Of a DNA stretch of 39,976 nt, positions 1 to 39,976 are shown piece after piece. A program made the translations under genes and the position numbers. Source of the stretch: a virus (Duplodnaviria; Caudoviricetes). The stretch is from the IMG/VR virus record IMGVR_UViG_3300005405_000055, positions 1-39,976 of that record, one strand, 5' to 3'. Below the pieces are notes generated by a model that worked only from the letters and a program-made list of their open reading frames with translations, did not search any database and had not been told where the DNA came from. The number at the start of each line of letters is the position of its first letter. Position 1 is the stretch's first letter.

Positions 1-3
1 CCT

Positions 4-141
4 TTAATTGAGAATACTGCTACCCCCCGGGCAGATTTTAATCCCGGTTTTGGGGTTTATTACACCCCCGATCGGCGGCCCCATATACAGACCGTTTTCT
101 CGTTCTTTAAGCATCTTAGCCAGCCGTGCCGCACCATCCAC
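4..141 (-). CDS. N-terminal part of XkdR/DUF2577-like baseplate spike protein (45 aa, appears truncated)
   Basis: GTG at 141 directly after the xkdQ-like stop gives MDGAARLAKMLKERENGLYMGPPIGGVINP..., in the syntenic slot of XkdR. The early TAA at 4-6 may be an edge-of-sequence error. Confidence 0.45.
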   Translation of the reverse strand: MDGAARLAKMLKERENGLYMGPPIGGVINPKTGIKICPGGSSILN

Positions 142-1110
142 TTACGCCACCCCCAGACCCAGCTGCATAGTGTGTATCCCGCTCTTTATTGTGTGAACCA
201 CATCTTTGATCAAATATAACCCCTTCATGCCCGTAATAGGTTCTGTTACCTCCAGCAAGCGACCAGCTCTGGCATTATCATCACCTGGTACCACGATGCT
301 GTTCTCTTCCATGATCCGGCCCAGGTCCTTAAGCTGACTAGCTGCTATGGTATACGCCTTTCCTAAATCCTTATCTTCAATGGACTGTACTTCCTGGAGT
401 AACCCATACTTTCTTATGAGATAATCGCTTTTGACTTCGCTTACGACTTTATTATTGTTAGTGAGTTTAATGTTATTTTTCATTTCCTCAATACTTCTGC
501 TTCGGGAAGGGTTACTTATAGCAGAAGTAACCGGTAAGGGACCAAATATATCCGCCAGCATAAATGTTGGGGCAATGATTAGATCCTTTTGGTTTTCGAT
601 ATACAACTTATCTACCCGCATTTCAAGTCGGTATTTAATACCGGTTACTAACTCCGCTTGCTTGAGAATGTCCTTTATTATGTCTGATACCACATCGCCC
701 GGATAGATTTTTGTAATAGGGACTGGGATGCCGGTTATGCTGCCAACCGGGACGTTAAAATCCGTTAGTATTTTCTTAATAGCAACATCAGCGGCCATCC
801 CGTTAAATTGGTAAATAGCTTTAGATTTGTTCAGGTAAAAAGCAAAATCAAAGCTGTTATACTGAATTGGGCTCCGCCCATTCTTAGCCTCTTTAACTAC
901 CATGCCCCTGTATACTTCGAACTGATTACTTAAAACTACCATGCTTCCTAGGTCGACCGGGTTCATTGGAAAATAGCGGTCATCGTTGTATGCATCCTCA
1001 AAATTAAGCTGTACCCCCAACTGGTCGACACTGCTCTTCCAGGAAATTGTCCCTACAAGAGGGGTAATATCATACTGTTTGTTATTAGTAATGCAAAATA
1101 ACTTATGCAC
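142..1110 (-). CDS. XkdQ/YqbQ-like baseplate hub protein
   Basis: 322 aa; SRSIEEMKN and YGLLQEV motifs, C-terminal GLYLIKDVVH...HTMQL; synteny downstream of tape measure. Confidence 0.85.
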   Translation of the reverse strand: MHKLFCITNNKQYDITPLVGTISWKSSVDQLGVQLNFEDAYNDDRYFPMNPVDLGSMVVLSNQFEVYRGMVVKEAKNGRSPIQYNSFDFAFYLNKSKAIYQFNGMAADVAIKKILTDFNVPVGSITGIPVPITKIYPGDVVSDIIKDILKQAELVTGIKYRLEMRVDKLYIENQKDLIIAPTFMLADIFGPLPVTSAISNPSRSRSIEEMKNNIKLTNNNKVVSEVKSDYLIRKYGLLQEVQSIEDKDLGKAYTIAASQLKDLGRIMEENSIVVPGDDNARAGRLLEVTEPITGMKGLYLIKDVVHTIKSGIHTMQLGLGVA

Positions 1111-1114
1111 GCTA

Positions 1115-1522
1115 TCACCCCAGTTTTACAAACTTAAACTCGGATAGCTCCAGGGTATAATAAACATCCCCACTGCCATCCTGGATCCCATAGTCAAATC
1201 GTTCAATACTGACAGCCATATTTATCGGAGTTTCGGTAATTATGATCCGTATAGGTATCCGCCTGGCCTTCCAGGCTTCTATTATTTCAACGTACTCCCA
1301 GCCGGAATAGGTTCGATCCCGAACAAAAGAATAGTCTTTAACAGGAAAAAAGGACTCCATGGCAACTCCGGATAAAGCCGGTAGCCCAATCAGCTTAATC
1401 TCCCCCTGACTGATGGTTTCATAGACCTGATTTTTCATCCCGGTAGATATTCTAAATTGAGGTGGTACCACGGGTAGCTTTATAACCTGCTCCCGATTAT
1501 TTATGCTAAGAAAAATGTCCAA
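1115..1522 (-). CDS. XkdP-like tail/baseplate protein (no LysM domain)
   Basis: LPVVPP, ESFFP and DGSGDVYYTLELSEFK motifs; lies between tape measure and XkdQ-like genes. Confidence 0.75.
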   Translation of the reverse strand: MDIFLSINNREQVIKLPVVPPQFRISTGMKNQVYETISQGEIKLIGLPALSGVAMESFFPVKDYSFVRDRTYSGWEYVEIIEAWKARRIPIRIIITETPINMAVSIERFDYGIQDGSGDVYYTLELSEFKFVKLG

Positions 1523-1535
1523 ACCGATTTACCCC

Positions 1536-3158
1536 CTACCCTGCATTAGCCAGAGCTAATTCTATTTCGGGTACCAATTGATTCATTATCTCCTGGATAG
1601 TTAGATTCGTTCCGTTGATATAGAAGTTTGCTTGCACAGGTCTCTTTTCCTGTACTTTGCCCCTAGTACTATTGGTAACCATGGAAGTAGATTTATTATT
1701 TGAAAATACCTTTGATCCACGAGGAAGGTTAACCAGTTCCGGACCACGTTCACCGACCCAAGTTAAGCCACCGCGCCAGTTATTAGTACCTAATGCATTA
1801 TGCCCGATTTCAAATTCCTTAACATGTGCTATTGATACCCCCGGGATGTTGTTTAAGCCGTCAATAAGCAGGTTGGTATATCTGATAACGGTATTTACGC
1901 CTGATTTACAGGAATCGGCTACAAATGTCCATAGGTCTGCAGCTTTCTTTTTGACTGTATCCCAGTGCGTATAAAGATAAATTCCAGCAGCTACAAGCAA
2001 TCCTATCCCTACCACCATTAACCCCACAGGGTTAGCCATCATAACTGCGTTTAAACCTCCCTGAGCCAAAGTCATAGCTAATGTACTGGCTTTCCATGCG
2101 TTTGTAAGCATTGTTATGGCCCCAATTATTTTAAAGGCCGTAATTCCTGCTACCACTCCCCCCAATGCGGGTATCAATATATCAGAATGCTGTTTACAGA
2201 ATTTAAAAGCACCTAATATTTCATTTACAACCTTAACCCCACCATTGAAAGCACTGGTCAAATCTTGGCCTATCCGGTCTATAGTCCCATCGGCCTGCCA
2301 TTTCTGCAGGGTGTCGCCCGCTTCTTTCGCTTTCTTCTTTACGGTATCAAACAAGCTTCCGGCCTTTATGCTGCCATCCGCACTTACCCCAGCCATTTTA
2401 GCCAATGATGTGGAGAACACACCTGTAACAGTGCTCATGATACCTTTAAAGGAGCCCGCTTGTTTATCCATGCCTCCTTTAAATCGTTCATCCATAAGGG
2501 AAAATAGCGCTTTATTAAATGCCTCCTGGTCGGTTATTTGGCCTTTACTGTTAACTATCTCCTTGCCACGCATGATCTTGTTGCCTTGCTCAACGATCAT
2601 GGCCTTGGTAATACCGAACTCCTTCAAACGCTCAAGTTCACCAGTCTGGGCGTCTGCGACGGCCTCTACTGCTTGAATAATATCCTTATTCATCACGCCT
2701 GCCATATTACCGATGGCAGGCAAGGTTTTTTGGGCCTCCAATCCATAGTTCTGTAGTTTAACCGTGGCTTCCACCACTGGCCCCGTTTCAAAAGGAGTAT
2801 TATTTGCGAAATCTGCAGCCCAGGCCATGATTTCGGCGGCTTTTTTAGTATCTTTCATGACTATATCTAGGGTGTTACGGTAGCCTTCCATATTTGATGC
2901 TTCGTTTATAGCTTTGCCAGCCAAGCCTGCCGCTGAAGCTACGCCAACCATTCCAGCAGCTCCGCCTGCAAGTTTTCCACCCATGCCGCCTATTCCGTCA
3001 CCAACTCGCTGCCTGACTCTTTCAAAATCAGCCATAGCTTGCTTGGATTTCTTTGCTTCGGATTGAAACTTATCCCATCCGGCTATGCTTTTCCGCATAT
3101 TAGTCTGAAAATTATTGTCCTTGAGAGTGAGTACAGCTCCTATACTCTTCTTAGCCAC
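1536..3158 (-). CDS. Tail tape measure protein
   Basis: 540 aa Ala/Gly-rich; FANNTPFE tape-measure motif, MANPVGL..LYTHWDTVK repeat, C-terminal ALGT..W.GG.TWVGERGPELV. Confidence 0.9.
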   Translation of the reverse strand: MAKKSIGAVLTLKDNNFQTNMRKSIAGWDKFQSEAKKSKQAMADFERVRQRVGDGIGGMGGKLAGGAAGMVGVASAAGLAGKAINEASNMEGYRNTLDIVMKDTKKAAEIMAWAADFANNTPFETGPVVEATVKLQNYGLEAQKTLPAIGNMAGVMNKDIIQAVEAVADAQTGELERLKEFGITKAMIVEQGNKIMRGKEIVNSKGQITDQEAFNKALFSLMDERFKGGMDKQAGSFKGIMSTVTGVFSTSLAKMAGVSADGSIKAGSLFDTVKKKAKEAGDTLQKWQADGTIDRIGQDLTSAFNGGVKVVNEILGAFKFCKQHSDILIPALGGVVAGITAFKIIGAITMLTNAWKASTLAMTLAQGGLNAVMMANPVGLMVVGIGLLVAAGIYLYTHWDTVKKKAADLWTFVADSCKSGVNTVIRYTNLLIDGLNNIPGVSIAHVKEFEIGHNALGTNNWRGGLTWVGERGPELVNLPRGSKVFSNNKSTSMVTNSTRGKVQEKRPVQANFYINGTNLTIQEIMNQLVPEIELALANAG

Positions 3159-3160
3159 CG

Positions 3161-3316
3161 TTAGTCACCCCCCTGAGCTTCATGTTCTAGCTGAATAACC
3201 ATGCTGGCTATATAAAATAACTTGTCCTGCTCCGATAGGCTTAACAATGATGAAAGAGCATGGCCCCGCTGTAAATAGTGGTGAAACATAGCGAAAAGGT
3301 CATGCTCTCCTATTAG
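3161..3316 (-). CDS. -1 frameshift extension of tail assembly chaperone (gpGT-like part)
   Basis: The -1 frame after A AAA AAC (3316-3322) reads LIGEHDLFAMFHHYLQRGHALSSLLSLSEQDKLFYIASMVIQLEHEAQGGD* and ends 2 nt before the tape measure start. Confidence 0.8.
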   Translation of the reverse strand, partial: LIGEHDLFAMFHHYLQRGHALSSLLSLSEQDKLFYIASMVIQLEHEAQGGD

Positions 3317-3681
3317 TTTTTTATTTCCTCAACCATCCTTACAGAATCTTCGTCATACCCTGCCATCTTAACTATTTCCCCAGATATCCGGGCAATCTCT
3401 CCAGGTTCAAAGATTGCATCTATAATATCCATGGGCTTTATGCACCCATAAGCAGCATGAAGACTAGCATCTTTTAGATTAGGCTCAATAGTGCATTCAT
3501 AAATTAGGTAGCAATTACCCTCTTGATCCATATCAAACGCATCAAGAATAAGAGCCCGGTCGGGTTTTTCTACAATGATTGTCCCGTCCAGGCTCTTAAC
3601 GTAAAGTTCTTTGCGTTTTTTGTGCTTCGCCTTCTTTTGATCTGCCTTAGCAATAAGATCGCTTAATTTTACTTTATTCAA
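3313..3681 (-). CDS. Tail assembly chaperone (XkdN-like, gpG)
   Basis: PNLKD..L...Y and F.PGEI motifs; ends ...EEIKN on a slippery heptamer; lies between tube and tape measure. Confidence 0.85.
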   Translation of the reverse strand: MNKVKLSDLIAKADQKKAKHKKRKELYVKSLDGTIIVEKPDRALILDAFDMDQEGNCYLIYECTIEPNLKDASLHAAYGCIKPMDIIDAIFEPGEIARISGEIVKMAGYDEDSVRMVEEIKN

Positions 3682-3683
3682 AA

Positions 3684-4139
3684 TTAGCCCTCCTGCACCG
3701 GAATGGTATCGGGGAAATCAACGTCCGACAGTGTAAACCCAAACGGGAATTCCATCTCTAATGCCTTACCTGCTTCAAAATCCATTAACGAGAGCTCATT
3801 AAACCACACATTATTTATTACCACGCGCTCGCTGGCCTTCCCCTTTGTATCTGGGTCTGCCAACTTGCCAATTAGTTGACTGCGAGGATCCGTTCCAGCT
3901 TTCCATGCATCAAGCAATTTCTTTTGACCCCGGGAAAACACTTTTTTGATTTTAAATTTCCCGTCGCATTTTACTTTGGTAATCTTGCTATCAACATCCA
4001 GGCTGCCTGCCATTTGAACATCCTCTCGATCAGGTTTTATTTTAGATTCGAAAGCTGATAATTCATAGACAAGCTCTCCATCCCACCAGAGTTGTCCCCA
4101 CGTTCCGTTTATTTGCCTATAGCCGGGTACTTTTCCCAT
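3684..4139 (-). CDS. Tail tube protein (XkdM-like)
   Basis: INGTWGQLW, KLADPD, ERVVINNVWF and EFPFGF motifs. Confidence 0.88.
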   Translation of the reverse strand: MGKVPGYRQINGTWGQLWWDGELVYELSAFESKIKPDREDVQMAGSLDVDSKITKVKCDGKFKIKKVFSRGQKKLLDAWKAGTDPRSQLIGKLADPDTKGKASERVVINNVWFNELSLMDFEAGKALEMEFPFGFTLSDVDFPDTIPVQEG

Positions 4140-4163
4140 CCTTTATCCCTCCTGGTTTAACTT

Positions 4164-5228
4164 TTACATATAGATAGCGAAATTCAGGTCTTCCATTGCA
4201 TCCAAGAACTTAACGCTGGCCTTGGCAAATACCTTGGAGCCAGTATTATATTCCTTAACCTGCTGCTCGCTCAAGGTAGTCACATCAATACCCTTACCCG
4301 TTAAATACAATCTCTGAGCATCAACATCAATTGAAACCTTATTGTCGTAACTGGGATCCAATACGTCAATCCGCTCAAGCTCCTTAAAATATGCATTAAC
4401 TGCAGCAAGGAAAAGGATCTTATTGTCATAGCTGTTAATCACCTTGCCAACATAGGAGTTATCAAAGATATCATGGATATCATCCCTGACCAAATCCACT
4501 CCTTCAATGATCTTAATCTTCTTAAAATCCTCACCTTTGGTTGCTGTGGTAGTGGTCAGAGAGTTAACACCCCGGCCAATCTTTGGAGCAGCATCAACAC
4601 TGGCAACCAGAATCAATTTGCCTGCGTCGATATCTTCATCCGGAGTCGCGCTCTCAGTAATACTCTCCACTTCGGCCAGCGTGTAGTAAGTGGAGCTCCG
4701 GCTGAAGGGCAGACCTGCAAAGATACCAGCCAGACGGCAACAATATTCCTCTGTGGTATATGTCTTTGCCCCTATCACCAGATCATCTGTAGCAAAATTG
4801 ATGATCCCTTCATGATCAGCCACGTTATTTGGTAGCACAGCCTTAAAGGTCTTATGGTGGGTATCGCGCTGACTCTTAATCCAAGTTGCGATAGCTGCTA
4901 CTTCGGCTGTTAATATTCCTGGTATAGCTAGATAATTCCATCTCTTATTTTTTAGCCTATCAAGGGCCGTATTATAATCAGCGGCATTGGTAGCAATCCT
5001 TTCGCAGATCACCTTAGAGGGTATTCCTTCAAAGGTTTTAAGGATATAATCCTTGTTTGCCGCAGTCCATTCTACGGCATCTATCTCATCAATAGTGTTA
5101 TATACTTTGGTGTCAAACGTAACGTCGGTATCATCTTTTAGTATCAGTGCCACTATTCCTCGGGTGCTGCGCTGTATAGCGGTAAGCCCCTGGGTTTTAA
5201 ATTCAATTAGGATCTCAGGAAGTCCCAC
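4164..5228 (-). CDS. Tail sheath protein (XkdK-like)
   Basis: MGLPEILIEFK...RSTRGIVALIL, GVNSLTT, FKKIKIIE and terminal DAMED motifs. Confidence 0.92.
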   Translation of the reverse strand: MGLPEILIEFKTQGLTAIQRSTRGIVALILKDDTDVTFDTKVYNTIDEIDAVEWTAANKDYILKTFEGIPSKVICERIATNAADYNTALDRLKNKRWNYLAIPGILTAEVAAIATWIKSQRDTHHKTFKAVLPNNVADHEGIINFATDDLVIGAKTYTTEEYCCRLAGIFAGLPFSRSSTYYTLAEVESITESATPDEDIDAGKLILVASVDAAPKIGRGVNSLTTTTATKGEDFKKIKIIEGVDLVRDDIHDIFDNSYVGKVINSYDNKILFLAAVNAYFKELERIDVLDPSYDNKVSIDVDAQRLYLTGKGIDVTTLSEQQVKEYNTGSKVFAKASVKFLDAMEDLNFAIYM

Positions 5229-5229
5229 T

Positions 5230-5736
5230 TTATAACTCCTCCTTCACTTCCAACTCTCTCATGAGCTCAATATCGCCCTCGATATATCCAAGTTCTTCTT
5301 GCCTGGGGTCTAAAGGTATAGTCACGGTCTCACCAGGCACATCCAGTTCAATAGTGATTCCGTCCTGGCTATCTGTAAACTGTAGCTTAAACTGATAATG
5401 CATTACGTCATCAATAATTTCAGGTTGTGGATCAATGATGCCAAGAACCCGATCTTCAACCTTCAGACCATACCCTAGAAGATCATCCAGTGCAGCAGCT
5501 ATATCCCACATATCCCGGACAGGCTTACTCGCATCTGAGAAATAGCAGATATCTACCAGTATGTTCTTAGCCTGGTGAACTACGTTAACAATTAGGCCTG
5601 CTTCCGGTACCAACTGCATGAAAAAAGCAGGGCGTTTATAACCCTGCTGTATTTCCTCCCCGTAAATATTGGCATCTGGGTATTTATTTTTAAGTTTTAT
5701 AGAAAGGGCATCCCGAATAGCATTATAACCGATCAT
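5230..5736 (-). CDS. Tail terminator/completion protein
   Basis: IYGEEIQQGYKRPAFF motif; position just upstream of sheath. Confidence 0.7.
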   Translation of the reverse strand: MIGYNAIRDALSIKLKNKYPDANIYGEEIQQGYKRPAFFMQLVPEAGLIVNVVHQAKNILVDICYFSDASKPVRDMWDIAAALDDLLGYGLKVEDRVLGIIDPQPEIIDDVMHYQFKLQFTDSQDGITIELDVPGETVTIPLDPRQEELGYIEGDIELMRELEVKEEL

Positions 5737-6140
5737 ACCTCCAGCTCCTTCACCAGGTTATCAAACCAGGGTTTCATATCTCCATCCCATTCCCGGTCTA
5801 ATTCATCAAGACTGGTCTGCAACATATGCTGTCCAGGAACAAACCCCAGAACCGGGCCATCCTTTTTATTTTTAATGTTATGCCCGTATTCTATAAGGTG
5901 AGCATGAGGAGCTGTTGATTTCACCTCCGCTCTAATAGAGTTGTATTTCTTTTTAGCTTTAGTGCTTCTCCAGCTCTTTTTAAGGTTCCCTGTGGGCCCT
6001 TTATGGGTCTTATCTTTGCATTTTTTTCGGAGCTTTTTGGCTTGTTTGTCTATAAACACGGCCCCTTTTTCCGGATATTGATTGATTATTTTGTTGGCTT
6101 CCGCTTTCCAAACATCTACACCATAAACCTCTACGCCCAT
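5733..6140 (-). CDS. HK97 gp10-like neck/tail completion protein
   Basis: TGNLKKSW, APHAHLIEYGH and GFVPGQHML motifs. Confidence 0.85.
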   Translation of the reverse strand: MGVEVYGVDVWKAEANKIINQYPEKGAVFIDKQAKKLRKKCKDKTHKGPTGNLKKSWRSTKAKKKYNSIRAEVKSTAPHAHLIEYGHNIKNKKDGPVLGFVPGQHMLQTSLDELDREWDGDMKPWFDNLVKELEV

Positions 6141-6144
6141 ACTA

Positions 6145-6492
6145 TCACTCCCCTGGGCCGCTTGGATTGCGTTCGATACACATTAACTGCATTTCCTGGT
6201 GGCGTTCCTCCGGATCAATTACAGCCTGAATATATAAGATGCGGTCACCATATATAACTCTCATCTCGGATGTTATTCCTGGCCGGTACCGGATCCTGAT
6301 CTTTGTGGTAAGCTCGGAGTGGGTCTCAAGAGCCTGAAAGAACTCTCGTCCTCTCAGCGGCTCAACCGCCGCATATACTATACAGCTATCCTGCCAGGAA
6401 GATATCGTCTCTTTAGTATCAGGATCATCCGCAAATACCTCTTGTTGGATTTTAATCCGGTGGCGAAGATCACCCGCATTTATTGGTTTCAC
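6145..6492 (-). CDS. Head closure (head-tail adaptor) protein
   Basis: AGDLRHRIKIQ, PLRGREF and IRIRYRPGITSEMRV motifs. Confidence 0.88.
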   Translation of the reverse strand: MKPINAGDLRHRIKIQQEVFADDPDTKETISSWQDSCIVYAAVEPLRGREFFQALETHSELTTKIRIRYRPGITSEMRVIYGDRILYIQAVIDPEERHQEMQLMCIERNPSGPGE

Positions 6493-6785
6493 TCCATCAC
6501 CTCCAATGCCTTCGCATGCAGCTGTCCAATCAGTCCCCTCACTCCGATATCGTTATCGGGTATTTTACCTATCTGCCCAGGATCGTCAAACCAGCGGACA
6601 AGCAGAACACTAGCAAGCATTTTGGCGGTTGGGTCAATAGAGATATCACCAGCCCAATCTCTGCCTGTCGCAGTTTTTATATAATCATCAACAAATGGCA
6701 TTATAATATTTAATCTTTCAACAGGTACATCGTTTATGCTTGTATATCCTAGCATGCCAGCCGCTTCTAATTGTGTGAGTATCAT
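6489..6785 (-). CDS. Head-tail connector (HK97 gp6-like)
   Basis: 98 aa; YIKTATG and AKMLASVLLVRWF motifs; synteny. Confidence 0.75.
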   Translation of the reverse strand: MILTQLEAAGMLGYTSINDVPVERLNIIMPFVDDYIKTATGRDWAGDISIDPTAKMLASVLLVRWFDDPGQIGKIPDNDIGVRGLIGQLHAKALEVME

Positions 6786-6807
6786 ATTATCACCGCCTTA
6801 AAAGGCT

Positions 6808-7395
6808 TTATATTATCAGGTAAACATCTACTTGTTTGCCGTTCAAGGCAGAATTCAAATCAATAGTATTCGATTCCAGGGCCGTCTCACTCACGGCAAC
6901 GGTAGGAGCCGTTCCTTCCAGAGTATTATCATAGAAGGTAGCCAGGACGGTGTTATGAGCTAGTTTAAAGGGCAGGCCCAGCTTGTCGTTAATGCCAATA
7001 GATATTGTGTCTCCCTCTCCAACCAAAACCGGAACAGTAATCTTAGTCACCGTCTTAAATGCTTTTGTTCCTTCGACGGCGTTAGCCCCGTTGGCCGCAA
7101 TAGTTTCAGTAATAACTTGGTCAACGTAGTTTGTGCCTTGGATCACCACGTTCCCAGCCACTCCCGCTTGGTTTCCTTTGATACTTAATGCTCTGGATAC
7201 CGCAGGGTTAGTTATATCTGTTGTTATGTCCTGGGTTGCTTCCGTCAGGGTAATAGCGGCATGAACTGCGGTGTCAGTAGCTACCACGGCGTTGGCTGCA
7301 CTAACCTGAAAATGAGCCAGAAATGCCCGGTCACATGATAACCCAGGGACATCGGTTTGTATTTTTTGCCCCATTTTATGATTATATGGATACAT
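6808..7395 (-). CDS. Hypothetical virion protein (possible head decoration)
   Basis: Thr/Ala/Val-rich, beta-type composition; follows the capsid gene; has a GGAGG RBS. Confidence 0.55.
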   Translation of the reverse strand: MYPYNHKMGQKIQTDVPGLSCDRAFLAHFQVSAANAVVATDTAVHAAITLTEATQDITTDITNPAVSRALSIKGNQAGVAGNVVIQGTNYVDQVITETIAANGANAVEGTKAFKTVTKITVPVLVGEGDTISIGINDKLGLPFKLAHNTVLATFYDNTLEGTAPTVAVSETALESNTIDLNSALNGKQVDVYLII

Positions 7396-7446
7396 CTCTT
7401 ACCTCCTGTTTTTTAATACATGATCAGCTGGCTTACATATTAACAA

Positions 7447-7473
7447 AGGCGGAGAGAACTAATCTCCCCGCCT
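7447..7473 (-). terminator. Hairpin/partial terminator after major capsid gene
   Basis: Minus strand AGGCGGGGAGA-ttagt-TCTCTCCGCCT followed by TTGTT. Confidence 0.6.
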
Positions 7474-7511
7474 CCTAGTTATAGTACGTATCTGTCATTT
7501 AGTCTAAATTC

Positions 7512-8798
7512 TTAAGCGCCCTTCTTTATTATTACAACGCCATTGGGATCAATAAGCTTGCCGTCAGCAATGAGAATAGCTTTATCAACCCATTCATTAG
7601 AATCATGGTCCAGATACCGATACATGGTCATCTGCATATTGGAGTTAAGTCCATAGTTTTTAAGGTTACAATAGATAGCTACTACAGCCCCATTTGCAGC
7701 ATCGTCATAAGGTGCGATTACATCGTCTTCAACCTGGATTACTTCTTTCCCGCCGAACCTCTCCTGCGGACCATCAGTGATACCGTAGTTAATTCTACCT
7801 ACCGGCTGGCCATTGGCGTCTACCATTCCATCAATATAGCCCTCAAAGGTACCAGAAGCCATAATAAACGCGGCTCCGGCTTTATATTTGAGGGGCATTT
7901 TTGCAAATACTTTTTTCTTCCACTGATCCCATGCTGTAAAATCAGCTGATCCCAGTGTAATGATTTGTGCTGCAGGTACCCGGGCATCCTGAGTTATACC
8001 CAATGCTTTTCCATTTCCGTCTCCACTGATGATTGCAAGGTCTAATCCCTGTACCATTGCTTCTACAATCAGGTCGGTAATAGTAGTCTCAAAACCAGTT
8101 AGAGTAACGGTATCAGCCAGTAGTGATACAGATACCTTACATTCCAGCCCGTAATAGCTGAAGGTGACATTGGTATTTGCCTGCACCTTCTTCTTATCAG
8201 AGGTCGCAGCCTCACCTATCCAGGTAGCGGTGGGCTTTAAAGAGAGTATAGGGACCGATACGCCACCCTTAATGCTGAGCTTCCTTACCCGGTTGAAAAT
8301 CTGACCATATTCGGTAACTTTCCGAATAACCTCATTAAGAATAGTCGAGGGTATGACCGCAGTGACATCAGTTGATGAAGTCATAGCATCAACACGGAGT
8401 TCCGGAGTGACCTGCCCGGTTCTGGCAAACTGCATAAATGCAGTTCTATATTCTAATGTTCCATAAGGGTCATCAGGTTCTGTAGTTCTGCCAGAAGGCT
8501 GCTGGCGCTGTCCTACTCCATAGGTAGCCAGTACATTAAATGGTACGCCAGCTGCCCCTGCTACTCCTCCTCTCCCTTCGGGCCCTCCAGACGGTTCGTT
8601 TCCTGGTTCAGGCTCGTCGGGAATAGCATCAATCATACCTCTAAGTTCCGCAATTTCTCCATTGAGAGTATCAAGCTCTGTATTAATACTCCTGAGTTCT
8701 GCAATATCTTCTGTAGCATTAGCCTTAGTACCTAGTTCGGCTTTTCTAGCTTCTTTCTTGGCCAGCATAGCAAGCAATTTCTTTTTCATTAAACTCAC
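7512..8798 (-). CDS. Major capsid protein, HK97 family
   Basis: N-terminal coiled-coil delta domain; AVIPSTI, ATWIGE and AIISGDGNGKALGI motifs. Confidence 0.93.
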   Translation of the reverse strand: MSLMKKKLLAMLAKKEARKAELGTKANATEDIAELRSINTELDTLNGEIAELRGMIDAIPDEPEPGNEPSGGPEGRGGVAGAAGVPFNVLATYGVGQRQQPSGRTTEPDDPYGTLEYRTAFMQFARTGQVTPELRVDAMTSSTDVTAVIPSTILNEVIRKVTEYGQIFNRVRKLSIKGGVSVPILSLKPTATWIGEAATSDKKKVQANTNVTFSYYGLECKVSVSLLADTVTLTGFETTITDLIVEAMVQGLDLAIISGDGNGKALGITQDARVPAAQIITLGSADFTAWDQWKKKVFAKMPLKYKAGAAFIMASGTFEGYIDGMVDANGQPVGRINYGITDGPQERFGGKEVIQVEDDVIAPYDDAANGAVVAIYCNLKNYGLNSNMQMTMYRYLDHDSNEWVDKAILIADGKLIDPNGVVIIKKGA

Positions 8799-8800
8799 CT

Positions 8801-9460
8801 TTAACCTTTCAATTTAATTTGGGCTTTTAACTTCATAGCTTCCAGCTCTGTAGAACTCCCCAGTTCTTCTGACCTTGCATTCTCCAATGCAAGTTTATCC
8901 GCACTATCCAGTGCTTCGTCACGAGCCATTATGTTTGTCTCCTCATATTGTGGAGACCACAATGCTGATATTTCATAGATCTTATTGAACTTATTAATCT
9001 CCCTTGTCGGCAAATCGGTATTTAAGTTAAGCCACTTTTCCTCTTTTACGGTAAAAGAAAAGGACATCCCGGTAACATCTTGCCGTTTTACAGCTGAATA
9101 TAGAGCTTTAGCTTCTGCATTGTTTTCAACATCAAGCTTAGCTTTAAAACTTAAACCACGATCATCAACAATCAGTTGCATTGTAGAATTAATGTTGTTA
9201 TTACGGCTTCGCGCCAAGGGAATAGCCTGACCTTTGTGGTGAATAAAAAGCGGCACGTCCTTTAGGTCCGCGCCATCTAGAGCTCCTCTTTTAATTATTT
9301 CCTTGAACCAATTGCCAACATTGGTTTCAACTTCGTAAGTTATTGCAAGTCCTTCAATAAGTGCACCTGGTTCATCATCCGTAGGTTCTATTGCCCTAAT
9401 TTCCTGAACCTCATAATATCGTTTAAGCCTATCGTCTTTTTGTTCAGTTTGTTTGTTCAT
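8801..9460 (-). CDS. Prohead protease, HK97 family
   Basis: FKEIIKRGA, PLARS, GMSFSF and EISAL..PQYEET motifs. Confidence 0.92.
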   Translation of the reverse strand: MNKQTEQKDDRLKRYYEVQEIRAIEPTDDEPGALIEGLAITYEVETNVGNWFKEIIKRGALDGADLKDVPLFIHHKGQAIPLARSRNNNINSTMQLIVDDRGLSFKAKLDVENNAEAKALYSAVKRQDVTGMSFSFTVKEEKWLNLNTDLPTREINKFNKIYEISALWSPQYEETNIMARDEALDSADKLALENARSEELGSSTELEAMKLKAQIKLKG

Positions 9461-10709
9461 TATTCGTCCCCCCCGTTTCTTTTGCTCCAGCTCGCTTCAT
9501 CTGATACTCATTTATAAGTGACTTGTCTATATAATTAAGACTCTGGGTAATACGATCTCCGCCCTCTATAGGGGGATACCCGAGCAATGCCAATTTTTGA
9601 TTGTCCTTCAATAGGCCTTGTTCACCGGCTATCTTTAATAGCTCTAACTTAGCTTTTGTGCTTAAATACATCATGTCTTTTTGGTAAAAAACTATTTCAT
9701 TTCCTACATCTAGTTCCCGCGGGGTAAATACGGTCTTAGAAAAGGCCTGCCCCAGGGTGATGAGTAAAGGTTCCAACGTCTTCTCATAGAAAGCCTGGTA
9801 CTGTTCATCGGTAAAATCGCCTGTTAGAATCGGTACCGATACGCCATAATAGTTCAATACCTTGCTTTGTAAAAATTCTAGGGTATCTTTATCAATTAAC
9901 TTAGGATCCGGTTTAAGCGGAATGTAATCGCCTTTAAGGTCCAGGGCAACTATGCCAGAATTCCCGGATGCAATTGCCATTTCAAGCCGTTCCCGTTCCT
10001 TCTGCTGTTTATCGTCATCCAGCATGGTGTTTATTCTTAATATTCCTCTTATAGAAAGGCTGGTTTTTATGGCTTTTTCTAGCCCCTGTAAAACTGTGTC
10101 ATTTGTTTGCAGGACTTTCAAAAGCGCCTGATTGTCAGGCTGCCCTGAAAGGCCCCCGCCCATAATGTCATTCATCGAATATTTCTTCCGCAGGTGTATA
10201 ACATCTGAATAGGCTAACGTGTATTTATCCCCGCTGGCAAAATGCAGCTCTACGAATAATTGTCTTGTTGGATCCTGTAAGAAAGTAACCTGTGACGGAT
10301 TCAGCGGATAAAAGGCGGTGTAGTTCCGAGTATAGCCGCCCTTTCCGTCCGGTATTAGATTAAATACCGGATAAATAAAGGCATTGTAGTTCATATACAG
10401 TAGCCAGATTACCTTTTCAATAAAGTCGCGAGTAGTCATGAGCTCGTTTGGTGCAAATTTAAACAGCCGATTAAAGCTGCCTTTGACATTTACCTGCATG
10501 CCATTATTATCAGTCCTTATATGTCTAGGCTGAAGCTTGCTGCACTCGCTAGCTATTACATCTATGCACATCTGGACAACATCCGAAGCATAAATATTCT
10601 GCCCGAACATAGAAAAAACGGGTACATACCCGTTAAGCATTTTTGCATATTCCATCTGCGTTCGGCTGTACTTCGAGAATATATTTTTCAACATGTCTTT
10701 TAAAGCCAC
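9444..10709 (-). CDS. Portal protein, HK97 family
   Basis: 421 aa; PNELMT..DF, DVIHLR and FYEKTLEP motifs; between TerL and protease. Confidence 0.92.
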   Translation of the reverse strand: MALKDMLKNIFSKYSRTQMEYAKMLNGYVPVFSMFGQNIYASDVVQMCIDVIASECSKLQPRHIRTDNNGMQVNVKGSFNRLFKFAPNELMTTRDFIEKVIWLLYMNYNAFIYPVFNLIPDGKGGYTRNYTAFYPLNPSQVTFLQDPTRQLFVELHFASGDKYTLAYSDVIHLRKKYSMNDIMGGGLSGQPDNQALLKVLQTNDTVLQGLEKAIKTSLSIRGILRINTMLDDDKQQKERERLEMAIASGNSGIVALDLKGDYIPLKPDPKLIDKDTLEFLQSKVLNYYGVSVPILTGDFTDEQYQAFYEKTLEPLLITLGQAFSKTVFTPRELDVGNEIVFYQKDMMYLSTKAKLELLKIAGEQGLLKDNQKLALLGYPPIEGGDRITQSLNYIDKSLINEYQMKRAGAKETGGTNNEQTN

Positions 10710-10734
10710 TTCATCACCTCACAATCTAAGGAAC

Positions 10735-12495
10735 TTATGCCTGCCTCTTAACTAACTCAAGGAACTCCGTCCTATTATCAATGTAAATACGATAAGCAAT
10801 AATCATGGTAACGCTTCCATCTATTTTTTTATCATCTTTACCTTGGATTTTCACAGGCATAATTTCCATTTTGGAATTCATATTAAGCGCTGTATTTTCC
10901 AGGCAATACTTGTCAATCGGGTTATCGTTATAATTAATAAGGTTGCTCTGCAAATCGCGCTCGACAAGACGCATAGGCTCTGACATGCTACCAAACTCCT
11001 GGGCTACTCTTTTGCATTCAAAACCGAAATCTTCTTCCATTTCCTTGACCCAATATATAGCACTCCACTTGTCATAGCCCGTTTTATAAAACTTAATTCC
11101 ATAGCCTTTATATAATCCAACAAACCACGCAGTAACTAATCTAAAGTCGTTTTCATTCCCAGGTGAAACGGTTATTAAACCTTGCCTTATCCATTCTTTG
11201 AACTTGGGCAAATCTTCTTTAGGCAAATTTTCAAGCTTCGATTCTGGAACAAAGTACTGTTGCAGCATGTACTTTTTACTGCTCCCATGTTTCATCATCA
11301 TGGCTCTTGCGCTTGCAAGGTCTCCAGACTTTGACAAGTCCACCGCCCCTATCGCAAAGCAGTTTCGGAATTCTTCTATGTCAAACACTTCCGGGTTGTT
11401 AATATCTTCTGCTGTCAGCCAGGCCGTAGCGTTGTTCTGTTTTATGTTAAAGTCTTTAGCCAAGACAAAGGCCCTGGTTGATTTACTGGTTTTCGCCTCC
11501 TCTGTCATCTGCCTGAGGTAGCTCCACTTTTTAATTGTTCCTAACCCGGGATTACTTTTGGTCCAGGTTTTTTCATCCTGCCATATTTCAGTCTCGTTAT
11601 CCTGAGTATAGATCCATATAAGCCAGCGTGGCCGTTCTAGTTCTCCATCCAAAACCTGCCGCGCCTCTTTTATGCGGTGATCAAGATAGCCATCATTAGT
11701 GAACCCTTCGGTAGTTAGTTCAAAGTATAGTGGCTCATCCTGGGTAGATAAAGCCTGCCGTATTGGCATGATTGATGTATCATCTTTGAGCTCATGCACC
11801 TCGTCAAAGGATCCGATACCAATATTGCGGCCCTCTTTTGCCCCAGTTTTGGATGATATCTTACGGATATTACCCTTGTTTTTATATGAAAACTTGCCGG
11901 TACTCTTTGGCTTCTTAGGGTTACCAAAGAATATCCCTTTAATATTTTTCCTAGTTACCTTACTTACTGCTGGGCTTTCCTCTCGCATTGCAGCGATGGC
12001 TTGGAACATGAGGTCCGCCTGCTCGTAATCATTGGATGAGCATAGTATTTTGATACCTTTAGGGCCACAAAAAAACTCCGCCAGGTCGATAGCTGCGACC
12101 AACGGAGTCTTACCATTTTTACGCCCAATCAGTAGAAGAATATCTTGATATTTCCTTACCCAATGCCCAACTTCATCGTCGTATATCTTGAATATATAAA
12201 TAGCTTCGATAAAAGCCTTCTGAAATAACATTAAGATAAATGGCTTGCCGGCAAATGGTGCCTCGTAGTGTTTACACTGTGTTTCAATAAACTTAATGCG
12301 TTTATGAGCATCCTCAAATTCTATCTTTATGCTAGGGTCCTTAAAGTTGTCCAATAACATATCCAGCTGCTGCATCAGCTCATGGCCGATAATTATCTCA
12401 CCCGATTTACATTTACCTATGTATTCGAGCAACCATAAGTGTACATCAGCGCAAGGAACGCCAGCGTTATATATACCATTCGTGAGGTCAATCAT
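10735..12495 (-). CDS. terL: Terminase large subunit
   Basis: Walker A GRKNGKT, Walker B FDEVHE, nuclease AVDLS..GDL and KIDG motifs. Confidence 0.95.
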   Translation of the reverse strand: MIDLTNGIYNAGVPCADVHLWLLEYIGKCKSGEIIIGHELMQQLDMLLDNFKDPSIKIEFEDAHKRIKFIETQCKHYEAPFAGKPFILMLFQKAFIEAIYIFKIYDDEVGHWVRKYQDILLLIGRKNGKTPLVAAIDLAEFFCGPKGIKILCSSNDYEQADLMFQAIAAMREESPAVSKVTRKNIKGIFFGNPKKPKSTGKFSYKNKGNIRKISSKTGAKEGRNIGIGSFDEVHELKDDTSIMPIRQALSTQDEPLYFELTTEGFTNDGYLDHRIKEARQVLDGELERPRWLIWIYTQDNETEIWQDEKTWTKSNPGLGTIKKWSYLRQMTEEAKTSKSTRAFVLAKDFNIKQNNATAWLTAEDINNPEVFDIEEFRNCFAIGAVDLSKSGDLASARAMMMKHGSSKKYMLQQYFVPESKLENLPKEDLPKFKEWIRQGLITVSPGNENDFRLVTAWFVGLYKGYGIKFYKTGYDKWSAIYWVKEMEEDFGFECKRVAQEFGSMSEPMRLVERDLQSNLINYNDNPIDKYCLENTALNMNSKMEIMPVKIQGKDDKKIDGSVTMIIAYRIYIDNRTEFLELVKRQA

Positions 12496-12515
12496 TAATT
12501 ATCGCCTCTCGCTCC

Positions 12516-12842
12516 TTACTCAAATTCATCCAATTCATCATCAGGCTCTATAAGGTTTTTACTCAAGACCCCATTCAGTGTCTTAATAACCACTGCGTAA
12601 CTATTTACGTTCTTCAAGTATTGTTTTGCTGCTTCCACCGGTTTCTGGATCTCCGGGTGCTCAGGATGAGCTTTGACCATACCTGTTGCAGTGATCACCT
12701 GTTTAAGTGCATGATTTTCAGCTTTTAGGAAAGCTGCGTCCTCGATGAGGCCTTCAACCAGGTTTGCCTTGGATGGCTCTACATCTTTAAATATATCTTT
12801 AAGTTTTGCCAGTTCTTTTTGGTATACCTCGTGTCTTGACAT
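12516..12842 (-). CDS. Terminase small subunit (P27-like)
   Basis: LIEDAAFL...L...I...G motif and acidic DDELDEFE end; directly upstream of TerL. Start taken at ATG 12842 (track start 12860). Confidence 0.75.
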   Translation of the reverse strand: MSRHEVYQKELAKLKDIFKDVEPSKANLVEGLIEDAAFLKAENHALKQVITATGMVKAHPEHPEIQKPVEAAKQYLKNVNSYAVVIKTLNGVLSKNLIEPDDELDEFE

Positions 12843-12946
12843 ATTTGTAAAAGCCTCCATAGATTTTCAAAATTTTCGGTTTGTGTGCGAAAAGGGTATT
12901 AAGGCGCGGTCCTGGTGAAAACCACCCTTTTTCTTTGACGGGGGGG

Positions 12947-13630
12947 CTATGCCACGTACTCCTCAAACCATTTCCTAATGTATCCGGCCCATTCATCCCG
13001 CCGGTACCGCCTCGCCTCATCAAGCTCAAGTCTCCGTAAGCATTCATCTATGCTCACATCACAGAATATAAGTTCAGCTCCCAGATTATCGGCCAGCTTT
13101 TCCCGCTTGTATCGATCAGCATAACCACCAATAACCCAGGCGTTGTTCCATTTACCATACCTAGTCTTGATATTATCCAGCAGCTGATTGTGTATCCCTC
13201 TTACATTGGCTAGTAAATTATCCGGTTTATCATAACCAGGTAGCATTGATACCGCAGCATAAAGCCTATCCATATCAATAACCAGATCGCCACGATGCAT
13301 ATGCTCCCTTACATATGTTTTCTTTCCGGCCAGTGGCGGTCCATAAACAATACAAACCTCCTTGGTTGGTCGATATCCAAACCTCTTATGAATCTGATTA
13401 TGGCATTCATGATGCACAACTAGTATATTGTCAGGATTAAGGGCAATGGTTACATCATGGACATTCTCCGGCGTCAGCTCGTTTATGTGATGAAGGGTTA
13501 ATTCTGCAGCTGTCAATACTAACTGTCCACAATGCTCACATCGTAGGCTGCGTTGGTTAATGATCAGCATTCTGAACTTCTGCCAGGCCTCGCTAGCATA
13601 GAAGCTCTTTAATATCGCGTATTTAGCCAT
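12947..13630 (-). CDS. HNH endonuclease with C-terminal P-loop domain
   Basis: CEHCG...LHH...N...HHECHNQIH HNH motif, then VYGPPLAGKKT P-loop. Confidence 0.85.
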   Translation of the reverse strand: MAKYAILKSFYASEAWQKFRMLIINQRSLRCEHCGQLVLTAAELTLHHINELTPENVHDVTIALNPDNILVVHHECHNQIHKRFGYRPTKEVCIVYGPPLAGKKTYVREHMHRGDLVIDMDRLYAAVSMLPGYDKPDNLLANVRGIHNQLLDNIKTRYGKWNNAWVIGGYADRYKREKLADNLGAELIFCDVSIDECLRRLELDEARRYRRDEWAGYIRKWFEEYVA

Positions 13631-13631
13631 A

Positions 13632-14444
13632 TTAAAACACCTTCATCTTGTCAATTTCTTTCGCATGCTCTAAACGCTCACGTTCCAACCTAAGCTTCTC
13701 TTCTTCAATCCTACGTTTATGCACATCAGGTAGTAAATCCAGATATTTCTCTAACTTCTCCAGGGCCTTCATCTTGTCATGGAGCTTAATACTTACTCCA
13801 CTTTTCCCCTGCCTTATTTCTTGGATGACAGTACCATCAACCTGATCTTTATCAATCAAGTCAACGGTATTTATTTTTCGTTTTATTGGTTCTCCACCGC
13901 GACTAACCCCTACTAAGATTTCCTTTTGCCCAAATTCAATGTAGTCAGATAAGTCTGCAAAGGCAATCTTTAAGTATTCAAGTAACACTCGCTGGGAAGT
14001 AATCCCCAGGTTCATCGTGACCAGATCCATCTGGCGTTTTATTTCTACCTGAACTGAAGTTTTCTGAAGTAACTGATAGCCTATTTGACTTGCTGTCTTT
14101 TTACTGTAACCCACAGCCATAGCGGCTCGAGTAGCATTATAATCTCTAAGATACTCAGCAACAAAAAGCACCTGTTTTTCGGTGAGCTCAGGTTCTTCGC
14201 AATTAATTTCTTTTTTGGTTTTTTTATCTGGCTTAAGGGAGCCCCTCTTATTAGTAACGTTACCTTTCGCCATTGATAACGTTACTTTTTCTATCTCATC
14301 CCAGTTGTCCTGACTCTTCCACTTTCGGATCTGGGTATCGGATACACCAAGAGCAGTAGCGATATTCTTCAATTTAACGGTCCCGCAACTGCTCTTCCAC
14401 ATTTCATATGCTTGTTTACGTTTATCGCTCTTCTGCCTGGGCAT
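13632..14444 (-). CDS. Second terminase small subunit-like protein (N-terminal HTH plus Terminase_2-like domain)
   Basis: LKNIATALGVSDTQIRKWKSQDNW HTH; LTEKQVLFVAEYL.DYNATRAA..VGYSKKTA motif. Start taken at ATG 14444. Confidence 0.85.
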   Translation of the reverse strand: MPRQKSDKRKQAYEMWKSSCGTVKLKNIATALGVSDTQIRKWKSQDNWDEIEKVTLSMAKGNVTNKRGSLKPDKKTKKEINCEEPELTEKQVLFVAEYLRDYNATRAAMAVGYSKKTASQIGYQLLQKTSVQVEIKRQMDLVTMNLGITSQRVLLEYLKIAFADLSDYIEFGQKEILVGVSRGGEPIKRKINTVDLIDKDQVDGTVIQEIRQGKSGVSIKLHDKMKALEKLEKYLDLLPDVHKRRIEEEKLRLERERLEHAKEIDKMKVF

Positions 14445-14485
14445 TACATATTCACCCACCTCCCCCAATGAAATTTAGTAAGTAT

Positions 14486-14737
14486 CTATAGATCATCTTT
14501 CTGAAGTTCCAAGTCAATTTCAATAAGCTTTTTCAGATCATCCACTGTCTGAATTTTTATAAGACCAACCTGAAAGTCTTTAACCCACTGTGCAATTGCT
14601 GCTTGTATTACCCTACGGTATTTGGTCTTAGATTCCATAATCTCTTTAAGAACCCCAAGTTCGTGTTCGAGTAGTAATTCCTCTTCAATACCCCCTGAAC
14701 ATTTGTTCGTTTTTCTTATTGCAGTCACCCCCAACAT
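14486..14737 (-). CDS. Hypothetical protein (~80 aa, helical)
   Basis: Open frame co-oriented with the packaging operon; start uncertain (GGGGGTG RBS-like motif at about 14726-14732). Confidence 0.65.
   Translation of the reverse strand: MLGVTAIRKTNKCSGGIEEELLLEHELGVLKEIMESKTKYRRVIQAAIAQWVKDFQVGLIKIQTVDDLKKLIEIDLELQKDDL
14697..14708. promoter_or_regulatory. LexA/DinR SOS box (Gram-positive GAAC-N4-GTTC)
   Basis: GAACATTTGTTC; minus strand CGAACAAATGTTCA fits CGAACRNRYGTTYC except at the last base. The same 12-mer occurs at 38095. Confidence 0.55.
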
Positions 14738-14754
14738 TCTTATAGAATGGGAAA

Positions 14755-14857
14755 AGAGATAGTGCTTTTTCTCATCCGCGGCCGCGGGGTCACACTATCT
14801 CTCTGCGCCAGGGGTAACCTGGTTAAAGGGAGGATGTTGCTGCATCCTCCCTTTAAC
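14755..14857 (+). ncRNA. Candidate structured small RNA (three hairpins)
   Basis: AGAGATAGTG/CACTATCTCT stem enclosing palindrome CCGCGGCCGCGG; CCAGG-GGTAA-CCTGG; a perfect 15-bp stem at 14822-14857; upstream TTGCAG-18-TAGAAT. Confidence 0.45.
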
Positions 14858-14943
14858 ACTTCTGCCCGTTAGTTATTGATGATGGTATAATACTAATAAG
14901 TTGGTAGGTTAAGACCATCTTATTTATTAAAGGAGGTCATGGT

Positions 14944-15144
14944 ATGGCAAAAAGAAAATGGACAAATGAAGAAATTACAGAATACAGAAAAAATAAAGGT
15001 TCTATTTTCTACTATAATAAGGAGGATTCCAACTTCCTTGTTCCAAAAGCATGCGGATTTGGTTCAACACTTAATTGGGCAAACCCAATTTCGTGGATAG
15101 TTGCTTTAGCAATTCTTGGTGCCATTATTTATCAAATTATTTAA
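14944..15144 (+). CDS. DUF5808-like small membrane protein (moron, opposite strand)
   Basis: FYYNKEDSNFLVPK..GFGSTLNWANP motif plus C-terminal TM helix; AAGGAGG RBS; TGGTATAAT extended -10 at about 14883-14891. Confidence 0.75.
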   Translation: MAKRKWTNEEITEYRKNKGSIFYYNKEDSNFLVPKACGFGSTLNWANPISWIVALAILGAIIYQII

Positions 15145-15181
15145 ATAACAATACTTAAATAAAGATAGCCCCAACTCTTAT

Positions 15182-16522
15182 CTAATTGTTTACCTTTATG
15201 CCCTTCTGTCCAGTGAATTCTTCCCACCTGTGAACAATGACATCGCAATATACCGGATCCAGTTCCAGGCCATAACATATTCGTCCTGTCTGTTCAGCAG
15301 CTATTAATGTGGAGCCGCTCCCAAGGAAGCTATCTAAAATGATGTCTTCGCGCTTACTCGAATTTCTTATAGCCCGGGCACATAATGGTATAGGCTTCAT
15401 GGTCGGGTGTTCAGCATTACGCAATGGTTTATCAAACCGCCAAATTGTTGTCAATGAATCATCACCCTGGTTCAACACCTCATAGTCTGCTACCCGTATA
15501 GAAACTGTTTCAATTCCGTTAGAAAAAGTAATTATTTTACCTTCGTTATCTTCCCGAACTGTTATACCTTCGGACTCATCGATTATAGTACTCTGTTTTC
15601 GTCCTCCATACCATTTGTGCTTAGCGCCAGGTTTCCAACCATACAAGATAGGTTCATGTCTTGCTTGATAGTCCATCCTACCAATAACGAACTGGTTCTT
15701 GACCCAGATGATACACTGCTTGACCAACCAGCCAGCATCTGCCAAGGCTGTTCTGAAATTAATCCCTTCACTCTCTGCATGGCAAATATAAAAGGCTCCG
15801 CCCGGTTCGGTTGCCCTTAGCATGTTTAAAAATGAAGCCCGGAGAAATTTATAAAACTCATCCGGGCTCATCTTGTCATTCATGATTTTTAGTTTGTCTT
15901 TGGTACCACCGGTATAATCAACGTTATAAGGTGGATCAGTGAATACCATACTGGCCTGACTACCGTCTATTAACTTGTCTACATCTGCCTGCGCCGTTGC
16001 ATCACCACACATTATCCGATGCCGCCCCAGTTGCCATATGTCCCCGGGATTCGTCTCCGGTTCAACTATACTTTCAATTGCTGCTTCGAGGTCGAAATTA
16101 TCTTCTTTTGCCTCAGGCTGAAACTGTTCAAAGATATCACCGATTTCCACAGTATCAAACCCAGTAAGCTCAATATCAAAAGCCCCGGTATTAAGTTCCT
16201 CTAAGAGTTCCTTCAACCGGGGCAAATCCCAATCACCACTTATTTTATTTAGAGCCAGATTAAGAGCCTTTTCTTTATCTTCTGGGAGATCAACAACCGA
16301 GACTTCAACCTCTTCTCGGCCCAACTCCTGCAGGACCTTTAACCTCTGGTGGCCGCCAACTACGTTGCCAGTTCGTTGGTTCCATATGATAGGCTCAATG
16401 TAGTCAAATTCCAGAATAGACTTTTTAAGCTTTTCGTATTCCGGATCCCCACGCTGCAAATCTTTACGAGGATTATATTGGGTAGGATTTAGCTCAGATA
16501 TGGCCTTTAATATAACATTCAA
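15182..16522 (-). CDS. ParB-like N-terminal domain fused to N6/N4 DNA methyltransferase
   Basis: YNPRK...VVGGHQRL ParB-like part; DPPY, HPTMKP and DSFLGSGST motifs. TTG start at 16522 after GGGGAGAG. Confidence 0.92.
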   Translation of the reverse strand: MNVILKAISELNPTQYNPRKDLQRGDPEYEKLKKSILEFDYIEPIIWNQRTGNVVGGHQRLKVLQELGREEVEVSVVDLPEDKEKALNLALNKISGDWDLPRLKELLEELNTGAFDIELTGFDTVEIGDIFEQFQPEAKEDNFDLEAAIESIVEPETNPGDIWQLGRHRIMCGDATAQADVDKLIDGSQASMVFTDPPYNVDYTGGTKDKLKIMNDKMSPDEFYKFLRASFLNMLRATEPGGAFYICHAESEGINFRTALADAGWLVKQCIIWVKNQFVIGRMDYQARHEPILYGWKPGAKHKWYGGRKQSTIIDESEGITVREDNEGKIITFSNGIETVSIRVADYEVLNQGDDSLTTIWRFDKPLRNAEHPTMKPIPLCARAIRNSSKREDIILDSFLGSGSTLIAAEQTGRICYGLELDPVYCDVIVHRWEEFTGQKGIKVNN

Positions 16523-16641
16523 TTTAATATCTCTCCCCCAAAAAAGCAATAGAGCCCAAAGGCTCTAAATAAAGCGTATTATATATTCAACATTCTAGCA
16601 ATTAACCACGGATTACTCAGCTTTTAAATTATGCATCTCAT

Positions 16642-16812
16642 TTATTGAGTTATACCTTTTCCAGACCTTTTCCCTCTTCCTACCCGAATATACTTTTTAA
16701 CCCCACGCCCTTTTTCTAAAGCACTAAAAGCTGCTTTCCCCATCTCTTTTCTATAACTATCCATTTCTTCGTTACTGATGTATCTAGGCGCCGGCATAGT
16801 AACCATCTTCAT
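16642..16812 (-). CDS. Small basic hypothetical protein (56 aa)
   Basis: Manual translation MKMVTMPAPRYISNEEMDSYRKEMGK...GKGITQ*; AAGGTG RBS-like motif. Confidence 0.4.
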   Translation of the reverse strand: MKMVTMPAPRYISNEEMDSYRKEMGKAAFSALEKGRGVKKYIRVGRGKRSGKGITQ

Positions 16813-16825
16813 AAAAATCACACCT

Positions 16826-17605
16826 TTACTTAAATAATTTTGGTAAATTCCTATTTATAAAATAGCAAAAGTCATAAATTTCTTTTTGCCATAACTCATG
16901 ACCTTTAAGTGAAATGGATGCAGAATCCTTACTGTCGATTTGAATAACACTAGTGACCTGGTTGGTTTTATAATCTTTTATCGGAACACACATACAGAAT
17001 CCAAATCCACTTTTAATTCTATGATCAATATCGTAATCCTTGGAACTGTTCCTTAGGTCATCTTCCCATACTATTTTTGTTTGCTCGATTGCTTCGAACA
17101 TCATATTGAACGAACCGGGCGATATATTATAAGAAAACCTTGTATTAGCATCTTTACATAAAAATGAATAGCTACGCACAATAAACCTTTTGGATGACTG
17201 CCTCCCGTATAATTTATTCTTTACATGATTAATATATGATATTAGATTGTTTTCTGCAACCCCTATCCTAATATCAAGGTTTTTAGGGAATATATTGCCT
17301 TCTATCTTTGTTATTTTTCCCCTTATCATATGCAGGAAGGTTTCCGTATATTCCGTTACTAATTTATTCCTCTGTTGAGTGCAGCAATCTAATTTATAAC
17401 GATAATAGACTCGGCCAACTGCTAAAAAAACTACCGTATATGAAAATCCCAATAAAACCATTGCTAGTTTGCCCTTTTCATTTAAAATAATTGTAGCAAA
17501 CCACAAATTGTATTGTGAACGAGACAGTAGTCCAATAAATGTCAGAGAAATAGGAGTAATGATATTAAGAAATAATAAGCTGGCCTTCATCAATTTTTTG
17601 TTCAT
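16826..17605 (-). CDS. Membrane protein with C-terminal GAF-like domain (moron)
   Basis: Two N-terminal hydrophobic segments; CMCVPIKD...VTSVIQIDS GAF-like strand pair; AT-rich. Confidence 0.6.
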   Translation of the reverse strand: MNKKLMKASLLFLNIITPISLTFIGLLSRSQYNLWFATIILNEKGKLAMVLLGFSYTVVFLAVGRVYYRYKLDCCTQQRNKLVTEYTETFLHMIRGKITKIEGNIFPKNLDIRIGVAENNLISYINHVKNKLYGRQSSKRFIVRSYSFLCKDANTRFSYNISPGSFNMMFEAIEQTKIVWEDDLRNSSKDYDIDHRIKSGFGFCMCVPIKDYKTNQVTSVIQIDSKDSASISLKGHELWQKEIYDFCYFINRNLPKLFK

Positions 17606-17783
17606 AAAATTCTCGACTCCTTGGTTTCAACATATCTTTCAATATGTCTTAAAGAATATTCTACAAATGGTGAAATTACCCTTTTTTTATTTGCACTTTT
17701 TTATAAACTCCAAACACCATATCATAGAAAGCCGATCTGAACCTCAATATTTAGCCTGATCTCACGTGTTATCCCTCTAACAC

Positions 17784-17894
17784 AAAAAGCCGGTTCTTAC
17801 GAACTGGCCCTTGTGACACTTTTTCTATTATAAAAATCATATCATAGCAAATGGACACGTGAAAAGGACAACTTTTGGACACACTAAATGGACA
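17784..17894 (-). promoter_or_regulatory. Putative late promoter: activator-binding repeats, -10 box and downstream terminator hairpin
   Basis: Four GGACA repeats (17853, 17866, 17877, 17890); minus-strand TATAAT at 17827-17832; GCCAGTTC-GTAA-GAACCGGC-TTTTT hairpin. Confidence 0.6.
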
Positions 17895-18407
17895 TCATAG
17901 TGCATCAACCCCATATAATCTCACAGCCACTCTTCGCACTAATCTGCCGCGGTTTCTCCGCACCGTGCGAGGGTCGCAATTCAAGTTTTTGGCTACAGCT
18001 TCATCGTCTAATTGTTCAAAATATTTAGCCTCTAGTGCCCGATAATATGTATCACTTGTCAAGGGGGCAAGTGCATCCTCAATTAATTCTATTTCGTGTA
18101 CGTTCTTAGCAATAGTCGCCTCTATATCCTTTGCTAATGCATCAACTATTTCTTCTTCGGAAAGGCGCTGACCGCTGTATTTGAATCTGCAAATATCTTT
18201 ACTGCGTCCTTTCGTACCATGGTCTAACAGTTCTAGTAGGCTTTCTTTATCCTGGTCCACCTTTTCTCTAATATCCGGCAAGGCATATAGTCGACGTTCA
18301 GTGGCCTTGTAAGCATCAAATTTAGCCTGTTCAACCTGTACTGCTTGTTTTCTCCCTGCTTCAATACCTGCGTTAACCGCTTTTATTATTGCAGCTTCAA
18401 TGTTCAA
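17895..18407 (-). CDS. Late transcriptional activator (ArpU/RinA-like)
   Basis: C-terminal sigma4-like HTH (KYFEQLDDEAVAKNLNCDPRTVRR); last gene of the early/middle operon. Confidence 0.75.
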   Translation of the reverse strand: MNIEAAIIKAVNAGIEAGRKQAVQVEQAKFDAYKATERRLYALPDIREKVDQDKESLLELLDHGTKGRSKDICRFKYSGQRLSEEEIVDALAKDIEATIAKNVHEIELIEDALAPLTSDTYYRALEAKYFEQLDDEAVAKNLNCDPRTVRRNRGRLVRRVAVRLYGVDAL

Positions 18408-18439
18408 CTCCTTATCCCCTCCTGTCCAATCCCCTAAAT

Positions 18440-18610
18440 CTAGGCTCTCTTTCTGCTCTCCCCGTAATACTGCAGGTGCTTACATAAGCCGCTAGGGTTC
18501 TTCTGCTTTTCGGGATTAGTGCACCCCTTTTCCATCAAGACCTTCTTCGATAAATCAATTCCTAATAGCCAGCAATAGGCAACTGGCGCTGGTTTCTTTT
18601 GTTCAATCAC
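18440..18610 (-). CDS. Small Cys-containing hypothetical protein
   Basis: Fills the gap between DUF1064 and the activator; GTG at 18610. Confidence 0.4.
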   Translation of the reverse strand: MIEQKKPAPVAYCWLLGIDLSKKVLMEKGCTNPEKQKNPSGLCKHLQYYGESRKRA

Positions 18611-18621
18611 CCCGGCATATC

Positions 18622-19020
18622 TTACACCTCCGTGAACCAAAGTTCGGGGTACCTGGCCAGGAGTAACTTTTTCTTTAATAGATACTCCTTCGTTCGGTAA
18701 CCCTTTGTATCAACAATCTCCACCCGGCCATCCGGATAGATTACTTTAAAATCTGCAATGTACTTGATCTCCCTAACCTTTTTGCCGCCACGCCTGTAGC
18801 CTTCCTGGATAATAAACTCTGGCTGCAGTTCAAAACTAACAATCTCCCCAGCCCTTAAACAAAGTTTCAGTTCTCCATAATATTCAGCTTCTCGTTTACT
18901 TGCGAACCGGATTCCGTCCACAATTGTCCTACTGGCATTATATTTATGTTTCTTGGGAGGCGGCCCGGGGTACTTATCCCCGAGCAGCTTCCGAGCTTCT
19001 TCCTCAGAAATCCGGACCAT
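18622..19020 (-). CDS. DUF1064 family PD-(D/E)XK nuclease (putative resolvase)
   Basis: KYNA...VDGIRFASKREA, LQPEF and YIADF...VDTKG motifs. Confidence 0.88.
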   Translation of the reverse strand: MVRISEEEARKLLGDKYPGPPPKKHKYNASRTIVDGIRFASKREAEYYGELKLCLRAGEIVSFELQPEFIIQEGYRRGGKKVREIKYIADFKVIYPDGRVEIVDTKGYRTKEYLLKKKLLLARYPELWFTEV

Positions 19021-19023
19021 CTT

Positions 19024-19578
19024 CTACTTCACCACCCGGAGATTAGACTCTGGGAAAAGCGTAGGCGGCCCCTGTATGCTGTCCCAGTTGGTAATAGAAT
19101 CATCCAGCAAATCAGGGATGCGTGCCCTGGTATTTGGCCAGTTAGCCCCCAACTTCTCAATCATGTTTATAAAATCATCAATGTCATGGCCCACTAGGTC
19201 AATCTTCGGGGAATCACCATCCATGGTCAGCTGAATGTGCCGTAACTCATGATAAATGACTGCCACGATCTGTTCCCTGGACATTCCCGCCACGTTTTCT
19301 TTAAAGATCTCAATCATGTATTCGAATTGCTTCCCGGTCATCTGTTGGATGATTTGTTCCCAACGTCCTGGGATTTTACTTATTTGAGCGAAAACCGTCT
19401 TATGGCTTTTCTTTCTCTCATCCTCAGTATTTTCAACAAACAGAATGTTCTTCACAGGAGCATATTTAAGTTCCGGGAACTTCTCAACCAATTTCTCTGC
19501 AATTGGCCGGTAATATTCGTTGATAAAGTACTTCCCACTCCATTCATCCACTACAACAAGGTTCCTGGCTTGTGACAT
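19024..19578 (-). CDS. Putative phage metallopeptidase
   Basis: HELRH (HExxH) and downstream HDIDDF motif. Start taken at ATG 19578. Confidence 0.75.
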   Translation of the reverse strand: MSQARNLVVVDEWSGKYFINEYYRPIAEKLVEKFPELKYAPVKNILFVENTEDERKKSHKTVFAQISKIPGRWEQIIQQMTGKQFEYMIEIFKENVAGMSREQIVAVIYHELRHIQLTMDGDSPKIDLVGHDIDDFINMIEKLGANWPNTRARIPDLLDDSITNWDSIQGPPTLFPESNLRVVK

Positions 19579-19632
19579 ATAAAATCCCCCTCTCAATTAC
19601 GCCCTACTTTGTGTTCGTTTTGACCACACACA

Positions 19633-20568
19633 CTATCCAGATTGCCTTTTTAGTTCTTCAAGTACCTCAGGCGGTACATAAAACTCATAGGGTCCTCCTG
19701 GCGGTGAAGCCCTGTTTTTAAACTGCTGACCAGCAGCTTGTTTCTTTTGTTCTTGGTGCCGCTTCTCAAGATCCTCCACATCCTGAACACACTTAACTCC
19801 TTTGTCATTCCAGTTGGTAAGGATCCCGCTGATGTACTTACACGATCGGTTATTACCCAAGACAGCTATGTCCAAGGCATGCTCTATTAACTCAGCACTA
19901 TGCTGCTCCAACCAGTACTGTATTCTTTCTGCCTCTATAGGGTTCAAGGGCCTCCCAAAACCTTTTTCAAATCTTTCAACAACCTGACGACTACGACTTT
20001 CAAGTTCTTCTGGGTTGAATTCTGATTCTCGATTCTCGGTTGGAGGGGTTGTAGTTATAGTTGTAGTTCCGGTTATAGTTCCGGTTATAGTTCCGGTTCC
20101 GGTTCTACTACTACACGCCCCCTCTTTGTCCGGTACTTGTCCGGTACATGTCGTGGGCATGTCTTTTATTTGATAATAACTTTTATTCCGCGTGTCGCCC
20201 TTGACCCATATAACCCAGGGTGGTAGGGGAATACTTGCCTTTGATGGTGGTGTTGGTTTATCAAGAGTCTGATGCTTGTGAAAATTAACTAAAAACAAAT
20301 ATGATTTACCATGCTCCTGGTAAGGTATTAATTTACCTTCATCTATCATTTCATTACGCCATTGGTTAATAATTTCTACGTTAATATCAGAATCCAGTGG
20401 AGAGGGGAAGAGGTTAATTTTGAACGCAAAGGGACTATCTTCTATGCATCCACTATCGTCGGCCAGTTGCGCTAATCCTATATAAAAAACTCTCTTATCC
20501 CTAGTCCATTGAAGTAAATCCGGATCTGTCCAAAACGTAGCCTTGATTTGACGATTATGTAACCTCAA
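19633..20568 (-). CDS. Replication initiator with C-terminal DnaD domain
   Basis: N-terminal RQIKATFWTD...LADDSG...NFHKHQ; C-terminal FEKGFGRPL...YISGILTNW. Confidence 0.88.
   Translation of the reverse strand: MRLHNRQIKATFWTDPDLLQWTRDKRVFYIGLAQLADDSGCIEDSPFAFKINLFPSPLDSDINVEIINQWRNEMIDEGKLIPYQEHGKSYLFLVNFHKHQTLDKPTPPSKASIPLPPWVIWVKGDTRNKSYYQIKDMPTTCTGQVPDKEGACSSRTGTGTITGTITGTTTITTTPPTENRESEFNPEELESRSRQVVERFEKGFGRPLNPIEAERIQYWLEQHSAELIEHALDIAVLGNNRSCKYISGILTNWNDKGVKCVQDVEDLEKRHQEQKKQAAGQQFKNRASPPGGPYEFYVPPEVLEELKRQSG
20064..20152. repeat. Short direct repeats inside initiator gene (candidate origin iterons)
   Basis: TAGTTCCGGTT three times with 12-bp period; TTGTCCGGTAC twice. Confidence 0.5.
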
Positions 20569-20587
20569 CCTTCCTCTCCCCCTTAAA

Positions 20588-20821
20588 CTACTCCTCTAGC
20601 AATCCTGCTTTAACCCTGGATGCAAGCTGCTCATCGCTGGCCCGCATCCAACACCAGCCCTCAGGCTTGTCCTCAACGCACTTAACCTTAAATTTACCCC
20701 TGATCTTTATCTGGGTACAGAACGGATCCTGAGTCTTATATGTCATACTGCTGCCTATTCTATTCCGCCTCTCTGGCTGCCAGTGGGCGCAGGTACCGCA
20801 GCATTGTTCAATTACACTCAC
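20588..20821 (-). CDS. Cys-rich hypothetical protein
   Basis: CCGTCAHW motif; in operon. Confidence 0.6.
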   Translation of the reverse strand: MSVIEQCCGTCAHWQPERRNRIGSSMTYKTQDPFCTQIKIRGKFKVKCVEDKPEGWCWMRASDEQLASRVKAGLLEE

Positions 20822-20844
20822 ACCCTACCCCTCACTTCCTATTC

Positions 20845-21525
20845 CTAAAACATTGCCACTTGATAAATTGGCTTTTGCTTTTCCAACCTTAATAAATATC
20901 TAACTCTTGCCCTTTGCTCCGCTTTTCTATCGTTGCCAGGGCTTAAACGAGTCTGCTTGTCCCTAAATTTATATACCCACCAAACACTGTCCACGCTTTC
21001 AAAAGGAAATTGCGTTATTATTTTGGCATTCGTGATCCCCAGTGCATGGAATCTGCCTTCTGGGTGCAGGCTAAATATTTGTCTAAACCACTGCTCTTTT
21101 ACGGTTGTAGGTTGTCCTACGGTCCCGCCCAATCCAATTAAGGAATATTTTGCAACTAACATCTCCAGTAGTTCCATTGGTTCTCCAAAATGGAATACCG
21201 GTATCGGGCCAAATCCTGCCCGCTCCATGGTCCTTTGGTTCATCGCTGTTGTTTCAGGGTCTCCAATTACATCAAGATTGAAATAGGTTTTTATATCGTT
21301 CTTCTTTAACCAGGACATATAACTATCCAACTGTAAATCTAGTCCCCGCTTCCACATTGAAAAAGCGCCGCTATCGGCTATAATCTCAATCCCATATTGC
21401 CGATACAATTGCCAACAAGTCTCAGTTGGTGGTTCTGCAAAACTAATCATCACCCGCTTACCACAGGCTGATGCGAGCGTATGGATTGCATTAGGCCTCT
21501 CGGCGGCTCCGAAGTATACTACCAC
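20845..21525 (-). CDS. TGT-fold/DpdA-like base-exchange transglycosylase
   Basis: DSGAFS, LDVIGD, IPVFH, GLGG, HALG and SVDS motifs in TGT/DpdA order. Confidence 0.7.
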   Translation of the reverse strand: MVVYFGAAERPNAIHTLASACGKRVMISFAEPPTETCWQLYRQYGIEIIADSGAFSMWKRGLDLQLDSYMSWLKKNDIKTYFNLDVIGDPETTAMNQRTMERAGFGPIPVFHFGEPMELLEMLVAKYSLIGLGGTVGQPTTVKEQWFRQIFSLHPEGRFHALGITNAKIITQFPFESVDSVWWVYKFRDKQTRLSPGNDRKAEQRARVRYLLRLEKQKPIYQVAMF

Positions 21526-21779
21526 TACTCTAATATCCTTACTTCAATCGTTCTTCTTCCCCACTGAATTGCTTGATAATCGTCCTCCATATATATATCT
21601 AGTTTGTTGCCTTTGATTGCTCCCCCAGTATCTTCGATTACTCCATATCCATAACCCGGAATATAAACCCTTGTACCCATCGGTAGTACTCTTGGATCGG
21701 CTGCTACAGTTCCAACCTTAGGCCAGGTACCGGAAGTAGTTTTTTGACCAGTCCATGTATAGGCTGTAACCTCAAATAT
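21525..21779 (-). CDS. 3D (Asp-Asp-Asp) domain, not in ORF track; no canonical start upstream of the domain
   Basis: IFEVTAYTWTGQKTTSGTWPKVGTVAADPRVLPMGTRVYIPGYGYGVIEDTGGAIKGNKLDIYM...WGRRTIEVRILE*. Confidence 0.8.
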   Translation of the reverse strand: MFEVTAYTWTGQKTTSGTWPKVGTVAADPRVLPMGTRVYIPGYGYGVIEDTGGAIKGNKLDIYMEDDYQAIQWGRRTIEVRILE

Positions 21780-22087
21780 TACTTGCTGGCTTCCCGTGCT
21801 GCTCCTACTTCCTTCGGGATTGTCAGTACGTCTCCGGGCCGGAGATACTCCCCCAGGTGGTTCACCTTTTCTATCTGATGTATAACCTCCCGGGGATCCT
21901 TATTTGGACAGTTTGTCTCTGCGATACTCCAGAGGGTCTCGCCCTCCCGGACGGTAATTTCCGTTTGTATAGTCTCGGGCTTGTCCGCTTGGTGTATTAA
22001 ATAAGCCGATAATAAAAGCATGGCTGCGATAACAATTAAGACTAATCTTGCTAGCCCAGGCCTTGAGCCTATAATTGGTCTTTTCAC
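21779..22087 (-). CDS. Membrane-anchored LysM protein (YneA-like)
   Basis: TM helix, then TVREGETLWSIA...LRPGDVLTIP; GTG start at 22087 after AGGGAGG. Confidence 0.85.
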   Translation of the reverse strand: MKRPIIGSRPGLARLVLIVIAAMLLLSAYLIHQADKPETIQTEITVREGETLWSIAETNCPNKDPREVIHQIEKVNHLGEYLRPGDVLTIPKEVGAAREASK

Positions 22088-22148
22088 TAGGTCCCCTCCC
22101 TTTGCTTGGCTACTCAGCCTCCCATGCAAAAAGACTAGGTCAGAGCTG

Positions 22149-23090
22149 TTAAGCCTGACCCTGGCCTTCAAAAAACATATCAATCGGGTCTGCTCCCTGT
22201 TGTTCCTTCTCTTCAACTACAGTAGCGGTAGTATCTACCGTTGTAGCTCCGCTGGATGGTCCATCGTCCGTAGAATTGTCTACATACTCATAAGTCCCGT
22301 CCTCATGCAGCAATGTATCGTCACGCTCAAAGGCCGTCTGCAATTCGATTGACATAATACCCCACTTGCTGATGATCTGGCGCAGCATGGTCTTGTATGC
22401 CATTCCGTCAAAGTCCTTATACCAGAAGGATGAATATTTCCAAAGATCCTTCTTCGGTATCTTGCCTTCGAGCAATTGCTGGTAAGAGTCGGCGCTAAAA
22501 GCCGGACTGTATTTGTCGGCATGAAGCATCATTTTCTTTCTACTCCAGTACATTGCTTTTCTAAATCCGTTCTGATACTCAAACATTGCATAATATCCGA
22601 TAGTAGGAGCTGATTCCCTCGCTTCTTCGTCCTCAATAATGACTGCCTCAATAGTTTCATTAAGAGGGTCAAATCCCTGTAATTCCCCTTCTTTAAGAGC
22701 CAAAACATTAATTTTTTTGTAATATCCGGAGCGGATTGCAAGTTGAATATAGCCCTTATATCCCAGTTGGAACTGTGCCGTGATGCTCACGACATTTCCT
22801 TCTTTGTCATATTTCTTGTACGGAACCATGTAATACTGTCCAAGTTGTGGGCTGGGGGAAAGCTTAAGGCTCTCCCCTAACAAGGCAGCAGAAAAAATGG
22901 TTGAATGATCGCATTCGGCAAGCGCAGGATTCACAGATACAGCAGATACTATCGAAGCTATAAACCGCTGGCCGTCCTTAGCCCCGATCATCTGATTAAT
23001 CCTGTTCTTTATGGCATCCTTCGTAAGATACGCAGATATATTCTGATGATTGGCCTGTTGCTGTTGAACCAGATTATTTTTAACTGCCAT
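22149..23090 (-). CDS. recT: RecT-family single-strand annealing protein
   Basis: LSPSPQLGQYYMVPY, AQFQLGYKGYIQLAIRSG and W..DFDGMAYKT motifs. Confidence 0.92.
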   Translation of the reverse strand: MAVKNNLVQQQQANHQNISAYLTKDAIKNRINQMIGAKDGQRFIASIVSAVSVNPALAECDHSTIFSAALLGESLKLSPSPQLGQYYMVPYKKYDKEGNVVSITAQFQLGYKGYIQLAIRSGYYKKINVLALKEGELQGFDPLNETIEAVIIEDEEARESAPTIGYYAMFEYQNGFRKAMYWSRKKMMLHADKYSPAFSADSYQQLLEGKIPKKDLWKYSSFWYKDFDGMAYKTMLRQIISKWGIMSIELQTAFERDDTLLHEDGTYEYVDNSTDDGPSSGATTVDTTATVVEEKEQQGADPIDMFFEGQGQA

Positions 23091-23094
23091 TCTC

Positions 23095-23988
23095 CTAAAC
23101 CGCCTTTCTATCTTCTTCTGGTTTTCCGTATTTAACGCCGTTGGTAACAAAGAATTGCCTTAAGGATTTTAGTTGCTCTACAGTGGCCCAAACTCTAAAG
23201 TCCACCATATAAACTTTTTCTTCTTGCTTGGGTGTCTGAGCTGGTTCTAGCTTGATAGGTTCTTGCTTAGGTGCCGAAGCAGATACCGTTAATGGCGGCT
23301 GCTCCTTCTCCCGCTGTTCTTTCGCTCTTTGAGCCTTTTCCTGCTGAAGTCGTTTGTGTTCGGCTATTTTGGCTGCCTGTTCCTCGAGTCTTTTTTTCTC
23401 CTGTAAAGCAGCGGTCAGATCGAAGTTCTTCAAGTAGGTATCCTTGATTTGTAGTTCATACTTGGATTTCAATTCATTGATAACTTGCAGGTCACTTTCT
23501 ACCTTGCAAAACAGGTCCATGATTTCCTTCTCAATATCCGCGCCCTTGTAAGTAGCGTTGAGCCACTTCTGATTGAATATCCGATCAAACGGTACCAGGT
23601 CAGCTAATTCTCCAACCCTGTCAGCGTAGAATGTTTTAATGCCTTCCAGTTTTTCATCCTTCTTGATCTGCTCGTATGCTTTGACCTGACTGTCTATTGC
23701 CAGAATGGGCTTGTCGATCATGGCAACTATATCTTTTATCTTGGACTCAAAGTCCTCATATGGCTTCAGGCATTGCTTTTTAATCTCTTTGCGCCTAGTT
23801 TCGATGGCATCCTTAAACTTGTTGAGGCTTGCCCGGTCGGTTTTGGCCTCTTTAATGTTTTCCTCGCTATACACAAGGCCGTTGTACTTTTCGAGCCTGA
23901 TCGCCAGTTCCTTTTTTATTTCCTCATCATTAAATTTAATATCCGTTATAAATTGATCGTCAGTAGGCTGGTATATGATCAATTCCAT
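23095..23988 (-). CDS. DUF1351 family coiled-coil protein
   Basis: AKTDRASLNKFKDAIETRRKEIKK...PYEDFE and WLNATY motifs; lies between exonuclease and RecT. Confidence 0.85.
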   Translation of the reverse strand: MELIIYQPTDDQFITDIKFNDEEIKKELAIRLEKYNGLVYSEENIKEAKTDRASLNKFKDAIETRRKEIKKQCLKPYEDFESKIKDIVAMIDKPILAIDSQVKAYEQIKKDEKLEGIKTFYADRVGELADLVPFDRIFNQKWLNATYKGADIEKEIMDLFCKVESDLQVINELKSKYELQIKDTYLKNFDLTAALQEKKRLEEQAAKIAEHKRLQQEKAQRAKEQREKEQPPLTVSASAPKQEPIKLEPAQTPKQEEKVYMVDFRVWATVEQLKSLRQFFVTNGVKYGKPEEDRKAV

Positions 23989-24006
23989 AAAACACATTCT
24001 CCTTTC

Positions 24007-24675
24007 TTATATCGGGGGCAGTACCAAATTAGGCTTTTTATCCTTTTCAATGTACTGCCAGAACTCAATTTCTTTGGTTAAGAGGTAATCCAGATCGTCC
24101 TGCACTTCTGCCCGTTCGATTGTGTAATGCCTTGTGTTAAGTCTGACCTCATCGCCGTAAACGGTTTTTAGCTGCGCCTTTAATATTGCAAAATCCCAAC
24201 CGGTAGCCAGCAGGTAATGAAGCACTTGAATGTAGTAGTTATCAGGTATTTTGTCATTCCACTTCTTACGGTGCATTGAATTGAGTAGCTCTGTAGTTTT
24301 AATCTCGAGAATACCTTTCCGGCCAGTTTTTAGTTCAACCAGTTCACCGTCAAGGGTTCCGGCTATATATGGATATTTATAATGGCAAATAACCTTGTAG
24401 TCCTTATTAAGCGAAACCCCATATTGAGGATGGTCTAAGGCGAATAATGCAGTTAGATATTGTTCGGCCTGGATGCCATATTGGACATATGGCTTGTAAC
24501 CTATGTCTTCCGGAACGACTCTGCCGGTTTTCTCCTGCCAAACCTCAATATTGGTTTTATAGGGATTCAGGCCTACAATGGCCGAGGCATCAGAGCCGCC
24601 TAAAAAGTACTTCCTGTTCTGCAACCATTCTTCGCGGCTCATTTCTTGACTCTTTGCCAGGGCTAAAACCGTCAT
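24007..24675 (-). CDS. YqaJ-like (lambda-exonuclease) recombination nuclease
   Basis: WLQNRK.FLGGSDASAIVGLNPY, GTLDG, LEIKT and YYIQVLHY motifs. Confidence 0.92.
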   Translation of the reverse strand: MTVLALAKSQEMSREEWLQNRKYFLGGSDASAIVGLNPYKTNIEVWQEKTGRVVPEDIGYKPYVQYGIQAEQYLTALFALDHPQYGVSLNKDYKVICHYKYPYIAGTLDGELVELKTGRKGILEIKTTELLNSMHRKKWNDKIPDNYYIQVLHYLLATGWDFAILKAQLKTVYGDEVRLNTRHYTIERAEVQDDLDYLLTKEIEFWQYIEKDKKPNLVLPPI

Positions 24676-24778
24676 GTTTTTCACCTTCTTGCTGTTGATT
24701 AAGGATATTTTCGCGGTTAAGATTATCAGCAAATTCTTCTTCCCAAGGATCGAACTCAATTTCAAGGCAGCTAGTCAT
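24590..24778 (-). CDS. Small hypothetical protein
   Basis: ATG abuts the upstream stop; overlaps the YqaJ start. Confidence 0.35.
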   Translation of the reverse strand: MTSCLEIEFDPWEEEFADNLNRENILNQQQEGEKHDGFSPGKESRNEPRRMVAEQEVLFRRL

Positions 24779-24958
24779 TTATGCCGCCTGCCTCACCATT
24801 TTTTTCAATCTATCTTGTAGAATGAACATATAGCCAATCATCCTACCAACCAGCAAAGGATAAAAATCTTCACTCCGGTTTTTCTGTGATAAACTTTCAT
24901 CCACTTCATCTATGCAATCTTCGATTTTCATTAATATTTCTTTTAATTGCTGTTCCAT
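24779..24958 (-). CDS. Hypothetical protein (59 aa, below track cut-off)
   Basis: MEQQLKEILMKIEDCIDEVDESL...KMVRQAA*; GAGGGA RBS. Confidence 0.6.
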   Translation of the reverse strand: MEQQLKEILMKIEDCIDEVDESLSQKNRSEDFYPLLVGRMIGYMFILQDRLKKMVRQAA

Positions 24959-24980
24959 GAGTATCCCTCACTTTCTATTT

Positions 24981-25028
24981 ATGGCCCCCAACCGTCCAAC
25001 GCCAGTTGAGAGCCGGATGTTGATTTCA
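24981..25028. repeat. 48-bp direct repeat, copy 1
   Basis: 46/48 identical to 25287-25334; contains the TGA stop of the upstream minus-strand gene. Confidence 0.9.
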
Positions 25029-25265
25029 TATAAATACAGTTACTCTAACATTTTGGAATATTTCCGCCGAATCAAAACATTCATAACCCTCGGCCTTTTT
25101 GTATTTACCATACGGCAAACCTAAACAAGGACTTATTTTATTAATGACGGCTTCTGCTTTTTCTCCTTGGTGATGAATGTGAATACTTATTTTAGGATCT
25201 GCGCCAGTAGCTTCCTTGATTGCATTAATAAATGCTTGGTAAGCTTCTTTGATCTGGTTATCCAC
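25026..25265 (-). CDS. Hypothetical protein (79 aa)
   Basis: AAGGAGG RBS, GTG start; bracketed by the two repeats. Confidence 0.7.
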   Translation of the reverse strand: MDNQIKEAYQAFINAIKEATGADPKISIHIHHQGEKAEAVINKISPCLGLPYGKYKKAEGYECFDSAEIFQNVRVTVFI

Positions 25266-25286
25266 TCTATTTCCTCCTTTTTTTAT

Positions 25287-25334
25287 ATGGCCCTCAACCG
25301 TCCAACACCAGTTGAGAGCCGGATGTTGATTTCA
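25287..25334. repeat. 48-bp direct repeat, copy 2
   Basis: 46/48 identical to 24981-25028; contains the TGA stop of the 25332 gene. Confidence 0.9.
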
Positions 25335-25535
25335 ATTGAATAACTGTTTAAGTTCCAATCTACTGAGTAAATCACTGACCGCTTCCAAATCACCTAGTCG
25401 ACCGCCAAAGTCTACTGAGTAAAATCCGTCTGAACATTCATAAATAAAAAGGTTGTATTCTTTGCCACCTATATCTACCTTTGCGGTAGTAAGTTCACTA
25501 GTCTGAATTACGTTCTCAATGCGTTTTTTATCCAT
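25332..25535 (-). CDS. Hypothetical protein
   Basis: AGGGAG RBS before ATG 25535. Confidence 0.6.
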   Translation of the reverse strand: MDKKRIENVIQTSELTTAKVDIGGKEYNLFIYECSDGFYSVDFGGRLGDLEAVSDLLSRLELKQLFN

Positions 25536-25577
25536 TGTTATCTCCCTAAAAGATTTGTTATAATGAAGTTGCAAATT

Positions 25578-26042
25578 TTATCTGGCCGCTTCGAGCGGTC
25601 TCTTTTCTTTTCTGGTATATAATACTGCCAGGGCCGCCCCTATTAACTCCTGCAGTTCTGTTTTAGTTTTTTCCCACATAGACATCTCGGTACTATCAAC
25701 TTCGCCGTCGCACGCTATGGAGATCAGGTCACCTTCTATGATTCGCATGTCTCGGCTTTCCTTCTGTAACCTAAGAACTGCCCTGGGTAGCTCATCCAGG
25801 CATATGCCAGGAAGAAATCGTCTACCGACCTCGGTGTTATGCTTTAAATGCAGGTAGGCCAACTCGGGGGCGTTATAAGTCTCAATCATCCGACAAACAA
25901 CATCGTCCCCTGGGATAGTACGTCCGGTTTCATAGTCTGATAGCGACCTGGTTGAAATATATAAATGTTCAGCTGCAGCTTCTTGGTTCATTCCTGCATT
26001 ATCTCTGCTGGTTTTATAGATGTTTTTACACTCCTTCTTCAT
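25578..26042 (-). CDS. XRE-family HTH regulator
   Basis: SRDNAGMNQEAAAEHLYISTRSLSDYETG HTH; GGAGG RBS. Confidence 0.85.
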   Translation of the reverse strand: MKKECKNIYKTSRDNAGMNQEAAAEHLYISTRSLSDYETGRTIPGDDVVCRMIETYNAPELAYLHLKHNTEVGRRFLPGICLDELPRAVLRLQKESRDMRIIEGDLISIACDGEVDSTEMSMWEKTKTELQELIGAALAVLYTRKEKRPLEAAR

Positions 26043-26139
26043 TCCGTCTCACCTCCTCCCATGTGATAATAATGGTATAAACCTCTTCCCCTTCACCCCG
26101 GCTGCTTGGCCAGGTGGCCGGGGTGTTTACCCCCTCCCT

Positions 26140-26307
26140 TTAGGCTGCCGGTGGCTTCTTGTCACCTAACTGTTTAATCTGCTTTAGTAGTGCTCTCCTA
26201 TAACCAGGGGCGGCTCTTTTCGCTGCTTCAGCGACTCTCTCTGCATCTGGTATGATGATGACTTCCACACTTGTGGGGCTTGACATGTTCGATTCACGTT
26301 TTGACAT
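26140..26307 (-). CDS. Hypothetical protein (55 aa)
   Basis: GGAGGTG RBS; MSKRESNMSSPTSVEVIIIPDAERVAEAAKR...KPPAA*. Confidence 0.6.
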   Translation of the reverse strand: MSKRESNMSSPTSVEVIIIPDAERVAEAAKRAAPGYRRALLKQIKQLGDKKPPAA

Positions 26308-26395
26308 TTTATATCACCTCCATTGCAGGAATTTATTTCCTCCTCGTTTAATTTAATAGCTACAACACCATTCAATTTTATGAGGAGGACTTACT

Positions 26396-27007
26396 ATGGC
26401 TGATATTGAAGTTGGCTTTACACAATTCATCGATTTTACACTTAAACGCGATGTCTCCAGAGTTAACTATGTCCGTAAGGTTAAAAACCAGGAAGAGTAC
26501 AACCCCGCTTTTGATTTTTGGCGTAAGCTAAGAGAAGAAATTAAGCGTATTCATCAGACTGGAGACGATATAAAACTTCTTGATAACCTTCTTCGAGATT
26601 TGACTGAACGTAAGATCAGTCAGTATACACATGCTATTGAACAATACAAAAAATTCTGTCGTGGCAAAGATATTAAATGGTTTGATGTTGGCCATTCTTC
26701 ATGGATCTATGATCGTTTACTAATCCGTTCCACCCCTGAAATGGGTTTGAATATTGATGGTCATCCATATTTGATAAAGATGTATTTCAAAGAACAAAAA
26801 GAAAAACTTGATACCCGTAGAGCTCAATCCTTATTAACTTTAATGAATGACTCAATAGCATCTATAGAAATTTCAAATATTAAACATGCACTATTGAATA
26901 TTAAAAAAGGTAAGCTCATCCCACTTGAAAAAACTGTGGATACTCAAATGAAATTAGCTCTAGAAGATCAGGCCCAAAGCTTTATTCATCTTTGGGATAA
27001 AGTCTAA
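26396..27007 (+). CDS. Hypothetical protein (moron, opposite to early operon)
   Basis: 203 aa, GAGGAGG RBS, AT-rich. Confidence 0.75.
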   Translation: MADIEVGFTQFIDFTLKRDVSRVNYVRKVKNQEEYNPAFDFWRKLREEIKRIHQTGDDIKLLDNLLRDLTERKISQYTHAIEQYKKFCRGKDIKWFDVGHSSWIYDRLLIRSTPEMGLNIDGHPYLIKMYFKEQKEKLDTRRAQSLLTLMNDSIASIEISNIKHALLNIKKGKLIPLEKTVDTQMKLALEDQAQSFIHLWDKV

Positions 27008-27013
27008 TTTGAT

Positions 27014-27130
27014 TTAGTCATCAGCCAACTCCGTCATGATCTGAGCGCAGTTCTCGCAAATCCATTGATCATTTTCTAATGCAAGAATTGCGTTCTTTTT
27101 CTTGCAGACAACACAAATGTGCTTTTTCAT
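27014..27130 (-). CDS. 38-aa zinc-finger microprotein
   Basis: GGAGGTG RBS; MKKHICVVCKKKNAILALENDQWICENCAQIMTELADD*. Confidence 0.65.
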   Translation of the reverse strand: MKKHICVVCKKKNAILALENDQWICENCAQIMTELADD

Positions 27131-27147
27131 ACTTCACCTCCCTCTTT

Positions 27148-27399
27148 TCAAAGAACGTTTAACTCCACTTCACCATAGGTATTACCCGCAGGTGCCGGTA
27201 GAGTTAAGTCTTCCTCTAAGAGTTCCAGAACCGAAACTCCTAATCCATTGGCAAACAAGGGGATTTCAGCTCCGGTTACCCTACGTTTCCCTGCTTCGAC
27301 TTTACAGATTTTGTCATGCGATATTCCCGTAATTTCGGCTAGTTCAATCTGACTAATGCACTTGGATTCCCTAATAGCTCGAATTCTTTTTCCTATCAT
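27148..27399 (-). CDS. Cro-like XRE HTH protein
   Basis: IGKRIRAIRE...SQIELAEITGIS...VEAGKR; divergent from cI; GAGGTG RBS before ATG 27399. Confidence 0.85.
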   Translation of the reverse strand: MIGKRIRAIRESKCISQIELAEITGISHDKICKVEAGKRRVTGAEIPLFANGLGVSVLELLEEDLTLPAPAGNTYGEVELNVL

Positions 27400-27415
27400 A
27401 GTTATCACCTCATGG

Positions 27416-27517
27416 TTGCGACTTGCGCAACCTGTTTTTATTATTGTAATATGCGCAATTCGCAATGTCAAGACCATGTTTGCGATTTTGGCATAATTAA
27501 TGTTTCTTTTTTCGCAA
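27416..27517. promoter_or_regulatory. Lysis/lysogeny switch: operators TTGCG-N5-CGCAA and leftward sigma-A promoter
   Basis: Operators at 27416-27430 (perfect), 27451-27465, 27480-27494 and 27503-27517 (half-site). Minus-strand TTGACA (27466-27471)-17-TACAAT (27443-27448). Confidence 0.8.
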
Positions 27518-27554
27518 ACCGGATATACTTGTAATTAGGAGGGTAAGGTAAAAG

Positions 27555-28376
27555 ATGGAAAATATTACTGCTCAAAGAATTAAAGAGGAACGTGAAAGTA
27601 GAGGCTGGACCCAGGAATATTTGGCTGAACTACTCGGTTTACGCGACTCAAGTTATATTTCAAAGATTGAAAAAGGCAAACGAAATGTAACGCCAGATGA
27701 AGTGGTAGCCTTAGCGGATATTTATAATTGTTCTGTTCATTACTTACTAGGAACTACCAGTGTTAAAAATGTTATTCAAATCAATAATCCAGAGAAATTG
27801 GAAACTGCTCCAACTGATAGTCTAACTATTAAAGTCAGCCACCTTCCCATACTCGGAACCATTCGAGCCGGGCTCCCGATTCTGGCCGATGAGAACATTG
27901 AGGGTTATCTTGATGTGCCCGAATCTATGCGAGCTGATTACGTTCTACGGGTGGTTGGTGACAGCATGATAGGAGCCGGTATACTAGATGGAGACTATGC
28001 TGTTTGCAGGGAAAGCCAAGAAGCTAATTCCGGACAGATTGTTGTAGCTATTAAGGATATCGATACCGGGTACTCGGAGGCCACATTAAAATATTATTAT
28101 AATAATGGTAATGGATATGGTCCATTGCTTCGACCAGCCAACCCAAATTACTCAGAATTATCTATGAGTGATGGGTACCGGATAGCAGGAGTCATGGTAG
28201 CCCTGGTTCGCCAGGATGCTCCCGGGTATCAGGTGTATAAAGACTACCTGGCAGTAAATGACTCGGAAGAGTGGACGGAAGTTATAGAACTAGCAACTGA
28301 AGCAGGTCTGAAGGTCAACCAGGTAAAGGAAATCTTATCGGGACAGATCGAGATTGCCAAAAAATTACGAGGTTAA
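27555..28376 (+). CDS. CI/LexA-like repressor (XRE HTH plus S24 peptidase)
   Basis: HTH; IRAG cleavage-site motif; GDSM catalytic Ser; ATLK catalytic Lys. Confidence 0.92.
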   Translation: MENITAQRIKEERESRGWTQEYLAELLGLRDSSYISKIEKGKRNVTPDEVVALADIYNCSVHYLLGTTSVKNVIQINNPEKLETAPTDSLTIKVSHLPILGTIRAGLPILADENIEGYLDVPESMRADYVLRVVGDSMIGAGILDGDYAVCRESQEANSGQIVVAIKDIDTGYSEATLKYYYNNGNGYGPLLRPANPNYSELSMSDGYRIAGVMVALVRQDAPGYQVYKDYLAVNDSEEWTEVIELATEAGLKVNQVKEILSGQIEIAKKLRG

Positions 28377-28616
28377 CAGAAACAAAATATAAATATTGCC
28401 ATATTTGATTGATGTATTTCTAGTATTTTGGAGGCCATTTAGGTAAGCATTAAGATTTACAAAAGCCATTATTTAGGTATATATTAAAAAAATGATAATG
28501 TATGATGACGAGCTAAAATAGGCACAGAATTGTTTCCATTTCATTAGGTAAATCTAATAAAGTCCTTAATATCGGTACTTTCAGAGCCTGAACAAAATCA
28601 AAAAATAATTTTTTCG

Positions 28617-28647
28617 AAAAAACTGCTGCATGTGCAGCGGTTTTTTT
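28617..28647 (+). terminator. Intrinsic (likely bidirectional) terminator
   Basis: AAAAAACTGCTGCA-TG-TGCAGCGGTTTTTTT. Confidence 0.75.
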
Positions 28648-28683
28648 ATTTTATTGTAATTACTTTTATATTTATTTTTATTG

Positions 28684-28712
28684 TTACTATAATAATTAGT
28701 TTTTGGTATAAT
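28684..28712 (+). promoter_or_regulatory. Putative sigma-A promoter of the RM operon
   Basis: TTACTA-17-TATAAT with TGn extension. Confidence 0.5.
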
Positions 28713-28744
28713 ATAGCATATTTAATGAAAGGTAGTGGGAGCCT

Positions 28745-28933
28745 TTGAAACCAAAAAAAAGATTAAATGAGCTATTTACCGCACCTGCGACCGATCTTTG
28801 TAGGGGTAAGGCTCCTTCCTTGTTGAGAGAAATGCATGAAACAGGTAAAGACTTGATTGTAATAAAAAATAGCAAACCGTATGCAGTTGTATTGTCTTAC
28901 CAAAAGTATATTGAATTGACGAACGAGGAATAA
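28745..28933 (+). CDS. Phd/YefM-family antitoxin-like protein
   Basis: ATDL..G.A..LLRE...LIVIKNSKPYAVVLSYQKY motif. Confidence 0.75.
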   Translation: MKPKKRLNELFTAPATDLCRGKAPSLLREMHETGKDLIVIKNSKPYAVVLSYQKYIELTNEE

Positions 28934-28936
28934 ATT

Positions 28937-30937
28937 ATGGAGGTTAAGATTATGAACTTGAATGAAATTTTTAAAAACACAAATTATGATGATACTCTGT
29001 TTTCAGAAGAAGCCAAGCGCACTCTTCAAGAAAAAATAGTAATGAAAAATATCCGTGGAATTACTTATCCCTATGTTCAGTGTCTAATTCGCAAAAAAGA
29101 TATAAAGTTAACTCCTGAAGAAGCCGTTCGCCAATTGTATATTGATAAACTCATTAATGACTATAAATATCCTGCTGGCAGGATTCGGCTTGAAACACCT
29201 ATTTATTTTGGCAGAGAGGTAAAACGCGCAGATATAATCATTAACGATAAGGACCGCCCTACCGTTCCCTACATCATAATCGAGTTGAAGATGCCCAAAC
29301 TAACTGATGGAAAGGGGCAATTGAAATCATACTGCAACGCCACAGGTGCGCCTATCGGAGTATGGACTAATGGCGAGCAAGTTTCTTGCTATAATCGCAA
29401 AGATCCCAACTATTTTGAAGCAATTACGGATATTCCAACGGCTAATCAAAAACTGTCAGATATTATTAACGAAAAATTCACATATGAAGATCTTAAAAAA
29501 ATTGATAAAATTCAAAATCAGAAAAGGTCGTTGCGCGATTTTATCAAGGAAATTGAAGACGAAGTGTTGGCAAGTGCAGGGGTTGATTCCTTTGAAGAGG
29601 TTTTTAAACTAATTTTCACTAAACTGTACGATGAATTGATTTGCGCAAGAGATAGGAGTGCCTATTTGCAATTTAGAAATGGTGGGGGTACAGATTTCGA
29701 ATTAAAAGAAAAGATTCAAGATCTGTTTGATGATGCAAAAAAGAAATGGAAAGGCGTATTTACGGAAGATAGCAAAATCCTATTATCGCCTTCACATTTA
29801 GGGATTTGTGTTGCTTCTTTGCAAGATGTAAAGCTCTTTAATAATAATCTTGACGTTGTTGACGATGCTTTTGAATATCTGATGAGTAAAGCACAAAAAG
29901 GTGAAAAAGGTCAATACTTTACCCCTCGTTATGTGATTGATATGTGCGTCAAAATGATGAATCCGAGTGAAAAGGATTATATTATTGATACCGCTTGCGG
30001 TAGCGCTGGGTTTACTGTTCACAGTATTTTTTATGTATGGAAATCTATCCGCCGATCAAAGGGATTGGACGAAGGAGAGGATTATACTGCCGACCAGAGA
30101 ACAAATGAGGAAATTAACTATGTTCGTGACAAGGTATTTGGAATCGATTTTGACGAAAAAACAGTCCGCGTTGCAAGAACTCTAAACCTTATCGCCGGGG
30201 ATGGGCAAACAAACATCTTACATTTGAACACTTTAGATTATTCTCGTTGGGACGAAATCACAAAACAAGAAGATTGGAACGATACCTATAATGAAGGTTT
30301 TTATAAGTTGAAAAAGATGCGTCCAAAAGGCGCAAAGGACTATAGTCAATTCCAATTTGACCTTGTTATGGCTAACCCACCTTTCGCAGGAGATATAAAG
30401 GAAAATACAATTATTTCCCACTATGAGTTAGGCAAAAACACTCAGGGTAACTGGCAGAAAAAAATAGGCAGAGACATTATGTTTATCGAGCGCAATCTAA
30501 ATTTCCTAAAATCCGGTGGAAGAATGGCAATCGTCTTGCCTCAGGGTAGGTTAAACAATTCCAGTGACAAAGCGATTCGTGATTTCATTGCTGAGCGTTG
30601 CCGCATACTTGCTATTGTAGGCTTGCATGGTAATGTATTTAAACCACATACAGGTACAAAGACCTCCGTTTTGTTTGTTCAAAAGTGGGATGATAAGTTA
30701 TGCCCTAAAAAGGAAGATTACTCGATTTTCTTTGCAACAATGCAGGAGCTTAGCAAAGACAATTCTGGTGAAAAGATATACGTTAAGGATTCAGAAAACG
30801 GTGAAAATGTACTTGATAGCCACGGTCATTTAATTGTTAAGCATGACTTATATAACCATGATAATAAAACGCAGGATGGCATTGCAGAAGCATTCATTGA
30901 ATTTGCTAAAAAGGAAGGTTTAAGTTTTTTTCGATAA
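28937..30937 (+). CDS. Fused restriction endonuclease-N6 adenine methyltransferase (Type IIG/IIB-like RM subunit)
   Basis: N-terminal HsdR_N-like TPEEAVRQ..ADII..IELK; GQYFTPR, DTACGSAGF and NPPF motifs. Alternative start at 28952 after GGAGG. Confidence 0.92.
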   Translation: MEVKIMNLNEIFKNTNYDDTLFSEEAKRTLQEKIVMKNIRGITYPYVQCLIRKKDIKLTPEEAVRQLYIDKLINDYKYPAGRIRLETPIYFGREVKRADIIINDKDRPTVPYIIIELKMPKLTDGKGQLKSYCNATGAPIGVWTNGEQVSCYNRKDPNYFEAITDIPTANQKLSDIINEKFTYEDLKKIDKIQNQKRSLRDFIKEIEDEVLASAGVDSFEEVFKLIFTKLYDELICARDRSAYLQFRNGGGTDFELKEKIQDLFDDAKKKWKGVFTEDSKILLSPSHLGICVASLQDVKLFNNNLDVVDDAFEYLMSKAQKGEKGQYFTPRYVIDMCVKMMNPSEKDYIIDTACGSAGFTVHSIFYVWKSIRRSKGLDEGEDYTADQRTNEEINYVRDKVFGIDFDEKTVRVARTLNLIAGDGQTNILHLNTLDYSRWDEITKQEDWNDTYNEGFYKLKKMRPKGAKDYSQFQFDLVMANPPFAGDIKENTIISHYELGKNTQGNWQKKIGRDIMFIERNLNFLKSGGRMAIVLPQGRLNNSSDKAIRDFIAERCRILAIVGLHGNVFKPHTGTKTSVLFVQKWDDKLCPKKEDYSIFFATMQELSKDNSGEKIYVKDSENGENVLDSHGHLIVKHDLYNHDNKTQDGIAEAFIEFAKKEGLSFFR

Positions 30938-30992
30938 GCCCGTCCGTTGAACCTTTTAATGAACCGAGATATAAGGCTTTGATGGATGGGCT
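30925..30992 (+). other. Putative -1 programmed ribosomal frameshift signal
   Basis: T TTT TTT (30925-30931), 5-nt spacer, hairpin 30937-30955 paired with 30973-30992. Confidence 0.65.
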
Positions 30993-32409
30993 GGAGGCAG
31001 TTGAAATTAACCTTAGTGTATGCAAAGATATTATTGATTTTAGAATAGATGCAAATACATATAAGAAAAACTACATTAAATCTGAAAAACTAATAAGCGA
31101 AAAACCAAATAAAAAAATTGAAGATCTTTCAATTTCGGTTCAAAACTTTGGTGCGTACTCATTATGTAACTTTATCAATTTTACGAATACAGGTATCCCT
31201 TTTTTAATGACATACAATATTCGTCATAATTACATTGATTGGAATATAGAAAAGTGTGTTGATGTAGAGAGCCATAATAAACTCTATAAATCTCATTGCT
31301 TTAAGAATCAAATATTAGTAACTATGGCAGGAGAATACCTAGGAAGGGTTGCTGTCTATAATAGAGATTTTGTTTGTAGCTCAAATCAAGCAATAGCAAA
31401 AATAACATTAAAAAATGGCATAAGCCCATATATGATCTCCACTTTTTTAAACTCTATTCATGGTCAAAATCAAATTAATAGATATAGGACAATAACAGGA
31501 CAGCCAAATATTAATATGTCGCTAATAAAAAATTTAAGGATACCAATTTTTACAATTGCTTTTCAATGTGAAATCGAAAATGCCGTTAAAGCTGCCCATG
31601 TTAGATTAGAAAAATCACAATCTCTCTATGAAGATGCTGAGAAAATATTACTTAAGGAATTGGGCTTAACCGTTTTTGCATTAAGTAAAAAAAATTTTTC
31701 GATAAAAAGCTTCTCAGAAAGTCTCGGAATATCCGGAAGATTGGATGCGGAATATTACCAGCCAAAATATGACGAACTACTCTCTGCTATAGCAAAATAT
31801 AACAGTCATAAGCTAGGCGATATCGTAAATATAAAAAAATCTATTGAGCCTGGCAGTGAAGCCTATCAAGAAGAAGGTATCCCCTTTATTAGAGTATCTA
31901 ATATTTCCAAATTTGAACTTACTACGTCTGAAATACATTTAGACAGGGCATTTTATGAAATCGAAAAATTAAAACCACTTAAAGATACAATTTTACTTAC
32001 TAAAGACGGAAGTGTCGGTATTGCTTATAAGGTTAATGAGGATCTTGATGTTATTACCTCGGGCGCGATTTTACATCTTACGGTAAAGAATAATGGATTT
32101 CTTCCCGACTATCTCACATTGGTCTTGAATTCGATAGTAGTACAATTACAAGCTCAAAGAGATGCCGGCGGCTCAATTATTCAACATTGGAAACCTTCTG
32201 AAATTGAAAAGGTGCGTATACCCATTCTAGATATTCCTGCACAACAGATAATCACAAATAGAATTCAAAAATCTTTTGCTCTTCGTAAAGAGGCCGCCAA
32301 ACTACTCGAACAGGCAAAACAAACGGTCGAAATAGCAATAGAATATGGAGAGGAAAGTGCTTTGAATTTTCTAAAAACCGCTGTTGAGGGAGTTGATATA
32401 AATGCCTAA
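30979..32409 (+). CDS. HsdS-like specificity subunit with two TRDs (frame open from 30910)
   Basis: Two repeats starting RIDANTY / RLDAEYY; SNQAIA, GQPNIN and ILLTKDGSVG motifs. Confidence 0.9.
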   Translation: MMDGLEAVEINLSVCKDIIDFRIDANTYKKNYIKSEKLISEKPNKKIEDLSISVQNFGAYSLCNFINFTNTGIPFLMTYNIRHNYIDWNIEKCVDVESHNKLYKSHCFKNQILVTMAGEYLGRVAVYNRDFVCSSNQAIAKITLKNGISPYMISTFLNSIHGQNQINRYRTITGQPNINMSLIKNLRIPIFTIAFQCEIENAVKAAHVRLEKSQSLYEDAEKILLKELGLTVFALSKKNFSIKSFSESLGISGRLDAEYYQPKYDELLSAIAKYNSHKLGDIVNIKKSIEPGSEAYQEEGIPFIRVSNISKFELTTSEIHLDRAFYEIEKLKPLKDTILLTKDGSVGIAYKVNEDLDVITSGAILHLTVKNNGFLPDYLTLVLNSIVVQLQAQRDAGGSIIQHWKPSEIEKVRIPILDIPAQQIITNRIQKSFALRKEAAKLLEQAKQTVEIAIEYGEESALNFLKTAVEGVDINA

Positions 32410-33178
32410 TTATCATGATTGGATTGACAAAATAGACATAGAAATAGATTATTTTTCAGCATTCATAAAAGCATGGATCGCTTTTAATGCTTGGTATCGT
32501 TCAGATTATAGCGAACGCAGCGATAGAGAAATCATCGAGAAAATCAAAAATGAAAGCAACCGTTTCCGTACATATATTTGTAATTATTTAGATGGGAGAG
32601 ACAAAAATTCTTTAGAATTTCAAAAGAGCATTGGAGAGTTACATCGCGCGCTTGCAAATGCAGCTATAACAACACAGGAACGAGGCGGAATAAGAATGCC
32701 TATTTCATTTACAGAAATCGCACTTACTAATCCGCAAACAAATACTGAAGCAACTTATCGTGTGTGCAATTATAAAGTTCAACGGACAGGATCAAAAGTT
32801 AAAACTGAAATAATGAATATTCAAAAAACGACAACCCATTTTTCTTTTATACAAGATAACTATGATATTGACGAATTACAACGTCATGGAGATTTCTTTA
32901 ACCTAAGTGATGAAAGAAAATTGCAGTGTTTGGCAAACTATCGCATGATTTGTCCATATATATCAGAAAGCATTTTATCCTCAGAAACAACGGCGAAAAT
33001 ACTTGGTGAGTTTGGGTTTGTTAATGACAATATAAAGATCAGTAGAGGTATCGTTGAAATACTATATTTGCTGAGGTGTTCACTCATGCATGGAGAATTA
33101 TCTCCTGATCGTAATGCGAGTGAAGTATTTAAATATGCATATGAAATACTTGTAGCCGTATTGAAAAAATTAGCATGA
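32402..33178 (+). CDS. HEPN-like protein (ApeA-like)
   Basis: N-terminal FIKAWIAFNAWY helix and C-terminal LYLLRCSLMHG (Rx4H); overlaps the S stop by 8 nt. Confidence 0.65.
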   Translation: MPNYHDWIDKIDIEIDYFSAFIKAWIAFNAWYRSDYSERSDREIIEKIKNESNRFRTYICNYLDGRDKNSLEFQKSIGELHRALANAAITTQERGGIRMPISFTEIALTNPQTNTEATYRVCNYKVQRTGSKVKTEIMNIQKTTTHFSFIQDNYDIDELQRHGDFFNLSDERKLQCLANYRMICPYISESILSSETTAKILGEFGFVNDNIKISRGIVEILYLLRCSLMHGELSPDRNASEVFKYAYEILVAVLKKLA

Positions 33179-33318
33179 AAAAATGGCCCACTATATAACA
33201 TCAAATCTAATTGATCAGGCAAAACATTTAGTTCTTGATGACAATAGGCATTATGCTTTACGGCATATTCTGGTTATAAGTAGTAAAATAGCATAAAGCT
33301 TAATAAAATCCCGAGTTT

Positions 33319-33346
33319 AAAAAAACTGCTGATCCGCAGCGGTTTT
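33319..33346. terminator. Intrinsic terminator between convergent genes
   Basis: AAAAAAACTGCTG-ATCCG-CAGCGGTTTT. Confidence 0.7.
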
Positions 33347-33419
33347 CGTGCGTTTATGGGATCATTTTACATATACTGGGTGGGACTTTTGGTATAAATG
33401 ATAGGCACCCAACCACCTT

Positions 33420-34409
33420 TTACTCCAAAATATTACCTTCATCTGTAAGCGGATTGGGGTATTCCTCCCACAAACTTGGAAGGGCTCCAAGCGCAGCAGT
33501 AACTACTGTAACAAGAAAATCAACGTCCTCACGGCTATATATAGGTTTTTTCCCAACATGATGAAAGGGGTTAGCCATAGAGTTTAAATCTTTTAAACTT
33601 ATTAGCCATACCATAAGTCGCTTTTCATCGGGAGTATACTTATCTGGGATTTTCCAATCGTCCTTAAACTCGTTAGTGATACCTTTACCGATCTTTAGCG
33701 CTGCTTGATACCAAGCATCCGAGGTATTTTCATTCGGGAACCACAGATCCTGCCAGGTAAGAATTGCAAATTGTACTGCTTTACGAAGACAACGACCTGC
33801 CTCATGAGTTTGATTTATTCTGATCTTATCTAGGGATTCAAATAACCCCTCACATGCAGTATTCCAACACTCTTTTGTGAGCCCATTATCTGATTTTAAT
33901 CCTTTAGGCAGTATAGTTTTAACCGGAATTAATTTTGTCTCAGGGTAACCCCATATCTTCAGGAATTTCAGCCATTTACTTGCATCAATATCAATCCCAT
34001 CCGAATAATGGCTAGAATACATTTCCAAATCACCGTCGATCTTAGCGAGCATTGAAAGACCAATGCGTAACCTTACATACCTGTCTTGTGTATTCTCAGC
34101 TTCTTTCGTTAACAAATGAATCCACTTGTGATCAATTTGAAACTCAAGCTGATTTTGATTATGGATAGGGCTAAATCCAGTTTGAATATAGCATGAATCT
34201 TGTTTCACACTAGCAGCAATCCCGATTATTTTAGACGTGCTTAAATATGAATAGTGAACTCCTATGCTTTCGAAGTTTTCAAACTGTAGAGTTAATATAG
34301 GATTCAATGCTGATCCTGAGGCGTAAACATCTCTAAGTTTTGCATGAATAATGACCTTCGATGTGTCCCCATTTTTATGGAAATCCCACTTAGTCACTAA
34401 AAACACCAT
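33420..34409 (-). CDS. Hypothetical protein with HEPN/Abi_C-like helical C-terminus
   Basis: EAGRCLRKAV helix and NSMANPFHH...YSREDVDFLV pattern. Confidence 0.55.
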   Translation of the reverse strand: MVFLVTKWDFHKNGDTSKVIIHAKLRDVYASGSALNPILTLQFENFESIGVHYSYLSTSKIIGIAASVKQDSCYIQTGFSPIHNQNQLEFQIDHKWIHLLTKEAENTQDRYVRLRIGLSMLAKIDGDLEMYSSHYSDGIDIDASKWLKFLKIWGYPETKLIPVKTILPKGLKSDNGLTKECWNTACEGLFESLDKIRINQTHEAGRCLRKAVQFAILTWQDLWFPNENTSDAWYQAALKIGKGITNEFKDDWKIPDKYTPDEKRLMVWLISLKDLNSMANPFHHVGKKPIYSREDVDFLVTVVTAALGALPSLWEEYPNPLTDEGNILE

Positions 34410-34631
34410 CCTTCACTGAAAACCCAAAAGTAAGGATCTTCCTTGTCCTTTGTCATTTTAACCCCCTGTGCCCTTCTCCCCATTGATGTTAAGCCTAGCC
34501 TAATTATAAAGATTATTATTACAAATGTTAGCATACTTTTGCGTTAATTGTTATTTTTAAACTAAAATGCTCACATTATCTATATTATGGTAAAATATGT
34601 ATCAAAGGCATTGCGGTTTACGGAGGCAAAC

Positions 34632-36038
34632 ATGAATAAACATTTATACAAACCACTTATTTGGGCCCTGTTGTTTTGCATAATATTTTCTGTACCTACC
34701 CTTGCAACCCCCACCGTTACCCTTGATGGAAAGCAGATGTCATTTGATGTTCCAGCGATAATCGAAAATAACACTACCCTTGTACCCCTTCGGGCAATAT
34801 TCGAGTCGCTAGGAGCTACAGTAGAATGGAATGATCAAACTCAAACTGTAACCGCCATCAAAACAGGAACACAGATAAAACTTACCTTAGGTCAAGCCAC
34901 CGCATATAAGAACGGTTCCCCTGTTTCCCTAGCCGTTCCGGCTAAAAGCATTAATAACCGAACTATGGTACCACTCCGATTCGTATCTGAAGCCCTCGGC
35001 GCTCAAGTTAATTGGGATGGATACACTCAAACTATTACAATACTTTCCGTGCCAACGCCCGGATCCACGATGCCCCCTTCTGGCATTACTACTGTTCACT
35101 TCATAGATGTCGGCCAGGCAGACGCTATTTACATAGACCTTCCCGGGAATGATGATATTCTAATCGATGGTGGCAATGTAGCAGATAGCACTACTGTTGT
35201 TAACTACCTTAAAGCACATGGAGTTGACACCCTTGAGCTCCTTATAGCTACTCACCCGCACGAAGATCATATAGGTGGCCTACCTTCAGTACTTGAAACT
35301 TTCAAGGTAAATGAAATAGTAGACAGCGGCATGACCGCTACCACAAACATCTACAGCCGGTATACAGCTGACGCTAAAGCCGAAGGTTGCACCTGGGTGG
35401 CTGATAACAGACAGACCTTTACTTGGGGAAATGTTGCCCTACAGATCCTAACCGGACCTGAAACCTGGCAGGATGTAAATGATTATTCAGTAGTTACCCG
35501 GCTAGACTGCGGGAATATAGAGTTCCTCTTCGATGGTGATGCAGAAGCCCCAGCTGAGGCTGCCCTACAAGGAGATATTAGTGCAGAGATTCTTAAGGTG
35601 GGTCATCATGGCAGCACATCTTCATCCAGCTATAGCTTCCTTTCACGAGTAATGCCCCAGGTTGCAATCGTATCGGTTGGTACCGGTAATACCTATGGTC
35701 ACCCGGCTGCAGGAACGCTGACCAAACTACAGGCCACCGGATCAAAGATCTACCGGACGGATCTGAACGGAAACATAGTGGTCACCACTGACGGAAACAC
35801 ATATACAGTAGTTACTGATAAGACCCTACCGGTACCGGCTGTACCAGTTATAACCCCGGCACCGACCACGCCGGCCCAGAGTACTGGTGTTTATGTAGGC
35901 AGTATTAAATCTGATAAGTACCATTACCCCAGCTGCAGGTATGCACAAGCCATACTTTCGGGTAATCAGATATGGTTTGCCAGCGAGGCAGAAGCCCTAG
36001 CGGCAGGATATGGGCCGTGTGGGGTGTGTAAACCGTAA
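34632..36038 (+). CDS. Secreted protein: copper-amine-oxidase N-terminal domain, ComEC/Rec2-like MBL hydrolase, Ada-type Zn domain
   Basis: Signal peptide; TLVPLRAIFESLGA; FIDVGQAD, THPHEDHIGG and KVGHHGS; KYHYPSC...PCGVCKP. GGAGG RBS before ATG 34632. Confidence 0.9.
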   Translation: MNKHLYKPLIWALLFCIIFSVPTLATPTVTLDGKQMSFDVPAIIENNTTLVPLRAIFESLGATVEWNDQTQTVTAIKTGTQIKLTLGQATAYKNGSPVSLAVPAKSINNRTMVPLRFVSEALGAQVNWDGYTQTITILSVPTPGSTMPPSGITTVHFIDVGQADAIYIDLPGNDDILIDGGNVADSTTVVNYLKAHGVDTLELLIATHPHEDHIGGLPSVLETFKVNEIVDSGMTATTNIYSRYTADAKAEGCTWVADNRQTFTWGNVALQILTGPETWQDVNDYSVVTRLDCGNIEFLFDGDAEAPAEAALQGDISAEILKVGHHGSTSSSSYSFLSRVMPQVAIVSVGTGNTYGHPAAGTLTKLQATGSKIYRTDLNGNIVVTTDGNTYTVVTDKTLPVPAVPVITPAPTTPAQSTGVYVGSIKSDKYHYPSCRYAQAILSGNQIWFASEAEALAAGYGPCGVCKP

Positions 36039-36067
36039 AGTAATATACACATTTTTATTGTTAATCA

Positions 36068-36946
36068 TTGAACAGTAAGGAGATGAGTGGTTTAATGGAA
36101 GAAAAAAGAAATGTCATATCTTTCATGAACATGAAAGGTGGAGTAGGAAAAACTACGGTATGTGTTAATATTGCAGGGACCTTAGCCACTATGAATCAAA
36201 AGGTTTTGATTATAGATATGGATCCCCAAATGAATGCTTCACAATACTTACTAAGTCCAAGCCTTTTAGAACAACAGTTAAGATCAAAAAAAACAGTATA
36301 CGAATTGTTTCGGAAGGATATAGAAGGTGAAATACCCAGTCTCAGTGGTTCCGAATTACCTGAAGAAACAATAGGCAATGAAAGAGAGCTAATATTTAAT
36401 GTTAGAAATAATTTGGATATACTATGTGGCAATCTAAGCATGACAAAAGTTACTAGTGATACTAATGGCACTTTAACCGACTATTTACAGTTCTTCATAC
36501 AAAGCAATGAACTTCAAAAAGAATACGATTTTATTTTCATAGATTGTCCTCCAACTAGTTCAATATATACCACATCTTCACTTAAAGCTTCAAATTTTTA
36601 TATATTAGTAATTAAACCGGACTTCTTATCAACTATTGGACTCGACCTATTTGAAAGTATTATTAATACATATAACTTACGTAGAACCAGTCAAAATAAG
36701 GTCCATCCATTAGGAGTAGTAATAAATTTATTTCAGCGTAGTAATGATTACCATAATCAGAAAATACAGACCATTAAAGATAATAACAAGTTTACTACAG
36801 TATTCGAAACTGTAATTGCTAATAAAATCCCTATAGCAACAAGTAGCGAAGACCAAAAACTTATGTATGAAACTAGGGGATGTAAAAAAACTGTCGAACG
36901 CTTAACGAAAGAATTCTTAAAAATTTATAACGCGAAGGTGGGATAA
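36068..36946 (+). CDS. ParA/Soj-family ATPase
   Basis: KGGVGKTT, DMDPQMNAS and IDCPP motifs; real start probably 36083 or 36095. Confidence 0.9.
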   Translation: MNSKEMSGLMEEKRNVISFMNMKGGVGKTTVCVNIAGTLATMNQKVLIIDMDPQMNASQYLLSPSLLEQQLRSKKTVYELFRKDIEGEIPSLSGSELPEETIGNERELIFNVRNNLDILCGNLSMTKVTSDTNGTLTDYLQFFIQSNELQKEYDFIFIDCPPTSSIYTTSSLKASNFYILVIKPDFLSTIGLDLFESIINTYNLRRTSQNKVHPLGVVINLFQRSNDYHNQKIQTIKDNNKFTTVFETVIANKIPIATSSEDQKLMYETRGCKKTVERLTKEFLKIYNAKVG

Positions 36947-36949
36947 AAT

Positions 36950-37348
36950 ATGTTAGATGATAAGACACTTGACTTGGTAAATAAATACTTAAAGATTAAA
37001 CCTACTTTACAAAAAAAAGAGGATGATTTTAAAGATCGATCCCGTTTGCAGCAATTACTTGCAACAAGCATTTTAAATGACATTATTCTATCCAAAAACC
37101 TATTCAAGCGTAATGCCATCATAGCTGAATTTCTTGCCTCTTATTTTGATTTGTTATTGAGCAAATCTGCTTTAAATTCGAGAACCACTATATGCGGCAG
37201 AATTACCAGACACATAATGGGAATTGAAGATGAAGATCAGTTGATATCGTTATTAAATGTACTCTATAAAATCCTAATAAAAATTTCTAATGGAGATGAT
37301 TTATTAAAAAAGGACACCCAAGATGTCATTCGGGGGATAAAGTTATAA
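36950..37348 (+). CDS. Hypothetical protein (132 aa)
   Basis: Starts 3 nt after the ParA stop; AT-rich. Confidence 0.75.
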   Translation: MLDDKTLDLVNKYLKIKPTLQKKEDDFKDRSRLQQLLATSILNDIILSKNLFKRNAIIAEFLASYFDLLLSKSALNSRTTICGRITRHIMGIEDEDQLISLLNVLYKILIKISNGDDLLKKDTQDVIRGIKL

Positions 37349-37349
37349 T

Positions 37350-38072
37350 ATGGACTACATTTCAAATCATAAGCAAACGATTATTCACAATACTATCAGC
37401 ACTATGAATTCGCTTAAACAAATATATATTGATATCAATGCTTTAAAAAATAGATCATTTTATAAAGAAATAACTAAATACTATTCTGCAATTGCCATTA
37501 TTATTAATACACTCAAAGCGAACGAATACAGCGAACCAAGAAGAACTTTGCTTGATAATATTTTATTGAATTTCTGTTCATTAATTCACTGTATTGTTTT
37601 GAGAGATATAAAGTTGATAAATTTCATTTTCAGAAATATTATTGAAAGCATAATTAGATATTTAACCAATGAACTTACATCCCGTGATTTAGATTTACTC
37701 TTTAAAAGTTTAACAACATTTCCTTCCGACGGTTTTACCGGTCCAAATTTGATTCAAAAATATGGAGGACAACTAAAAGACATTTATACTAGAAACTGCC
37801 TATACGTTCATACTGATACCTCTAAAATACCAACTAATCTCGTTAACTTATCTGATTATAAAAATTATGATAGTGATAATGAAATATCTGTCTTATTAAA
37901 CGATTTTAAGATACTTAATCTAGCTATTATTAGTTTGTATAAGATATTCTATAAGAATTTATACAGTGATACTCCGATTAACCAAAAATCATATATAGAT
38001 GAACTAACGCCCTTAGACTATCGCGTAGAATATCAAAGCTTTTTACATGATTCTATCCAGCCTAGACTTTAG
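37350..38072 (+). CDS. Hypothetical helical protein, possibly HEPN-like
   Basis: FRNIIES helix and YTRNCLYVH motif; 1 nt after the previous stop. Confidence 0.6.
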   Translation: MDYISNHKQTIIHNTISTMNSLKQIYIDINALKNRSFYKEITKYYSAIAIIINTLKANEYSEPRRTLLDNILLNFCSLIHCIVLRDIKLINFIFRNIIESIIRYLTNELTSRDLDLLFKSLTTFPSDGFTGPNLIQKYGGQLKDIYTRNCLYVHTDTSKIPTNLVNLSDYKNYDSDNEISVLLNDFKILNLAIISLYKIFYKNLYSDTPINQKSYIDELTPLDYRVEYQSFLHDSIQPRL

Positions 38073-38094
38073 AAAAATTCTTTTGAGATTTTCG

Positions 38095-38106
38095 GAACAT
38101 TTGTTC
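38095..38106. promoter_or_regulatory. LexA/DinR SOS box upstream of integrase
   Basis: GAACATTTGTTC about 85 bp upstream of the integrase ATG. Confidence 0.6.
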
Positions 38107-38190
38107 CTGTTCGTCTTTCCTTTCTGATACTATATAAACATATCCGTTTCAAATCTCCTATTAATTCAATAACGTTAAAGGAGTGGTACC

Positions 38191-39976
38191 ATGCCTACCG
38201 CCGCTATTTATTGTCGCCAATCGTTCTACAAAGAAGACTCCTGCTCCATTGACATGCAAATTGAACGTTCCAAAGCTTTTTGCATTAGCCAGGGATGGGA
38301 TTACATAGTTTACGATATAGATAAAGGCTATTCTGGGAAGGACACTGACCGGCCAGGGTTCCGGCAAATGATGAAAGATATCACAGCGGGCAATATCAAT
38401 TATGTAGTGGTCTATAAACTGGATCGTATCTCTCGTAATCTTAAGGATTTCTTCGGCCTCATGGAAGAGTTTAAATCTCGAGAAGTTGGGTTCCGGTCCT
38501 TGACAGAGAACTTCGATACTACAACACCAATGGGTCGGGCCATGTTGGCTATAATTGCAGTCTTTGCCCAGCTGGAAAGAGAAACTACAGCTGAACGTGT
38601 ACGTGATAATATGCTAGACCGTTTCCGCTTAGGGATATGGAATGGTGGGCCTATCCCCTTTGGGTTCCTTGGGGACAAGACTACCATATTGGTTAATGGT
38701 AAAGAAAAAGCTGTTTCCGTCCTAGTCCAGGATGAAACTGAAGCTGAATATATTAAGCAATTCTATGGGTGGTACCTGGAACCCCAGGGCTCATACCTTT
38801 CGAATACTAAAAAAGCTAATGGGCTTGGAATACCAACGAAATCGGGAAAAGCCTGGAACCCTAATCAGATGCAGCGGATTATGAAAAACCCACTATATTG
38901 CGTTGCTGACCAGGCTGCCTATGAGTATTTCTCTACCCTGGGTATAGAAATGGCCTGCGATCAATCAGACTTTGACGGTGTCCATGGTCTTATGTGGTAC
39001 AACAGAAGAAAACCCCATAAAAAAACGACTAGGCTCAAAGATCAATCTGAATGGGTAGTAGCCGTTGGTGGTCATCCCGGAATTATCCCGGGAAAACTAT
39101 TTGTTAAGGCTCAGAAAAAGATTGTAGCTACTACATTTGCCCCGGCTAGGACGGGTACCGGGAGTAAGGGTCTCTTAGCATCGTTGATTAAATGTGGCAA
39201 ATGCGGTAAGGCTATGGTTTATGCGGACTATAACCATGGTACATGGCAGTACTATAAGTGTCGCTCCAAAGAGCAGCAGGGCTCCTGTGTCTGCTCCGGG
39301 CAAACCGTTAAAGGTAATGAGCTGGACCAGGCAGTAGTTACTGCTATTAAACAGATCTGTGCTGACAGGGCTTTCCTTGAAGACATTGCCCGACAGGCAA
39401 TTAAAAACACTGCAGATAATACTAAACCATTACTCGAGGATAAACATCACCTCAGTGGCAAGCTGGATGCCCTCTCCGCTGAACAAAAAGAGCTTGTCCG
39501 GGCCCTAGGTAAGAAAACCATGCCAGTAGAGCTTATAGAGGAACGTATACAGGAAATAGAAAGAGAAAAGGCACCCATACTTAAGCAAATGGAAGAAATA
39601 GATTCTAAGCTGGATACTCAGGACTGGCAAAAGATTGATATGGAAATGGTCTTTGGTAACCTACTCCGGTTCAATGAAGTTTTTGATGAAATGGAATTTG
39701 AGGAAAAGAGGATTTTTCTTCGTAGTATCGTAAAAGAGATAATATACGATAAGGGTAAAATAAAATTACTTTTATATTTCCTACCGGAAATAACATCCGT
39801 TAATCCGTCCGGGAGTAATAACAATTCTGGTACTTCTATTATGAATCCCTGCCTCTGCGGCAACTTCGGTTCAGATATAGAGTGCCGCTGTACTCCCCTG
39901 CAGATACATAAATATATGGGTAGAATATCAGGCCCCCTGCTGGATAGGATGGATTTACATGTAGAAGTACCACGAA
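38191..39976 (+). CDS. Large serine recombinase (integrase), open to window end and in frame with ComM C-terminal half
   Basis: AAGGAG RBS; [11 protein letters not shown] (Ser11), [33 protein letters not shown] zinc ribbon, coiled coil. No stop in 595 codons (checked codon by codon). Confidence 0.95.
39841..39976 (+). pseudogene. comM: 3' half of host comM/yifB (Mg-chelatase-like AAA+ ATPase) split by the prophage
   Basis: [45 protein letters not shown] matches the ComM/YifB signature MNPCPCG...C.C...[12 protein letters not shown]. Confidence 0.9.

Follow-up and report, generated by a model that had tools for sequence, protein, structure and literature searches.

A putative programmed -1 frameshift between the RM and specificity frames of a prophage-borne, Type IIB-like defence locus

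We propose that the RM gene and the specificity (S) frame of a viral defence locus are joined by programmed -1 ribosomal frameshifting. At the junction, a covarying hairpin follows a slippery heptamer after a spacer of 5 nt, and together these elements probably form a -1 frameshift signal (we put the probability at roughly 85%, from comparisons of sequences). One mRNA would then give free RM as well as an RM-S fusion, and the two would pair as a covalent Type IIB (RM)2S enzyme. Related genes in at least eight bacterial phyla retain the slippery run and the hairpin. To our knowledge, few bacterial cellular genes use programmed ribosomal frameshifting, and we found no earlier description of a frameshift-wired RM-S in the literature that we searched.

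The locus and its junction

The window, by which we mean the whole 39,976-nt stretch of DNA that was analysed, carries a prophage-borne DNA-cutting-and-marking defence locus: an RM gene and then an S frame (Table 1). RM joins an N-terminal PD-(D/E)xK nuclease and a gamma-class (NPPF/Y) N6A methyltransferase in one chain, which has been defined as a feature of Type IIB RM proteins (PMC4081073). RM matches HSDR_N_2 (residues 60-167) and N6_Mtase (305-612) from Pfam and PDLC03034 from PADLOC. The nuclease motif is at D99 and E116-L-K118, methyltransferase motif I is at 351, and NPPF is at 480. By sequence, the best match in the PDB is RM.BsaXI (E = 2.6e-22). Neither an ATP-dependent HsdR motor nor a companion methyltransferase was found at the locus, either in the list of open reading frames or in family scans of the neighbours. 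A phage ParB-MTase lies at 15182-16549, 12 kb away.

Table 1. Features of the RM/S locus, in coordinates of the window
Feature	Position	Strand	Remarks
RM gene	28937..30937	+	N-terminal PD-(D/E)xK-type nuclease and gamma-class N6-adenine methyltransferase; 666 aa, or 661 aa from ATG 28952
Possible internal Shine-Dalgarno-like AAGGAAGG	30911..30918	+	Upstream of the slippery site; candidate role
Slippery heptamer U_UUU_UUU (X XXY YYZ in the RM frame)	30925..30931	+	7 T
Specificity (S) frame	30931..32409	+	-1 relative to RM, with 492 codons past the heptamer; two target-recognition regions follow the linker SISPSVEPF...LMDGLE
Spacer CGATA, 5 nt	30932..30936	+	Holds most of the RM stop TAA (30935-30937)
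Predicted stimulatory hairpin, 15 + 4 pairs	30937..30992	+	3' arm contains TTG/ATG 30979-30984

As expected for Type IIB, S has a pair of target-recognition domains and also the two conserved helices (the helices are taken from an AF2 model of a fused relative, P0006). Most of the Specificity_I models in PADLOC match S in two stretches, and S aligns over its full length to the C-terminal half of P0006 (E = 3e-53). A search of the PDB by sequence gave no match for S. In the model of P0006, long helices at 875-909 and 1110-1146 follow two beta-rich regions; the model was built from 16 alignment rows, its mean pLDDT is 63, and the methyltransferase part and the linker are poorly modelled (pLDDT is below 50 over 630-697).

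As an earlier reading of the sequence alone had it, RM ends in AGT TTT TTT CGA TAA (preceded by GGT TTA), and the -1 frame is open from 30910 (to 32409), with a translation that reads ...SISPSVEPFNEPRYKALMDGLEAVEI. That sequence-only reading had also noticed a long stem starting 5 nt after the heptamer, and we find 19 pairs there: 30937-30951 pairs with 30978-30992 (15 pairs, four of them G-U) and, after a one-base bulge, CCTT pairs with AAGG. The minimum free energy of 30937-30995 is -25.3 kcal/mol (z = -5.93), and none of 200 shuffled sequences did as well. Among 683 59-nt segments across RM and S, the hairpin is the most stable, and the next non-overlapping one reaches -18.1. The pattern T7-N5/6-AGCCC occurs once in the whole window, versus 0.04 expected, with a pattern drawn from the site itself.

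The -1 cassettes of E. coli dnaX and of the IS3 family have a heptamer, a short spacer, a 3' hairpin and possibly an upstream Shine-Dalgarno (SD) sequence. The RM/S junction likewise has an in-frame X XXY YYZ heptamer and a stable 3' structure 5-9 nt downstream. Ribosomes that terminate at the RM stop (30935) would produce free RM, while those that slip by -1 on U_UUU_UUU into the S frame would produce RM-S, with the predicted peptide ...GLSFFSISPSVEPF... across the shift. The predicted fusion has 665 + 492 = 1157 amino acids. This fits the sizes proposed earlier (about 666 and 1157), but 661 and 1152 amino acids are as likely, because GGAGGT lies 7 nt upstream of ATG 28952 and the database protein (P0123) has 661 amino acids.

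S has no strong start of its own. The candidate starts are indeed buried in the stem, as had been claimed. The accompanying claim that they lack a ribosome binding site was nearly right: the only such sequence, AAGG (30973-76), lies 5 nt ahead of ATG 30982 and takes part in the stem. In two-chain Type IIB systems, S is a polypeptide with its own start; judging by sequence, that does not seem to be the case here. Nor do RM and S share one open reading frame, as in single-chain systems, given the stop at 30935; in relatives, they do.

Other scans of the junction gave little. Rfam had no match there at E up to 1, and a promoter scan was at chance level (24 vs. 22). There is no terminator-like site at the junction, so we do not read the hairpin as an intrinsic terminator. 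Heptamers inside S (31689-31698) were set aside as due to chance: they lack a strong stem, and just 6 of 49 relatives have any heptamer there.

Conservation of the junction and alternative explanations

We compared 129 distinct homologous junctions that carry the S linker motif; of 207 loci with RM, 29 were skipped. The counts are conditional on that motif and are weighted towards near-identical gut Bacillota. The sequence-only reading had pointed to homologous loci as a check, and they bear it out. All 129 junctions have an in-frame X XXY YYZ heptamer (the background in RM bodies is 0.48% per codon), S is in the -1 phase in 126 of them, and the spacer is 5 nt in 124, including junctions where a G_GGA_AAG heptamer lies 2-14 codons farther downstream. 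The heptamers are T7 (87 junctions), T6C (20), G_GGA_AAG (19), A6G (A_AAA_AAG, 1) or other (2). The Ser codon that supplies the first U ends in T in 80/80 U-run junctions, but in just 9/16 junctions where slippage appears to have moved to G_GGA_AAG; the background for T-ending codons before Phe-Phe is 34-38%.

The hairpin is conserved as well, with z < -2 in 127/129 junctions. We counted stem pairs on arm-anchored sequences because the MAFFT alignment follows the protein, not the stem. In both length classes, pairing between the arms (Watson-Crick and G-U) beats permutations, and in each class, 0 of 5,000 shuffles reached the observed value. At a wobble position of the short class, we found T-A 19 times, C-G 11 times, G-C twice, T-G once, and C-A never. 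These comparisons support the earlier interpretation that a frameshift would yield RM plus RM-S. Covariation between the length classes follows phylogeny.

An SD-like sequence might also contribute at some junctions. AAGGA[AG] ends about 8 nt upstream in 74/129 junctions and is missing from 18 of the 19 with G_GGA_AAG. The Lys codon at this site is AAG in 32 of 46 long-linker junctions (versus a background of 41%), with no enrichment in the G_GGA_AAG class. Relatives in which S has its own start (e.g., L163, L168, L175, L177, L343, and L344) have no heptamer, no stem, and no linker. A pattern scan of viral-contig DNA returned mostly unrelated loci, and a Helicobacter prophage match (30% identity) was dropped, with no S gene annotated behind it.

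Translational coupling fares best among the alternatives, but we consider it very unlikely. RM and S would then be separate proteins, with S restarting at an ATA/ATG that overlaps the RM stop or, after unwinding of the hairpin, at TTG/ATG 30979-84, and the hairpin would only throttle S. Excerpts of PMC3510504 describe coupled M-S starts as the rule in Type I systems. Across the 126 -1 junctions, however, no S start codon or SD is conserved in the sequences. An ATG overlaps the RM stop (ATGA) in 27 (with 4 more nearby) and 86 have an ATG anywhere as far as the LMDGL Met; ribosomes could reinitiate at those junctions. Some S-frame ATG, GTG or TTG precedes the motif in 118/126, but the codons at the motif vary (TTG, TTA, CTG, CTA; ATG, TTG, TTA, ATA), SD-like words lie ahead of them in 11/252 cases, and 8 junctions (one with a broken S) have no ATG, GTG or TTG until at least 9 codons past the motif. 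Coupling also leaves unexplained the heptamer in 129/129 junctions, the swap to G_GGA_AAG at a fixed spacing, and the retention of the cassette in fused genes.

Alternatively, RNA polymerase might add one U in the T run, which would put RM and S in a single frame in some of the transcripts. The same two proteins would result, and 87 junctions do have a T7 run, but the T6C of 20 others and the G_GGA_AAG of 19 are poor tracts for transcriptional slippage. Also, the hairpin is on the 3' side at a fixed 5 nt, which is where a ribosome would meet it, and not where it would act on nascent RNA. Transcriptional slippage is hardly probable.

We give almost no credence to DNA-level phase variation or a homopolymer error in the assembly, under which T8 (a plain fusion) would be the true or the active state. 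Phase variation is common among RM genes, and one metagenome junction (L100) has T6 and a +1 phase, but more than 100 junctions have T7 or T6C, no T8 fusion was seen, natural fusions gained their extra base outside the run and retain T7 or T6C, and a listed DNA sequencing run (possibly the source of the window, hence not independent) has the same 7 T at a contig depth of 23, with no indel. The 7-T run is common to 87 junctions and so is no assembly error, the outcome (8 T) that would have undone the sequence-only reading. The sequencing-run listing had no RNA run carrying the sequence.

Fused relatives with a probable opposite polarity

The matches listed include 120 in-frame RM-S proteins that are 60-66% identical to RM, and the natural in-frame fusions have 1167-1245 amino acids. 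Their linker, LSFF-x-x-SPSV.PFD..KY..LMDGLE, matches what the window's -1 frame encodes ahead of the first S start. The fused genes keep the cassette with a -1 stop, which the first reading did not foresee: all 16 distinct fused junctions have T_TTT_TTY with a hairpin 5-6 nt on, and in 13 of the 16 a stop closes the -1 frame within one codon (about 15% would be expected). For the proteins, whose DNA is not visible here, the residue after Phe-Phe is E, K, D, or N in 114 of 119, and such codons make a -1 stop after TTT. On a quick tree, the fused state requires 9 changes.

The fused relatives would likely obtain the same two products in reverse, with RM-S from the 0 frame and RM from the -1 stop. 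A single cyanobacterial junction was read as DNA (L161, from PCC 7002); there, as at a fused junction from Synergistota, slippage is predicted to yield the short product. This is the logic of E. coli dnaX (tau/gamma), as a shift would give the short product; the RM/S locus follows the logic of the IS3 family, as a shift would give the long product. Unlike dnaX or IS3, these junctions have mostly U-run heptamers, and both polarities occur in one family, which switches repeatedly. More broadly, we lean towards a widespread Type IIB-like family whose 2:1 RM:S ratio is set by frameshifting and whose polarity flipped many times: split-looking genes would shift to make RM-S, and fused-looking genes would shift to make free RM.

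Subunit ratio and known enzymes

Under the frameshifting model, RM and RM-S would pair into a covalent version of (RM)2S (2:1 RM:S), with free RM docking on the second TRD and conserved helix of S. The enzyme would methylate a bipartite site, cut on both sides of it, and guard the lysogen from other phages. A predicted complex of the free RM tail with a natural RM-S fusion scored 0.35 (versus 0.00 for the best control), with at least 97% of contacts agreeing between runs and a partner pLDDT of at least 80; 0.35 is a weak score; passing scores at or below 0.60 came from 18 of 157 solved complexes and from both of the passing mismatches among 215. According to excerpts of PMC3510504, an engineered fusion of EcoKI M and S needed additional M before it cut DNA in vitro. 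Excerpts of PMC4027205 describe the single-chain Type IIB enzyme TstI as a homotetramer that works with no free RM, so such a subunit is not necessarily required.

The locus resembles the two-chain Type IIB enzymes BsaXI and BcgI in its fusion of nuclease and gamma-class N6A methyltransferase, its two-TRD S, and its lack of a motor gene. BsaXI is an (RM)2S heterotrimer (PMC11997821), and neither "frameshift" nor "slippage" occurs in the available text of that paper. Unlike BsaXI, RM has 666 amino acids instead of 916, and S, for which no start is conserved, is predicted to arise only when a frameshift extends RM. In their RMS layout and approximate size, the predicted RM-S and the natural fusions resemble the single-chain enzymes AloI, CjeI, and TstI; here, however, one mRNA would also supply free RM. 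Reviews call the 1RM:2TRD imbalance of single-chain RMS enzymes "a mystery" (PMC3874165, PMC4081073), and the cassette offers a direct and cheap test of this question.

If frameshifting does occur, it would fix the subunit stoichiometry of a defence enzyme that is present in at least 8 phyla, and the 1RM:2TRD puzzle would be answered for the RM/S family. Many genes annotated as "single-chain" RMS would be two-product genes, and many loci now annotated as split, start-less, or single-chain would have to be relabelled. The two polarities would be a natural experiment on frameshift efficiency, as both should approach one free RM per RM-S.

No cluster of RM-S frameshifts is in the main text and searchable supplements of Antonov 2013 (PMC3711429). 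A -1 shift was tested in a C-REase fusion, which is a different system, and no product was found (PMC3850674). Start-less S genes such as that of the H. pylori Type IIB system Hpy99XXII (JHP1365/JHP1364; HP1472/HP1471) could be further, possibly independent, cases. Its authors found no S start codon behind the RM stop (PMC3936762), and in their junction primers, RM closes with C_CCA_AAG and then CGA TAA or TGA; the system is a lead only. Unlike the RM/S locus, Hpy99XXII also has a poly-G switch inside S. Native Hpy99XXII methylates TCAN6TRG in strain J99 (PMC4490391).

Junction anatomy and gene context

The junction cassette between RM and S is real and conserved, and we think it is quite likely (roughly 85%) a programmed -1 ribosomal frameshift site. 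The sequence-only reading had proposed this, and its prediction is strengthened by a conserved -1 phase, heptamer, 5-nt spacer, and covarying stem. The RM end, the heptamer, the open -1 frame, the spacer, and the long stem were all re-found in the window (see the table). None of 200 shuffles matched the hairpin's stability (-25.3 kcal/mol, z = -5.93), and it ranks as the most stable among 683 windows spanning RM and S. The candidate start codons of S (TTG/ATG at 30979-84) do lie buried in its 3' arm, where the sole upstream SD-like word, AAGG, is itself paired. The previously proposed size of the predicted shift product, 1157 aa, holds for the longer RM; if RM begins at ATG 28952 (the RM start whose SD is better and which fits a 661-aa database protein), the products would instead be 661 aa and 1152 aa. 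The run of seven Ts is also present in one public sequencing run that contains the stretch and is possibly its source.

Features of the RM/S junction and of the prophage that carries it
Feature	Position	Strand	Detail	Basis
RM ORF	28937-30937	+	terminal codons AGT TTT TTT CGA TAA
Slippery heptamer	30925-30931	+	T TTT TTT	sequence
-1 (S) frame, open	30910-32409	+		ORF reading
Hairpin	30937-30992	+	15 + 4 pairs; starts 5 nt past heptamer	fold prediction
Repressor	27555			family scans
Integrase	38191			family scans

Because the minus strand encodes tail, head, terminase, and replication genes, and a repressor and an integrase are present as well, the window is a temperate contractile-tailed prophage with the RM/S system as cargo. 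RM combines an HSDR_N_2 nuclease domain with an N6_Mtase domain; its motifs are D99, E116-L-K118, motif I (position 351), and NPPF (position 480), and its closest solved relative in the PDB is RM.BsaXI. Two stretches of S match Type I-like specificity models, and no motor gene adjoins RM/S in the window's ORF list. This is the Type IIB/IIG layout, as in excerpts of PMC4081073 and PMC3874165.

The small ORF directly 5' of RM (28736-28933, +) has a sub-threshold match to the Phd/YefM antitoxins (E = 1.7e-4) and is possibly a regulator of the operon. A 258-aa ORF that overlaps the stop codon of S (32402-33178, +) has no family in Pfam or PHROG and a weak PADLOC match (PDC-S25, E = 1.9e-4); it is possibly a defence gene that is co-transcribed with RM/S. 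Within S, AAAAAATTTTTCGATAA (31689-31703, +) resembles the junction (FSIKSF vs. FSISPS), which agrees with an internal duplication of S; it has no strong stem and is not conserved. The tail assembly chaperone (phrog_4976; 3162-3681, -) terminates in A_AAA_AAC with a -1 extension that is open to the tape-measure gene, which we take to be a classic lambda G/GT-type frameshift.

Split junctions in homologous loci

Among 324 loci, 207 matched the C half of RM, and in 178 of these the motifs of the RM end and of the S linker were found together, which gave 129 distinct junctions (counts ignore relatedness, and gut Bacillota are over-represented). By eye, the 29 skipped loci include -1 junctions that our pattern missed (L016, L090, L103, L023, L031, and L186), loci that are truncated or broken, and relatives in which the gene behind RM has a start codon of its own. 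By record titles and tree labels, members belong to the Bacillota, Bacteroidota, Pseudomonadota, Verrucomicrobiota, Thermodesulfobacteriota, Synergistota, Chloroflexota, and Cyanobacteriota.

Conservation of the phase, the U-run, and the stem pairing, which the sequence-only reading had suggested checking, was borne out. S is in the -1 frame at 126 of the 129 junctions (2 are in frame and 1 is +1). An in-frame X XXY YYZ heptamer is present at 129/129 junctions, vs. 0.48% per codon in RM bodies; across all phases, there are 87 T7, 20 T6C, 19 G_GGA_AAG, 1 A6G, and 1 scored as AAATTTT. The codon that supplies the first U ends in T at 80/80 distinct U-run junctions (background 34-38%), and in just 9/16 of the G_GGA_AAG class, where it lies outside the signal. 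The stem begins 5 nt past the heptamer at 124/129 junctions, including mainly Bacteroidota loci with a longer RM tail and G_GGA_AAG. Hairpins have z < -2 at 127/129 junctions (30 shuffles each). For 77 distinct arm pairs and 14 positions, 92% were paired vs. 82% when permuted, and in each main length class (31 and 33 pairs), 0/5000 shuffles reached the observed Watson-Crick plus GU pairing. (A wobble position in the short class is T-A 19, C-G 11, G-C 2, T-G 1, and C-A 0.) Complete S frames of at least 400 codons run from the heptamer in 112/119 cases. One metagenome junction (L100:4498-4571) has T6 with S in +1, which is either a homopolymer error or an inactivating deletion.

Might S be translated separately? 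The codons of the LMDG/LLEG motif are variable, with SD-like words upstream in 11/252 cases, and at 8 junctions the first ATG/GTG/TTG is at least 9 codons beyond the motif. An ATG overlaps the RM stop at 27/126 of the -1 junctions and is nearby at 4 more, which counts against the frameshift reading: at those junctions, some free S may also come from reinitiation. At the position of this ATG, the window has ATA.

Fused relatives and the proposed reverse wiring

A search for longer proteins found 204 matches; the 120 listed have 1167-1245 aa, RM identities of 60-66%, and, commonly, cyanobacterial names. Since the fused linker (LSFF-E/K/D-x-SPSVxPFDxxKYxxLMDGLE) equals the window's -1 frame 5' of its first start, the predicted shift product exists as a natural protein, judging by these database entries.

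The fused gene on plasmid pAQ6 of Picosynechococcus PCC 7002 keeps T TTT TTT and the hairpin, with a -1 TGA right after the heptamer. Across the phylum to which a Synergistaceae genome belongs, 25/251 genomes match, and 24 of 26 places were read: 20 are in frame (three of them broken or cut further on), 3 are in -1, and 1 is distant and lacks the motif. The in-frame junctions from this phylum and the Picosynechococcus locus comprise 16 distinct fused junctions. All 16 have T_TTT_TTY (in these genes, 19% of Ser codons have T as their last base) and a stem 5-6 nt past the heptamer (z of -1.5 to -4.9). A -1 stop lies within one codon in 13/16 (15% expected each) and within six codons in the others. 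Of the residues that follow Phe-Phe in 119 fused proteins, 58 are E, 30 are K, 24 are D, 2 each are N, R, and V, and 1 is G; going by these protein residues, an E, K, D, or N codon following TTT would create a -1 stop. The anatomy of the putative signal, and selection on it, are evident in both wirings. A plain two-gene operon gives no reason for retaining the heptamer, and a plain fusion gives none for the heptamer, spacer, stem, or -1 stop.

We built a quick tree (IQ-TREE; 89 RM sequences, dereplicated at 88%, with L081-L160 left out) on which the fused label changes 9 times; well-supported branches force 7 of these changes, although recombination could inflate the count. Relatives that lack the cassette are mostly basal (midpoint rooting); in L173, L174, L176, and L180, a non-S gene starting with MTKENS/MKKENS...VRRHWDEE is directly behind RM. 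Four fused proteins (P0004, P0040, P0050, and P0061) have repeat-like palindromic inserts (peptides LRGFKNLAGL and PLxKGG) directly past the Phe-Phe site, and L072 has one 5' of G_GGA_AAG. These inserts may replace or displace the hairpin.

Predicted products and known enzymes

If frameshifting occurs, pairs of tRNA-Phe would slip by -1 on U_UUU_UUU as the ribosome runs into the hairpin; ribosomes that do not shift would end one codon on and yield RM, and those that do would append S and yield RM-S. Both wirings would converge on RM + RM-S. In fused relatives, a shift would give the shorter product, as in dnaX; at the window's locus it would give the longer one, as in IS3-family elements. The simplest function would be a 1:1 RM:RM-S complex, because S has two TRDs and BsaXI and BcgI use two RM per S (excerpts of PMC11997821 and PMC4081073). 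Predicting the complex of the free RM tail and a natural RM-S yielded weak support (0.35 vs. 0.00 for the best control), which may stem from resemblance to Type I/IIB complexes that are already solved; between runs, contact agreement was at least 97%, and the partner pLDDT was at least 80. Among solved complexes, 18/157 scored 0.60 or below, as did both passing mismatches of 215.

The window's enzyme is predicted to work like BcgI and BsaXI (Type IIB, (RM)2S), but, by sequence, it lacks their separate S, and unlike AloI and TstI, it is not a single ORF. An engineered EcoKI M-S fusion (the only relevant content in the available part of PMC6158711) needs extra M in vitro (PMC3510504, in part), which fits the pairing of RM with RM-S. 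TstI is active as a single-chain tetramer (PMC4027205, in part), so not every RMS enzyme requires free RM. For AloI and CjeI, the 1RM:2TRD imbalance is called a mystery in a portion of PMC3874165.

Neither the mechanism of recoding nor this class of enzyme is new. Judging by titles and abstract openings, and excluding subscription papers and REBASE notes, we found no description of RM-to-S ribosomal frameshifting, and the word "frameshift" is absent from the available text of PMC11997821, PMC4081073, PMC3874165, and PMC4027205. One lead to a possible parallel case is the H. pylori system HP1472/JHP1365, which has a start-less S gene behind RM and whose published junction primers resemble the cassette. 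According to part of PMC3936762, no start was found for this S gene and one was engineered; the native J99 system is active (PMC4490391, in part). The primers in supplement file 2 of PMC3936762 indicate that both RM genes end in C_CCA_AAG beside the stop codon.
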